From Tolypothrix carrinoi HA7290-LM1 (lineage in GTDB: Bacteria > Cyanobacteriota > Cyanobacteriia > Cyanobacteriales > Nostocaceae), in contig JAHHIK010000022.1 in the NCBI GenBank assembly GCA_019358935.1, positions 20,082 through 84,081 on the forward strand: 64,000 bases of DNA, written 5' to 3'. Below, piece after piece: positions 1 to 64,000 of the stretch (within the stretch, counting starts at the first letter, position 1; each line of letters begins with the position of its first letter). The notes beneath the pieces are model-generated. The model saw only the letters and a list, made by a program, of their open reading frames with translations, was not told the origin of the DNA and ran no database searches. A program made the translations under genes and the position numbers.

Positions 1-2308
1 TGTTAGCAACCGTACCTAAAATGGAAACACGAGAAGATTTTAATTCTTCTAATGCTTGTTTCAAAGTAGGACGAAGTGCTTTACCTAATCCAGTAACTAA
101 CACAATTCCATCTACTTGCGAAAGCAAAACATTGGTATCGAGACGACCTAAAAGATGTGGTGTATCGTACACAACTAAGTCGTAACTTGTTTGCGATCTA
201 TCGATAAAAGTCTGCATTGTTAATGAAGACAAAAGCTTTGTTGGGTTAACAGGTATTCTCCCAGCAGTCAAGATAAACAAATTATCGTCTGAAGGTGATT
301 GCTGAATTACTTTGCTGATATCTATACCGTCAGAAAGTACTTCACTCAATCCTTGATTGTTTAATAAACCGAATCTCAGATGTATTTGCGGATGGCGTAA
401 ATCTCCATCTACTAATAATACTCGCGCTCCGGCTTCTGCCGCCATCTGTGCTAAATATGCCGCCACTGTGGTTTTACCTTCAGAAGATGTTGCGGAAGTG
501 ATAGCAATTGAGCGAATAGAAGCCTCCATTTTATAAGATTGAACTTTCGTATAAAATGAGCAAAATGCTTCTATAAACTGAGCCGATCTGTATTGTACAG
601 ATTTAGCATAATTATCTAGTTCGCGTTCCGGATTATGTTTTTTAGTTAACTGAACTACATCACCTGCACGCGCCAATTTTTTCAGATCTTTATGGAAAGG
701 AATTACCCCCAACAAAGGCAATTGAGTTGTTTGTTTTATCTCGTCACCATCGTGATAGACATTTTCTAAATTATCGAGAACAAAAGCAACTAAAATGCCT
801 AAAAGGATACCTGCAACTCCTCCTAAAAGTATGTTACTTGCACCGCTTGGTGAAACGGGCATTAATTGACCGGTTTTGTTACGCGGTAATGTGGGAGGCA
901 TAATTAGTTCCCAAGGAACTTCTTGTTGTGCAGCATCTACGCGCAATGCTTCTTGGCGATTTAAAAGCTGATTCAGTGTATCAGTAGCTGCTTGCAATTC
1001 TCGTTGCATATTAGCGTACTGACGTGAAAGTACTGGATATTCAAGAATTTGTTGATTTAATTTAACTTGAGCCGCATTTGTAGCTGATAAACTGGCTTCG
1101 AGTGATTTAACTTGGTTAGTATTATTAGCTAGTTGTTGGATAAGTTCGCGGCGAACAGAATTTTGAAAACCGCCTACTTGCGATGAATTTAATTCGACAT
1201 CGGGTGCGTTATTTCCTAATGTTAATTGTGCTTCTTTATTCAATAAAGGTAATAGTTTTTCTCGTTGTTCGCGCAAAAGCCTGATTGTCGGACTTTCATC
1301 TTTAAAACGAACTGATTCTGTAGCAATCTTGGCTTCTATATCGCGGATGCGATTGAGTATCTGTTGATATTGAGGTGATTCACTCAAAGCTGAGGCAGCG
1401 ATCGCTTCATTTTGTGGCATTCCCAACTGACCTTGCAAAGAAAGATACAGTGATTTTGCCTCAGCCAATTTTTTCTCAGTTTCTAACTTCGTCGCTTGCA
1501 GTTCATCACGTCTTTTTAACAGTTGTTCCCCTTGTAATTGCGGGTTAAACAAGTCATGTTGCTGCTGAAAAAATTGTAGTTGACCTTGCAGCGCATTTAC
1601 CCGATACCGCAATTTTGGCAATTGTTCATCAACAAATTTGATTCCCTGACGTAAATTCGTCTGCTGTTGTTCTTGACTATACTTTCGATAAGCTTGCGAT
1701 ATCCGATCCAAGACAATCTGAACTTTTTGCGGATCGGAATCACGATAGCGAACCTCGATGATTCGAGATTCATCTTTACCTTTTGCCATCCGGTTAACAT
1801 ACAGTGTACCTTCTCGCCCGCTAGCTAGCTTACCAGATACATCATTGCCAACCAAGCGATCGTAGCTAATTTCTGGATATTGTTTTTGCAGTTCTTGAAT
1901 TACCGGATTTATCAGCTTCGGACTTTTCAAAACCTCCATTAAAGCCTGATAATCCAACGCAGTAGTATTTTGTCTGCTGATTTCGTTGACATTTTGCTGC
2001 AACGTTTGCGAAAGCAAAATCAGTAACTCATTATCAGAAGTTTTTAACGGTTCAACTAATAGTTGAAACTTCCCTTCATACTTGGGAATACGAGTTGCAC
2101 TCCAGCCAATTGTTCCTGTTGTAACGATAACTGCCACACTAGCAATTACAGCTACCCTGCGGCGTAAAACTGTAACAATTTGACTCAAACCTTGATTGTT
2201 TTCATTGCCTTCAGGTTTTTTCCAAAACCCATAAGATTCTCTTGACGATGAATTGGAATTTTTCAGTTCCTGCAAATCTTCTTCCTTAATTGGCATCTGC
2301 GTTCCCAT
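1..2308 (-). CDS. wzc: Wzc/GumC/ExoP-type polysaccharide co-polymerase/tyrosine autokinase (3' end runs off the window)
   Basis: Manual translation of parts of the minus strand from the ATG at 2308: MGTQMPIKEE..., TM segment RRRVAVIASVAVIV, YEGKFQLLVEP, coiled-coil region, Walker A IAITSATSSEGKTT (~470-510), VDGDLRHP, LVVYDTPHLLG. Not in the ORF track because the ORF is open at the window edge. Confidence 0.9.
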   Translation of the reverse strand, partial: MGTQMPIKEEDLQELKNSNSSSRESYGFWKKPEGNENNQGLSQIVTVLRRRVAVIASVAVIVTTGTIGWSATRIPKYEGKFQLLVEPLKTSDNELLILLSQTLQQNVNEISRQNTTALDYQALMEVLKSPKLINPVIQELQKQYPEISYDRLVGNDVSGKLASGREGTLYVNRMAKGKDESRIIEVRYRDSDPQKVQIVLDRISQAYRKYSQEQQQTNLRQGIKFVDEQLPKLRYRVNALQGQLQFFQQQHDLFNPQLQGEQLLKRRDELQATKLETEKKLAEAKSLYLSLQGQLGMPQNEAIAASALSESPQYQQILNRIRDIEAKIATESVRFKDESPTIRLLREQREKLLPLLNKEAQLTLGNNAPDVELNSSQVGGFQNSVRRELIQQLANNTNQVKSLEASLSATNAAQVKLNQQILEYPVLSRQYANMQRELQAATDTLNQLLNRQEALRVDAAQQEVPWELIMPPTLPRNKTGQLMPVSPSGASNILLGGVAGILLGILVAFVLDNLENVYHDGDEIKQTTQLPLLGVIPFHKDLKKLARAGDVVQLTKKHNPERELDNYAKSVQYRSAQFIEAFCSFYTKVQSYKMEASIRSIAITSATSSEGKTTVAAYLAQMAAEAGARVLLVDGDLRHPQIHLRFGLLNNQGLSEVLSDGIDISKVIQQSPSDDNLFILTAGRIPVNPTKLLSSLTMQTFIDRSQTSYDLVVYDTPHLLGRLDTNVLLSQVDGIVLVTGLGKALRPTLKQALEELKSSRVSILGTVAN

Positions 2309-2981
2309 GCAAAACTGTTGAGGATATCAATTTGATAATTCTCTTTCGGAAAACTTAATTTTTTTTCCAACCGAGGTAGACAGATAATTTGGATAGCTAC
2401 CAATAGCTAATGTTGCGATTGCCAAAACCTAGATTGGATTGTTGAGAAAAAGAGCGAACAGTCAACGTAAAGTTATATTGTAGACTTTATATCTTGGATT
2501 AATTATGTCTCAATAAATCGATTTTGGAGAATGAGAGACATGATACTTACCAAAATTTTTCCAAGTCTAGATATCCTCAACATATCCTGTTAACAGAATA
2601 ATGCACTGCGCTTAGTCAAAATTTCATCAAAAAATATTCTTGATGAAGATTAAGTAAAGTTAATCCTAAAATTCTTTATTCCAAGTTAAATTTGGGGACA
2701 GAGCCGCGTCAAATCTTAACCAGGATAGTATTTTCTCAGTTCTACCGCTCTTCAAATCGCCAATGCTAGTAATTACAGGTTAATGCATTGATTTAGAGCT
2801 GACTAGAAATTTGTACAGATGGTATTCCGGATTAGCTATTGATAACATCTGCGTGCTGACTTGTTAATTAAATAACTTTATCGGCAATTTTGGCTTGGCT
2901 ACTCATGCTATTAAAAGGGACTTTTTTCGTCTCAGTAATTTCCTTTTAATAGCAGTACTAAAGTGGAAAAATCGAGTTGTG

Positions 2982-4280
2982 ATGCTTAGATTTACAAGGC
3001 TAGTTGAAAAGGCATTTGTTGTATTTTCTCTTTTTCTTTCAACAGCTGCCTTGATACCAGTGCTATTAGAAAGTCCAGATGGTAGTATTCCCCAAGACCC
3101 TTATAGTCCCTTACTTTTCATGGGGATTTATATGGTGACTTTGCTTTTGCTTGCGACACTACGGAAGAGTTTTCTACTAATTGCACAAAAGGACTTTTTA
3201 ATTTGGGTACTGGTAGGAATTGCATTAGCATCAGCAATTTGGACTGTAGCACCAGATATTACCCTACGCCGCAGTTTATTGTTGTTAGGAACAACTCTAT
3301 TTGGAATATACTTAGCTATGCGCTACAGCTTGCGAGAGCAACTACAGTTATTAAGTTGGGCGCTAGGTTTGGTAATTTTACTTAGTATTGTGTTTGCCAT
3401 AGGATTGCCATCTTACGGTTTAATGAGCATTCAAGAGGGAGGCGTTCACGCAGGTGCTTGGCGGGGTATAATGTCGCACAAAAACCTCTTGGGACGGTTG
3501 ATGGTTTTGAGCAGTATGGTGTTTTTATTTGTAGCAAATTCTGATTCAATTGCTAACAGTAAATACCGCTGGTTGCCGTGGATTGGCTATGTTCTTTCCA
3601 TTGTTTTAATAGTTCGTTCAACATCCAAAACAGCTTTAGTTGTGTTTGTAGTGTTGATGCTAATTATGCCGCTATATAGAACTTGGCGGCGTAATTTCAA
3701 CCAACTAGTCCCGATAGCGATCGCTCTCATTCTAGTAATCGGAAGTGCAACTATTTTGTTTGTCGAAAACTTACCCTTCATCACCAGTGCATTAGGGAGA
3801 GATTTGACATTAACAGGACGCACCGAGTTATGGAGCGTAATGCTTGAACTCATTCAAGAACGACCTTTATTAGGTTACGGATTCAATGGCTTTTGGAGAG
3901 ATTGGGATAGCGATGTCACTGCCTATCTTTGGCGTACACTTCAATGGGAATGTCCCTACGGTCATAACGGCTTCATGGATTTATTAGCCGAATTAGGTAT
4001 ATCCGGATTAGCTGTATTTTTATTGAGTTTAACAACAGCTTATATCCAAGGAGTACGCTGGTTAAGAATTACCAAAAACGTAGAAGGACTGTGGACATTA
4101 ATGTATCTAAGCTTTTTGGTAATTTATAACATCAGCGAAAGTACCCTTTTAGCTACTAACAGCATCTTTTGGATTCTATATGTGTCCACAATTTTTTCAA
4201 TGGCTATAGAGTCAGAACAAGCTCAAATTTACAGCTATGCGGCAGTAATGGCACAAGAAAAAGAGCCAAACTTTAGATAA
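2982..4280 (+). CDS. O-antigen ligase/Wzy-type (ExoQ-like) polysaccharide polymerase
   Basis: Many TM segments; motifs WRGIMSHKNLLG, TLTGRTELW, RPLLGYG, HNGFMDLLAELG. ATG at 2982 preferred to the TTG at 2895. Confidence 0.88.
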   Translation: MLRFTRLVEKAFVVFSLFLSTAALIPVLLESPDGSIPQDPYSPLLFMGIYMVTLLLLATLRKSFLLIAQKDFLIWVLVGIALASAIWTVAPDITLRRSLLLLGTTLFGIYLAMRYSLREQLQLLSWALGLVILLSIVFAIGLPSYGLMSIQEGGVHAGAWRGIMSHKNLLGRLMVLSSMVFLFVANSDSIANSKYRWLPWIGYVLSIVLIVRSTSKTALVVFVVLMLIMPLYRTWRRNFNQLVPIAIALILVIGSATILFVENLPFITSALGRDLTLTGRTELWSVMLELIQERPLLGYGFNGFWRDWDSDVTAYLWRTLQWECPYGHNGFMDLLAELGISGLAVFLLSLTTAYIQGVRWLRITKNVEGLWTLMYLSFLVIYNISESTLLATNSIFWILYVSTIFSMAIESEQAQIYSYAAVMAQEKEPNFR

Positions 4281-4289
4281 GGAGAAAGA

Positions 4290-5219
4290 ATGCTAATTTC
4301 AGTATGCGTAGCAAGTTATAAACGTCCTGAAGGATTAAACCGCTTGCTAACTGGTTTAAATCAGCTCACTTTTAATAAGTGTGAAACACCAGAAATAGAA
4401 GTAATTATTGTTGATAACGATGTCACTGGTTCAGCGAGTAAAGTTTGCACAAGTCAACTGCTTAAATTCAAATGGAAAATGAAATATTCCATTGAACGAC
4501 AGCGGGGTATTTCCTATGCGAGAAATAAAGCGATCGCCTGCGTTAACAAAAATGCAAACTTCATCGCTTTCATAGATGATGACGAAGTTCCCCACCCATC
4601 TTGGCTAGATGAACTTTTATTCGTTCAGCAAACACATAATGCAGACGTAGTAACCGGACCCGCATTACCGCACTTTATCAAATCAGACGTACCTAACTGG
4701 ATTATCCAAGGAAAATTTTTTGACCCACAACGTTATCCCACAGGACATCAACTTAAAGTTGCATTTACCAACAACGTCCTAATTCGCTCCTCAATTTTGC
4801 ACAACATAGATAAAATTTTCGACGAGCGTTTTGCACTCAGCGGCGGCGAAGATTCCCACTTTTTCATGCGCCTTCACCGCGCAGGATATAAACTAATATG
4901 GGCAGACCAAGCCTTAGTTTACGAGTGGATACCCGAAAGCCGTACCAACATCAAATGGATACTCCAACGCGGTTATTTAGGTTGGAGCAGACACAGCTTT
5001 TGCGAACGCGAACTTTACCCTTCAATAATCCTACTCGCCATCCGCATCACCAAAGGAATCGCATTAATAGCTCAAGGATTATGCTTCATCCTTCCCTCCC
5101 TTTTCTTCGGACAGCATCAATTTATTAAAGCATTATTACGTATTTACAAAGGCGTAGGAACCCTAGCAGGTATCGCCGGAATGCGCTACCAAGCCTACAA
5201 AATAACTCAAGGAATATAA
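4290..5219 (+). CDS. Glycosyltransferase family 2 (ExoM-like)
   Basis: ISVCVASYKRP, IIVDND, GISYARN, FIDDDE, GGEDSHFF; AAGGAG SD upstream. Confidence 0.92.
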   Translation: MLISVCVASYKRPEGLNRLLTGLNQLTFNKCETPEIEVIIVDNDVTGSASKVCTSQLLKFKWKMKYSIERQRGISYARNKAIACVNKNANFIAFIDDDEVPHPSWLDELLFVQQTHNADVVTGPALPHFIKSDVPNWIIQGKFFDPQRYPTGHQLKVAFTNNVLIRSSILHNIDKIFDERFALSGGEDSHFFMRLHRAGYKLIWADQALVYEWIPESRTNIKWILQRGYLGWSRHSFCERELYPSIILLAIRITKGIALIAQGLCFILPSLFFGQHQFIKALLRIYKGVGTLAGIAGMRYQAYKITQGI

Positions 5220-5375
5220 CCGAATCTAACCCTTCAAAATAGATTCTCTCCCCCTCTTCCTCTGCGCCCTCTGCGCCTCTGCGGTTCGTTAAACAGGTGC
5301 ATCCACGTAGTAAGCGTTTCAACGCTTATTTAAGCACTCTTCGTGCTTACTACCTAAAAACTCCAAACTTACCTA

Positions 5376-6518
5376 ATGAAAATATTATACTTAACAACCG
5401 TCCTTCCTAGTAAAAAAACAACAGGCGGTGAAATTGCATCACAATCATTTATTGACGCTCTTCAACATAACGGACATGAAGTCTTAATCCTAGGATATCA
5501 ACGCCCAAGCAGTATTTTCCAACCAAAACACAATGAAATACCCATCGCCCAAAGACACATAGAAACCGACAAATCCCGACTTTATCCTATGCTTTGGATG
5601 AGCTTAGGACTATTAAAAAATCTTCCCTACTCCTCAGCCAAATATTATTCTCAAAAATACATCAATCAACTCAAAATTTTAAAACAAGAAAAATTTGACA
5701 TTTTCATAATAGATCATGCCCAAATCGGCTGGTTAGCACCTTTCATTAACAATAAAGCAAAAATTATATTTATCGCTCATAACATTGAACATGAAATATA
5801 TCTAGCGCAATTAAAAAACTCTCAAAGCCAGATATCACAACATATATATCAGCGAGAAACTGACCTCATCAAAGATATGGAAGATAATTTGGCGAAAACA
5901 GCTACACAAGTTTGGACATTTACAGAATATGATGCTAGCTACTTTCTAGACATCAATAAAACAACGAAAATTTTTCATCTACCTTCTAGCTTTAAAATAT
6001 CACCACATCAACCTACAATCAAAAAGTTTGATATAGGTATTATCGGTTCTTGGACATGGAAAGCTAATAAATTAGGACTTAATTGGTTTTTAGAAAAAGT
6101 TTATCCGCACCTACCCACAAATCTATCAATTCATATTGCTGGATTAGGTGCCGAATGGTTGCGCGGACAGTATCCTAATATCAATTATTGCGGTTTTGTC
6201 CCCAGTGTCCAAACATTTATGGCACAGGCAAAAGTATTAGCAATTCCCTCTATTAGTGGGGGTGGGGTACAGATAAAAACTGTGGATGCGATCGCTTCCG
6301 GTTCTCCTTTAGTAGCAACACCTACTGCATTACGTGGCATATCTGAATATCCCTCTTCAGTTATAGTTGCCGAAAAACCAGAAGAATTCGCTCTTTATTT
6401 GGTTCAATTATTAACTTTAAACACAATACCAGATATTTGTGCCGAGGCGATCGCCTGGTCAGAAAACCGCCACTCACAATTTTTTGCGGATATTACTTAT
6501 GCCCTCAATAATCTTTAA
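5376..6518 (+). CDS. Glycosyltransferase family 4 (GT-B)
   Basis: MKILYLTTVLP start, AHNIEH, GGGVQIKTVDAIASGSPLVAT. Confidence 0.85.
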   Translation: MKILYLTTVLPSKKTTGGEIASQSFIDALQHNGHEVLILGYQRPSSIFQPKHNEIPIAQRHIETDKSRLYPMLWMSLGLLKNLPYSSAKYYSQKYINQLKILKQEKFDIFIIDHAQIGWLAPFINNKAKIIFIAHNIEHEIYLAQLKNSQSQISQHIYQRETDLIKDMEDNLAKTATQVWTFTEYDASYFLDINKTTKIFHLPSSFKISPHQPTIKKFDIGIIGSWTWKANKLGLNWFLEKVYPHLPTNLSIHIAGLGAEWLRGQYPNINYCGFVPSVQTFMAQAKVLAIPSISGGGVQIKTVDAIASGSPLVATPTALRGISEYPSSVIVAEKPEEFALYLVQLLTLNTIPDICAEAIAWSENRHSQFFADITYALNNL

Positions 6519-6536
6519 TACATTACCAATATATCA

Positions 6537-7724
6537 ATGCAACGACTCAAATCAATACTACAGAGAAGCTTCACAGCAAAAATTGCCATTGGCTTCATCT
6601 TAGTTTTACTGTCTACAAATCTCTACCTTTTTTCGCCACAGTTCCCCAGCAGCACAGAAGCCGCAGCTACTAATATTATCTTGCCTTTATCCACTCGCGG
6701 TTCTCAGATTGTTGATGCTAAAGGTAAAATTGTCATGCTGCGCGGCATCAACTGGTTTGGTATAGAAATTAACACACATGCACCTCATGGTCTTTGGAGC
6801 AGAGACTATAAAGACATGCTCGCTCAAATTAAAAGTTTGGGCTACAACTTCATCCGCTTACCTTATTCCGTAGAAGCACTGCGTTCTCAAAACATCAGCG
6901 GTATCAACTTTTCTATCGATGCAAATAAAGATTTGCAAGGCAAAACCCCCCTTCAAGTCATGGATTTAGTAATTCAAGAAGCTCAACGCCAAGGGTTGCT
7001 GATTCTGTTAGACAGTCACTGTCTGAAAGATGACCGAATTTCCGAATTATGGTATGGAGACGGATTCACTGAGAAAGACTGGATTGACACTTGGAAGATG
7101 CTGGCAAATCGTTACAAAAAATACACCAACATCATCGGAGCAGATTTGAAAAACGAACCCCACGGTAGTGCTAGTTGGGGAACTGACAACCAAGCTACAG
7201 ACTGGCGATTAGCTGCACAGCGGGCAGGAAATCAAATTCTCAGCATAAACCCAAATTGGCTAATTCTCGTTGAAGGAATAGAGAAAAATGTGCCCGGTCA
7301 AAAACAGTCAAATTACTTTTGGGGTGCAAATCTCGAAGGTGTCCGCAAATATCCAGTGCGTCTGAAAGTAGCCAAAAAGCTAGTATATTCTCCTCACGAA
7401 TACGGTGGTTCTAATGTGTCCTGGTTTGCAAATCCCATATTCCCCGCAAATCTTTATCAACGCTGGGAAACTGGATTTAATTATATTGCCACTCAGCGTA
7501 TCGCCCCAATTTTAATTGGTGAATTTGGCGGATATTTTGTAGATAACAAATCAAAAGAAGGAATTTGGCAACGCTTTCTTGTCGATTACATTGCTAAGAA
7601 AAAGTTGAGTTTTGCTTATTGGTGTTGGAATCCCAATAGTAAAGGTACTGGCGGCATTCTCCTAGATGACTGGCAAAATATAAACGCTCCCAAACAAAAG
7701 CTTTTAAATAAATTATTGAAATAA
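6537..7724 (+). CDS. Glycoside hydrolase family 5 (endoglucanase/cellulase-like), secreted
   Basis: N-terminal signal/TM segment; RGINWFG, GYNFIRLPYS, DLKNEPH (acid/base Glu), YSPHEYG, IGEFGG (nucleophile Glu), YWCWNPNS. Confidence 0.93.
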   Translation: MQRLKSILQRSFTAKIAIGFILVLLSTNLYLFSPQFPSSTEAAATNIILPLSTRGSQIVDAKGKIVMLRGINWFGIEINTHAPHGLWSRDYKDMLAQIKSLGYNFIRLPYSVEALRSQNISGINFSIDANKDLQGKTPLQVMDLVIQEAQRQGLLILLDSHCLKDDRISELWYGDGFTEKDWIDTWKMLANRYKKYTNIIGADLKNEPHGSASWGTDNQATDWRLAAQRAGNQILSINPNWLILVEGIEKNVPGQKQSNYFWGANLEGVRKYPVRLKVAKKLVYSPHEYGGSNVSWFANPIFPANLYQRWETGFNYIATQRIAPILIGEFGGYFVDNKSKEGIWQRFLVDYIAKKKLSFAYWCWNPNSKGTGGILLDDWQNINAPKQKLLNKLLK

Positions 7725-7795
7725 ACTTCTCCCAAACCCTTGATTTTACACTCTTCCTTTGCGTCTCCGCGCCTTTGCGTGAGGTAAATTTTAAC

Positions 7796-8914
7796 ATGTC
7801 AAAAAATACCAAACCCCGAATTTTAATTGTCTCGATGAGAAACTTGCATTCTCAAGCTTTTCGCTCTGCCGAGTATGAATTTGAAGATGTAATTTGTACT
7901 TTTGATTATGCTGATATGCTGACACCTGAGTTCGCTTCTGGTTTCTCTCCGCAAATAAATAAAAAGTTAGCAAATTACGCGGCATTAACTGTAGGTAACG
8001 GCAAGCTTCTCAAATCAGGTTGTCGGACATCAACTGTAGATAAAGAATATGATTTATTATTTTTTATCTGCCAGCACTTTTGGGATATTACCTGTATAAA
8101 TTCAATAAAACAATGGCGAGAAAAGAGTCATAAAGCTGTTTTATGGATAGATGAAATATGGGCTAAAGAAGTTTTGGAACATAAGACTAAGCTTTGTCTG
8201 GAACTTGTCAAAGATTTTGATTATATTTTCACGACTCAAGCCAAGAGTGTTGATGCGATCGCTAATCTACTTCAGCGTCCTTGTTACTCTCTACCTTATG
8301 CCGTCGATGCTATCAAATTTTGCCCCTATCCGCATCAACCTCAAAGAAATATTGATGTCTATAGCATCGGTCGTCGTTCACCAATAGTACACAAAGCTTT
8401 AATAGAACTAGCAGAAGACAATTTTTTATATTTATATGACACTCTCAAAGGTCTGCAAATGATTAACTATAAAGAACATCGAACTTTATATATTAATCTA
8501 ATTAAAAGAAGCCGTTATTTTATCGCTAATAAAGCCAAATTTGACAGCGTTAATCAAACAGATAATCAAGAAGAATTAGGTTCTCGCTTTTTTGAAGGAG
8601 CAGCAGGAGGAGCAGTAATGATTGGAACACCTCCAATTTGTGAAGCTTATACCACATACTTGAATTGGCAAGATGCAGTAATTGAAATACCCTACAATGC
8701 CGTTAATATAGCTGATATCATAGCAGAACTTGACGCACAGCCCGAACGCATAAAGAGAATACGTCAAGACAATATTATTAACTCATTATTACGCCACGAC
8801 TGGGTATATCGCTGGAGCCAAATCTTAGATAAAGTCGGACTCGAACAAACACCAGAAATGTTATCTAGACAAGCCGATTTAAATAATTTAGCCAAGTTAG
8901 TAATAAAAGCATAA
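7796..8914 (+). CDS. Glycosyltransferase (CgeB/Glyco_trans_1_2-like)
   Basis: C-terminal RFFEGAAGGAVMIG...HDWVYRW pattern; located in the EPS cluster. Confidence 0.78.
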   Translation: MSKNTKPRILIVSMRNLHSQAFRSAEYEFEDVICTFDYADMLTPEFASGFSPQINKKLANYAALTVGNGKLLKSGCRTSTVDKEYDLLFFICQHFWDITCINSIKQWREKSHKAVLWIDEIWAKEVLEHKTKLCLELVKDFDYIFTTQAKSVDAIANLLQRPCYSLPYAVDAIKFCPYPHQPQRNIDVYSIGRRSPIVHKALIELAEDNFLYLYDTLKGLQMINYKEHRTLYINLIKRSRYFIANKAKFDSVNQTDNQEELGSRFFEGAAGGAVMIGTPPICEAYTTYLNWQDAVIEIPYNAVNIADIIAELDAQPERIKRIRQDNIINSLLRHDWVYRWSQILDKVGLEQTPEMLSRQADLNNLAKLVIKA

Positions 8915-8953
8915 ACGAGCAAAAACAACTACTTTATGTGAAAATTGTCTTAT

Positions 8954-8983
8954 AATCCCGGTTTCTTCAAGAAACCGGGATTC
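8954..8983. terminator. Palindrome between convergent genes (AATCCCGGTTTCTTCAAGAAACCGGGATT)
   Basis: Near-perfect inverted repeat followed by a T-rich tract; may be a terminator and/or a dispersed repeat. Confidence 0.55.
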
Positions 8984-9062
8984 TCGTTTTTCATGATTTA
9001 GGACTGCTATAACCTCACCCTTCCAGGGTATAGGTGCTATATATAAAATCTACCTCCACTAA

Positions 9063-9851
9063 TTACAATCTGTCAACAATTTCCCAAATTATGCTATCAT
9101 CCTTACGGTCTTTTTTCCGAAAAAACTTGAATTTTTGTTTCAAAAGTAGTAGAAAGAAAACAACATCATCTACTAAATATCTTTTCCACAATCTTTTAGG
9201 TTCACATAATAATCTAAACAACCATTCTAATCCTACTTCACTCATCCATTTAGGCGCTCTTTTCACATTGTCTGCTTCAAAATCGATAGTTGCCCCTAAT
9301 GCCATAAATATTTTGATAAATGGCAAACTATCTTTGTACTTGTATATCCACTTTTCTTGTTTTGGAGCACCGACTCCTACCACCAGAACTGTAGCACGCG
9401 AATTATTAATCATGTCAATTATGTTTTGACATTCCTCTACGTCATGTTCAAACCCAAAAGGCGGAGAATATGTAGCAATAACCATATTTCTGCCGATTTT
9501 TTGATTTATCTTATTTTGTGCGGTAAAAGCTACTCCTTTACCTGCTCCTAAAAGAAAAATCTTTATTTCTTCATTTTTCTTATGGTAATTGTAGAACGCA
9601 GGAAATAAGTCTGAGCCGGAGATTTTTTCTTTGATTGGTGTTCCGAGAAATATTGAAGCATAAATCAGGATTTTACTGTCACAAAGGTTATAATCACTAA
9701 TGCTGTATGCTTGCAAAAATTCCGGGTCTTTTTCGAGTTTGATGAGATGATCGACATTGGGCGTAAATACTACCCCCGATTGTAAGTTTTCTAAAAACTC
9801 TCTCTTTGACAAATTGTCAAATTCCAAGTTCAGAATTTTAACTTTCTTCAT
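9063..9851 (-). CDS. WecB/TagA/CpsF family glycosyltransferase
   Basis: FTPNVDH, ISGSDLF, YSPPFG, VGVGAPKQEKW, RAPKWMSEVGLEWLFRL...PKRLWKRY. Confidence 0.93.
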   Translation of the reverse strand: MKKVKILNLEFDNLSKREFLENLQSGVVFTPNVDHLIKLEKDPEFLQAYSISDYNLCDSKILIYASIFLGTPIKEKISGSDLFPAFYNYHKKNEEIKIFLLGAGKGVAFTAQNKINQKIGRNMVIATYSPPFGFEHDVEECQNIIDMINNSRATVLVVGVGAPKQEKWIYKYKDSLPFIKIFMALGATIDFEADNVKRAPKWMSEVGLEWLFRLLCEPKRLWKRYLVDDVVFFLLLLKQKFKFFRKKDRKDDSIIWEIVDRL

Positions 9852-10886
9852 GGTAGCGCCCAGTACGTGATAACTAAGTTTCAACTTGTTTACAAAAAAA
9901 ACAATATACAGTGAAGCGTGAGGAGAAGTTTCAAGATTCAATATTGTTCTTTCAATGTTCAGGATTTTCTGGGTCTAGACATTTGTCATCAGATATGAAT
10001 ACAGTAAATTGGCAATACATGAAAGCCATTTAGTAGCAGTTACATCAATTGTGGATAAACATTCCTGACGGGGCGATATCGCGCCAATCATGCTTTCTTT
10101 ACATGGGGAAACAATCATGCAAAGTTGCCTGACCTCGAATCTGCTTTATCTACGCCCTTAATTATCACGAACAAAACTAGAACATTTAACCACACAATCT
10201 GTAATGTGAGAAACTAATTCAAAACCAAGTAAGTTGAGGAGCAATATAATTTTGGTTTTGATTTACCAAATTTTTGCCGGAGATAAAATTTAAGCTGACA
10301 GGAAATTTTATCACGACTTCAATTTGATAATAACTCATAGCTTAACATAAAAGATAAAAAGATAATAGTAGCTTCACCTATTTTTCATGAAAAAAATATG
10401 AAGTTCAGTCGGTATAAAGTCAAGAAAAGCCGGAAATTTCTGGAATTCATCTGTTTTTACTTGCAGAAGTTAGGCGATCGCTCCGGGTAAAAAATTTGTA
10501 AAGCAGAGTCCAGAGACTGGGATAGTCGATTAATGTAAAAACTACTGTAATGCAATTTTTGTTGGGGAGGCTGTGCAAAGCAAAAACAACTGCTGCATCA
10601 GCACTGTTGCACTTTCATGCGGAGGCATCACCATTCTCAACTGCCGTAGAGACTGGAGAGAGCGTGGAACGTCTCTACTCCCCATTTTCATAGGAATAAG
10701 TATAGTTAATTTTTGTCAACCGTTAAATTCAGGATATATTACTTGATTTAATGGTGTCAAATATTAAGTACTTTCCACCCAATTAAGTATGTGTGAATTG
10801 ATTTTTTGGTGTTAAATTTTGAATATTGCCAGAAGTTGACTCAAAACAACTAAACCCTTATCTACTTTGGCAATATTCTTAGAGGA

Positions 10887-11732
10887 GTGAATGTGAGTAA
10901 TATTTTTCTTCGTAAACGTGTTTTTTGCCTGACCAGTGTAACTGTAGCAGTTCTAGGTAGCGGCTTATCTGCTGTTGCTCAAACAGTACCAGCGGTTCAA
11001 CAATCAACTCAGCTATCCACAACTGAAGTGTCTGTTGACCAAACGAGTGCTGGGGTAGAGACTCAAAGCCAAAACTTCTCTACTGTATCAGAAGGCAATC
11101 CAGTTTTGGTATCAGATTCTACAACTTGGCAACAGTTCCCAGGCATCAATACAGAGGAAACTGCTAATCGAATAGTCACGCCTGTTCCCGGAACAACGTC
11201 AACCTCATCTGCGGCACTAACTGCTCAATACCCGCAAGCGCAATTTCAAGCATCTTTACCAAAATCTAATTCTCAGGTGGCACAAGCGGATATTGATCCG
11301 GGTAGACCTACCCGTGGTGGCAGTAGCTATGTTGGTATCGCTGCCAACATTGGTATAAGTGGCGGTGATTCCGCTGTGGGCGACGGCAATTTTATGGTGA
11401 TTAGCAAAATAGGATTGTCAAATGCCATATCAGTGCGACCGTCGGCTGTGATTGGCGACAATACTGCTTTTTTGATTCCTGTTACTTACGACTTTTCCTT
11501 CCAGCAGGCATCAGATCCATTTAGCGAACCATTACCGATCGCTCCTTATGTTGGGGCTGGTGCAGCGATTAATACTGGGGATGACACTCAAGCCGCTTTT
11601 TTAGTAACTGGTGGCGTTGATGTGCCTCTAAATGCTCAATTTACGGCAAATGCTGCTGTAAATGCCGCATTTTTTGATGAAACCGACATCGGATTGTCGA
11701 TTGGAGTTGGTTACAACTTCGGTCGCTTCTAA
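10887..11732 (+). CDS. Secreted/outer-membrane beta-barrel protein
   Basis: Signal peptide, low-complexity linker, alternating beta-strands ending IGVGYNF; GAGGAG SD before the GTG. Confidence 0.7.
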   Translation: MNVSNIFLRKRVFCLTSVTVAVLGSGLSAVAQTVPAVQQSTQLSTTEVSVDQTSAGVETQSQNFSTVSEGNPVLVSDSTTWQQFPGINTEETANRIVTPVPGTTSTSSAALTAQYPQAQFQASLPKSNSQVAQADIDPGRPTRGGSSYVGIAANIGISGGDSAVGDGNFMVISKIGLSNAISVRPSAVIGDNTAFLIPVTYDFSFQQASDPFSEPLPIAPYVGAGAAINTGDDTQAAFLVTGGVDVPLNAQFTANAAVNAAFFDETDIGLSIGVGYNFGRF

Positions 11733-11744
11733 ATCTAATAGGTA

Positions 11745-11860
11745 ATTGGGCAATGGGCAATGGGCAATGGGCATTGGGAATAAAGCCAAATCTATGAACC
11801 CATGCCCTATGCCCTATGCCCTATGCCCTATGCCCCATGCCCAATTACCCATTACCCAAT
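11745..11860. repeat. STRR heptamer arrays (GGGCAAT / CCCTATG) in inverted arrangement
   Basis: Tandem 7-mers between convergent genes. Confidence 0.9.
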
Positions 11861-11862
11861 TT

Positions 11863-13194
11863 TTACTTAGGGCTAACTTTATCTATCGTCTTAATTTTAC
11901 CGTCGTCGCCAACTGTCCAAACATCGTAAACACCGACCACATCGCCATTTTGGTCAATATCTACGTTTCCACTGGCTCCCTGAAAGTTAATTTTCTTACC
12001 TTCTTTAAGTAACTTCAGTCCCTCGCAGACATCAGCAACTTCTGTACCAGGACCATTGGCAACTTCACGGATTTTGCTGGCTATGCCAACCCCTGTATTA
12101 TCTTTAGCGGATTGCGCTGCCAATGCTAACAAAGCGGCAGCGTCCCAAGCGTGAGCGGTGTATGGTGCTGGTGGAGATCCTTTTTTGGATTGCCAAAGCT
12201 TGGCGAAAGCGTCTAATCCTTTACCATTGGAACCAGGTACAGTACCGATCGCTCCACTAACAATATATTTACCATCACCAGCTTTCCCAACTCTATTCGG
12301 GAAGGTATCTGACTTGGTGCCATCTGTCAGCATAATCTGTACTCCCTGAGCCAGACCTTGCTGATAAGCAGTTTTTAGTAGTAAACTAGCAGTTTCTTCA
12401 TAAGCTACGACCAATACTGCATCCGGTTTCCCGGCAAAAGCTGCTTGAGCTTCGGTATCAAAAGTGGTGGCTTTGGGGTCGTAACGAGTGGGACTGTTTT
12501 TGTTAACTATTGTTCCACCTGATTTTTCAAAAGCTTGGACAAATGCTTTTTCAAAGCCTACTCCGTAGTCGTTGTTAATTACAACTGTAGAAACTTTTTT
12601 GAAACCTTTTTTATTCGCAAGTTGAGCCAAGGCTAATGCTTGGTAGGTATCGGGGGGAGCAGTACGCGCCCAATAACCTTTATAATCTCCTTTGCCTGCT
12701 TTTTCGGTAAATACCGGGCTAGTACTACCTGGAGAAATCAACATAACTTTATTGGGTGTAGCGATGGAAACTGCCGCTGTAGAAACGCTGCTGGCAAAAG
12801 ACCCAACTACACCACCAACTCTATCTACGGTTGCCAATTTTGTCATCCCCGCAGCACCGGCTCTGGGGTCGGTTTGGTCGTCTACGGGCACGAGGGTGAC
12901 TTTTTCACCGTTCACCCCACCACAAGCATTAACTGTATCCACAAGTAAGGGAATAGCACCCACCATCTGCTGACCGATGGAAGCTAAATCGCCAGTTGAG
13001 GGTAACAGCGAACCAATTTTCAGTCCTTTGGCATTACTCGCTGTGGTAGTTGAACTAGCTGGGGCTGTAGTAGCACCACTAGTTGTAGTAGTGGTGCTAG
13101 TAGTTGTTGTAGTGGTTTTTGTACAAGCTGCCGCTAAAAAGCCAGATAATAAAGTAGCTAAACTTAGAGCTAAGGCGGAATTGATTTTTTTCAT
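11863..13194 (-). CDS. natB: Branched-chain/neutral amino-acid ABC transporter substrate-binding lipoprotein (NatB-like)
   Basis: Lipobox LAAAC, Thr-rich linker, LKIGSLLPSTGDLA, VNACGGVNG, ISPGSTSP, ARTAPPD, NNDYG. Confidence 0.85.
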   Translation of the reverse strand: MKKINSALALSLATLLSGFLAAACTKTTTTTTSTTTTTSGATTAPASSTTTASNAKGLKIGSLLPSTGDLASIGQQMVGAIPLLVDTVNACGGVNGEKVTLVPVDDQTDPRAGAAGMTKLATVDRVGGVVGSFASSVSTAAVSIATPNKVMLISPGSTSPVFTEKAGKGDYKGYWARTAPPDTYQALALAQLANKKGFKKVSTVVINNDYGVGFEKAFVQAFEKSGGTIVNKNSPTRYDPKATTFDTEAQAAFAGKPDAVLVVAYEETASLLLKTAYQQGLAQGVQIMLTDGTKSDTFPNRVGKAGDGKYIVSGAIGTVPGSNGKGLDAFAKLWQSKKGSPPAPYTAHAWDAAALLALAAQSAKDNTGVGIASKIREVANGPGTEVADVCEGLKLLKEGKKINFQGASGNVDIDQNGDVVGVYDVWTVGDDGKIKTIDKVSPK

Positions 13195-13201
13195 AAATTA
13201 C

Positions 13202-14548
13202 CAAAAAATTGGGTCTGAGCTACGTCCTGTAAGAACGGCTTTTCTTGTATTTGTGCTATAATCTTATCGTAAACTTAAACGATAAGATGCTCATCTACGA
13301 AGCCAAGTTAGAAGGAACCAAAATACAGTACGAACGGCTCGACCAAGCTATTCGTACTGGTCTTTTTGTGCGGAATTCTATCGTTCGCGCTTGGTTGGAT
13401 GGGCAAGTTAAAAGTCGGAATGATGCCTACAAATATTGCAAAGTATTAGCTGATAATCCGGAATTTCCTTGGGCGGTAAGATTAAATTCTCAGGCTAGAC
13501 AAGCCCATGCCGAAAGAGCGTGGGCAAGTATTGAGAGATTCTATCGCAATTGCACTTCCCAAGTTAAAGGGAAGAAGGGGTTTCCTCAGTTTAAAAAACG
13601 TGACTGCAGAGCATCGGTGGAGTATAAAGTTAGCGGCTGGAAACTATCGGATGATAGGCGCTATTTAGAATTCACTGATGGATTTAAAGCTGGTGCATTT
13701 AAGATGTGGGGAACTAGAAATCTCCACTTTTACCAAATTGAACAAATTAAACGGGTAAGAGTTGTCAGGAGGCATGACGGCTATTACGCACAGTTTTTAA
13801 TCGATTATAAACGGGAGGAAGATAAAGAATTAACACACAGGCAAGTTGGCTTAGATGTTGGTTTGACCCATTTCTTGACAGATAGCTTTGGAGAAAAAGT
13901 AGACAACCCCAGGTTTTTGAGAAAAGATGAGCGAAAAATAAAACGGTTGCAACAGCGCTTGTCTAAAACACAAAAACGTAGCCAAAACAGGACTAAAGCT
14001 AAAAATAAATTAGGTAGAGCGCATCTTAAGGTATCACGCAGACGTAACGATTGGGTTTGTAAATTAGCCCAGCGCGTCATCCAGTCTAACGACTTGGTAG
14101 CGATTGAAAACCTAAAAGTGCGTAATCTGGTAAAAAATCACTGTCTTGCTAAGTCGATATCAGATGCAGCGTGGTATAGATTTCGAGAATGGTTGGAATA
14201 TTTTGGTGCTGTTTATGGTGTTCCTGTCATAGCAGTTAACCCAAGTTATACAACTGGTGATTGCTCAAACTGTGGAATAACAGTAGTCAAAACATTAAGC
14301 ACCAGAACTCACAAATGTCCCCATTGTAATTTTGTTGTAGATAGGGACGAAAACGCCGCTTTAAACATTTTAAAATCGGCTCTAAAAGAATGGGCAAATA
14401 CGGTGGGGCGCACCGAACTTCAAGTCTCTGGAGAGACTCCCCTCTGCTCGAATGTGGAAACACAGACGAGTAAGGGAACTCGACGAAAGAGAAAGCCTTA
14501 GAAGCGATTCTAAGAATCCCCATGCGTTTACGCCGGGGAGAACGTCAA
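13202..14548 (+). mobile_element. IS200/IS605-family non-autonomous element (tnpB only, IS1341-type)
   Basis: TTAC target at 13198-13201; left end CAAAAAATTGGGTCTGAGCTACGTCCTGTAAGAACGGCTTT; right end ...GAATCCCATGCGTTTACGCCGGGGAGAACGTCAA; no tnpA and no target duplication. Confidence 0.88.
13287..14501 (+). CDS. tnpB: RNA-guided endonuclease TnpB
   Basis: RuvC-I GLDVGL, RuvC-II IENL, Zn finger CSNC...CPHC, RuvC-III DRDENAALNI; all three acidic residues are present. Confidence 0.95.
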   Translation: MLIYEAKLEGTKIQYERLDQAIRTGLFVRNSIVRAWLDGQVKSRNDAYKYCKVLADNPEFPWAVRLNSQARQAHAERAWASIERFYRNCTSQVKGKKGFPQFKKRDCRASVEYKVSGWKLSDDRRYLEFTDGFKAGAFKMWGTRNLHFYQIEQIKRVRVVRRHDGYYAQFLIDYKREEDKELTHRQVGLDVGLTHFLTDSFGEKVDNPRFLRKDERKIKRLQQRLSKTQKRSQNRTKAKNKLGRAHLKVSRRRNDWVCKLAQRVIQSNDLVAIENLKVRNLVKNHCLAKSISDAAWYRFREWLEYFGAVYGVPVIAVNPSYTTGDCSNCGITVVKTLSTRTHKCPHCNFVVDRDENAALNILKSALKEWANTVGRTELQVSGETPLCSNVETQTSKGTRRKRKP

Positions 14549-14568
14549 TTTCACTCCTCTGATTTGTG
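14400..14568 (+). ncRNA. Predicted TnpB omega/reRNA (tnpB 3' end plus right end plus ~20 nt flank as guide); 5' boundary approximate
   Basis: Follows from established TnpB biology; the right end finishes at GTCAA (14548) and the flank reads TTTCACTCCTCTGATTTGTG. Confidence 0.6.
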
Positions 14569-14689
14569 GGAGCCTGAAAGCAATATTCTAACTGGATTAT
14601 CAGGACTCCGGATGATAAATCATATCATCATGCTTAGGGCATCATCCTTGGGGAATAAAAGTATCTGCTCTTAGTCGATAATTTTTACT

Positions 14690-14747
14690 GGTTCGTAGTA
14701 AGCGCTTAAGCGCTTATTTTAGGCACGAAGAGTGCCTACTACGAACC
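14690..14747. repeat. GTAG-type REP-like double palindrome (related copies at 5306-5353 and 25392-25442)
   Basis: GGTTCGTAGTAAGCGCTTAAGCGCTTA...GCACGAAGAGTGCCTACTACGAACC. Confidence 0.8.
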
Positions 14748-14801
14748 TCAATTCACACTCTTCGGTGTGATTGCAGTTTTAGTTTTGACAGACTGGGAAA
14801 A

Positions 14802-14893
14802 CGGAGAGGGAGGGATTCGAACCCTCGGTACGGAGTTGCCTGCCGTACAACAGATTAGCAATCTGCCGCTTTCGACCACTCAGCCACCTCTCC
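14802..14893 (-). tRNA. trnS: tRNA-Ser(GCU)
   Basis: GGAGAGGTGGCTGAGTGGTCGAAAGCGGCAGATT-GCT-AATCTG, long variable arm, GGTTCGAATCC, acceptor CCTCTCC-G; CCA not encoded. Confidence 0.97.
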
Positions 14894-15071
14894 AGGCTCA
14901 CAAATAGTGATGATATCAGATTTTCAAGGGTGAGTCAAGGGGGATTTGTTATTTGTTATTTGTTAGTGGATAGTGGATAGTTGATGGTTGTTGGGGGTTG
15001 GGGGTCAAAAAATACTACGCTCCTACGCTCCCACTATCGACTATCCACTATCCACCAACTATCGACTAAAG

Positions 15072-17427
<2,356 letters not shown>

Positions 17428-17527
17428 TTAACCTTACTTTTCTTCAATATTTCTTAATCGTTTTCTCGTTTTCATTATACGTTGCAATCCGTTACATTTA
17501 TCATCCCTCGTGCGATCGTCTCTGAAG

Positions 17528-17878
17528 AGGCAGGGGGGAGGGGGGCTTTCTTGCAGGGAGACAAGGGAGACAAGGGAGACAAGGGGAGCCAGTGCGTTCG
17601 GTCAAAAGACTTGAAGCATCTGGCGTGGACAAGGGAGACAAGCAGACAAGGAGGCAGGGGGCACTTTGCACTTTGCATTCTTGAGTTTGTCTCCCCATCT
17701 CCCCATCTCCCCATCTCCCCATCTCCCCATCTCCCCATCTCCCCATCCCCCCCTCTCCCCATCCCCCCCTCTCCCCATCCCCCCATCTCCCCATCCCCCC
17801 ATCTCCCCATCCCCCCATCTCCCCATCCCCCCCTCTCCCCATCCCCCCATCCCCCCTCCCCCTCTCCCCTTTCCCCGC
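17528..17878. repeat. Compound low-complexity repeat (GACAAGGGA, TCCCCATC 8-mers) with an embedded small dispersed element at ~17588-17626
   Basis: Tandem 8/9-mers; source of several spurious ORFs. Confidence 0.9.
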
Positions 17879-18643
17879 TTGGATTTGCCGATTTTAAATT
17901 TTTTATTTAGTTCTTCATTAAAACTTATTTGTCTGAGTTATAAATTATTCAAATTATTCATCCCTGAGTTTTTATGTGATTTTGCTGCACCACAAAAAGA
18001 TGAAAACCTTGCCCATTCAGCCTTATATCTTCTGGTAACGACAGATTATTAAATAATTTTTTCTGAAAGTATATTTGCTATACCTAAGTTGGAAAAGATG
18101 CTAATAGTCTTTAAAAAAAAATTGGTAGCAATTCAAACCATTTTTTTCAAAAACTACTGCAAGTTAATTCATGATTATTATCTCTAAATCACTGATTTAT
18201 TCAGCAATCATGAGCATTTGCGAGCTTGATAACTTTCCGGCATTGGTAAACAATGCTCTTCGCTTCATAGTATATTTTGCTTCAGTAAATCCTTATTAAC
18301 ATGTATTTTATATATCATTATATCAAATAATTTTAGTATTATTACTGTTGTGAATTAGGTGATACTTATTTATTTTAAGGCTTTTGTTAGAGTTATTCAT
18401 AACAAATTTAAATCAAAAAGTAGTAATTAATCGACAACATCTCAAAGCTTTATTTACTTATTTGCCAACAAGGGGATAAGATGATTTCTGCTGGGGATCG
18501 CTCATTAGCGTGCTTCTAACTAAAAAGAGATTTGTTTTAATTGGCAAAGAATATACAGTTTGATTTTTTTGGATAAAAATTATCTTTGCCAAAACTAGGG
18601 TTGCACTTATTATGTATGCGGGTACCTAAAATTTGACTTAACC

Positions 18644-19867
18644 ATGCTATCTTTTGGATTTTTTTGCATTGCATCTTGGATTGGTTCATTTTTGTCGTTG
18701 AGCGAAAACTTGCCACCAAGTTTTATGCCAAAGGTTTCTCCGACAAAGGTTTCATCCAATCTAGATAAACTATTAAGTAACAATCGGGAATTTTTGGAGA
18801 CACCTAAGCAGCGATTAAATGTCTGGAGTACGACGATATTACCTACAAGGTTTTTGAAGATAGATTGGGGTTCTAAAGAATCACCACCAACGAAAGCTAA
18901 GTTATCGAATGTTTCGGTAAGCAAAGTAAAGCAAAGTAAAAATCAGTTTTGTAGTTCTCTGCCAGATATTGCATCTGAGAAGATTCCGGTAAAAACAGCA
19001 AGTGTTTTGCCGATTCCTCGGTTGATAGAATCAAGCCTGAGTAACCGAGATTTGTTGCCAAATAAAATTTTGCGATCGCTGCAAAATTTCTTCAACTTCT
19101 CGACGATAGAGCAAGGTGTAACAACACCAGTAGTAGTTGTTCGTCGCGACCAAGACAACTATGAGGTGTGGGTAAATAACCGTATAGTTGCAACTTTACC
19201 CAACGAAATCGAAGCCAAATCAATGCAACAACGTTTAACGCAAGTTGTCAATTTGCCTAGGTTAGATGCTAATCAATTCCGACCGGCATTAGTTGATGGT
19301 ATACCAGCGTTAATGGCAGGAAATCGCTTTTTGTTTGCAATACAAAAAGAAGTTTCTCACTCCTCTCACCCCAGTGGTGAACTATTAGCGATTGAATGGA
19401 TTAATAATCTTCGTTCAGCTTTGCAAGCACCTGCTTTATCACTAGTGGAAGGACAGCAAGAAATGTATGGTTTAACACCTTCCAAGAAAAAAATGTTCGG
19501 TTTAGCTTCTTGGTATGGTGGTTATTTTCATGGTCGAACAACAGCGAATGGTGAGAAGTACAATCAAAACGAATTAACAGTTGCTCATAAGTCACTTCCT
19601 TTTAACACATTCTTGCAGGTGACTAACTTAAAGAATGGCAACTCTGTGATTGTGCGTGTAAACGATCGCGGTCCTTATATTCCACCCAGAAGTCTCGATT
19701 TGTCAAGGGAAGCAGCGAGGTGTATCAACAGCGAAACCGCTGGAGTAGTTCCTTATAAAGCCGTGATTTTGGAAAGTAACGAACCGAAAAAGTTCTTGAA
19801 AAATTCATCTGTTTCTACCGCAAATCTCAAAAAAAGTAGAAAACTTGCAATAGTTTCAGATTTTTAA
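18644..19867 (+). CDS. rlpA: Septal ring lytic transglycosylase RlpA family protein (start uncertain)
   Basis: C-terminal DPBB domain: GLASWYG, FHGRTTANGE, AHKSLPF, VRVNDRGPY, LDLS. Confidence 0.9.
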   Translation: MLSFGFFCIASWIGSFLSLSENLPPSFMPKVSPTKVSSNLDKLLSNNREFLETPKQRLNVWSTTILPTRFLKIDWGSKESPPTKAKLSNVSVSKVKQSKNQFCSSLPDIASEKIPVKTASVLPIPRLIESSLSNRDLLPNKILRSLQNFFNFSTIEQGVTTPVVVVRRDQDNYEVWVNNRIVATLPNEIEAKSMQQRLTQVVNLPRLDANQFRPALVDGIPALMAGNRFLFAIQKEVSHSSHPSGELLAIEWINNLRSALQAPALSLVEGQQEMYGLTPSKKKMFGLASWYGGYFHGRTTANGEKYNQNELTVAHKSLPFNTFLQVTNLKNGNSVIVRVNDRGPYIPPRSLDLSREAARCINSETAGVVPYKAVILESNEPKKFLKNSSVSTANLKKSRKLAIVSDF

Positions 19868-19996
19868 GCGGCTATTGTGGGTAAATGGTAATAGGTAATT
19901 GGGAATTGGGAATTGGAAATTGGTAATTGGGCATGGGTAATAATTCTTTTTAAGCGTCCAAGCGTTTCTAGTTTCCATTACCTATTACCATAAAAG

Positions 19997-20941
19997 CTAC
20001 TGAATGCATTTGAGCAAAGAAACTTCTCTTCGGTCATGCTGCATTTTATAATCGGTTGTAGCAAATTCTATTTGCAAAATTAAACGGTCTTTATGAGTAG
20101 GAGTTATTCCTTTATGAAAACAAAGGGGATCTTCCACAAATCCAAAACCAGCTTTGCCACAAATTTTCACTAAAGATTCCTTGCCATAAGAATCAATAAT
20201 ATCTTTATCTGTCTCTCGTTTACGTAGCCAAAGATGTGAAAGTTTCTTCTTATTGTGACTACCACGAACACAGACATGAGGTCCGCTATGCTCATCTACA
20301 TCAGTCAAATAAAAGAAAAATTTCAAAAAGCGATAATCGTCTATATCGTAGTGAAAAACCTGAGCAGCTTGACTTTGTTGCCGATATGTTATTTTGGTTG
20401 AAAAACTCCACCAAAGATTATTTCCTTGATGTACTGGTGAAGCATCTAAATATTTAGCGGCTATTGCTAATAATTTGGGATCGTGTTGTAATTTTTTCAT
20501 CGCAGGACAAAGCACATCTGTGTTGAAATAACCACCAATTACAAATTGTTTTCCTGACTTAGTTTCTGCTTGTTCCTTATGATGATAATAAAATCCTAGT
20601 TCTGGTTTTCTATTACCATAACAAATTGTAGATTTCGCGAATTTAAGTATTTCTTGAACAATCGCTTCAGGGAGATTAATTCCCATATACAATCCGTCAA
20701 TGTTTAAGCTATTAACAACGTCGTCTACATTTATATCTTCAAAACAAGAGTTAATTTCATTTACAGGTAATGAATATGATTTAGTTGAGCGTTTTGATAA
20801 ATATATCATTATCGTTCGCCCAATTTTAAATCGAGCAATCTTACGCATTAAAAGCCATTGAGGATTTTTAGTCAATCCTTTGTAATTTTCATAACAAGTA
20901 TCATAAAATTTGGAAAAAATTCTCTCTAAATACATAAACAT
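19997..20941 (-). CDS. Fe(II)/2-oxoglutarate dioxygenase, PhyH-like
   Basis: FHYDIDD (HxD), FFYLTDV..SGPH..VRGSH, distal FHKG and DRLILQ. Confidence 0.75.
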   Translation of the reverse strand: MFMYLERIFSKFYDTCYENYKGLTKNPQWLLMRKIARFKIGRTIMIYLSKRSTKSYSLPVNEINSCFEDINVDDVVNSLNIDGLYMGINLPEAIVQEILKFAKSTICYGNRKPELGFYYHHKEQAETKSGKQFVIGGYFNTDVLCPAMKKLQHDPKLLAIAAKYLDASPVHQGNNLWWSFSTKITYRQQSQAAQVFHYDIDDYRFLKFFFYLTDVDEHSGPHVCVRGSHNKKKLSHLWLRKRETDKDIIDSYGKESLVKICGKAGFGFVEDPLCFHKGITPTHKDRLILQIEFATTDYKMQHDRREVSLLKCIQ

Positions 20942-21242
20942 TCTCAGATGGAAACAGCAAAATGTACTTCACACAAATTATTTTGCAAAAAAAATACTTA
21001 GTACTTGCTTTGGTAAGATTGTGTAATTTGTATCATACCATCCTCATCGATAAAAGTTAATATCGCTACATAAATAATGCAGTAAATTTACTGTTTATTT
21101 TTAGAGTTAATCTAAATTTAGGTTTTAATGAAGCGTTATGTTTAGCTGATTTTAATTGCAACTATTAAAGATGTAGGATAAAAGGTAATGTCCTTGAGGT
21201 TGAACATCCACATTTTTGCTACACAACTATAGGTAAAGCATT

Positions 21243-22325
21243 ATGCCAGTATCGCAACTTGAGCGCTTTGGACATCACCTGATTCTGGGTATTTCGGGTA
21301 CCACATTAAGCGATGATGATAAACGCGCACTCAGCGAATTGAAACCGATTGGGGTGATATTTTTTGCGAAGAATTTTCGTCATGGCACTCATTATCAAGT
21401 TTGGCTGGAAGCTTTTAAGGAACTAATCGACCAAGTACGAGAATATGCTGAACGTGACTTGATGTTTATCACCCTTGACCATGAGGGAGGTTCTGTAATT
21501 CGCACACCTTTGCCGATCGCTCGATTTCCTCATGCTTTTTTGTTGGGAACACTGGCTATTGAAGTAGCGAAGGCAACAGCATTAGAATTAAAGTCATTGG
21601 GAATCAATGTATCTTGGTCTCCTGTAGCGGATATTTTTTCTAATCCTGAGAATCCGGTCATTGGACCCCGTGCTTTTGGCACGACTGCACAAACTGCTGC
21701 ACAAGGTGCCTGCGATTACTATTTGGGATTGAAGGAGTCAGGAATTTTGGGATGTGGAAAGCATTTCCCCGGACATGGAGACACCAATCAAGACTCGCAT
21801 ATTGAACTACCAAGGTTAAATCTGACAGTAGAAGATTTGCGATCGCGTGAACTAATACCTTTTCAAGCGCTGATCGAACAACAGATACCGATGATTATGA
21901 CCGCACACATTCTATTTCCTCAGATAGATGCAGATGTGCCGGCAACGCTGTCTAAATTAATTTTAAATGACATTCTCCGCAAAGAGCTTAAATTTGAGGG
22001 AGTAATTGTATCTGATGACTTAGATATGAAAGCTGTCTCAGATATGTTTATGAAAAGTGGGACTGTGGCAAAAGCGTTTAATGCAGGTTGCGATTTATTT
22101 ATCGTGTCCCGCAATATCAATTCATCATCTCTGGAAAGAACTTATGCGATCGCTCAAGATTTTTCTCTTTCGCTTGATAACGGTAGTCTTGATGAATCGG
22201 TAGTTACAGCAGCTAAAACACGAATTGAGAAACTACTTGAGGTGACTCCTCAATATATAGTTCATAATCTTGATGAAGAGACTCTGTTGCGACATGCTAA
22301 ATTAGCGATCGCTTGCAATCTTTAG
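21243..22325 (+). CDS. nagZ: Beta-N-acetylhexosaminidase (GH3)
   Basis: DHEGG, SPVADI, KHFPGHGDT..DSH, MTAHI, VSDDLDMKA. Confidence 0.93.
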   Translation: MPVSQLERFGHHLILGISGTTLSDDDKRALSELKPIGVIFFAKNFRHGTHYQVWLEAFKELIDQVREYAERDLMFITLDHEGGSVIRTPLPIARFPHAFLLGTLAIEVAKATALELKSLGINVSWSPVADIFSNPENPVIGPRAFGTTAQTAAQGACDYYLGLKESGILGCGKHFPGHGDTNQDSHIELPRLNLTVEDLRSRELIPFQALIEQQIPMIMTAHILFPQIDADVPATLSKLILNDILRKELKFEGVIVSDDLDMKAVSDMFMKSGTVAKAFNAGCDLFIVSRNINSSSLERTYAIAQDFSLSLDNGSLDESVVTAAKTRIEKLLEVTPQYIVHNLDEETLLRHAKLAIACNL

Positions 22326-22389
22326 TCTCAGATACCCGACTTCGCACTCATTTGTCGGGTATCTAGGTGCAAGTTTCGGAAATTCTAAA

Positions 22390-22518
22390 ACTTTAGACGT
22401 TGACTGATAATTGCTGACTAATTCTAAAGCTCCAAGTGTTTTTAAAGTCGCAATAGTAGGGATGTTTAAGTTTGTGATGCCTATGATATTCATATTCTCA
22501 TAAGGGCGAGGCGATCGC
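22390..22518 (-). pseudogene. C-terminal remnant of a NACHT/NB-ARC-WD40 protein
   Basis: Translates RSPRPYENMNIIGITNLNIPTIATLKTLGALE, which resembles the recalled C-terminal tail of cyanobacterial NACHT-WD40 proteins; nothing coding upstream of the HIP1 site at 22511. Confidence 0.65.
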
Positions 22519-22850
22519 ACTCTCAATTACACGATTATTTTAGGCGATCGCGCTTTCGATGACACGATAATTTCATGCGATCGCACTTTCTCCCGACACG
22601 ATGATATAGAGCGATCGCGCCTTCGATAACTCGATAATTTTAGGCGATCGCACTTCGACAACCCGATAACAGAAGTGCGATCGCACTCTCCAATACACGA
22701 TAATTAGATGCGATCGCACTCTCGGTGACACGATGATATAGAGCGATCGCACTCTCTATTACACGATAATTAGATGCGATGCCTACGGCGGCAAGCTACG
22801 CATTATTATGATTAGAGATAGGCGATCGCACTCTTTAGCAGAGCGATCGC
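22511..22850. repeat. Degenerate tandem array of 33-bp units, each starting with HIP1
   Basis: GCGATCGC at 22511, 22544, 22577, 22611, 22644, 22677, 22710, 22743, an interrupted copy at 22776, then 22822 and 22843. Confidence 0.92.
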
Positions 22851-22888
22851 AAAACTATCCAATATATCGATAATGATGCCCTTCCGCA

Positions 22889-23137
22889 TTATTTACCGAA
22901 GCCTTCCATGTACTTAGGGTTATAAGATAAATCTTCCAGATTGCTGTCTAAACAACCAATAAATTCTTGTGCTGCTTCAGTAAAAGAAACTTCTTTCTCA
23001 TCGGTTTCTATCTGCTCTTGGATATGACTAATTTTGCCTAGTTTAAATTCTAAGAACTCAATAAATTCAAGAACTTCGTTGCGTTGCTCAATAGGTAATC
23101 TCTTGATTTTGGCGATCGCTATTTCTAAGGTTGTCAT
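22889..23137 (-). CDS. DUF2281-like small protein (putative antitoxin)
   Basis: KIKRLPIEQRNEVLEFIEFL...GCLDSNLEDLSYNPKYMEGFG pattern. Confidence 0.7.
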   Translation of the reverse strand: MTTLEIAIAKIKRLPIEQRNEVLEFIEFLEFKLGKISHIQEQIETDEKEVSFTEAAQEFIGCLDSNLEDLSYNPKYMEGFGK

Positions 23138-23220
23138 TTTTCTGATTCTGCCTTCACACTTAAGTTAGTCCTAGTTTAGCAAAACTCAACTTATCAAGTA
23201 ATTAAAACTTTAACTATCAA

Positions 23221-23301
23221 TCACATCCTCAATTCAATAAACCCAAGATTTTCCAGTATCCGAACTACTTCCTGTGGCTTGATAACAGGTATATTGCTCA
23301 T
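23221..23301 (-). pseudogene. hicA: Truncated HicA-family toxin (26 aa)
   Basis: MSNIPVIKPQEVVRILENLGFIELRM* directly after hicB; stops before the GSH catalytic motif. Confidence 0.75.
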
Positions 23302-23307
23302 AAGTGT

Positions 23308-23517
23308 TTACTGGATGACAATTTGTTGTATATTAACAAATTCTGTCTCTAAAGCTAATTCCTCATCTGACAAAAGTATCTCAATTACTTCACGTAAATT
23401 ATCTTGTAATTCGTCTAAAGTTTCACCTTGAGAATGCGCTCCAGGAAACCCAGGAACATAGCCAACATAAAGTTTAGTATCAGGATCTCTTTCAACAATC
23501 GCAGTAAATGTTTTCAT
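23308..23517 (-). CDS. hicB: HicB-family antitoxin
   Basis: YVGYVPGFPGAHSQGETLDELQDNLREVIE. Confidence 0.88.
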   Translation of the reverse strand: MKTFTAIVERDPDTKLYVGYVPGFPGAHSQGETLDELQDNLREVIEILLSDEELALETEFVNIQQIVIQ

Positions 23518-23613
23518 AGGGCTTGAGTTGTTAAACTAGTTTAGGCATATTAAATTTTAGGCGATCGCATTCTTTAATACATAGCAATTTTATGCGATCG
23601 CCTTCACGCAAAA

Positions 23614-25296
23614 TCAAATCCCGTGACTCTTCCCAATCACCCAATTACGCCGGAAAAACCGCGCTAAGGCTGATTCTTCCAAAGATAGATAAATTGGGCG
23701 TCCGTGGGGACAGGTGCGCGGATTGCGGGTACGTTGCCAATCATCTAATAGTGTCTGCATTTCTGGTAAAGTTAGGGGTGTACCGTTGCGAATTGCACTG
23801 CGACAGGCTACGGCTACTTGGGCTGTTTGTAAGTCACCACCCCAACTAAGTTCTAAAATGGCTTCTGCACAGTCGTCTCTTTGCTGTAAAAGTGCGGGTA
23901 CGTTACGAACTGCCCAAAGTTGTTCACCGAAGGGTTCTATATCTATATTGATGCGTTGTAGTTGCGAAACTTGCGCTGGTGATAATTGATATAAAATAAT
24001 TGCAGGTTCCACAGGAATAAGTTGCCAATTATCGCACAATTGCTCATACAAAACTCGCTCATGAGCGATGTGCTGTTCTACCAACCACATGCCGTTTTCA
24101 TGTTCGACAACTATATAAGTATTGCTAACTTGAGCAACGGCTTTTAAAGAGTTAGGAGTTAAGAGTGAGGAGTTAGGAGTTTTATTTTCATCGTTGGGGT
24201 TGGGACGATTGACATGATAACCGCCTTTTTCTTCTGCGGCTTTGATTAATTTGCTGACGCGGGTTGTGTGAACTGCTTCTTTGATATTGACAGAATCGAT
24301 GCGAAGTGCTTGCTCAATGGCGCTGGATATTTGTTCTTGCCAATAGCTTAATTCATTGAGGTAAATTTCGGTTTTTGCAGGATTGCGGTTCCAGTTAATT
24401 TGATCGGGGGAAATATAAAGATGTAAAAAACAGATTGGATAGCGATCGCGTGGTAATGTTCTGTGAAATCCTGTGAAAATCGTTTGCTCTAATTCTGGCG
24501 ATTTTACCATGCGTCCGTTGATAGCTACTCGCACCCAATCTGGACGATGACGATGACAGCGATCGGGCAATCCTATAACTAAGTTTAGGGCTTTGTTAGG
24601 GTTAGGTAATTCTAATTTTAGTTCTTGTAAATCGCCTTGTTTAACTTGATGTAAAATTTGCGGTAATAGTTTTCCGGTTGTGGCAGCTGGTGAAAGAGTG
24701 AACCATTCACGGTCATTTTGCCAAACTTGCCAGGTAACATGAGGATGACATAAGGCAATTTGATAAATCGACGCTTGCACCGCTTTCATTTGAATAGCTG
24801 ATGTTGGCAAGCCTTGACGACGAGTTGAGCAATTTCCGAATAAATTCGATATGGTGACAATTGTACCAGGTGCGATCGCTGCTGCTTCCACTACGACAGG
24901 TTCCCCGCCATAGCCATACACAACTTTGAATCCACCACTTGAAGAATTTGCCGGACGACTTAATATTTCTAAATCTGCCAAAGTCGTCAAACTGTGTAAC
25001 GCCTCACCCCGAAATCCTAAACTGTTAATTTGCCACAAATCTGCACAAGAGCGAATTTTACTTGTACTGTGGGCCGATGCGGCTTGTTGCAAGTCATCCA
25101 AATTCATTCCACAACCATTATCTGCTACGCGCACCCGCCACTGCTGCGCCCATACAGAAACCACAATCCGCGTTGCACCTGCGTCTAGGGAATTTTCTAT
25201 CAATTCCCGCACCACAGAAGCTAGAGAGTCAATTACCTCTCCGGCTGTAATGAGGTATACTACCTCCGTTGGTAAAGCTTGAATCGTAGAAGACAT
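23614..25296 (-). CDS. mutL: DNA mismatch repair endonuclease MutL
   Basis: AGEVI, VRELIENSLDAGA, DNGCGM, LGFRGEAL, EQHIAHER, ACRSAI, CPHGRP. Confidence 0.97.
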   Translation of the reverse strand: MSSTIQALPTEVVYLITAGEVIDSLASVVRELIENSLDAGATRIVVSVWAQQWRVRVADNGCGMNLDDLQQAASAHSTSKIRSCADLWQINSLGFRGEALHSLTTLADLEILSRPANSSSGGFKVVYGYGGEPVVVEAAAIAPGTIVTISNLFGNCSTRRQGLPTSAIQMKAVQASIYQIALCHPHVTWQVWQNDREWFTLSPAATTGKLLPQILHQVKQGDLQELKLELPNPNKALNLVIGLPDRCHRHRPDWVRVAINGRMVKSPELEQTIFTGFHRTLPRDRYPICFLHLYISPDQINWNRNPAKTEIYLNELSYWQEQISSAIEQALRIDSVNIKEAVHTTRVSKLIKAAEEKGGYHVNRPNPNDENKTPNSSLLTPNSLKAVAQVSNTYIVVEHENGMWLVEQHIAHERVLYEQLCDNWQLIPVEPAIILYQLSPAQVSQLQRINIDIEPFGEQLWAVRNVPALLQQRDDCAEAILELSWGGDLQTAQVAVACRSAIRNGTPLTLPEMQTLLDDWQRTRNPRTCPHGRPIYLSLEESALARFFRRNWVIGKSHGI

Positions 25297-25442
25297 AAAT
25301 CTCAGTGTGGGCAGTTGCCAAGCACTGAATAGAATAAGCAAATTTGTTTACAATCAGCTAGAAAATTTTATGAATTGTAAAGAAATTTTTTCGTAGTAAG
25401 CGCGAAGAGCGCTAATTATAAAGCGCTCTTCGCGCTTACTAC

Positions 25443-26489
25443 CTAATTATCCCGCATCGCTAAAGCTTTCATCGGTTCGGGTTTCAGCAACCCATTTAAC
25501 AATGATGCCGGACGTTGACCGTAGGGCCAAGCAAAAGCATGACGGAAAGCTGCATCTTGACAAGCTTGTAACTGTTGGAAGTTAATAATGTCGTAAGTTA
25601 AAAGATTTTCATACTCAAAGGGTAGACGGACATTATGCAAACCGGCGTTATCAGTACAAATAGCGATATCTACCCCCGCGTCAAAACATCGGTCAAAAAC
25701 TAACTTGAGTTGACGTATATCCTCTAAAGTACCGGTTTTTAAGTATGTTGTCGGGCAAACCTCCAAACACTGCCCGCGTTGAGCTACATCTTTAAGTAAC
25801 TCTGGATACAATAGCGGAATTTGGATGCCGTGACCAATCCGCATCAAATAAGGTAATAATTGTGGATAGCAGCCAGCCGTGGTTTCATAAAGGTGTCCGG
25901 TGGTTTTGACGTTAAGCGATCGCGCATAATCATACAAACTAATCCACTCAGAGAGGCGATCGGCATAATAGCTATCACCACCAGCAACATCTATTCCACA
26001 AATATACTTGGTATTTTGCGCTGCCAAATCCACAATAGCCTTATTCACCTCATAAGGTAAGCGCGAGTGCATACAAAGTATTTGGCTAGTCACAATCGGA
26101 TATTCTTGTAATTGACTTGCCTGTCCGACAACTTCCACAATCTCCGCCATCTTGTCAATTCTCTTTGATTGACTTAAATGCTTTGGTGTGCGGAGATAAG
26201 GAGTATAGCGCAGTTCTAGATAAGCCAAATTCTCAAAAATATAAGCACCCCGCAGCAGACGATAGATAAAGTAAGGCAAACTTTCGGCATTTTGCACGCT
26301 TTCAACTAAAGTGTGCAATTCCAGATACTCATCTAAAGTACTGCGCGATCGCGTGAAAAACTCTTCAAAAGCCGAATAGTCAGCAAACTGCGAAAGTAAC
26401 TTTGACGAACTGCGTTCTAGGTATCGCCACAGAACACGGGGTACAACCGAACCGCCCAGATGTCTATGCAATTCAGCGTATAAAGCCAT
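25443..26489 (-). CDS. add: Adenosine deaminase family protein
   Basis: AELHRHLGGS, YLELRYTP, TGHLYE, RIGHG, EVCPT, CTDN. Confidence 0.9.
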   Translation of the reverse strand: MALYAELHRHLGGSVVPRVLWRYLERSSSKLLSQFADYSAFEEFFTRSRSTLDEYLELHTLVESVQNAESLPYFIYRLLRGAYIFENLAYLELRYTPYLRTPKHLSQSKRIDKMAEIVEVVGQASQLQEYPIVTSQILCMHSRLPYEVNKAIVDLAAQNTKYICGIDVAGGDSYYADRLSEWISLYDYARSLNVKTTGHLYETTAGCYPQLLPYLMRIGHGIQIPLLYPELLKDVAQRGQCLEVCPTTYLKTGTLEDIRQLKLVFDRCFDAGVDIAICTDNAGLHNVRLPFEYENLLTYDIINFQQLQACQDAAFRHAFAWPYGQRPASLLNGLLKPEPMKALAMRDN

Positions 26490-26557
26490 AGTCGTCTTTT
26501 CCCGGAAAAATTATAAAAAAGTCTAATAATCTTAACAATAGCGTAGAAAAGAAGAGT

Positions 26558-26800
26558 GGGGCATTGGGCATTGGGCATTGGGAATTGGGCAATGGGCAAT
26601 GGGCAATGGGCAATGGGCAATGGGAATTGGGAATTGGGAATGCGTTTTTTACCATTACCCATGCCCCATGCCCCATGCCCCATGCCCCATGCCCCATGCC
26701 CCATGCCCTATGCCCTATGCCCCATGCCCTATGCCCTATGCCCTATGCCCCATGCCCTATGCCCTATGCCCTATGCCCTATGCCCTATGCCCCATGCCCT
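26558..26800. repeat. Composite STRR element (arms around core GGGAATGCGTTTTTTACCATTACCC)
   Basis: Same core at ~28816-28840 (one mismatch) and inverted at ~30930-30955. Confidence 0.9.
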
Positions 26801-28575
26801 ATTGCCTGCAATAATTCTCTCGCTGTGCAAGGTTTGGATAGAAACGCTTTGACACCTGTGCCGGCGGATTCGGCTATGTTTTGATTTGATAACAAGCCGC
26901 TCATGGCGATAATCTTTACATGAGGATTTATTTTTTGTAGCGTGCGGATAGCGATCGCTCCATCCATCCAAGGCATCATCATATCCAGCAACACTACACT
27001 AATTTCCTGCTGATGTTGGGCATAAATTGCTACAGCTTCAACACCATCACTGGCAGTTAGCACTTGGTAATTATATGTTTCTAAAGATGATTTAGTCAGA
27101 TCGCAAATTGCAGCTTCGTCATCCACCACCAAAATTAATTCACCATTTCCTATAAGTGGTTTTAGTTCAAGAGAAGGCGGATCGATTTCCACTTTGGTGG
27201 AAGAAGGTAAGTAAACTTGAAATTGCGTTCCCTTATTAACTTCACTGTATAAATTAACAAATCCACCGTGGTTTTTAATAATGCCCAGTGCTGTGGAAAG
27301 TCCTAAACCTGTACCTTTTCCTACTTCTTTAGTAGTAAAAAATGGCTCAAAAATTCGCTCTTGAATTGTCTGCGGTATCCCTATACCTGTATCCGCAATG
27401 GTGATAGCAACATAACAACCCACTTGGGCATCGATATGCATTTTCGCATAGTGTTCATCAATGACGAGATTTTCTGCTGAAATCGTCATTATACCGCCGT
27501 CGGGCATGGCATCGCGGGCGTTGACAACTAAGTTCATTAGCACTTGATGCAGTTGAGTAGCGTTTCCCTGTACATGCCAAAGATTGTCTGATATGTGTGT
27601 ATGGCAGGTGATGGATTTAGAAAAGGTTCCGGTAATAATGTCTTCAATTTCTGTTAGCAAAGAGTTAATTTTAACAATTGTCTGTCTGCCTTCAATACCG
27701 CGTGCAAAGGATAAAATTTGTCTAACTAAATTTGCTCCGCGTTTGACATTATTTTCTAACATTTTCAGCAGATGTTCGCTTTGCGGATCGGACAATTTCA
27801 TCTGCAATAAAGGAACTGCTAATAAAATCGGCGCTAACACATTGTTGAGGTCGTGGGCAATACCACCAGCTAAAGTGCCGATACATTCTAAACGTTGCGA
27901 TCGCAAAAGTTGTGCTTCTACTTGTTTCTTTTGCGTGATTTCTGTATTAACAATTAAAATTGATTGAGGTTGTCCAAATTCATCACGTACCAAAGTCCAT
28001 CGACTTTCTACTAGAATTTCCTCACCGCTTTTTTGTACTTGTTTTAATTCACCTTGCCACGAACCGTTTTTAATTACAGTTAAAAGCGCTGATTCTGGCA
28101 GCGGTAAATCTTCGTACAAAAGTGCCAAAGCATCTTTACCAACAGCTTCCTCAACTTTCCAGCCGTACAAACGTTCTGCACTTTTATTCCAGAATAAAAT
28201 CTGGTTTTGGATATTTTTTACGAAAATTGCGTCAGTTGCCACATCCAGCAGCGCTGCTTGTTCGCGGATTTTCTGTTCTGCTTGTTTCAGTTGGCTGATG
28301 TAATATATAAGCAATTTATACAGCATTGCAAAGAGCGCAAAATCTGCACTCTTGCTGATGAAAAATTTAGCGATCGCCTTTATGCTTCCAGTAAATTGTC
28401 TTTTTGACAACTTTCTGTTTGTTTCTTTGGGAAACAATTTAGGCAACATTTGCTCTGATAACTTTTGTGTTGACTCAATGTCGAGAACTAGCATTTGAAT
28501 ATTATTTGTCATTTGCTTATCTCTAGGAGATATAATTGACTGCCGAGCGGCTTCAAACATGTGTTTCGACAACAA
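26785..28575 (-). CDS. Hybrid sensor histidine kinase (PAS-HisKA-HATPase-REC); start uncertain
   Basis: PAS ([22 protein letters not shown]), H-box [41 protein letters not shown], receiver ILVVDDE..LDMMMP. Confidence 0.93.
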
Positions 28576-28764
28576 AATTTATGATTCTCTGGATGTTTCT
28601 TTATTGAGATAATTTGCGGCTCAAGTTAAGAAATACACTGCTATTTTCGGTTAATATTTGATACAGGTGTTAGTTTTATTACTTACACTCTGATAATCTT
28701 GACAAGAGAGTGCATCTGTAGCGATCGCGTAATCAGTTCTTGCACTTCCACAGGAAAAAGGTAA

Positions 28765-29045
28765 TTGGGAATTGGGCAATGGGCAATGGGCAATGGGCAA
28801 TGGGCAATGGGAATTGGGAATGCATTTTTTACCATTACCCATGCCCCATGCCCAATGCCCCATGACGGCAGGTGCTACAACGTTCGTGACCTCACGAGCG
28901 GGTTCGCCACTACGAATAGACCCTACAGACAACCGCGCCCGTGGACTCACCGCAACGCACTGCCTCCCCCATGCCCCATGCCCAATGACGGCAGGTGCTA
29001 CAACGCGGGGAACCCGCGCAACGCACTGCCTCCCCAATGCCCAAT
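28765..29045. repeat. STRR element with two embedded GACGGCAGGTGCTACAACG...CGCAACGCACTGCCTCCC units
   Basis: Two direct copies of the same ends with different central loops. Confidence 0.85.
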
Positions 29046-29458
29046 TTTCAAGGCTTAATAAATTTAATAGCAATTTCAACATTCAGAAAAATGTCACCTA
29101 AGTTACATTTAATCAAAATTGGTTTATTTGATTAAGCTACTATTTGATTCTCCCAGATAGTATTTGGCACACTTTTCTCTTGGAAATTTCTGGCTTGATT
29201 TTGACGATTTTTCATACATATACTGCCAGATAAGAACCTAACAATTTTAATATAAATTAATAGTTATCAGTAGTTATAAACTAACTTTAGTTGATAAATT
29301 TACAAAAATTAAGATGAAACTCATAATTGAACGCTGATAACTGATAAATTTCTTGTAGTTGCTTTCAACGAATTAGTCACTTTTTCGGAAAATCCGATTG
29401 AATAACCTTGACATTAGTCACACAATCTGTTGATAATTAGAGTTTGTGAAAACTTTAG

Positions 29459-30817
<1,359 letters not shown>

Positions 30818-30819
30818 TA

Positions 30820-31086
30820 GGGCATGGGGCATTGGGCATGGGGCATTGGGCATGGGGCATGGGGCATTGGGCATGGGGCATGGGTAATGGGGCATGGGGC
30901 ATGGGGCATGGGGCATTGGGCATGGGGCATGGGTAATGGTAAAAAACGCATTCCCAATTCCCAATTCCCATTGCCCATTGCCCATTGCCCATTGCCCATT
31001 GCCCATTGCCCATTGCCCATTGCCCATTGCCCATTGCCCATTGCCCATTGCCCATTGCCCATTGCCCATTGCCCAATTCCCAATTA
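30820..31086. repeat. Composite STRR element
   Basis: GGGGCAT and ATTGCCC arrays around an inverted copy of the 26.6-kb core. Confidence 0.9.
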
Positions 31087-31103
31087 CCTTTTTCCCAACT
31101 TGT

Positions 31104-31754
31104 ATGGATCTCACAATTGAATGTCAAAAGCGCCCAGAAAATAGCAAACCCAATGCTTTGCGCCGTTCTGGGCTAATTCCTGCGAATTTATACGGTCACA
31201 AAGGTACAGAGTCTATCTCTTTAACCATTGATGCCAAAACTGTTGAACGCTTGCTGAAAAAAGGTTCAGTCAACAACACGTTGATTGATTTGAAAATTAC
31301 TGATATCCCTTGGCAAGGCAAAACTTTGTTGCGGGAAGTTCAGATTCATCCGGCAAAACGTACCCCTTTCCACCTCAGCTTTTTTGCGGTGGCAGGTCAC
31401 GGTCCGACTACAGTAGAAGTACCGCTGCGGTTTGTCGGAGATGCGATCGGTGTTAAACAAGAAGGTGGTTTGTTAGACACCGTGTTTAACCAATTGCAAG
31501 TCAGTTGCGAACCAGAAAACATCCCCGAAGCAATTGAAGTTGATGTTTCTAACATGAAAGTTGGCGACAGCTTGCAGATCCATGAGCTACCATTGCCCCA
31601 AGGTGTGACAGTTCTTGATAACGCAGAGCAAATTGCTGTTAGCATTTTGCCACCACAAATCACGCCAGAGAAAGAAGCTGAACTCGATGCTGCTAACGCT
31701 CAAACTGATTCTACTGAGTCCACAGAGACAGCAACAGAATCTCAAGCTAGCTGA
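31104..31754 (+). CDS. rplY: 50S ribosomal protein L25/Ctc
   Basis: [42 protein letters not shown]; the ORF-track N-terminal extension is STRR-derived. Confidence 0.95.
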
Positions 31755-31839
31755 AGTATATAATAGTTGTCGATAATACCAGGGGGTAACTCCTGGTTTT
31801 TTTGTGTTTGAATTGCCAAATCGTCAAGGACGCTAAAAA

Positions 31840-33381
31840 ATGACAGTTTCTGTTCCAGCTTTAATTGAGCAGATGTTGCAACCTGGGTTTTATCCCCATG
31901 AAGTAACAGAACCAATTCAACTGATTCAAACGCACATTTCTTATGTGCTGCTAACTGGGGATTATGCCTATAAAGTAAAAAAGCCGATGAATTTTGGCTT
32001 TTTGGACTTTTCAACTTTGGAAAAACGGCAGCATTTTTCTCAAGAAGAATTGCGGTTAAATCAGCGGGGTGCAGCAGAACTGTATTTAGAAGTTTTGCCT
32101 ATTACTCTGACGGATAATCAATATCATCTGGGGGGAACGGGAGAAGCTGTAGAATATGTGTTGAAAATGCAGCAATTTCCTCAAGAGACTTTATTTAGCG
32201 CTTTATTTGAGCAGGGTAAGTTGAATGAAACAGATTTGGAAAACTTGGGACAAGTTGTAGCTGAATATCACGCGAAAACTGAAACTAGCGATTATATTCG
32301 CACTTTTGGGGAAGTTGCTCAAGTTCGAGAAGCGTTTGACGAGAATTACGAGCAAAGTGAAAAATATATTGGTGGTCCTCAAACGCAGACGCAGTTTGAC
32401 GAAACAAAGCAATATACAGATAACTTTTTTAGCGATCGCACGGAACTATTTAAAAGTCGCATTGCTAATAACTTCATTCGCGAATGTCACGGAGACTTGC
32501 ACTTAAGAAATATTGCTTTGTGGCAGGATAAAATTTTACTCTTCGATTGCATCGAGTTTAACGAACCGTTTCGCTTTGTTGATGTAATGTTCGATATTGC
32601 TTATGCTGTGATGAATCTGGAAGCAGAGCAACGACAAGATTTGAGTAATGCTTACTTAAATACTTATTTAGAGCAAACTGGCGATTGGGAAGGGTTACAA
32701 GTATTACCGATATATTTAAACCGTCAAGCGTATGTTCGGGCAAAGGTGACATCATTTTTGTTGGACGATCCAAGTGTTCCCGCAGATGTGAAAGCCGAGG
32801 CAGCAAAAACCGCAGCTGAGTATTATAAACTGGCTTGGAATTATACTAAACCCAAGCAAGGAAAATTAATATTGATGTCGGGGTTGTCGGGTTCTGGTAA
32901 AAGTACCACAGCTAAGTTATTATCTCGCGAATTAGGAGCAATTCTGATTCGTTCGGATGCGGTGCGGAAACATTTGGCGGGAATTCCACTTTTAGAACGC
33001 GGTGGAGATGATTTATATACACCTGAGATGACGGAGAAAACTTATGCACGGTTGCTGGAATTGGGAATTATACTGGCAAATCAAGGTTATACGGTGATTT
33101 TGGATGCCAAGTATGACAAACAGAAATTGAGACAAGAAGCGATCGCCCAAGCTAATAAAAACCAACTTCCCCTACAAATTATTCAATGCACCGCACCAAT
33201 AGAAGTTTTGCAACAACGGTTGCGCGATCGCACTGGTGATATTGCCGATGCCACAGTTGATTTATTGCGATCGCAACTTAACTTGGCTGAACCCTTCACC
33301 GAAGAAGAAAAACCCTACCTGAAAATTTTGGATACAACTCAACCACAACAGGCACAATTAAAAGAAGTAATTCGCCAATAG
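31840..33381 (+). CDS. Phosphotransferase (APH-like) fused to a P-loop kinase (AAA_33/gluconokinase-like)
   Basis: QTHISYV, ECHGDLHLRNI, FDCIEFN, C-terminal GLSGSGKST and RSDAVRK. Confidence 0.88.
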   Translation: MTVSVPALIEQMLQPGFYPHEVTEPIQLIQTHISYVLLTGDYAYKVKKPMNFGFLDFSTLEKRQHFSQEELRLNQRGAAELYLEVLPITLTDNQYHLGGTGEAVEYVLKMQQFPQETLFSALFEQGKLNETDLENLGQVVAEYHAKTETSDYIRTFGEVAQVREAFDENYEQSEKYIGGPQTQTQFDETKQYTDNFFSDRTELFKSRIANNFIRECHGDLHLRNIALWQDKILLFDCIEFNEPFRFVDVMFDIAYAVMNLEAEQRQDLSNAYLNTYLEQTGDWEGLQVLPIYLNRQAYVRAKVTSFLLDDPSVPADVKAEAAKTAAEYYKLAWNYTKPKQGKLILMSGLSGSGKSTTAKLLSRELGAILIRSDAVRKHLAGIPLLERGGDDLYTPEMTEKTYARLLELGIILANQGYTVILDAKYDKQKLRQEAIAQANKNQLPLQIIQCTAPIEVLQQRLRDRTGDIADATVDLLRSQLNLAEPFTEEEKPYLKILDTTQPQQAQLKEVIRQ

Positions 33382-33391
33382 ATTTAAGCTT

Positions 33392-33901
33392 ATGGCACCA
33401 AAAAAGAACGACTTCGGCGGTCTGATTACCATCTCTCAATCTTTCTTTTCTCAACTCGTCTTTGGGTTATTTTTAATACTCATATTTTCCATGACGGGCG
33501 CACCACCATCCCTGAGTATCTTCTTGGGTATATTGGGCGGTATAGCCTTAGGCGGGTTGACAACAGCAACTAGAAGCGGTCCCCAAGCCCCTACTGTTGG
33601 CTCGGCTGAAGGCGTTGATGCCGGATTGAAATACTGGTTATTTTTTCTACTTGGTTTTTTGTTTTTGGGGTATCCAGCACCGATGAGCGTTTTGTTAAGC
33701 GCATTAGCCGGTTTAGGTGGGGGCTGGATTATTGCTTGGTGGGAAACCACAGAACAAACTAAAACTCAACTGGCAGCTGAAGGTTCAGAAGAAGTCGAAG
33801 GACAACTCCCAAACGAAAGGGCAATCAAACGGAAACGCAGACCCACTCGTCGTTTCCGTCGCTCTCGTGGAAATTTCAATTTTCGGTTTTGGGAAAGGTA
33901 G
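33392..33901 (+). CDS. Hypothetical membrane protein
   Basis: Four hydrophobic segments in two internally similar halves, basic C-terminus; co-oriented with its neighbours. Confidence 0.7.
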   Translation: MAPKKNDFGGLITISQSFFSQLVFGLFLILIFSMTGAPPSLSIFLGILGGIALGGLTTATRSGPQAPTVGSAEGVDAGLKYWLFFLLGFLFLGYPAPMSVLLSALAGLGGGWIIAWWETTEQTKTQLAAEGSEEVEGQLPNERAIKRKRRPTRRFRRSRGNFNFRFWER

Positions 33902-33904
33902 TAA

Positions 33905-34162
33905 TTGGGCATTGGGCATTGGGCATGGGGCATCGGGCAATGGGCATCGGGCATTGGGTATGGGGCATGGGGCATCGGGCATAGGGTATGGGGCATAGGA
34001 CATAGGGCATAGGGCATAGGGCATGGGGTATGGGAAAAAGATTTGACTTTATTCTCACGTTCCCATTGCCCATTGCCCATTGCCCATTGCCCATTGCCCA
34101 TTGCCCATTGCCCATTGCCCATTGCCCATTGCCCATTGCCCATTGCCCCATGCCCAATTCCC
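33905..34162. repeat. STRR arrays in inverted arrangement
   Basis: GGGCAT(T/C/A/G) and ATTGCCC heptamer runs. Confidence 0.9.
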
Positions 34163-34166
34163 CATT

Positions 34167-34958
34167 ATGTTTTTATACCTCTCTAAGTTACTACCGCTGT
34201 TTTTTTACCCGCTTGGGTTAGCTTGCGTTTTTTTGCTGTTTTCACTGTTTCTGCTGTGGAAAAGACCGCGCATGGCAGCTATGGCGATCGCATTAGCATT
34301 AATTGTCTTACTAGTTTCTGGTAATGCTTGGGTTTCTCACTCTTTGGTGCGATCGCTTGAATGGCAAAATCTCCCACTGGCAGAAATACCATCATCAGAA
34401 GCAATTGTGGTTTTGGGTGGTGCAACTAAATCAGCGACTCCGCCACGTCCTGGTGTAGATTTAAGTGAAACTGGCGATCGCGTTATTTACGCGGCTCAAC
34501 TTTACCGCCAAAAGAAAGCCCCCATAATTATTCTCAGTGGTGGTCGTATCGATTGGCGCGGTAGCGGTTCCCCAGAGTCAGCGGATATGGCAACAATTCT
34601 TACTTCAATTGGTATACCAACAGAGGCAATTGTCCAAGAACCTGACTCTCTCAATACTTATGAAAATGCCGTGAATGTACGGAAAATTCTCGCGGCTCGT
34701 GGTATTCGTCGGGTATTGTTAGTTACTTCGGCAATGCATATGCCGCGATCGCTACTTATCTTCAAGCGTCAAGGAATTGATGTTATTCCTGCACCCACTG
34801 ATTTTCTCATCAGTCAAGGCGAAATGCAAGAACTCACCAACACTCCCAAAGCCGCTATCCTAAATTTGTTTCCCGATAGTGAGAATTTACAGCAATTTAC
34901 CAGCGCTTTAAAAGAGTACATTGGTACTGTTGTCTATCGTTTACACGGTTGGCTTTGA
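34167..34958 (+). CDS. YdcF/ElyC (DUF218) family protein
   Basis: AIVVLGG, IILSGG, ESADM, SLNTYENA, LVTSAMHMPRS, PAPTDF, ALKEYIG. Confidence 0.9.
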   Translation: MFLYLSKLLPLFFYPLGLACVFLLFSLFLLWKRPRMAAMAIALALIVLLVSGNAWVSHSLVRSLEWQNLPLAEIPSSEAIVVLGGATKSATPPRPGVDLSETGDRVIYAAQLYRQKKAPIIILSGGRIDWRGSGSPESADMATILTSIGIPTEAIVQEPDSLNTYENAVNVRKILAARGIRRVLLVTSAMHMPRSLLIFKRQGIDVIPAPTDFLISQGEMQELTNTPKAAILNLFPDSENLQQFTSALKEYIGTVVYRLHGWL

Positions 34959-34968
34959 GATTAACACT

Positions 34969-35094
34969 GTTCGGGCGCAGTCAGAGTTTAAGCGTCATTG
35001 TGAATGGTATTTTATCACAGCAGAACGCAACCCTCAATAATTAGAAAAAATGCGCGGCGAACTAAATATTTTCCGTATGTTTCGCTGCCGATAA
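34969..35094 (+). pseudogene. Degenerate copy of the 3' 126 bp of the 35364-35585 gene
   Basis: Aligns ungapped to 35460-35585 with a GAC-to-TAA change. Confidence 0.85.
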
Positions 35095-35363
35095 CTCGTG
35101 TTTTACCATTTCGACGTGCGATCGCGTAGCAAATCAATCACGGGTATCACTCTACACCCTATCCACAGATTACTTTGCCCCTGGTTGCAGCTTCCGTAAC
35201 ACTACCCCAGATTCAGGAATTCGCGGATACACCGAGCAATTTTTTCGTTATTGGTGTTGGAATAGGAATTTGTGTAGCCCCAGACTTACAGTCTGAGGGC
35301 GATTCATAAATCGCTATAATTTCAATAGTTACAAAATCCTAAATCCCTGAGTATCTATAAAAA

Positions 35364-35585
35364 ATGAATAAAAACTTACCCTATATTCTTCGCATTCCTC
35401 AACCGGAAATTGAGGAAACCTTTGCCGCTCACCAAACTACTCATCAGTTTTATCACGAAGTTCGGGCGCGGTCAGAGTTTAAGCGTCATTGTGAATGGTA
35501 TTATATCACAGCAGAACGCAACCGTCAAGACTTAGAAAAAATGCGCGGCGAATTAAATATTTTCCGTTTGTTTCGCCGCCGATAA
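35364..35585 (+). CDS. Small hypothetical protein
   Basis: 73-aa ORF with natural composition; partly duplicated upstream. Confidence 0.7.
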   Translation: MNKNLPYILRIPQPEIEETFAAHQTTHQFYHEVRARSEFKRHCEWYYITAERNRQDLEKMRGELNIFRLFRRR

Positions 35586-35595
35586 GAAATTTAGA

Positions 35596-35817
35596 TTATA
35601 TTATTTCTAACTCATTATCGCGTAAGTGAGCCTTAAATTTTTTACTAAACTGTACTACGAACGGCAGGTTAGCGCTAATCGGTTTACCTTTCCATTGGGT
35701 TGCAATTTGCACTACTTCGCCTTCTGAGCCTTTGATGTCAAAACCCTGACCGCGATGTTCAGGATGATGATAAACTATTACGGATTCTTTAACGCGGACG
35801 CGATCGCCAATTTTCAT
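35596..35817 (-). CDS. ftrV: Ferredoxin-thioredoxin reductase variable chain
   Basis: MKIGDRVRVKESVIVYHHP...WKGKPISANLP...FKAHL. Confidence 0.93.
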   Translation of the reverse strand: MKIGDRVRVKESVIVYHHPEHRGQGFDIKGSEGEVVQIATQWKGKPISANLPFVVQFSKKFKAHLRDNELEII

Positions 35818-36369
35818 ATTAACATTTACACCTAGTTGCTTTTCTACAAGTATTTCCACAGCCATTCCTCATTTGACTTGCTTTTTTAAAAAATAGACTG
35901 CTTGCTTTAGTGGTTGTTTAATGCCTAAGTAGCTGCAATAAAAACAAAGCCCCGAAATTCTGAATTGCCGGCGGCGCGATCGCCTATCATTAAAAGCCCG
36001 TGCAGGCTTTAATAGTAATTAGACGGCAACATCAGAGTCGTCAGGTACTTTAGCAAGAAGTCTCATTTTTTATCTTCGATTTCAAGAGCGTTAAATAAAG
36101 CGAGAACTCCAACAGACGCGATCGCGCTAGAGACGTTGCCCTATACCCTCACTCCTGATGGGTAGGCTTACAAGCAAGGAACAACTCGATGACGCTTTTT
36201 AAGTGCGCCTTAACGCCAAGATTAATTTTACAACAAATGGGTAATGGGGATTTTAAAGAGGGGGAAAGGGGAAAGGGAAAAGGGTAAGAAAGAAGAAATA
36301 TTTCTCCCCCTTGTCCCCCTTGTCCTCCTTGTCCTCCTTGTCCCCCACTCGGACACTCCCCCACTCCCC

Positions 36370-38286
36370 CTACTTCCCAGGTGGACATAGTTGCTGCACT
36401 TTTTGAGGAAGTTGACGGCACGTTTGCTGGAATCCTTGAGGATTAAGTTGCGACCAAGCAAACAATCCCATCGTACTTCCTACCAGCAGCGCTAACATTC
36501 CGGACAGTAGCACCCAAACCTTACCGCGACGTGGTTTTTTAACTTCAGTTGGAGTTGCAGAAACGGCAGGTGCTTCGGCTGATGGAATGTCTAAATCTAG
36601 TAGCGCTTGCGAACTATCTGTCAACTCTGGTTGTGCTGATGATGATTTTTCTTCTATCACGTCCGCTGGTGGTAGCGAGGGAGTCACAGCCACCAAGTAT
36701 TCTGGAGATACACGGCAATGGGTAAGCACAACCGAAATATTATCATGACCATTTTTCTGATTTGCCAAATTAATCCAGTTGTAAGCCGCATCTTCTGGGG
36801 AAATTTCACCTTTTAACACTGGTACTGCATATTCCTGCCAGTGATTTTCCACCAAGTTGTTATCACTCAGTCCATCGGAACACAGCAGTAATATGCCATC
36901 TTCTTCTAAGATGAATCGCTGAATCACAAAACGCAGAAATTCGCCATCTTTTGTCCCCAAAGCTTGGGTAAGGGAATAAGCATCTGGACGTTGTAGTGCT
37001 TTACGATACAGACTGCGGGCATAGCGTACTTCCCGCGATGCTACATCATCATCTACTGTCAGTAACTGGCAGTAGTTGGGTGTAATCCAGTATGCGCGGC
37101 TATCACCGACACTTGCCAAGTAAAGTTCGTGGGTATTCTGTGAGTCGCATCCAGGGGTTATCTCGACTTGTTGCGGCACTTGTACAGCCATAACGACGGT
37201 TGTTGCCATGCGTTCTCTACCTTGGCGTTTTTGGTCGTCGTTGCAAGCGCAAATTACGTTATTTACAACCCGCAAACTTGCTTCTAGTTGCTGCTGTAAC
37301 AATTCTGGCGATACTAGTTCAGTTTGTTGTGCTACTTCTGCTAGTAAGGCGCGAATTTGCAACTTCAGAGATTGTACTGCTAATTGGCTGGCAACTTCAC
37401 CGCCTTCGTGTCCGCCGATACCATCGCACACAATCGATAAGCGCGGTAGTAAGGGATCGTCTGAGTCACCAAAGGCTATGGGATAGCAAGTGTCTTCATT
37501 TTGCTTGAGTTGGGAACCGCTATCTGTTGCTCCTGCGACTTTTAGATTTAATGGCAATTGCGCGGCTGATGATAATAATAACTGATTGAGTTGAGTTGCG
37601 ATCGCTTTTAACTCAATTTCTCCGTCTTCGCACATTGAATCGACTATTTTCTGCAAAGTTGGTGCTACTTCTGGTTTAGCTACAGCTACAATCGGCTTCC
37701 AGCACTCACCCAACTGTTGAAGACTCGGCTGTTCTGACTCATAAAGTTCCAAGAGTCGCACACACCAACCTTGTACTCGCAGGTTGTCGGGAAACAGTAA
37801 ACTCAGGGCAACTTTGAATTCTGATAGAGGTTGCCAAAGTTGAATAATTTGCCACAGCAAGTTTACTTGTCGAACTGGAGTTGCTTGTTCCCATGCGTCG
37901 GCGATCGCTGGATATAAATTTCCAGTTTCATCTATGGGCACATTTTCCAGTAAAAGTATATCATCCGCAAATCCATAAACTTGAGGCAGATGAGAGCGAT
38001 CGCTCGACAAGCGTAAGTAAGGAATAATTGCTTTTGGTAATTCTTCGGGTATATCTGGCAGCTGTCCTGGTTGAATATCCAGCCAAATTTGCGATGTAAT
38101 TACCTCATATCTATCTTTTATTAGTTCTCCCGGTCGAATAACTTGATGTTCACCAGTTGCCCAAATATAACGATGAATTAAAGGAGTTTGACAACTTGCA
38201 CACAATTTGCTATTTCCCACAGAATTGATGGGATTAGTACAGCCAGGATTCGTGCAATAAATTATCCGCTCTTGTGATGAAATCAT
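36370..38286 (-). CDS. PP2C-family Ser/Thr phosphatase with N-terminal Cys zinc ribbon, degenerate kinase-like region and C-terminal TM segment
   Basis: CTNPGC..CASC, NED, VCDGIGGHEGGEVAS, VGDSRAY, LTQALG, LLCSDGL, HDNISVV. Confidence 0.9.
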   Translation of the reverse strand: MISSQERIIYCTNPGCTNPINSVGNSKLCASCQTPLIHRYIWATGEHQVIRPGELIKDRYEVITSQIWLDIQPGQLPDIPEELPKAIIPYLRLSSDRSHLPQVYGFADDILLLENVPIDETGNLYPAIADAWEQATPVRQVNLLWQIIQLWQPLSEFKVALSLLFPDNLRVQGWCVRLLELYESEQPSLQQLGECWKPIVAVAKPEVAPTLQKIVDSMCEDGEIELKAIATQLNQLLLSSAAQLPLNLKVAGATDSGSQLKQNEDTCYPIAFGDSDDPLLPRLSIVCDGIGGHEGGEVASQLAVQSLKLQIRALLAEVAQQTELVSPELLQQQLEASLRVVNNVICACNDDQKRQGRERMATTVVMAVQVPQQVEITPGCDSQNTHELYLASVGDSRAYWITPNYCQLLTVDDDVASREVRYARSLYRKALQRPDAYSLTQALGTKDGEFLRFVIQRFILEEDGILLLCSDGLSDNNLVENHWQEYAVPVLKGEISPEDAAYNWINLANQKNGHDNISVVLTHCRVSPEYLVAVTPSLPPADVIEEKSSSAQPELTDSSQALLDLDIPSAEAPAVSATPTEVKKPRRGKVWVLLSGMLALLVGSTMGLFAWSQLNPQGFQQTCRQLPQKVQQLCPPGK

Positions 38287-38544
38287 GCAGCTATAAGTTA
38301 AAGGTTTAAATCAACCGCAGTTTTTTCGATTACATCTGGCTGTCACATGATTGTTGTTTGGTGCTGTTTTGAGTAAGTTATGGTTGCAATTTTTGGTATA
38401 AATTGTCTAGGCAACGCTAAGAACGTTTAGTTATTTACACTTACTTAATTATGCTTTCATATCTGTTTGTGCGATCGCCACAATGTAGTCGAAAATTCAG
38501 TCCTGCAATTCTAGCCGAAAGATTAACATAAATTTCATCATTTG

Positions 38545-38720
38545 GGATGAGGGGGGATGGGGGGAGTGGGGGAGTGGGGGAGGGGGGGATGGGGAAGACA
38601 AGGAAGAGGGGGAAGACAAGGAGGAGGAATTTCCCCCTTGTCCCCCTTGTCTCCCTTGTCCCCCTTGTCCCCCTTGTCTCCCTTGTCCCCCTTGTCCCCC
38701 TGCCCCCTCTCCCCCCCCTC
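38545..38720. repeat. G/C-rich 8-9-mer tandem repeats (CCCCTTGTC etc.)
   Basis: Same family at ~36260-36370, ~56120-56260 and ~62630-62780. Confidence 0.85.
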
Positions 38721-38721
38721 C

Positions 38722-39117
38722 TCACTCCGCAGCTTGTGCCATTTGACATTGACTGCACAAACCAAAAAACTCTAAAGTGTGGTAAAAAATCTTAAACTTA
38801 TGAGTGCCTTGTAATTGTTCTTCTAGGTCATGGACTGGGCATTGATTTATCGGAATTGAGATACCGCATTGCAAGCAAGTCATGTGATGCTTGTCTTGCT
38901 GCGCTAGGCTATAAAGGGCTTCACCGTTAGCCAATGTCCGCACTTGTACCAAGCCTTCCATTTTTAAAGCTTCCAAAGAGCGGTAAACTGTTGCTAAACC
39001 CATGCTTTGGTTGCGGTTACGCAGTTCTACGTAAATATCCTGCGCGGAAATGCCTTGCTTGATGGTTTTCAGAAGGCTCAAGATACGATCTTGACTGCGG
39101 GTGCGTATGGCTCTCAT
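38722..39117 (-). CDS. zur: Fur-family regulator, Zur/FurB type
   Basis: GLATVYRSL, DKHHMTCLQCG, HTLEFFGLCSQC; divergent from purS. Confidence 0.85.
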   Translation of the reverse strand: MRAIRTRSQDRILSLLKTIKQGISAQDIYVELRNRNQSMGLATVYRSLEALKMEGLVQVRTLANGEALYSLAQQDKHHMTCLQCGISIPINQCPVHDLEEQLQGTHKFKIFYHTLEFFGLCSQCQMAQAAE

Positions 39118-39262
39118 AGACTATTGTTTAAATTTGCCACTGTGGTTGAAGCTGTAAACTTGCTAATTAGATAAATCAACAAGTTAGCGCTTCTTCATCT
39201 TATTTTCACTCACTTGGAACAGAAAGTTATAGTATAGCGATCGCAGCATTCAGCAAAAGCCT

Positions 39263-39541
39263 GTGCAAAGGAAATATCTAGCCAAAATTTTTGTGACGCT
39301 TCGTCCCTCAGTCTTAGACCCTGCTGGTGTGGCTGTACAATCTAGCCTAAAGCAGTTGGGATACGATAACGTTGACTCTGTGCGGATTGGTAAGTACATC
39401 GAAGTAATCATCACCGAACCTGATGAACGTAAAGCACGTCAAAATTTGGATCGCATCTGTGACCAAATGTTAGCAAATCCCGTGATTGAAAATTATCGCT
39501 TTGATTTGATTGAGGTCGAATCACAGACGGGAGTATTTTGA
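39263..39541 (+). CDS. purS: FGAM synthase subunit PurS
   Basis: LRPSVLDPAG, VRIGKYIE, LANPVIENY. Confidence 0.96.
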   Translation: MQRKYLAKIFVTLRPSVLDPAGVAVQSSLKQLGYDNVDSVRIGKYIEVIITEPDERKARQNLDRICDQMLANPVIENYRFDLIEVESQTGVF

Positions 39542-39549
39542 GAGGGGGG

Positions 39550-39698
39550 GATGGGTAATGGGTAATGGGTAATGGGTAATGGAGAATGGGTAATGGGTAA
39601 TGGGTAATGGAGAATGGGTAATGGAGAATGGGTAATGTACTCTTCTCATTCTTACGTTCCCAATTCCCAATTCCCAATTCCCAATTCCCAATTCCCCA
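39550..39698. repeat. STRR arrays (GGGTAAT / CCCAATT) between purS and purQ
   Basis: Tandem heptamers. Confidence 0.9.
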
Positions 39699-39705
39699 AT
39701 AAAAA

Positions 39706-40383
39706 ATGACTAAATTCGGTGTTTTGGTTTTTCCGGGTTCTAATTGCGATCGCGATGTTGCTTATGTCACGCGAGACATTCTCAAGCAACCTACTCGCAT
39801 GGTTTGGCATCAAGATACGGATATTTCTGATTTGGATGCGATAATTATCCCTGGTGGTTTTAGTTACGGGGATTATCTGCGCTGTGGAGCGATCGCTCGT
39901 TTTTCACCTGTGATGCAACAAGTTGTCGAACACGCACAAAAGGGTAAGTTTGTCATTGGTATTTGTAATGGATTTCAGGTATTAACTGAAGCCGGACTTT
40001 TGCCTGGAGCGTTGGTGAGAAATCAAGATTTGCATTTTGTGTGCGATCGCTCTCCCCTAAAAGTCGAGCGTACCGATTTACCTTGGACGCAAGCTTATAC
40101 AAAAGGTGAAATTATCACTTTGCCAATTGCCCACGGTGAAGGAAGATATCATGCAGATGATGTCACTTTGGCAGAAATTGAAGATAACAATCAAGTTGTC
40201 TTTCGTTACGCAGGTGAGAATCCTAACGGTTCGTTAAATAATATTGCGGGTATTTGCAATTCAACAGGAAATGTGCTAGGCATGATGCCGCATCCAGAGA
40301 GAGCGTCTGACGCAATGTTGGGTGGTAGCGATGGGTTAAAGTTGTTTTCTGGATTGTTAGAGCAAGTAGCAGCTTTAGTTTAG
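39706..40383 (+). CDS. purQ: FGAM synthase glutaminase subunit PurQ
   Basis: [40 protein letters not shown]. Confidence 0.98.
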
Positions 40384-40464
40384 CTCCTACGTTTAATTTC
40401 GGTAGCGTTATGGTGACTATTAAGACTAATACTGAATAGTCACCAAAAGCTAGGAGTTAACAGG

Positions 40465-43400
40465 GTGAATAGTATCCAACCAGGAAGCGATGATTTAATT
40501 TACGTAGATTATACGGATTTATTATCAAAAATTTTACATTGCTTGCGTGGTCAGAAAGTCTTTAAAATCTCTGATGATAGCGATCGTTTACGCATCGATA
40601 TTGATAGCATAGCTGCTCAAGTTGCTACTTCTTTGCAGGTAGAAAATCCTTTAGGTGTTTCTGCTAACAGCGCCAAAGCTGCTACAGTTAATTTTAGTCC
40701 GGGTTTTAAAGAAAACTTTCCCAGTCAAATTCAACAAATAAGAGATTGTCTTAAGCAGATATTAGAATCTGCACTAGGAAATAGTACCTCAATTGAGCAG
40801 TTTGTAGGCAACTTAGTTACAGATTTGCAGAATTTTAAAGGTGATAAGGCTGATTTAGACTTTACTTATCCCTTTCTACCGCATCAAGGGTTACAAAAAC
40901 AGCGCTTAAGTTTCAATAGCGAAAATGCTGCAAATAAAGAACTTTTGAAAGTTCACAAACTGACTATCACTGTGCAGAATACCCGTAATTTTAACAAACA
41001 GTTGCAGCAAGGTTTAGCACATTATATTAACGAGCAATTTAGTAGTGCAAGTGCCGGGGAAAAAGAAGATATTGAATACATTCTTGAAGATTTGGAGAAA
41101 GAGAGTAACTCTGATTTTTACCGCTTGCGGGATATTGTCAATCAGGAAACTCTGGGAAAACTCAAAAAACAAGCACAGATAAATTATTTAGAGTTTCTCC
41201 ACGAGAATATTAATATTAGTGCTAGCGCTGCTTACGCTGAAGGTGCTATATATCTCCAAGACCTGATTAGACGACTAAAGCTGATAGAAGAATATATTAA
41301 CGATACCACCAAAGCTGATGGTGATTACTTAGTTAACTATGCAGGTACTTCAGTTAATTATAGAGATTTATTTTCTCGTGGTGAAGCTTTTGAAATATTG
41401 CCAATTATCCCCAAGATAGAAGGTTACTTAGGAGAAACTAAAGATGAAAACCGAGGAGAAATTCAATTTATCTTTGGTCTGAAGCTGAAATTTGATGGTA
41501 AAGTGCAAGCGTATGGTGGCAAAAATGTCTTTGAATATCATCTGAATCTGTTTAACCCAGAGAGTAAGGAACATCAAGTGGGAATCGCAGATGCTAAGAA
41601 GGAAACATTTGCGAGAAAAGTTTTAAAAATAGCGTTTTTATACTATTTTTTGTTTGCAAGTCGCAATAACCCAGAAAAAGATGATTACAACCCAAATGCT
41701 GAATTAGAATACGATCCTATTGCTGGATTTGAGAAAAATGTAATCCAGATTCTTAAGGGTTCTGACGAAGCTGCAAAACAACAGCTTTTTCAGAATATTT
41801 ACAAATATTTTCAGAAATTTAAAGTTCAAAGAAAAATCAATCTCCTCAAAGGGTTGCTGCGAAATCTCATCAAGCGAAAGACTAGCTTTCCGATGCGAGA
41901 GTATCCTTTGCATATTTCTGTGAAAAAAAGCATCCTTGAGGACAATAAAAGCAATATCTTTAATAACAATACATTCTTCAAACCTGTCTTGAGAGGAAAC
42001 CCGAAAGAAGTTTTGAAGTATATATCTATTGGGGAAGCGAAAGCACAGACAAACTCGCTTTGTACTCTTCCAGCGAAAATTACAATCAGTGATATTCATT
42101 TTTTTGCTACCGATGACCGAGAAACCTTTGGTATGGAGTACGATTTAACAAGTATCCGTGCTTTACCTATACTTTTTGCTCCTCTAAAAGATAAAAAATG
42201 CCAAGAGATTTACAATCAACATTTCATCCAGCGTAAACTGATATTATTTCCCTACAGTTTAGAAAGTAATAAACTAGAATCTCACCAAGCTTTTGTTTAT
42301 CGCTTTACCTTTTGCTTACTTGCTTATATCAGTTTGCGGGTATTGTTAGAAAAGCAGAAGATGTTATTTATCCCGATTTTTCGGTTGCATTTAAATAACA
42401 AGCAAGACGATGCACCTATAGAGAAATTTATCGTGTCTTTGTCTTGTGTATTATCTCATTTATTAAACGAGAAACATCGGTCTAATGCACAAGGAATTGA
42501 CATTAGAGACTTGCAAAAGTTAGGTAAATTTAAAGTTCCGAATGTTCTGAGTTCGTTATATTCTGTCTTGCCGAAAAAATTTACCTTTGTCAATGCGTCA
42601 GACTCTCCGCAACTGGATAAATTAGCGATTGTGATAGTATCTAGTCGAGAAAGCGATCGCAAATGGGTTAGTTCTCAAAAAATCTCCAATTTGATGGGAG
42701 AAATTATGGGAGTTAGACGTCAAGATAATGCTGTCAGAGTGCAGTTACTCAAAACTTTCTCAGACAACTACGATAACCAACAAATGTTTACATATCCCAG
42801 CGTTGTCATTGAAGAAGTAGCGAAACTTTACAAAATGGGATTCAAGCACTTTCTCTATATTGCCAAAGCACCTTATTCGAGTACATTGCACATGACACAG
42901 ACTGAGGATGATGACGGATTATTCTTCATGTCAAGAGATGTGATTAAGGCTTTAAAAGCAGAACACAAAGACATCAAGATATATCCGATGTTTTTTGATA
43001 AGTACTATGCGGTTAAGCTTCCAGAGAAACTCAAGTCAAGTTCATTATATATTCAAGATACGATAGAACTGACAAATTTAGTCAATGACCCTAGCAAGCA
43101 ATCTGTCGTGTTTTTTAACTTGTTTAATGGAATTGAGGTTCCGGGTGAGGAAAAAAACTACAATGGTGTTATTTCCTATGCAACGTTATTAAATATTTAC
43201 AAAGGCATTCTGGATGATGAAGACATTAGGAAAGGTTTGATTTTCAATGGGTCATTAAAAAACGACATCTTGCAATATTTAACTTTATTCCACTTTTTCC
43301 GATACCAAAAAGCTTCTAAAGACATTCATCTCAAGCTTGACCCTTACGAAAATCTCATCGGAGAAGAATCTGTGGGTAAACTCTCTCTGTTTAATCATAT

Positions 43401-43482
43401 GAGAGGAAAAAGCGAGTTTAACTCATTAGCGTTTTTAACTTATGTGAATAAAGTATTAAACGCAGAGTCACGCAAAGGTTAA
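40465..43482 (+). CDS. 1005-aa protein with a putative divergent, catalytically inactive Argonaute-like MID-PIWI C-terminal half
   Basis: The ORF is solid (AGGAG SD, GTG start). The domain call is by-eye motif order only: SNAQGIDI..KVPNVLSSLYSVLP, LAIVIVSS, KHFLYIAKAP, IKIYPMFFDKY, FFNLFNG..GVISYATL, ILQYLTLFHF..LKLDPY. Confidence 0.6.
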   Translation: MNSIQPGSDDLIYVDYTDLLSKILHCLRGQKVFKISDDSDRLRIDIDSIAAQVATSLQVENPLGVSANSAKAATVNFSPGFKENFPSQIQQIRDCLKQILESALGNSTSIEQFVGNLVTDLQNFKGDKADLDFTYPFLPHQGLQKQRLSFNSENAANKELLKVHKLTITVQNTRNFNKQLQQGLAHYINEQFSSASAGEKEDIEYILEDLEKESNSDFYRLRDIVNQETLGKLKKQAQINYLEFLHENINISASAAYAEGAIYLQDLIRRLKLIEEYINDTTKADGDYLVNYAGTSVNYRDLFSRGEAFEILPIIPKIEGYLGETKDENRGEIQFIFGLKLKFDGKVQAYGGKNVFEYHLNLFNPESKEHQVGIADAKKETFARKVLKIAFLYYFLFASRNNPEKDDYNPNAELEYDPIAGFEKNVIQILKGSDEAAKQQLFQNIYKYFQKFKVQRKINLLKGLLRNLIKRKTSFPMREYPLHISVKKSILEDNKSNIFNNNTFFKPVLRGNPKEVLKYISIGEAKAQTNSLCTLPAKITISDIHFFATDDRETFGMEYDLTSIRALPILFAPLKDKKCQEIYNQHFIQRKLILFPYSLESNKLESHQAFVYRFTFCLLAYISLRVLLEKQKMLFIPIFRLHLNNKQDDAPIEKFIVSLSCVLSHLLNEKHRSNAQGIDIRDLQKLGKFKVPNVLSSLYSVLPKKFTFVNASDSPQLDKLAIVIVSSRESDRKWVSSQKISNLMGEIMGVRRQDNAVRVQLLKTFSDNYDNQQMFTYPSVVIEEVAKLYKMGFKHFLYIAKAPYSSTLHMTQTEDDDGLFFMSRDVIKALKAEHKDIKIYPMFFDKYYAVKLPEKLKSSSLYIQDTIELTNLVNDPSKQSVVFFNLFNGIEVPGEEKNYNGVISYATLLNIYKGILDDEDIRKGLIFNGSLKNDILQYLTLFHFFRYQKASKDIHLKLDPYENLIGEESVGKLSLFNHMRGKSEFNSLAFLTYVNKVLNAESRKG

Positions 43483-43553
43483 CGCAAAGGTTCGCAGAGT
43501 TCTCTTGTCTTTCTCTGCGTTACTCTGCGCTTCCCTCTGCGTTACTTTGCGTT
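43459..43553. repeat. Palindromic ACGCAGAG/CTCTGCGT dispersed repeat spanning the junction of the two large genes
   Basis: AACGCAGAGTCACGCAAAGG... / ...CTCTGCGTTACTTTGCGTTT; related half-copies at ~5260-5290 and ~7757-7784. Confidence 0.8.
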
Positions 43554-43570
43554 TAGAAAAGGAGATTATA

Positions 43571-46500
43571 ATGAAATCAAAAATAGCAGAAGATTTAGGA
43601 CGTTTGTTTGAAGTAGGATTCAATATTGGAATTCTTGCCTATATTGAACAAAACAAAATTAAGCACAAATTTGCAAACTTATATCGTCAGGAATTGCAAC
43701 AGCTAAAGTTTCCCAAAATGCGGTTGCGAGTTGTAGATAAAGTTATCAGCACTGTAGAAAGAGAAATGGCTGAAACTTGGAGTACATTCTTTTTACAAAA
43801 AGGCTTTTTGAGTGGCTTTAATTTTTTTCATGAATACTTGAAATCTACAAATTGGCTTGAACCTCACAGACTAAGAAATTTAGAAATATTATATTATCAA
43901 TGTAGGTTTAGCGGTGATAACAGCATCGGAACCTACGATATTAAGGATGATAGTCAGTGGTTTACAGAAGTATTATCTCAGTTTGAAAATTTAGATAATA
44001 TCTCTGAGTATATTAAAGGTTATAAACAAAAAGGTGAGTTTCTGAATGCAGACACTTTAATACTGCTGCGACATCGGAGACAATATCGGGTTATCTGTGT
44101 TGATTTATCGGTGTTTTCTATTAATTCCAATGACGATGTGAAAAACCTGGATTATATAGAAATTATCCGACGTTTATTGATGAGGGATATTAGTTATTTA
44201 CGCTCCAAAAGTGTTTTTTCTAATCTTCGCATCGATACTGAATCTTTAGGGTTAGATTTCTCGGAAGATTTAAAGAGTTATTTTACTGCTTTTAAATATA
44301 AAGATAAAGAAAGTGCGAAATTAATTCAAGCTGCTGGTTATGCTCATAGCTTTCATGAATTTATGCAGTCAACTGGGATTTTACCTGATGCAGCATCGGT
44401 GGTATTCAACTCTCTAGGATATAGCGATCGCGGAATAAGTGCCATGTCCATAAACCGCGAAAATTTAGATGTCTTGAAAACCTGTTATCAGATTTACAAA
44501 CATGACTCAAGTCCGAAAGAAATTCCCGAAGCACGCAAGCAAGTTTTAAATCGCATTAAACGCAGCGCTTATAATAGTTTTGAACGTGGTAAACAGTTTG
44601 TTGATGCTCTTTTAGAAGTTCCTCCTGACGAGATTACTTTTTTACCTCCTCATCAAGAGAGAATTACTGGGTTTTTCAACTCTGTTGCTATCGTTCCCCC
44701 AAAGTTAATGTCTCAGTTAAGTTTAACAGGAGTTATGAACTTGCGAGAAGCGCACGCAGAACTGATTAAACAAGCTTTGGTTTCTCAAGATACTTATATA
44801 TTTTTAACTGGAAATCCTGGTATTGGTAAAACTACAGCGATCGTCGATTTTCTCAAAAATCATATAGATGAAGGTTTTCTCTTCTTTTATGTCAGTCCGA
44901 GAAAACAAGTTAACTTGGATATTATCGATAAGTTTAAAAATAAAGAAACGGGAAAATTATGCGATGATAGGTTATTTGCTATCAACACGCATAGCAATAT
45001 CATTACAGATAATTTTGGACGCTACACTGTTGAATATACCTGGAATCAGCGTCAGGGTAAGTTTGTGCAACAATCCGTAGACTTTATTGATAGTAGCGAG
45101 ATTGAGCAAATCGGACGACGTTCAGATAGGTTAAAGAAAACGACGGATGATGTTATTCAAGATATTGGGAAAAAAAGTAAAGGTGTTTTAAATAGCATTT
45201 GTGAGGCGATATCTACGATTGTAGAAGGTGAAGTTTCAAATAATATTATCGCTACCGCTTCTATCCAAGCTTTAAAGATAACACAAGCTGGCGACACTTT
45301 GAAGCATTTTGAGAAAATCTTTAGAAATGCTTACAACGAAAGAGAAAATATAGTCTTTCCTGAGAGGATGCAAGATATTTCTGGGAGAATCAAACATCTA
45401 TTCATCATGATAGATGAAATAACAGGGGATGATGGGGGAGTTCAGTTTTTAGATGGAATTCATAAAATTATATCTAGGTATAAGTTAAATGATAGCAAAC
45501 ACGGTTTTAATACAAAGGTAATTGTTGCCGATGCTTCTATCGTTGAGAAAAATGTTATAATTCAACATCTTTCTGACACATCACCCGAACCAGACAAAAT
45601 CTATTTTCGTCGTGCTACAGAAACTGCTCAACCTCTTTCAATTGAACCATTAGTATTTAAAGATGTCGCAGCAACTGTTATTAATGCTAACTCCTACCCG
45701 GCAAAAAGTTTATCTATCACCTATAAAGTATTGATCGAGTCTTGCAAGTTTAGTGAAGAAGCGCGTTTCAAACTAAAATATAACTTAGAAGCAAGTTTGC
45801 AAAACGAGATTTTAAAAGATATCGAAGCTTTTTTAAATCAGTCGGATGTTGACCAGATAATAGTTTACATCCAAAATCAGCGCAGATTAGCAGAACTGAT
45901 TGAAAGAATTAAGGAACATCGGGGACAATTTGATAAGTTCACCGATTATCTGGAAATACACGCAAATATATCTGAAGAGGAAAAGAAAGAAATACAAAAG
46001 TTTCAAGAAATCGTAAAAGTAGTTTTTATGACTGCTTCCGGAAGTCGGGGTTTATCCTTCCCCAAAGCTAAACACATTTTGGTAGAAATTCCCAAATTTG
46101 AGATTGAGAAAAATCTCATGGAAGTAATTCAGGTAATTTACAGAGGTCGTGGCGATGATAAGATAGATAATCAAGATAAAGAGCTAGTTTTCTACTTAGC
46201 TGAACGTTCAGTTTCTTATCAGGATGACCAGCAATTCTCTTTACAAGAAAGTGTGCTGAGTCTGTTAAATATCTTATTAATTTTGAAAGCTTCTATAATG
46301 ACCAGAATTTTTGGCTCTGGTTGCATAGGACGCGATAATTTTATCATTATACCCATAGGTGGTAAGTCTATTTTAGCTGCTGGGGAAACATTTTCTGCTC
46401 AAATGGTAAATCTGATCAACCAATTGAAGAAAGAACACCATAGAAACAGAAGTGATGTTTTAGCAGAAAAGGTTTATACAAGTTTAGAACAGCTATTAGG

Positions 46501-47194
46501 ACGAGCAGAATTTACTGTTAGGAATACAACTAAATCTAATTATTTAGCGTTGCGGGAGTCTTTCAACCGCGATTTTTATCAAATTTGTCACACTCTAGAT
46601 AAGTTACTGGATTTTGGTAAAATTGAACCGGGATACATTAGTGGTAGTCTGCTGGTAGTGCCTATTGCTAACAACATTTTAGAAGAAACTTATCAAATGC
46701 GTTTGCTGGATATTGCAAATTCTACTGATGAATTATGGCAAAATATGCAGCAAATTAGCCACCGCAAATCTTACCCGGAGAGTTTGCGCTCTGCGATTAA
46801 GGATGCTATAGAGTTAGTTAAAAAGCTCAGGGATGGAGTTGAGAAAACACAGAGACTTGAACAGTTTAGCCAGCGTTTTGACCAGTATTATGCATTGCCA
46901 TTATATGCGTTTATTAGCGGCGAAGCTATGAGTGAATATTTTGCAAATGAACCTAATGAACCTGAAGATGAACGCTTTCGAGATATTTTAGCTGCATATA
47001 TCCGCTTGCTGTATCCTGTTGGTAATATTTTGCCTATTGGTAACAACTATCAAGATTTTCCTTTTGTTGTTTTTAGAAGTTACAGTCTGGAGGAAATGAG
47101 GCAAAAAGTTTTTACAGACAAGTATCTTTTAACTTCTAATGAGTTAAATGTACTGAATTTAATTCTGTCTAGAGATAGTGTTTTTACACCCTAG
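43571..47194 (+). CDS. SF2 helicase with probable N-terminal PD-(D/E)xK/RecB-like nuclease domain (~1207 aa)
   Basis: AAGGAG SD then ATG at 43571; motif I GNPGIGKTT, Ia VSPRK, II MIDEI, III ADAS, IV IVYIQN, V TASGSRGLSFP, VI QVIYRGRG; N-terminal NADTLILL..ICVDLS..IQAAGY. Confidence 0.8.
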   Translation: MKSKIAEDLGRLFEVGFNIGILAYIEQNKIKHKFANLYRQELQQLKFPKMRLRVVDKVISTVEREMAETWSTFFLQKGFLSGFNFFHEYLKSTNWLEPHRLRNLEILYYQCRFSGDNSIGTYDIKDDSQWFTEVLSQFENLDNISEYIKGYKQKGEFLNADTLILLRHRRQYRVICVDLSVFSINSNDDVKNLDYIEIIRRLLMRDISYLRSKSVFSNLRIDTESLGLDFSEDLKSYFTAFKYKDKESAKLIQAAGYAHSFHEFMQSTGILPDAASVVFNSLGYSDRGISAMSINRENLDVLKTCYQIYKHDSSPKEIPEARKQVLNRIKRSAYNSFERGKQFVDALLEVPPDEITFLPPHQERITGFFNSVAIVPPKLMSQLSLTGVMNLREAHAELIKQALVSQDTYIFLTGNPGIGKTTAIVDFLKNHIDEGFLFFYVSPRKQVNLDIIDKFKNKETGKLCDDRLFAINTHSNIITDNFGRYTVEYTWNQRQGKFVQQSVDFIDSSEIEQIGRRSDRLKKTTDDVIQDIGKKSKGVLNSICEAISTIVEGEVSNNIIATASIQALKITQAGDTLKHFEKIFRNAYNERENIVFPERMQDISGRIKHLFIMIDEITGDDGGVQFLDGIHKIISRYKLNDSKHGFNTKVIVADASIVEKNVIIQHLSDTSPEPDKIYFRRATETAQPLSIEPLVFKDVAATVINANSYPAKSLSITYKVLIESCKFSEEARFKLKYNLEASLQNEILKDIEAFLNQSDVDQIIVYIQNQRRLAELIERIKEHRGQFDKFTDYLEIHANISEEEKKEIQKFQEIVKVVFMTASGSRGLSFPKAKHILVEIPKFEIEKNLMEVIQVIYRGRGDDKIDNQDKELVFYLAERSVSYQDDQQFSLQESVLSLLNILLILKASIMTRIFGSGCIGRDNFIIIPIGGKSILAAGETFSAQMVNLINQLKKEHHRNRSDVLAEKVYTSLEQLLGRAEFTVRNTTKSNYLALRESFNRDFYQICHTLDKLLDFGKIEPGYISGSLLVVPIANNILEETYQMRLLDIANSTDELWQNMQQISHRKSYPESLRSAIKDAIELVKKLRDGVEKTQRLEQFSQRFDQYYALPLYAFISGEAMSEYFANEPNEPEDERFRDILAAYIRLLYPVGNILPIGNNYQDFPFVVFRSYSLEEMRQKVFTDKYLLTSNELNVLNLILSRDSVFTP

Positions 47195-47312
47195 AAGGTT
47201 ATATATGGTGGGTGACTGTGGACGAGTGCAATTTAAGCCTATAGATAGGGTTTTCCTCAATTTACTCAGTCTAAGCTGAGGTGTATGAAATCACGCAAGT
47301 TGAGGAATAATT

Positions 47313-47513
47313 ATGCCAGGTGGTAATGCTAGTCATAAGGGTGCTTCTGCTAAAACCAATGTTAACGCTAACGGGTTGACAAATGCTGCTGCTGAAGGAC
47401 CGCAAGAAACTCAGGGAGTTATCAGCAATGCTGACGATTCTACCAGAACCGACGAAGCTGAGGTAAATCCTGCTGCTGTTGAACGTCCGCAGACACCGGA
47501 TGATGAGAAGTAG
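47313..47513 (+). CDS. Small acidic, probably disordered hypothetical protein
   Basis: 66-aa ORF with a GAGG SD; no recognised motif. Confidence 0.6.
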   Translation: MPGGNASHKGASAKTNVNANGLTNAAAEGPQETQGVISNADDSTRTDEAEVNPAAVERPQTPDDEK

Positions 47514-47557
47514 GATTTCAAGCGATCGCTTGTTTTTTATCTAGGCGATCGCTTTGA

Positions 47558-48145
47558 TTATAATATCAACGTTAAATCCAACACAAATCCAGGTAAAACA
47601 TCTTCACCTGATAAAGAAGCAGGATTTTCTAAAATTTCTACATCTTTGCCTGGACGATAAATTTCGACTCGCTTATTTTTGCGGTCAATTAACCAGCCTA
47701 AACTGGCACCGTTGTCAATATATTCTTGCATTTTCTCCTGCAATTCTTTCAGCGAATCAGTACGAGAACGCAACTCAACTACAAAGTCAGGACAAATCGG
47801 AGCAAATTTTTCTTGTTGTTCCGGGGTTAAAGCATTCCACCGCTCAATTTTCACCCAAGAAGCATCAGGGGAACGTTTAGCACCATTAGGTAGGGTGAAA
47901 CCAGTTGAAGAGTCAAAACCTTTGCCTAATTTAGTCTGTTTATTCCAGATTCCTAACTCAACAACGATATCAAAGTTACTATTGCCAGTCTCACTACCTG
48001 TAGGTGGCATAATTAATAATTCCCCTTCGGCTGTGAGTTCAAATCGATAATCGCGGTTGTTTTGACACAGTTGGAAATATTGCTCATCAGTCAAATCGAT
48101 ATTCAATTTTAGTGTAGAAGGTAAGGCAATTTGCAGTGCTTCCAT
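47558..48145 (-). CDS. Uma2 (DUF820) family endonuclease, copy 1
   Basis: ELTAEGELLIMPP, FDSSTGF.LPNGA.RSPDASW, CPDFVVELRS, KMQEYIDNG, VLPGF. Confidence 0.93.
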   Translation of the reverse strand: MEALQIALPSTLKLNIDLTDEQYFQLCQNNRDYRFELTAEGELLIMPPTGSETGNSNFDIVVELGIWNKQTKLGKGFDSSTGFTLPNGAKRSPDASWVKIERWNALTPEQQEKFAPICPDFVVELRSRTDSLKELQEKMQEYIDNGASLGWLIDRKNKRVEIYRPGKDVEILENPASLSGEDVLPGFVLDLTLIL

Positions 48146-48225
48146 AAACTTACCTAAATCCAGCGAGATGGTAAATACTTTCTATTTTAATCTTATATAT
48201 CAAGGCGATCGCGCTTAGAATTTAC

Positions 48226-48813
48226 TTATAATATCAACGTTAAATCCAACACAAATCCAGGTAAAACATCTTCACCTGATAAAGAAGCAGGATTTTCTAA
48301 AATTTCTACATCTTTGCCTGGACGATAAATTTCGACTCGCTTATTTTTGCGGTCAATTAACCAGCCTAAACTGGCACCATTGTCAATATATTCTTGCATT
48401 TTCTCCTGCAATTCTTTCAGCGAATCAGTACGAGAACGCAACTCAATTACAAAGTCAGGACAAATCGGAGCAAAGCTTTCTTGTTGTTCCGGGGTTAAAG
48501 CATTCCAGCGCTCAATTTTCACCCATGAAGCATCGGGGGAACGTTTAGCACCATTAGGTAGGGTGAAACCAGTTGAAGAGTCAAAAACTTCGCCTAAATT
48601 ATTCTGAGAATTCCAAATATCTAGTTGAGTGGTTATTTTAACATTACGTCTGCCAGTATCACTACCTGTAGGTGGCATAATTAATAATTCCCCTTCGGCT
48701 GTGAGTTCAAATCGATAATCGCGGTTGTTTTGACACAGTTGGAAATATTGCTCATCAGTCAAATCAATATTCAATTTTAGTGTAGAAGGTAAGGCAATTT
48801 GCAGTACTTCCAT
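48226..48813 (-). CDS. Uma2 (DUF820) family endonuclease, copy 2
   Basis: Near-identical to copy 1 at a 668-bp offset. Confidence 0.93.
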   Translation of the reverse strand: MEVLQIALPSTLKLNIDLTDEQYFQLCQNNRDYRFELTAEGELLIMPPTGSDTGRRNVKITTQLDIWNSQNNLGEVFDSSTGFTLPNGAKRSPDASWVKIERWNALTPEQQESFAPICPDFVIELRSRTDSLKELQEKMQEYIDNGASLGWLIDRKNKRVEIYRPGKDVEILENPASLSGEDVLPGFVLDLTLIL

Positions 48814-48902
48814 AAACTTACCTAAATTCGGCGAGATGGTAAATACTTTCTATTTTAATCTTATATATCAAGGCGATCGCCAAACGCTTGTTTTTTGACC
48901 GA

Positions 48903-49112
48903 AGAAAGGCAGAGGGCAGAGGGCAGAAGGCAGAAGGGAAGAATTTATTTTCGCTCTGCCAATATGGGTACAAGCCCCTAAATTTATTTATGAAAAACAA
49001 AACAAGATGTATTTCGAGACGCGCAGCGCAAGAAATACGGCATCCAAATTAAATCCCCTAAATTTATTTATGGGGATTCCTTCTGCCCTCTGCCTTCTGC
49101 CTTCTGCCTTCT
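48903..49112. repeat. MITE-like element: GCAGAAG/CTTCTGC heptamer arms around two CCCCTAAATTTATTTATG(GGG) motifs
   Basis: Inverted arms and a duplicated internal motif. Confidence 0.7.
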
Positions 49113-49202
49113 TAAAAATAGGCGATCGCACTCCTCAAACTTTAATGTGCAAGCGCTATATTAAAGCTAAATATTCCAGCTGTCTACGAGTTGGTTTCTG
49201 CA

Positions 49203-49508
49203 ATGGAAAACACAATAAATACGATTGAAGAAAGTGACGAAAACACCGAAGCGATCGCTCTTACTCAAGCGATGGAAATCCAAGATAAAATTAATCAACA
49301 CCTCAAACAATTATCCTTAGAACGCTTACAAGTTGTCGCTGATTTTGTAGCTTACCTAGCAGATAAAGAGAGTGAGGAAGCAACTCAAGAACTTGAGAAA
49401 ATTCCTGGCTTTGTTGAATCGTTTGAAAAGGGTAAGAAAGATATTTCTTTATGTCGCATTACCCCTCTTGAGCTACTTAATTGGAGAACGATTCGTTCTG
49501 ATGTATGA
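49203..49508 (+). CDS. Putative orphan antitoxin (DUF2281-like N-terminus)
   Basis: LKQLSLERLQVVADFVAYL..EATQEL..IPGF..SFEKGKKDI..WRTIRSDV; an overlapping ATGTATGAAGTT suggests a lost downstream toxin. Confidence 0.6.
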   Translation: MENTINTIEESDENTEAIALTQAMEIQDKINQHLKQLSLERLQVVADFVAYLADKESEEATQELEKIPGFVESFEKGKKDISLCRITPLELLNWRTIRSDV

Positions 49509-49510
49509 AG

Positions 49511-51049
49511 TTATCGCAAACAGCGAATTGCCTCTAAAAGCCCCCGTGCTTTATTTAACGTTTCTTCATACTCTTTCTCTGGCTGGGAATCAGCTACCAA
49601 ACCGGCACCAGCTTGCACGGTGACTGTATTATCATGTACTACCATTGTGCGAATGGCGATCGCACTATTCAATTGCCCTTCAAAATCGTAATATCCATAC
49701 ACGCCAGAATATACACCCCGCCGACACGGTTCTAACTCGTGTATAATTTCCATTGCCCTAATTTTCGGTGCCCCGCTGACTGTACCCGCTGGAAAGCAAG
49801 CCTTGAGCAAATCCCAGGCACTTTTACCCGATGCCAGTTTCCCCACAACATTACTGACAATATGCATCACATGAGAGTATTTTTCTACCACCATTAATTC
49901 ATCAACTCTCACACTACCGCTTTCGCACACTCGCCCCAAATCGTTACGCCCTAAATCTACCAGCATTACGTGTTCGGCGATTTCTTTAGGGTCTTGTAGC
50001 AAATCTGCGGCTAAAGCTGCATCTTCCTGGCTTGTTTTCCCTCGCGGACGGGTTCCGGCGATCGGGCGGACTGTGGCGATTATATCATCTGCATCGCGTT
50101 CTGCTTTCACCATCACTTCTGGACTGGAACCGATAATTTGCCAATCATTGAAGTGAAAGTAAGACATGTAAGGCGAAGGATTAATTTGCCGCAGAGAACG
50201 ATAAAGTCCAAAGGGGTCGCCAGTGTATTCTGTTGATAATCGTTGGGAAATTACTACTTGAAAAATGTCGCCCGCTTTGATATAATCCTTAGCTTTTTCC
50301 ACTTGGGCGCAAAATTCATCTCGCGTGAAGTTGCTGGTATATTCCCCCGCACAAGCGCTCAAGCGCTCCCCCACTCCTCTACTTCCTGGTGGTGTCCATT
50401 CTAAGATGGTGTTTTGCGGCGATAGGGGTAAAGATAATTTGTGAACCATCTGGGTGACGCGATCGCACGCTTGTTGATATGCTGCTTGTAAAGACGCGAC
50501 TGATCGCGTCTCTACATTACGTAAATCAGCATAAGCAACTGCCCAAATTTTTCGCTTCACCTGATCGAAAATCAACAGGTGATCTATCTGCATCCACAAT
50601 CCATCCGGGATATTTCGGTCATCTTGAGCATGAATTTTTACTCGCGGTTCTATCCAACGAATCAATTCATAGCCCCAAAAGCCAAATAAACCGCCAATTC
50701 CTGGCGGTAATTGCGGTAACTTTACTGGATGAAAAGGTTCCAGACATTTACTTAAAGCTGCAAATGGATCGCCTTCAAAAACAACTTGCGATCCATCCCG
50801 ATGCGTCTGAGTCGTGCAATCTCCCCTTGCTGCCAAAATCCACAAAGGATCGCAACCCAGTAAACTATAACGTCCCAGTTTTTCCCCGCCTTCTACCGAC
50901 TCCAACAAAAAGCTATAAGGCTGACCCGCACAGACTTTATACCAAGCAGATACGGGCGTATCCAGGTCTGCTACCCACTCTTGATACACCGGGACAAAAT
51001 TACCTTGTAAAGCTTGCTCTTGAAACTCGGCAAAATCGGGAAAAATCAT
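49511..51049 (-). CDS. trpE: Anthranilate synthase component I
   Basis: LLESVEGG..GRYS, AGDIFQVV, NPSPY, SSPE, PIAGTRPRG, EHVMLVDLGRND, GAPKIRAM, QAGAG. Confidence 0.97.
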   Translation of the reverse strand: MIFPDFAEFQEQALQGNFVPVYQEWVADLDTPVSAWYKVCAGQPYSFLLESVEGGEKLGRYSLLGCDPLWILAARGDCTTQTHRDGSQVVFEGDPFAALSKCLEPFHPVKLPQLPPGIGGLFGFWGYELIRWIEPRVKIHAQDDRNIPDGLWMQIDHLLIFDQVKRKIWAVAYADLRNVETRSVASLQAAYQQACDRVTQMVHKLSLPLSPQNTILEWTPPGSRGVGERLSACAGEYTSNFTRDEFCAQVEKAKDYIKAGDIFQVVISQRLSTEYTGDPFGLYRSLRQINPSPYMSYFHFNDWQIIGSSPEVMVKAERDADDIIATVRPIAGTRPRGKTSQEDAALAADLLQDPKEIAEHVMLVDLGRNDLGRVCESGSVRVDELMVVEKYSHVMHIVSNVVGKLASGKSAWDLLKACFPAGTVSGAPKIRAMEIIHELEPCRRGVYSGVYGYYDFEGQLNSAIAIRTMVVHDNTVTVQAGAGLVADSQPEKEYEETLNKARGLLEAIRCLR

Positions 51050-51054
51050 AATTT

Positions 51055-51190
51055 AGGGCATTGGGCATTGGGCATTGGGCATGGGGCATGGGGCATGGGG
51101 CATCGGGCATCGGGCATCGGGAACGGGAAAAACTATTACCTATTACCTATTACCAATGCCCATTGCCCATTGCCCAATTCCCAATTCCCT
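51055..51190. repeat. Composite STRR element; inverted copy at ~51725-51866
   Basis: Core GGGAACGGGAAAAACTATTACCTATTACC on both sides of psaD. Confidence 0.88.
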
Positions 51191-51195
51191 ATTCC

Positions 51196-51615
51196 TTATA
51201 CATCGTAAGGATATTTACCGCTAAACTTGAGTTTAGCTGGACTGGGGTTACTGCCGATGTTGCGGTCTACATAACGCACTTTCTCGCGACCTGGGTTTAC
51301 CTTTTCAGGGAAGACACCATCAGCCGGGTGCAAATACTGGGTTTCGCCGTTGGGATAAATCCGGTAGATTTTGTAGTCTGTGATTTTGAATTTCCGGAGT
51401 TGACCGCCAAAAGCGATGCCGTATTCTTTACGAGCCAAGTAAAGCAGGTTTTCGCCTTGGCGCATGATAGCAGAGCCGCCTGTAGGCATTTCAAACACTT
51501 GCTCCTTGGGGCTAGTCCAGGTGATAGCGTACATTTCTTCTTCGTATGCTTTTGTGAGCAAACCGCCAGTGCTGCCACCGAATATGGGAGTTTGTCCAGT
51601 TAGTGTTTCTGCCAT
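51196..51615 (-). CDS. psaD: Photosystem I subunit II
   Basis: [39 protein letters not shown]. Confidence 0.98.
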
Positions 51616-51843
51616 AAAAAAAATTGTCTCTCAACGTTTTTAGGGCATCGTAACACTGCGACCTGGGTCATGTTGCGATCGCGTTATAGACTGTAACAGT
51701 TCTTTGTTAATTGTTGGGGAAAAAGGTAATTGGGCAATGGGCATTGGTAATAGGTAATAGGTAATAGGTAATAGTTTTTCCCGTTCCCGATGCCCCATGC
51801 CCCATGCCCCATGCCCCATGCCCCATGCCCCATGCCCAATGCC

Positions 51844-53883
51844 CTATGCCCCATGCCCGATGCCCAACCCCTCACTTTTTTGACTGACAATCGGGATAGT
51901 AAAGTGAAACTCACTGCCTTTGTCTTTGCCCCTTGAGTCAGCCCAAATTTCACCGCCCCAACCATTGACAATTTGGCGACATATTGCTAGTCCTAAACCA
52001 GTGCCACCAGTTGTACGTCGCAGTGCTCCCTCTTCTTGATAAAAGCGGTCAAAAACTACTTCTAGTCGATTTGGTTCAATACCGCGTCCAGTATCAGCCA
52101 CAGTTACCTCAACCATCCGATCGCTGTTGCGAGTCGCCTTAATGGTAATCTGTCCTTGTGGAGGTGTAAATTTACAAGCGTTATCGACGATTTTTGCTAG
52201 TACCTCCACTAACCAATCGCCGTCTGCTCTAATCAAAGGTAGATTTGGGGCAATTTTACTCTTGATTTTCGGCTGCTTTTCTGTCTTCGAGCGAGTGCGA
52301 AAGCGGCTAATTGCTAGTTCCACGCACTCTTCTATCGTCAAAGATTCTGGATGCCATTCTACCCGACCACTTTCTAAGTTAGAAAGTGTTAAGAAATCTT
52401 GCACCAGTTTCCGCATTCGTTCGGAGTCAGCTAGAGCGGTACTCAGCATCACTTGTTGCAATTCTAGAGGCATATCCGGTTCGCTCGCGAGACTTTCCAA
52501 GCACACCTGAATCGTGGATAGAGGAGTGCGGAGTTCGTGTCCGGTGATGGCTATAAGGTTGCTGCGGGTGCGGTCGAGGGCTTCTAGTTGTTGGTTGAGG
52601 TCTTCTAGGTTAGCATAAGCTTCAGCTTGGATGAGAGCCGAACCAACTTGGGTGGCGATCGCTTTTACTAAATCCAATTCTCCAGCTTGCCACTGATGGG
52701 GAGGCAAACCGCAATAGTGTAACTCGACTATGCCTAACAATCGTCCTTGAAATAATACTGGTTCCATCAGCATTGAACGAATCGCAAACTTTTTGGCGAT
52801 TAAAGAAAGTTCCTTATCACTGTTAATGCGATCGTCATTTAGACTATTGACAACGCTGATACCCTCACTTTGTTGTACGATCGCCTGAAATAAAGGATTA
52901 TTTCGTAAATGCCAAGTTTGCCCGACAACAGATAAAACACCAGGACTCAAAAACTCGTGTTCTATTTTCGCGCTTGCCGAAGTAGCTTGAGCGCGGTAAA
53001 TTAAACACCTCGAAGCTTCTAGATGTTGTCCCAATTCTTGCACTGCGACTTGGAGAACTTCTTGAGGATTAAGCGATCGCCTAATTGCCGTGCTAATCGA
53101 GTTGATCAAGCGCTCTTTGCGTGCTTGAGCGGCAATTGAACGATAAGCTTTGTGTAATTTGTACTGGCTAGCTTGCAAGTAAGTCACCAAACGCTGCACA
53201 AACGGGTTAGTGTCAATGTCACAAAAATCTAAAGGTATTTCTTCTACTTTTGAGTAGCTTGACAGCAAATCCTGAGTCACTCCTCTGTTACCCCGATGCA
53301 CCCCAATACCAAATCTCTGGCTTACCTGCTCAACTTTGCTTGCCAATTCTGGTCTGTAAATTACAATTCTGTCTAATAGCAACTCGGCTGCTTTTAGGCT
53401 TACTTCTCGCTCACTAGTCCAAATCCCCTCAAATCTTCGCGCTGTCTCCATATCCAAACCGATGTTTAATTCTGGCATCGGCTTATTCTTAGTTACAGAG
53501 CCTTGGCTTTCTCGGCACACTAAGCAAGTTGCATAGTTTTGGGCAATTACTACCAAATGCCATTCGTGACTTAAAGCATCTTCTTGCTCAAAGGCGATTT
53601 TTTCGTAGTATTCCGAGCTATTAGTGAAATCCGTTTCCGGTGCAGCTAACACGTATAGTTGATTGCTGCGATCGGCAAGTCGCTGATATCGATGAGCTTC
53701 TTGGCGGTAGAATCTCTCTCGTTGGAAGCTCGCAATGACCAAGGGATGGTCTAAAGTTGCCGCCAAAACCTGATCTTCCATCGCATGGGAGAGCGCTGTT
53801 AGAGAAGCTTTGAAATATAGCTGGGGTCGTACGTGAGGTAGCGTCTGTAGCAGATCGCTCAACACAGAAGTCGAAATGCTCAT
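51844..53883 (-). CDS. Sensor histidine kinase (DICT-GAF-HisKA-HATPase)
   Basis: YFKASLTALSHAMED..ASFQRERFY (DICT), GAF region, GHELRTPL, DNACKFT, DTGRG, FDRFYQ, GTGLGL. Confidence 0.93.
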   Translation of the reverse strand: MSISTSVLSDLLQTLPHVRPQLYFKASLTALSHAMEDQVLAATLDHPLVIASFQRERFYRQEAHRYQRLADRSNQLYVLAAPETDFTNSSEYYEKIAFEQEDALSHEWHLVVIAQNYATCLVCRESQGSVTKNKPMPELNIGLDMETARRFEGIWTSEREVSLKAAELLLDRIVIYRPELASKVEQVSQRFGIGVHRGNRGVTQDLLSSYSKVEEIPLDFCDIDTNPFVQRLVTYLQASQYKLHKAYRSIAAQARKERLINSISTAIRRSLNPQEVLQVAVQELGQHLEASRCLIYRAQATSASAKIEHEFLSPGVLSVVGQTWHLRNNPLFQAIVQQSEGISVVNSLNDDRINSDKELSLIAKKFAIRSMLMEPVLFQGRLLGIVELHYCGLPPHQWQAGELDLVKAIATQVGSALIQAEAYANLEDLNQQLEALDRTRSNLIAITGHELRTPLSTIQVCLESLASEPDMPLELQQVMLSTALADSERMRKLVQDFLTLSNLESGRVEWHPESLTIEECVELAISRFRTRSKTEKQPKIKSKIAPNLPLIRADGDWLVEVLAKIVDNACKFTPPQGQITIKATRNSDRMVEVTVADTGRGIEPNRLEVVFDRFYQEEGALRRTTGGTGLGLAICRQIVNGWGGEIWADSRGKDKGSEFHFTIPIVSQKSEGLGIGHGA

Positions 53884-54236
53884 GAATGTCTTTAACGAAG
53901 CCCAAGTTGGACAATATCCACGTCACAGCTGCATTGTACAAATTACAACGGACTTTCAAGTTAAGTAGACAGTTGCAATATGTAAAGATTCCTAAATATA
54001 TTTTTCAGCTTTCCTAAAAGCGCAGCCTACCATATCACTTAAAAGGAACGCATACAAGTTTCTTTACAAAATTCAAAGTCTTTCCTTCATAGTATATTTA
54101 TCCTGAATAATCAAATACACCACAACGAACAATGTTCTGACGTTACATCTTGGTCGAAAACCTCAATGTATTGCACGCAATTCCCAAAACGCTATAAATT
54201 CGATTTTTCATCAGGCAGAACCAAAGAACAAGCAGT

Positions 54237-54355
54237 TATATCGTTTCACTTTAAGGTTGATATAAATAGGCAGCAGGGGGCAGGGGGCACATCTTGCAGG
54301 GGGAAAGAATTAGAGACCAATCATTTGTATCAGGCTTGCTCATGAAATGGTGTTA
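54237..54355. mobile_element. Possible short MITE with imperfect terminal inverted repeats
   Basis: TATATCGTTTCA..TGATATAAAT versus ATTTGTATCA..TGAAATGGTGTTA; GC-rich core in an AT-rich intergenic region. Confidence 0.5.
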
Positions 54356-55088
54356 GATTACATAATCAATAATTTAGATTAAAAAGCTTTTCTCAGTATC
54401 ATGCAATCAATTTGTATAAAAAATTATCAAAAAATAATACAAAAATTAACTAAATATTTTCTTGTCGGTAATGCTCCTATTTGTCACACATTACTTAGAT
54501 GTTTTGGGTGAATAGCAGGCGATCGCCTTACACCTTTTTCTCAAATAAAAAAGCAACTAAATAATAGGTTTTATGCTTTTATAAACATTGTTATTTTCGT
54601 GTTTTCAGTTTAAATTTAAATGTATCAGCATTTACACTATACTTAATATCCTCAAGTGTTTGATTACGGAGAATATATTAGTATTTATTGCACGTAATTA
54701 TTCAGTGTATTGCTAAATATAGTAATTTCAGCTAATATACTTTAGTCGAGAAAATTCAATATTTTTTAAGTAATGTAACACAAGTAAATCTCTGCCTTTT
54801 ACTCACAGCAGTTAATGCAATTACAACAGAGTAAAATCGGCTGAATACTTGGCAAAACAAGCCTTGGTGGAAGGAAAATGATGCCATATTAAATAAAAAA
54901 AGCACCGAAAATCATTCTCCAAAGCCTTAATTCAAAGCAGATAAAATTTACGCGATTTTCCACCATCAAGGCTTTCAACAGTAAACAAACATACATAGCA
55001 TACGATCTGAAATTTCAAGAAACAATTAGTTTCTTGCATTCAAATTTCTCAAGCTGATGTGCTGAAATTTACCTGAGGAAGGTGAGAC

Positions 55089-56111
55089 ATGAGAATTGCC
55101 CAAATTTCTCCTTTATGGGAGCGTGTTCCTCCCTTTCGCTACGGCGGTACAGAACTAATTGTCAAGCTAGTCACCGATGAATTAGTTCGGCGCGGTCATG
55201 AAGTTACTTTATTTGCCTCCGGTGACTCAATTACTACAGCAAAGCTGCGCTCAGTTCATCCCCAAGCTTTGCGACTCGACCCCAAAATTAAAGAGCCATC
55301 AATTTACGAGCAAATGATGCTTGCCGAAGTTTATCAACAAGCTCATCATTTCGACATTATTCACTCCCACGTAGGCTATAACTCCCTTAGTTATTGCAGT
55401 TTTGTGAAAACGCCCACCGTCCATACAATGCATGGCATTTTTACACCTGATAACGAAAAAATATTCCGAAAATTTGCTTGGCAACCTTTTATCAGCATCA
55501 GCGAGGCACAACGAGAACCCCGCTTAGGTTTAAACTACATCCATACCGTCTACAATGGTATTGACACCGCCGTTTATCCGTTTTATCCCGAACCAACCCA
55601 ACCTGCATATCTTGCCTTTGTCGGGCGAATATCTCCGGAAAAAGGACCAGTCCAAGCGATTAAAATAGCGCGTGCGGTTGGCTTACCTTTGAAAATGGCT
55701 GGCAAAATTGACGTTGTAGACAAAGATTTTTATACAGAACAAGTCGAACCGCTAATTGACGGCGAACAAATTCAGTACTTAGGTGAAATTTCCCACGAAG
55801 ACAAAGTTAAACTGCTAGGTGGAGCGAGTATCACTTTGTTCCCCATCAATTGGCGAGAACCTTTTGGTTTAGTGATGATTGAGTCAATGGCGACCGGTAC
55901 ACCTGTAATTGGTATGGGGTTAGGTTCAGTACCAGAAGTGATTGCTCACGGCAAAACTGGTTTTGTTTGTCACTGTCTGGAGAAAATGATTGAAGTTGTT
56001 CCAGACGCGATGAAAATAGACCGTCAGACTTGTCGGGAGTATGTTGTTAGTCGCTTTAGCGTCGAGTCGATGACCGATGAGTATGAAAAAGCTTACGCGA
56101 TGGTGCTTTAA
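55089..56111 (+). CDS. Glycosyltransferase family 4
   Basis: PPFRYGGTE, GHEVTLFASGDS, VGRISPEKG, EPFGLVMIESMATGTPV. Confidence 0.94.
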   Translation: MRIAQISPLWERVPPFRYGGTELIVKLVTDELVRRGHEVTLFASGDSITTAKLRSVHPQALRLDPKIKEPSIYEQMMLAEVYQQAHHFDIIHSHVGYNSLSYCSFVKTPTVHTMHGIFTPDNEKIFRKFAWQPFISISEAQREPRLGLNYIHTVYNGIDTAVYPFYPEPTQPAYLAFVGRISPEKGPVQAIKIARAVGLPLKMAGKIDVVDKDFYTEQVEPLIDGEQIQYLGEISHEDKVKLLGGASITLFPINWREPFGLVMIESMATGTPVIGMGLGSVPEVIAHGKTGFVCHCLEKMIEVVPDAMKIDRQTCREYVVSRFSVESMTDEYEKAYAMVL

Positions 56112-56355
56112 AGGGGATTAGGGACTGGGGACTTTCTTGACAAGGGGGACAAGGGAGAGGGGGAAGACAAGGGAGAGGGGGAAGACAAGGGAGATATAGA
56201 AATTTCTTCCTTGTCCTCCTTGTCCTCCTTGTCGTCCTTGTCCTCCTTGTCTTCTTGCCCCATGCCCAATGCCCTAAGTAGAGAAAAATTAGTTACCCAT
56301 AAATGGTGTAGAAATGTATAGAATCTTTAAAAGATATAAAATACATTTTTTTTAA

Positions 56356-57066
56356 ATGCACACACTTGTAGCTTCTTCCTCAATGCAACTGTCTAGACCA
56401 ACTCAATGCCAGCCAAAGAAGATTGTCGCACTAGGAGATAGCTTAGTTTACGGATTTGGCGATCCAGAAGGGGGAGGCTGGGTTGAGCGATTGCGGCGGT
56501 CGTGGATGTCGCCGGATAGTGCGGGTCATATTGTTTATAATTTGGGAGTGCGAGGCGATCGCACTCAACAAGTAGCACAAAGGCTAGAAATTGAATTCCG
56601 CCATCGGGGAGAACTGCGAAACCGCGTCCCCGATTTGATTATTCTTTCAGTCGGAGTGAATGATTCAGCGCGGTTGGCACGTCCTAATGGACGCAATTAT
56701 ACAGATTTTGCCGTGTTTGAATCAGAAATCGCTTCTTTGCTTCAACAAGCACAGCAACTATGTCCGGTGTTATTTGTTGGGATGGTGCCAGTCGATGAAG
56801 ACAAGATGCCATTTTTAGATTGTTTATATTACAATCACGCCGATCAGTATCGCTACAAAGAAGCTACTCGCATCGCTTGCGCTAAAAGACGGATTCCCTA
56901 TCTTGATATTTTTGAGCGTTGGATGGGACGCAGTGAAAATTGGCGACGCAAACGTGTAAGTCAAGATGGACTTCACCCCAATACACTAGGTTATCAAGCT
57001 TTGTTAGAAGATGTGATGAATTGGGAAGCGATCGCCACTTATAATTCTCAAATAATTGCCAGCTAA
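56356..57066 (+). CDS. GDSL/SGNH hydrolase
   Basis: GDSLVYG, NLGVRG, GVND, DGLHPN. Confidence 0.93.
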   Translation: MHTLVASSSMQLSRPTQCQPKKIVALGDSLVYGFGDPEGGGWVERLRRSWMSPDSAGHIVYNLGVRGDRTQQVAQRLEIEFRHRGELRNRVPDLIILSVGVNDSARLARPNGRNYTDFAVFESEIASLLQQAQQLCPVLFVGMVPVDEDKMPFLDCLYYNHADQYRYKEATRIACAKRRIPYLDIFERWMGRSENWRRKRVSQDGLHPNTLGYQALLEDVMNWEAIATYNSQIIAS

Positions 57067-57230
57067 CATCATTTGCTGAGTCACGTATGAGAAAAAATGG
57101 CGTTGCTTTCGCGTGCGGGATGATTTGACAATACACGCCGATAAATTTGACGTATTGTAGAGACGTTCCATTGGAACGTCTCTACGTTTTTATTGCATTT
57201 AATCATTATTTCGCTCCACCATCATACTAT

Positions 57231-57256
57231 ATTTATTGATAAATTTTATCACTATC
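57231..57256. promoter_or_regulatory. Putative Fur(A) box upstream of the decayed iron-uptake locus
   Basis: ATTTATTGATAAATTTTATCACTATC, an AT-rich dyad (TGATAAATTTTATCA) just before the araC start. Confidence 0.5.
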
Positions 57257-57260
57257 ATCC

Positions 57261-57938
57261 ATGACCATTACTCTGACACTAAAAGAGAACTGGGAACTGT
57301 GGGCAGAAGCCAAAAACAACAGCCAGCAAAATTCAACAAACTTTGAAATTCTCTGCTCGCTGCCCAAGCAACTCGGCAAAGGCTATATACGAAACATAGA
57401 GGTGCATCCGAATCTCTGGCTTTCAATTTTGGACTATGAATATCACGATGACGTGCTGATCAAAATCCCGGATTGGGATCACAAGAACTGCAATTTTGTG
57501 TTTTCCTTTCAGGAAGAATTATAGACGAACACGGAGGACAGGTTGGGGAAGGATACACGCTTATTTCTGGTAGCGGTGTTCAACGGAGGATGACAATTGA
57601 AACACCCAAATCCTGGATTGTGGGTGTTAACATCCATATGCCGGCGGATCTGCTGGCAACTTTTTTCCCCACAGAGTCCGGAGAAATTCCCCCCCAGTTG
57701 CGTTTGCTAGCAAAGAGGAACGATTGGCAGACATTACTCTACCCGCAAACGACTTCAGCAATACAGTTTGTGGCACAGCAAATTGTCAGCTGTCCATATC
57801 GAGGGATGACGAAGCGGATGTATTTACAAGCGAAGGTGTTAGAACTGATGGCGTTGCAGTTAGCCCCGATTCTCACAGATTGGGGTGGACTACAACCATC
57901 GCGGCGATTAAAAACTCCAACCATCGCTTGTATTCATC
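57261..57938 (+). pseudogene. AraC-family (PchR-like) regulator, frameshifted and lacking the HTH
   Basis: PKQLGKGY..; frameshift near 57480-57490; QQIVSCPYRGMTKRMYLQAKVLEL; sequence switches to TonB-receptor DNA after IACIH. Confidence 0.85.
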
Positions 57939-58760
57939 GACGAACCAATCTGGAGATGCATTCAGTCCCCGTGCAGGAATTGTCTACCAACCCCTACCGC
58001 CAATTTCCCTTTATGCCAGCTATAGCCGCTCATTCAATCCGGTAACCGGAACGGCTTTTGATCGTAGTTCATTTCAACCAGAACGTGCCACTCAATATGA
58101 AGTTGGTGTCAAAGCAGATTTGAGTAATCGACTGTCTGCAACGCTTGCCTTTTACGACCTGACGCGCTCTAACGTCTTAACTACAGATACTAGACCAGGT
58201 GTACCGTCAGCCCCTTCGGGGAATTCAAAATTCAAAATTCAAAATTCAAAATTATTAATCCCCACGGATAAATCCGGGGGCTTGAATAACGATGCTACGC
58301 TTTTTTAAATCTCCATTCATAAATTCTTGGCGCAAGACCGTCGCTCAAATTCAAATTCAAAATTCAGATAATTAAAAATTTGAAAATTGAAAAATTATTT
58401 AATTAATTTTGAATTTTGAATTGATAATTTTGAATTGGAGCGAAGCGACGGTCAGGCTTTTCCATTCAAACAGGTGAGCAACGTAGCAAAGGAATTGAAC
58501 TTAACCTCACAGGCGAAATTCTGCCAGGATAAAACATTATCGCGGGTTATGCCTACACCGATGCCCGGATTACCAAAGACAACACCTTTGCAGTCGATAA
58601 CCAATTGCAGAATATACCAAGAAACAGCTTTAACTTGTGGACAACCTACGAAATTCAGCGCGGTGGATTGCAAGGCTTGGGGGTTGGCATGGGATTCTTC
58701 TATGTGAGCGATCGCCAGGGAGATTTAGCCAACTCCTTTGAAGTGCCAAGCTATTTCCGC
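57934..58760 (+). pseudogene. TonB-dependent siderophore receptor fragment
   Basis: DAFSPRAGIVYQP, LYASYSRSF, QYEVGVKAD; after a 240-bp insertion QTGEQRSKGIEL, PG*NIIAGYAYTDA (in-frame TAA at 58530-58532), SFNLWTTY, VPSYFR; both ends deleted. Confidence 0.9.
58211..58450. mobile_element. MITE-like insertion (AATTCAA/TTTTGAA heptamer arms) in the receptor pseudogene
   Basis: Flanked by GTCAG direct repeats (58206-58210 and 58451-58455); removing it restores ...GVPSGFSIQTG. Confidence 0.82.
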
Positions 58761-59836
58761 TATTAATCATCATCGGCTTAACAGGTAGCTTGCTGGTATT
58801 CTCCGATGAAATCGATCGCTTTCTGCTTTCTCGTCAAATTGGACACATCATCCCCTCAGGGCAACGAGTTTCCATCGAGTCAGCGCTAAATACCGTCAAA
58901 GCAGCTTACAACTCCCAAGGCGAACTCAAACCGACTTTCATCCACGCGCTACCAGAACCAGATGCCCCTTACCAAGTTTTCCTCACTTCCCCTAAAGGTG
59001 TACGCACAGAAGTCAGCGTTAATCCCTATACGGGTGCGATCGTGGGGAGTCGCGTATCTGATAATACTTTCAGGTTGTTGACTATTAAGCTACATTACCA
59101 ACTCTTAGCTGGCGAAACTGGAAGGCAAATAATGGGGGTGGTAGCGTTGATGCTGTTCATCCTCAGCGTTACGGGTATATTTCTCTGGTCAGGTTGGCAA
59201 AGGCTAATTTCTGGTTTCAAAATTAAGCTCAAGGCACACCCCAAACGTGTCAACTTTGACATCCATAAAGTTGTAGGAATTATCGCTGCTGTTTTCCTGG
59301 GATTAACAGGTTTGACTGGATTCTGTTGGAATTTTTATGATTTGACAAAAGCCGTTATTTATGCTATGACGTTTACTGCTAATCGACCTAACCCTGTTTC
59401 TGGGGCGATCGCTAATTCTTCTCTTCTCAATCTTACACAATTACTACAAAAAGCAGACGCAGCGCTACCGGATGCGGTCACGACTTACGTTGTTTTGCCT
59501 GACAAACCAGAAGATACTTTGCAAGTCGGCAAAAAACTACCTCAAGAAAGCTGGAAGTATGGTTTTAGCCAAGTTTACCTCGACCAATACACCGGTGAAG
59601 TAGTTCAGTTAAAGAATGGGTTGAAGCAATCTCTAGGGGACAAAGTTTTGGATTCTTTTGCACCCCTTCACTTTGGTACTTTCGGCGGATTGGGTACGCG
59701 CATTCTCTACGTGTTTATAGGACTTACACCGTTAATTTTGTTTATCACAGGCTTTGTGATGTGGTGGTACCGCTACAAAGGCAAGAATCGCAGACAGCAA
59801 ACTGTGAAAATCGTTGAGTCTTCAGTCAAGAATTAG
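58760..59836 (+). CDS. PepSY-associated TM helix protein, 5'-truncated (possible pseudogene)
   Basis: Begins mid-helix LLIIIGLTGSLLVF with no native start; VNPYTG, KLHYQLL, FDIHKVVG, YLDQYTGEV, PLHFGTFGG. Confidence 0.8.
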   Translation, partial: LLIIIGLTGSLLVFSDEIDRFLLSRQIGHIIPSGQRVSIESALNTVKAAYNSQGELKPTFIHALPEPDAPYQVFLTSPKGVRTEVSVNPYTGAIVGSRVSDNTFRLLTIKLHYQLLAGETGRQIMGVVALMLFILSVTGIFLWSGWQRLISGFKIKLKAHPKRVNFDIHKVVGIIAAVFLGLTGLTGFCWNFYDLTKAVIYAMTFTANRPNPVSGAIANSSLLNLTQLLQKADAALPDAVTTYVVLPDKPEDTLQVGKKLPQESWKYGFSQVYLDQYTGEVVQLKNGLKQSLGDKVLDSFAPLHFGTFGGLGTRILYVFIGLTPLILFITGFVMWWYRYKGKNRRQQTVKIVESSVKN

Positions 59837-60437
59837 GTTCTCAATAAGATGCAATGATATCTCAAAGCCTTTTTGCGAGCAAATTGCATCAAATGAATAA
59901 TAAAACCTAATACGGTTTGTGTTAGTAGCGTTCAGTCATCGAAGATTCCCCAACCAGAGTTATCAACTCTGGCTTAGTTCCCTCCTTTTTAAGGAGGGTT
60001 AGGGAGGATCAAGTCTTGACCTCCCTTACTTAACGGTAGAATCAGCACCCTAACCAATATCAACTAATTGAGAATTTTATTAAATAAGTTTCCGCAAGGG
60101 AATTCATATTTACCGTATTTTAGCGCCTTTTATCGATAATAATTCTTAATAAATCGAAAAGTTATAAGCTTTAAATATCATCAAAATATTTTAGACGCGC
60201 GACAGCTTACTTTTATTGTCGGGTGGACATCTTCCCCTGCGTACAGTTTATTTGCAACGGCGCAATTCTTAAAAATCGGTATAAAATTTTATTTTTGCTT
60301 GAGGCAATAGGATTGTAATAATAATTAACACCAAAATCTACGGCAAATAAACCTTAGTTATCTTCAAATACATTGACATATTCAGCTGACTTGAAGAATC
60401 ATCAAAGGGACATCGGCTAGTGGATGTAGAGGAAACT

Positions 60438-62624
60438 ATGCATATTGACACAGTTATTCTCGTTTTGATTGAGGTGCTAATTGTAATTGGAATGTCACGC
60501 TTAATAGGATTGGCATTCCGATGGATTAAGCAACCCCTGGTAATTGGTGAGATTGTTGCCGGCATTATGCTTGGACCATCATTATTTGGTTGGGTTGCTC
60601 CTAATTTAGCCGCTACCCTGTTCCCACCGGAAACTGTTCCCTTTCTAAATATTTTATCTCAGGTGGGACTGATATTTTTCATGTTTCTGATTGGTTTGGA
60701 GTTAGATCCAAAGTATCTCAAAGGAAAAATAAATGTAGCAATTTTGACTGCTACAATGTCAGTTTTAGTACCATTTGCCTTAGCAACTTTATTAGCTTTG
60801 TTACTGTACCCGTTGCTTTCTCATGGCAATGTTTCATTTACCGCTTTTGCACTGTTTTTGGCATCGGCAACATCAATTACAGCATTTCCAGTGCTTGCCA
60901 GGATAATTACTGATAAAAACTTACAGGCAACGTACTTGGGAACTTTGGCACTAACTTCTGCCGCTGTGAATGATTTGGCAGTTTGGTGTTTGTTAGCACT
61001 AGGAATCGCTGTCGCTAGAGAAGGTAGTATTGGTGGAGCTTGGCATAGAATTATCGCCAGCTTGCTTTACATCGGGTTTATGATGACGGTGGGACGAAGT
61101 TTTTTGCAACGTCTTGCTATATACTACCGTCGCACCGAACGCCTTAACCAATTACTTCTAGCTTTAATTTACATGGGAGTAGTTGCTTCCGCTTTGATTA
61201 CCGAACTAATTGGTATTCACTTGATTTTTGGAGCATTTTTGCTGGGGACGATAATGCCCAAGAATGCTGGTTTGGTGCGGGAAATAGCGGGAAAAACTGA
61301 AGATTTCGTGTTGATATTTCTGCTACCAGTATTTTTCGCTTTCAGTGGTCTGCGGACGCAAATCGGCTTAGTTAACCGTCCGGAATTGTGGTTATTATGT
61401 GGATTGGTGCTATTCGTGGCGATCGCCGGAAAATACCTGGGTACTTATGTAGCAGCTCGCGTCAGCGGAATTGAAAAACGCGAAGCCTCAGCACTCGGTT
61501 GGTTAATGAATACTCGCGGTTTAACCGAACTGATAGTATTAAATATTGGTTTGTCGTTGGGAGTAATTACGCCTTTACTTTTCACAATGCTGGTGATTAT
61601 GGCGTTAGTAACCACATTTATGACCTCGCCTTTGTTAGAGTGGACATATCCGAAACGGCTAATCGGATTAGATGTGGTTGAAAAAGAAGTTGAACCGGAA
61701 GCGAGTAGAGATATTGCAACTCAAGATTACGGTCAAATCTACCGGATTTTAGTACCAGTAGCGAATCCGAGTACACAAAAAGGTTTGGTACAGTTAGCAG
61801 TAGCGATCGCACTCAACTACCAACAACCTACGGCTGTTCATCCTCTGAGTTTGATAGAACTTTCAGAAGATTATGCCTTTGAAAGTACCCCAGTTGAGGC
61901 AAATCGATTAATCGAAGAACGTCGGCAGCAGCTAGAAGAATTAATTGATACCTTAGAGCCGCCGTCTACACGCTCTTACGTACATCCGATAATTCGCATA
62001 TCTAGTAACGTTGCACAAGAAACAGCAGAGATAGCCGAACTCGAACCAGCTGATTTAATTTTAGTCGGATGGCATCGCCCAGCTTTTAGTAATAATCGCT
62101 TAGGCGGGCGAGTTGGTCAAATTCTGACTACAGCGCCGGTTGATGTAGCAGTGTTTATAGACAAAGGCAAAGAGCGCTTAGAAAATTTGTTGGTGCCCTA
62201 TTCTGCAAATATCCACGATGATTTAGCACTGATACTTGCGTTGAGACTGTTAATAAATCGTGATACTTGCCTGTTAAAGATTTTACAGGTAGTCTCAGAA
62301 AATCGCGTCAAAAATGAAATGAGCTACGAGTTGCACAAAATGATGCAGCAATTACCTCAAAGTGTACGCGATCGCATTGACATTCAAACCATTGAAGCCT
62401 CCGAGCCAATCCAAGCTGTAGTCAAAGCCTCAGAAGGGGTAGACCTCACTATTGCAGGTACCAGCCGTGCTTGGGGTATTGAACGTCAAACCCTCGGACG
62501 TTATACAGACGAACTAGCGATTCAGTGTCGTTCCTCACTTTTGATTACCCGTCGTTACAGTCAAGTCACCTCTCACTTAGCCTCAGTGCTTGCTGATGCT
62601 AACACTCACTCCTTCAGCACTTAG
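60438..62624 (+). CDS. Cation/H+ antiporter (CPA2) with C-terminal USP-like domains
   Basis: QPLVIGEIVAGIMLGPS, SITAFPVLARI, LPVFFAFSGLRT, MNTRGLTELIVLNIG, RILVPVANP. Confidence 0.94.
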   Translation: MHIDTVILVLIEVLIVIGMSRLIGLAFRWIKQPLVIGEIVAGIMLGPSLFGWVAPNLAATLFPPETVPFLNILSQVGLIFFMFLIGLELDPKYLKGKINVAILTATMSVLVPFALATLLALLLYPLLSHGNVSFTAFALFLASATSITAFPVLARIITDKNLQATYLGTLALTSAAVNDLAVWCLLALGIAVAREGSIGGAWHRIIASLLYIGFMMTVGRSFLQRLAIYYRRTERLNQLLLALIYMGVVASALITELIGIHLIFGAFLLGTIMPKNAGLVREIAGKTEDFVLIFLLPVFFAFSGLRTQIGLVNRPELWLLCGLVLFVAIAGKYLGTYVAARVSGIEKREASALGWLMNTRGLTELIVLNIGLSLGVITPLLFTMLVIMALVTTFMTSPLLEWTYPKRLIGLDVVEKEVEPEASRDIATQDYGQIYRILVPVANPSTQKGLVQLAVAIALNYQQPTAVHPLSLIELSEDYAFESTPVEANRLIEERRQQLEELIDTLEPPSTRSYVHPIIRISSNVAQETAEIAELEPADLILVGWHRPAFSNNRLGGRVGQILTTAPVDVAVFIDKGKERLENLLVPYSANIHDDLALILALRLLINRDTCLLKILQVVSENRVKNEMSYELHKMMQQLPQSVRDRIDIQTIEASEPIQAVVKASEGVDLTIAGTSRAWGIERQTLGRYTDELAIQCRSSLLITRRYSQVTSHLASVLADANTHSFST

Positions 62625-62889
62625 AGGATAGGAGGATGGGGAGGTGGGGGGATGGGGAGACAAGGAGACAAGGAGGACAAGGAGGACAAGGGGGATGGGG
62701 AGACAAGGGGACAATTCTTTCCCCCCTTTTTTTCCATCCCCCCCTCTCCCCCACTCCCCACTCCCCACTCCCCACTCCCCTTCAGATGTAGGATAAAAAT
62801 AATCTTGCAGGTCAAATAATCGTGGAAGATATTCCTAAAATAATTAAATTTACAGTCACACCGCAAACAAAAGCCAAAGGACACAAATA

Positions 62890-63861
62890 ATGGTAATGGT
62901 GTTGAGGATTAGGCAATTTTTTCTTTATGTAAGTTTGTTTGGCTTGTACGCAGCAATTACTCTCGAAACTAATAGCAGTATTGCAGCCCCAGTCGCAAGG
63001 CTAGAAGATTGGCGCTTTTACCCAGAAGCTTTTCAACTAGAAATTAATCTCTCAGCAGGTACAACACCGCGCTACTTTTATCTTGCTCAACCCCCGCGCA
63101 TGGTTATAGATTTGCCTGATACCAAATTAGGCTATGTTTCCACCCAACAAAATTATTCTGGAGCAATTGAAAGAATTCGCGTTTCCCAATTAAATGCAAA
63201 CGTAACTCGCATTGTCTTAGATTTAGCACCAGGAACTTCTTTAGATCCAAATCAGGTGCAACTGCAACCGATTTCCGCGCAAAATACCACTCGCTGGATT
63301 TTACGTCCTTTAATTGCTGGTGGCACATATTCTCAACAGGGAAACTATCCACCACCGAGTAACTTACCACCGAGCAACTATAACTATCCACCGCCTAGCA
63401 ACTTACCACCAAGTAACTTACCACCGAGTAACTATAACTATCCACCGCCTAGCAACTTACCACCGAGTAACTATAACTATCCACCATCTAGCAACTTACC
63501 ACCAAGTAACTTACCACCAAGTAACTATAACTATCCACCACCGAGCAACTTACCACCTAGCAACTTACCACCGAGCAACTATAACTATCCACCACCTAGC
63601 AACTTACCACCGAGTAACTATAACAACTCACAAATACCTTTAGTAACAGTACCCCCGCTGAATTCTAACAACCCTACTCAACAACCTGGTTCTGTTTTTC
63701 CCCCAGCAAGTTTCCCAAATCAGCCTGGTAATTTTAATAACGCTCCTCTTAGTGTCGGTGCCCCCGGTTTTCCTGTTCAAACCGTCCCTAACTATCCAGT
63801 CAATGTTCCTAATTCTGGGGTATTTGAGTTTGGTCAACCCTTTCCCAACTCCGATAGGTAA
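62890..63861 (+). CDS. AMIN-domain protein with a Pro/Asn/Tyr tandem-repeat tail
   Basis: Signal peptide, YLAQPPRMVIDLPDT, IRVSQ..VTRIVLDL, then repeated PPPSNLPPSNYNY. Confidence 0.88.
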   Translation: MVMVLRIRQFFLYVSLFGLYAAITLETNSSIAAPVARLEDWRFYPEAFQLEINLSAGTTPRYFYLAQPPRMVIDLPDTKLGYVSTQQNYSGAIERIRVSQLNANVTRIVLDLAPGTSLDPNQVQLQPISAQNTTRWILRPLIAGGTYSQQGNYPPPSNLPPSNYNYPPPSNLPPSNLPPSNYNYPPPSNLPPSNYNYPPSSNLPPSNLPPSNYNYPPPSNLPPSNLPPSNYNYPPPSNLPPSNYNNSQIPLVTVPPLNSNNPTQQPGSVFPPASFPNQPGNFNNAPLSVGAPGFPVQTVPNYPVNVPNSGVFEFGQPFPNSDR

Positions 63862-63875
63862 GCGGCTTGTGTTGA

Positions 63876-64000
63876 TTGACATCCTCCCCGGTCTGAAGAC
63901 ACGGGGATTCCAAGAATCACTTCTTGGGTTTCCTCTTTCCGCGACTCGGCTTATTTAAAGGAGTTTCCCCACCCAAACAGAGGTCGATGTCTCCAGAGGC
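63876..64000 (-). mobile_element. tnpB: Right end and tnpB 3' tail of a second IS200/IS605-family element (continues beyond the window)
   Basis: Minus strand reads ASGDIDLCLGGETPLNKPSRGKRKPKK* then GAATCCCCGTGTCTTCAGACCGGGGAGGATGTCAA, paralleling the end of the 13202-14548 element. Confidence 0.85.

Follow-up and report, generated by a model that had tools for sequence, protein, structure and literature searches.

Two adjacent genes in a 64,000-nucleotide stretch of DNA from Tolypothrix carrinoi HA7290-LM1 (the window) appear to encode an undescribed two-protein family for guide-directed DNA interference, a reading to which we give a probability of roughly 0.6. Gene 1 is predicted to specify a slicer-dead protein of Argonaute fold and gene 2 a nuclease fused to an SF2 helicase. 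Their current annotation is hypothetical protein and helicase. The initial annotation had put the pair forward as a new defence system, and no described system was matched in profile libraries (PADLOC, Pfam, NCBIfam); nor was a published description of the pair found by full-text literature search, most subscription papers lying outside it.

Organization of the locus and of gene 2

The two ORFs are co-oriented downstream of purQ, whose stop codon is at 40383 (Table 1). Gene 1 begins with a GTG codon, with AGGAG 8 nucleotides upstream. The mechanically called ORF of gene 2 opens at a TTG at 43505, but the true start is likely the ATG at 43571, because AAGGAG precedes it and homologues begin there too. 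With this start the intergenic gap is 88 bp, confirming two Shine–Dalgarno-equipped ORFs about 90 bp apart. Neither ORF is a chance reading frame, since hundreds of homologues were found (514 for gene 1 and 651 for gene 2, among 8000 and 7999 scored candidates, respectively) and dN/dS of the pair against four relatives is 0.12–0.18, indicative of purifying selection. The GC content of the pair is 35%, versus 42% genome-wide.

Table 1. Coordinates of the pair, its domains and the preceding inverted repeat.
Feature	Position	Strand	Description and basis
Inverted repeat, 17-nt arms	40408..40448	+	Arms 88% complementary; between purQ stop and gene 1 ribosome-binding site
Gene 1	40465..43482	+	1005 aa; divergent Argonaute-fold protein, predicted slicer-dead
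Gene 1 N-terminal half	40465..42105	+	Residues 1–547; model alignment ranges 144/145..995, secondary structure
Gene 1 MID–PIWI lobe	42106..43452	+	Residues 548–996; fold matches of AlphaFold model and alignment
Gene 2	43571..47194	+	1207 aa; nuclease–helicase fusion (predicted from motifs)
Gene 2 N-terminal domain	43571..44605	+	Residues 1–~345; weak fold matches and conserved residues
Gene 2 SF2 helicase core	44741..46153	+	Residues 391–861; without DinG-type Arch or Fe-S insert
Gene 2 C-terminal region	46154..47191	+	Residues 862–1207; conserved alignment columns

The putative hairpin formed by the inverted repeat could be transcript-stabilizing or terminator-like; the repeat was absent from the output of the terminator scan, and promoter and terminator counts were no different from those of shuffled sequences. 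No Rfam family matched at gathering score between 38000 and 52000, the rows listed being repeat-derived. Of the neighbours first described, purQ stands, while the Uma2/antitoxin cluster comes down to two Uma2 genes, duplicates at a distance of 668 bp, and a DUF2281-like ORF beside them that scores under the Pfam cut-off. Uma2 genes were rejected as evidence of a defence island, for which they are a weak indicator because a Uma2 query gave 22 tblastn matches within the same genome.

The complete SF2 motif set noted at the outset in gene 2 is present in residues 391–854, with motifs at 391 (the Q-motif position, LRxAH), 414 (Walker A), 440, 561, 615 (DExT), 653, 765, 794, 819 and 854. Between motifs II and III lie 38 residues, versus 332 in the DinG of pPIWI-RE triads, too few to accommodate an Arch domain; the core has no conserved cysteine, whereas the triad DinG has four invariant cysteines at 334–376. 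Judged by these motifs, the predicted helicase is not of the DinG type. Pfam, PADLOC and NCBIfam gave generic helicase or P-loop matches only, and by features the nearest named helicase clusters included those of type I-D Cas3' (0.90), which is a lead only.

The N-terminal domain of gene 2 is a probable RecB/Cas4-type PD-(D/E)XK nuclease. Nuclease-type residues (E14, D161, D/E178, K246, K250, Q253 and Y257) are kept in 97–98 of 98 homologues and in 12/12 of a further set, and QxxxY is a mark of the RecB family. The alpha-beta-beta-beta-alpha-beta topology is compatible with a PD-(D/E)XK core; the third-motif lysine is replaced by serine, and the invariant K246 and K250 lie on the next helix. 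Fold matches were of the RecB/Cas4 type and weak, with Z at most 5.8, below the tool's noise level (Z under 8), ACE1 being nearest (Z 5.6–5.8), together with Dna2, AddB and AdnAB; Foldseek returned no match at E ≤ 0.001. An N-terminal nuclease, as originally proposed, is supported by the conserved residues and these weak matches.

Linkage, distribution and alternative roles of the pair

Gene 2 follows gene 1 at 68/75 informative loci, at all 19 paralogue loci and at 8/9 loci in a further set; absence of such co-occurrence would have counted against a two-gene system. Supported splits of the gene 1 tree recur in the gene 2 tree in 48 of 57 cases. One full fusion was found, and in one further homologue MID alone is fused to a helicase. 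At some loci the genes are separated and both retained, and at two of three distant metagenome loci gene 2 was missing within 3.6–5.2 kb of gene 1.

The distribution is patchy, as predicted: of 201 cyanobacterial genomes sampled once, 32 had the pair, 29 of them with an intact frame, against 17 with classical pAgo and 7 with pPIWI-RE. Broken copies and several paralogues per genome occur, six conjugative plasmids carry the pair, and Trichormus variabilis ATCC 29413 has a copy on its plasmid C. Genes for RM, BREX, DISARM-like or PADLOC candidate systems adjoin 7 of 34 loci away from purQ, the other 27 having no clear defence neighbour, a count that lacks a control set. With the queries used, no relative was detected in IMG/VR contigs or GenBank phages, and a Bacillus homologue used as query against metagenomes gave no match. 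Patchiness, broken copies, conjugative plasmids, defence neighbours and low GC content together amount to defence-like behaviour.

The pair lies directly behind purQ in 30/80 loci, which points to long vertical inheritance, and such residence keeps a housekeeping role under consideration. Gene 2 would then resect breaks or clear R-loops or replication-termination structures, replacing RecBCD/AddAB, with the PIWI protein as a sensor of hybrids or ends. Purifying selection, retention of both genes after separation and the kinship of the nuclease with ACE1, Dna2, AddB and AdnAB are consistent with this, as are the lack of RecBCD and AddAB in most cyanobacteria (PMC12094033) and the ciprofloxacin sensitivity of a PIWI-RE knockout (PMC10991935). 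Against it, no pair was found in 85 of the 151 genomes from this family, one of which belongs to the same genus; at one locus purQ and Uma2 meet at a clean junction without the pair, and pseudogenes, plasmid copies and multiple paralogues occur. We consider genome maintenance unlikely.

Slightly less likely again is abortive infection, in which target recognition by the PIWI protein would unleash non-specific degradation by gene 2 and kill or arrest the cell, in the manner of short-pAgo and long-B nuclease systems. A slicer-dead sensor with a separate nuclease is also a SPARDA-type layout (PMC13434031). A processive helicase fused to a nuclease, however, suits destruction of the bound molecule, as with DdmD, and carriage on conjugative plasmids fits clearance of competitors or phage defence equally well.

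The MID–PIWI lobe of gene 1

Gene 1 matched no family in Pfam, NCBIfam or PADLOC, and sequence searches of the PDB gave nothing significant. In the AlphaFold model, residues ~548–996 fold as MID–PIWI, and all 44 Foldseek matches listed were Argonaute/PIWI proteins (best E 4.1e-5). Structure comparison gave 50 listed rows, every one Ago/PIWI or CDK8-module (Z 7.6–9.3); some 280–420 residues aligned with Argonaute/PIWI folds around the same core, and the VIA match to A. aeolicus Ago had Z 9.3 and rmsd 4.5 over 310 aligned residues. DdmE, a long-C pAgo, was not named among the fold matches listed, which leave room for its long-C features (C-APAZ, PIWI insertion) in gene 1. As modelled, gene 1 belongs to the Argonaute/PIWI superfamily, with tandem MID and RNase H-type PIWI fold, and the very divergent PIWI protein suspected in the initial annotation is borne out. 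Its language-model features are nearest those of pPIWI-RE clusters (0.95, 213 shared features). In the N-terminal half, strands from residue ~145 align with the N-terminal/linker region of long Argonautes, with large helical inserts; no PAZ was matched by Pfam, and the candidate region is mostly helical in the full-length model.

Within the MID pocket, Q676 is invariant in all 87 gene 1 homologues, with K/R704 in 66, K661 in 62 and H665 in 54. Position 661 is cysteine in this copy and lysine in 24/59 close relatives. The 4-11-28 spacing of positions 661, 665, 676 and 704 is that of RsAgo Y463, K467, Q478 and K506; K704 stands after, not before, a conserved proline, so its equivalence to the RsAgo lysine rests on spacing. 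Set against the Y/R-K-Q-K signature of 5'-guide pockets, it is non-canonical by the criteria of PMC6299218. Outside these positions Y905 and H943 are invariant (87/87, at identities down to ~21%) and N693, S697, P960 and E948 nearly so, the conserved residues falling in the MID pocket and in that helix of PIWI which corresponds to the motif of control pAgos. Such conservation argues against a lobe that has decayed to a guide-free, structure-specific binder of forks, R-loops or ends, or to a scaffold regulating gene 2. That reading would account for the non-canonical pocket and the infrequent lysine at 661 among close relatives, and is also suggested by the CDK8-module chain that ranks second among wide fold matches (Z 8.8) and by the MID-alone helicase fusion, but we regard it as improbable.

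Slicer positions were placed by motif and strand order, and three of the four are non-acidic in gene 1. Aspartate or glutamate occurs in 0% of the 87 homologues at 719–728 and in at most 2% at 797–804, while control pAgos are acidic at the matching strand 1 and strand 4 positions in 16/17 and 17/17 cases; no finger glutamate is conserved across the homologues. Gene 1 is thus predicted to lack the DEDX tetrad of slicing long-A pAgos and is probably non-cutting, which would make it a sensor rather than a cutter. Other acidic positions (D731, 77/87; 845, 86% D/E; 967, 68% D/E and by spacing from the conserved proline the fourth tetrad position) could be gathered with D865 into a rearranged active site, leaving gene 2 mainly to unwind or to make guides, but this is very improbable given that two strand-end RNase H aspartates are missing in all or nearly all homologues and that gene 2 retains its nuclease residues.

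Proposed mechanism and relation to known systems

For guide-directed interference we infer guide binding, contact between the two proteins and a role in defence. The modelled MID–PIWI lobe of gene 1, sensing instead of cutting as the alignment and strand-order mapping suggest, would hold a short guide, most likely DNA, by its 5' end in the variant MID pocket and open plasmid or phage DNA where the guide matches. Gene 1 would then load gene 2 onto the displaced strand, as their genetic coupling suggests. The ATP-driven SF2 motor, going by its motifs, would unwind the duplex, probably 3'–5' given its non-DinG/XPD type, and feed single strands to its own N-terminal nuclease; fragments may also become new guides. 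A fuller version, which we hold only tentatively, is that the pair represents a separate prokaryotic PIWI lineage that arrived independently at DdmDE-like clearance with a non-DinG, probably 3'–5' motor, its nuclease both shredding the target and making guides, and with one helicase, in some genomes, serving paired PIWI paralogues.

If the pair clears foreign DNA, it would fill a large gap in the picture of cyanobacterial immunity and could be a barrier met when filamentous strains are genetically engineered. Slicer-dead Argonautes would have acquired helicase-nuclease partners on more than one occasion, each time with a different motor. The pair would also be a small candidate tool for degrading DNA programmably over long range, a self-contained two-protein shredder.

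The pPIWI-RE three-gene system consists of REase, DinG and pPIWI-RE (PMC3702460). It shares with the pair a divergent PIWI protein of ~1000 aa, REase-fold nuclease and SF2 helicase functions, and a patchy spread across phyla. In the triads inspected for comparison the arrangement differs: here there are two genes, PIWI comes first, the nuclease is fused to the helicase, and gene 2 has neither the Cys cluster nor the Arch insert of DinG. The conserved pPIWI-RE Arg of strand 5 and Glu of the sheet extension, located via PMC10991935 numbering and mapped by strand order, are lacking in gene 1 (K/R 0% at 839–843; D/E ≤ 1% at 901–908), and neither gene 1 nor any of 24 diverse members matched PF13032, PF18157 or PF13111 up to E = 1. 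In three of the genomes sampled, intact copies of the two systems occupy different loci, and the pPIWI-RE loci there are not matched by the gene 1 profile. Profile–profile comparison of gene 1 with five pPIWI-RE and 17 pAgos gave no significant match, and that of gene 2 with triad DinG and REase nothing significant beyond Walker A, negatives that are weak because the templates are shallow. Of the distinctions first drawn from pPIWI-RE and DdmDE, the N-terminal nuclease sets the pair apart from DdmDE and the two-gene layout from pPIWI-RE; the ~1000-aa PIWI protein is not distinctive, since cyanobacterial pPIWI-RE proteins measure 979–1096 aa; the non-DinG helicase is a stronger distinction than any in the initial annotation.

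APACE1 combines a cyanobacterial long-A pAgo with Cas4-family ACE1 (PMC12094033), which ranked first among fold matches of the gene 2 N-terminus. The pAgo of APACE1 slices actively, and ACE1 carries no helicase; gene 2 lacks a conserved Cys cluster. In Cas3, too, the nuclease stands at the N-terminus ahead of an SF2 motor, and a guide-bound sensor recruits the protein. The nuclease of Cas3 or Cas3' is of the HD type, in contrast to the PD-(D/E)XK-like domain of gene 2, and the sensor here is a single PIWI protein.

DdmDE likewise comprises two genes, a PIWI protein without the DEDX tetrad and an SF2 helicase fused to a PD-(D/E)XK nuclease (putative in gene 2), and its MID Gln and Lys are also ~28–29 residues apart. 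PADLOC, whose set may not contain DdmDE models, gave no DdmDE sequence match to the pair. The nuclease of DdmD is C-terminal, whereas here the probable nuclease, with its conserved residues at 14–257, lies N-terminal to the helicase (391–861); DdmD resembles DinG/XPD, contains INS and Arch domains and translocates 5'–3', whereas gene 2 has no space for Arch. The pair departs from both pPIWI-RE and DdmDE in defining features but probably works like DdmDE.

Genetic coupling of the two genes

Gene 1, encoding a predicted divergent Argonaute-fold protein, and gene 2, encoding a probable nuclease-helicase, had been annotated as two large open reading frames about 90 bp apart, and the spacer indeed measures 88 bp. 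Each gene is present in one copy in the genome of this filamentous cyanobacterium, and the nearest named homologues are from Hassallia and Tolypothrix (93-95%). GC content is 35% in the pair compared with 42% in the genome and 43-46% in purQ and trpE, and the pair holds 2 HIP1 sites against 6.7 expected from the genome rate (Poisson P 0.04, uncorrected for GC). Among surrounding features, the 66-aa ORF is single-copy in the genome and was present in just one of 80 related loci (query out of frame), a HIP1-containing repeat bounds each Uma2 copy, and short tandem repeats gave rise to several spurious ORFs and below-threshold Rfam rows.

Coordinates of the pair, of neighbouring features in the window and of variant loci
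Feature	Position	Strand	Description
Gene 1	40465-43482	+	1005 aa; GTG start behind AGGAG
Gene 2	43571-47194	+	1207 aa; ATG start behind AAGGAG
Inverted short repeats	43459-43553		Across gene 1 stop and spacer; able to form an intergenic hairpin
66-aa ORF	47313-47513	+	Acidic, low-complexity; between gene 2 and Uma2 genes
Tandem Uma2 duplication	47553-48880		Period 668 bp; blocks 95-98% identical
Short tandem repeats	33766-34157, 38441-38795, 39411-39677
MID-helicase ORF	L093:9333-13427		1364 aa
PIWI-helicase-PIWI	L039, L043-L046 (7983-17690)		Microcoleus and relatives
Divergent pair	L094:2840-18338		Between DrmMI-like and DrmD/DpdE-like genes, inside a DISARM-like locus

Genes 1 and 2 are coupled. 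A GTDB scan for gene 1 loci was analysed for the best 80 of 171 stretches, five of which were cut by a contig edge; gene 2 lies directly after gene 1 in 68 of the other 75, three being partial or remnant copies. In the remaining seven, gene 2 is 5.7 kb downstream (one), upstream (one) or not within 8 kb (five), and each of these last five genomes has a full-length match elsewhere, one with an internal stop. Across 151 genomes of the same family, which as kin are not independent, 66 matched gene 1, 67 gene 2 and 61 both, and of the 47 genomes whose gene 1 was full-length, 44 had a full-length gene 2 too. Twenty further loci, selected for divergent gene 1 hits, comprised 19 pairs and one MID-helicase fusion. 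In the phylum of a Chloroflexia genome, gene 1 was found in 10 of 351 genomes, with gene 2 following in eight of nine new loci and the ninth broken up by insertions; among distant metagenome loci, gene 2 stood alongside gene 1 in just one of three. Bacillus, Gottfriedia and Thermogemmatispora likewise have homologues of gene 1, and Methylomonas and Acidobacteria have homologues of gene 2; the linkage counts come from the GTDB, same-family, Chloroflexia-phylum and metagenome loci above. For 72 two-gene loci, 57 gene 1 splits were supported; the gene 2 tree agreed with 48 of these and contradicted five.

Several variant architectures were also seen. The homologue P0280 (2028 aa, on a single 6.7-kb contig) joins a complete gene 1 to positions 7-988 of gene 2, and is either a real fusion or an assembly error. 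The L093 ORF joins the MID region alone to a helicase from which the first ~190 positions are missing, and is probably a deletion product. In the PIWI-helicase-PIWI loci a single helicase gene lies between two gene 1 paralogues, and L078 has a tandem PIWI-helicase-PIWI-helicase arrangement; such paired paralogues may be two sensors with one common effector.

Predicted fold and active sites

Searches with gene 1 against Pfam, PADLOC, NCBIfam and PDB sequences gave nothing significant. With an AlphaFold model (59 sequences, pLDDT 77), however, all 44 Foldseek rows shown were Argonaute/PIWI entries (best E 4.1e-5), including 4kpy, which has an unspecific title and which we take to belong here. 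In a wide fold search (VIA) the best rank went to A. aeolicus Ago (Z 9.3, rmsd 4.5, 310 aligned) and the next to a CDK8-module chain, presumably Med13 (Z 8.8), while the highest-ranked unrelated fold reached Z 6.7 across 106 residues; the Z values of the Argonaute-type matches lie only slightly above 7-8, which is noise for this tool. The model-based assignment of gene 1 as an Argonaute-fold protein missed by sequence profiles is made because some 300 aligned residues span MID then PIWI in order and the matches are uniformly of one family. Language-model features, independent of the fold searches, placed gene 1 with pPIWI-RE clusters. Its N-terminal half, which contains large helical inserts, aligns partially with Argonautes starting at residue ~145.

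Because profile alignments of gene 1 to pAgos and pPIWI-RE failed to match, slicer and MID positions were placed by motif and strand order. Across 87 homologues, D/E is absent from every column of RNase H strand 1 (719-728) and reaches 2% at most at the end of strand 4 (797-804), whereas 16/17 and 17/17 cyanobacterial pAgos used as a control keep the respective aspartates. Only the fourth tetrad position (967) is possibly acidic (D/E in 68%). Judged from these residues, gene 1 probably does not act as a slicer. In MID, positions 661, 665, 676 and 704 are spaced like RsAgo Y463, K467, Q478 and K506 (PMC6299218) and are K, H, Q and K in most homologues, a non-canonical set in which Q676 is invariant across all 87. 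The window copy has Cys661, compared with Lys in 62/87 of the wider family, and Gln948, compared with Glu in 82/87; since both positions vary among close relatives, guide preference may have shifted in its clade.

The full SF2 helicase motif set ascribed to gene 2 by the initial annotation was borne out, and is conserved in two clades ~20% identical over the N-terminal domain. Only 38 residues separate motifs II and III, compared with 332 in DinG from true pPIWI-RE triads, and conserved Cys are absent from the helicase core; gene 2 thus lacks the Arch and Fe-S inserts by which DinG proteins are defined (PMC11981726), and by sequence its motor is a non-DinG helicase. Its own clusters aside, the feature-nearest named clusters were DEAD/ResIII and type I-D Cas3' helicases (0.90), a lead only. 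A model of residues 1-400 (98 sequences, pLDDT 83) returned no Foldseek match. Near the top of the VIA ranking were the Cas4-family nuclease ACE1 (Z 5.6, 5.8), Dna2 (5.4), AddB (5.0), AdnAB and MGME1, interspersed with unrelated helical proteins. E14 is conserved in 97/98 sequences, D161, D/E178, K246, K250, Q253 and Y257 in 98/98, and the whole set in 12/12 of a further set (query included). This N-terminus probably carries a RecB/Cas4-type PD-(D/E)XK site in which the lysine is displaced.

Function and relation to known systems

The distribution of the pair argues for defence. It is found in 32 of 201 cyanobacterial genomes, and broken copies occur. The five pair-less genomes inspected at purQ have other genes there, one with a direct purQ-Uma2 junction. 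Gene 1 is carried on six conjugative plasmids, with the whole pair on both of the two examined. A clear defence neighbour (type I or IV restriction, BREX, DISARM-like or PADLOC candidate genes) was present in 7 of 34 non-purQ loci, an uncontrolled count from 121 of 133 neighbours scanned. We favour guide-directed clearance of foreign DNA, with a probability of roughly 0.62. A housekeeping role would fit the location behind purQ in 30 of the best 80 of 171 loci, purifying selection on the pair (dN/dS 0.12-0.18 against four relatives) and the lack of RecBCD and AddAB in most cyanobacteria (PMC12094033), but is less likely given the patchy presence, broken copies and plasmid carriage.

Full-text literature searches turned up no description of the pair. 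The pair has functional parts in common with pPIWI-RE (PMC3702460), but departs from it in gene order, helicase type, R/E residues and Pfam models. Three sampled genomes carry both intact, at separate loci. Canonical REase-DinG-pPIWI-RE triads were found at five cyanobacterial loci (L107-L110, L112), and in four aligned pPIWI-RE proteins from these, strand 1 is without aspartate and strand 4 retains one. By analogy, the pair probably works most like DdmDE, in which a slicer-dead pAgo loads a helicase-nuclease onto the displaced strand; the pair is nevertheless not a DdmDE member, because its nuclease is at the opposite end and its helicase is without Arch.
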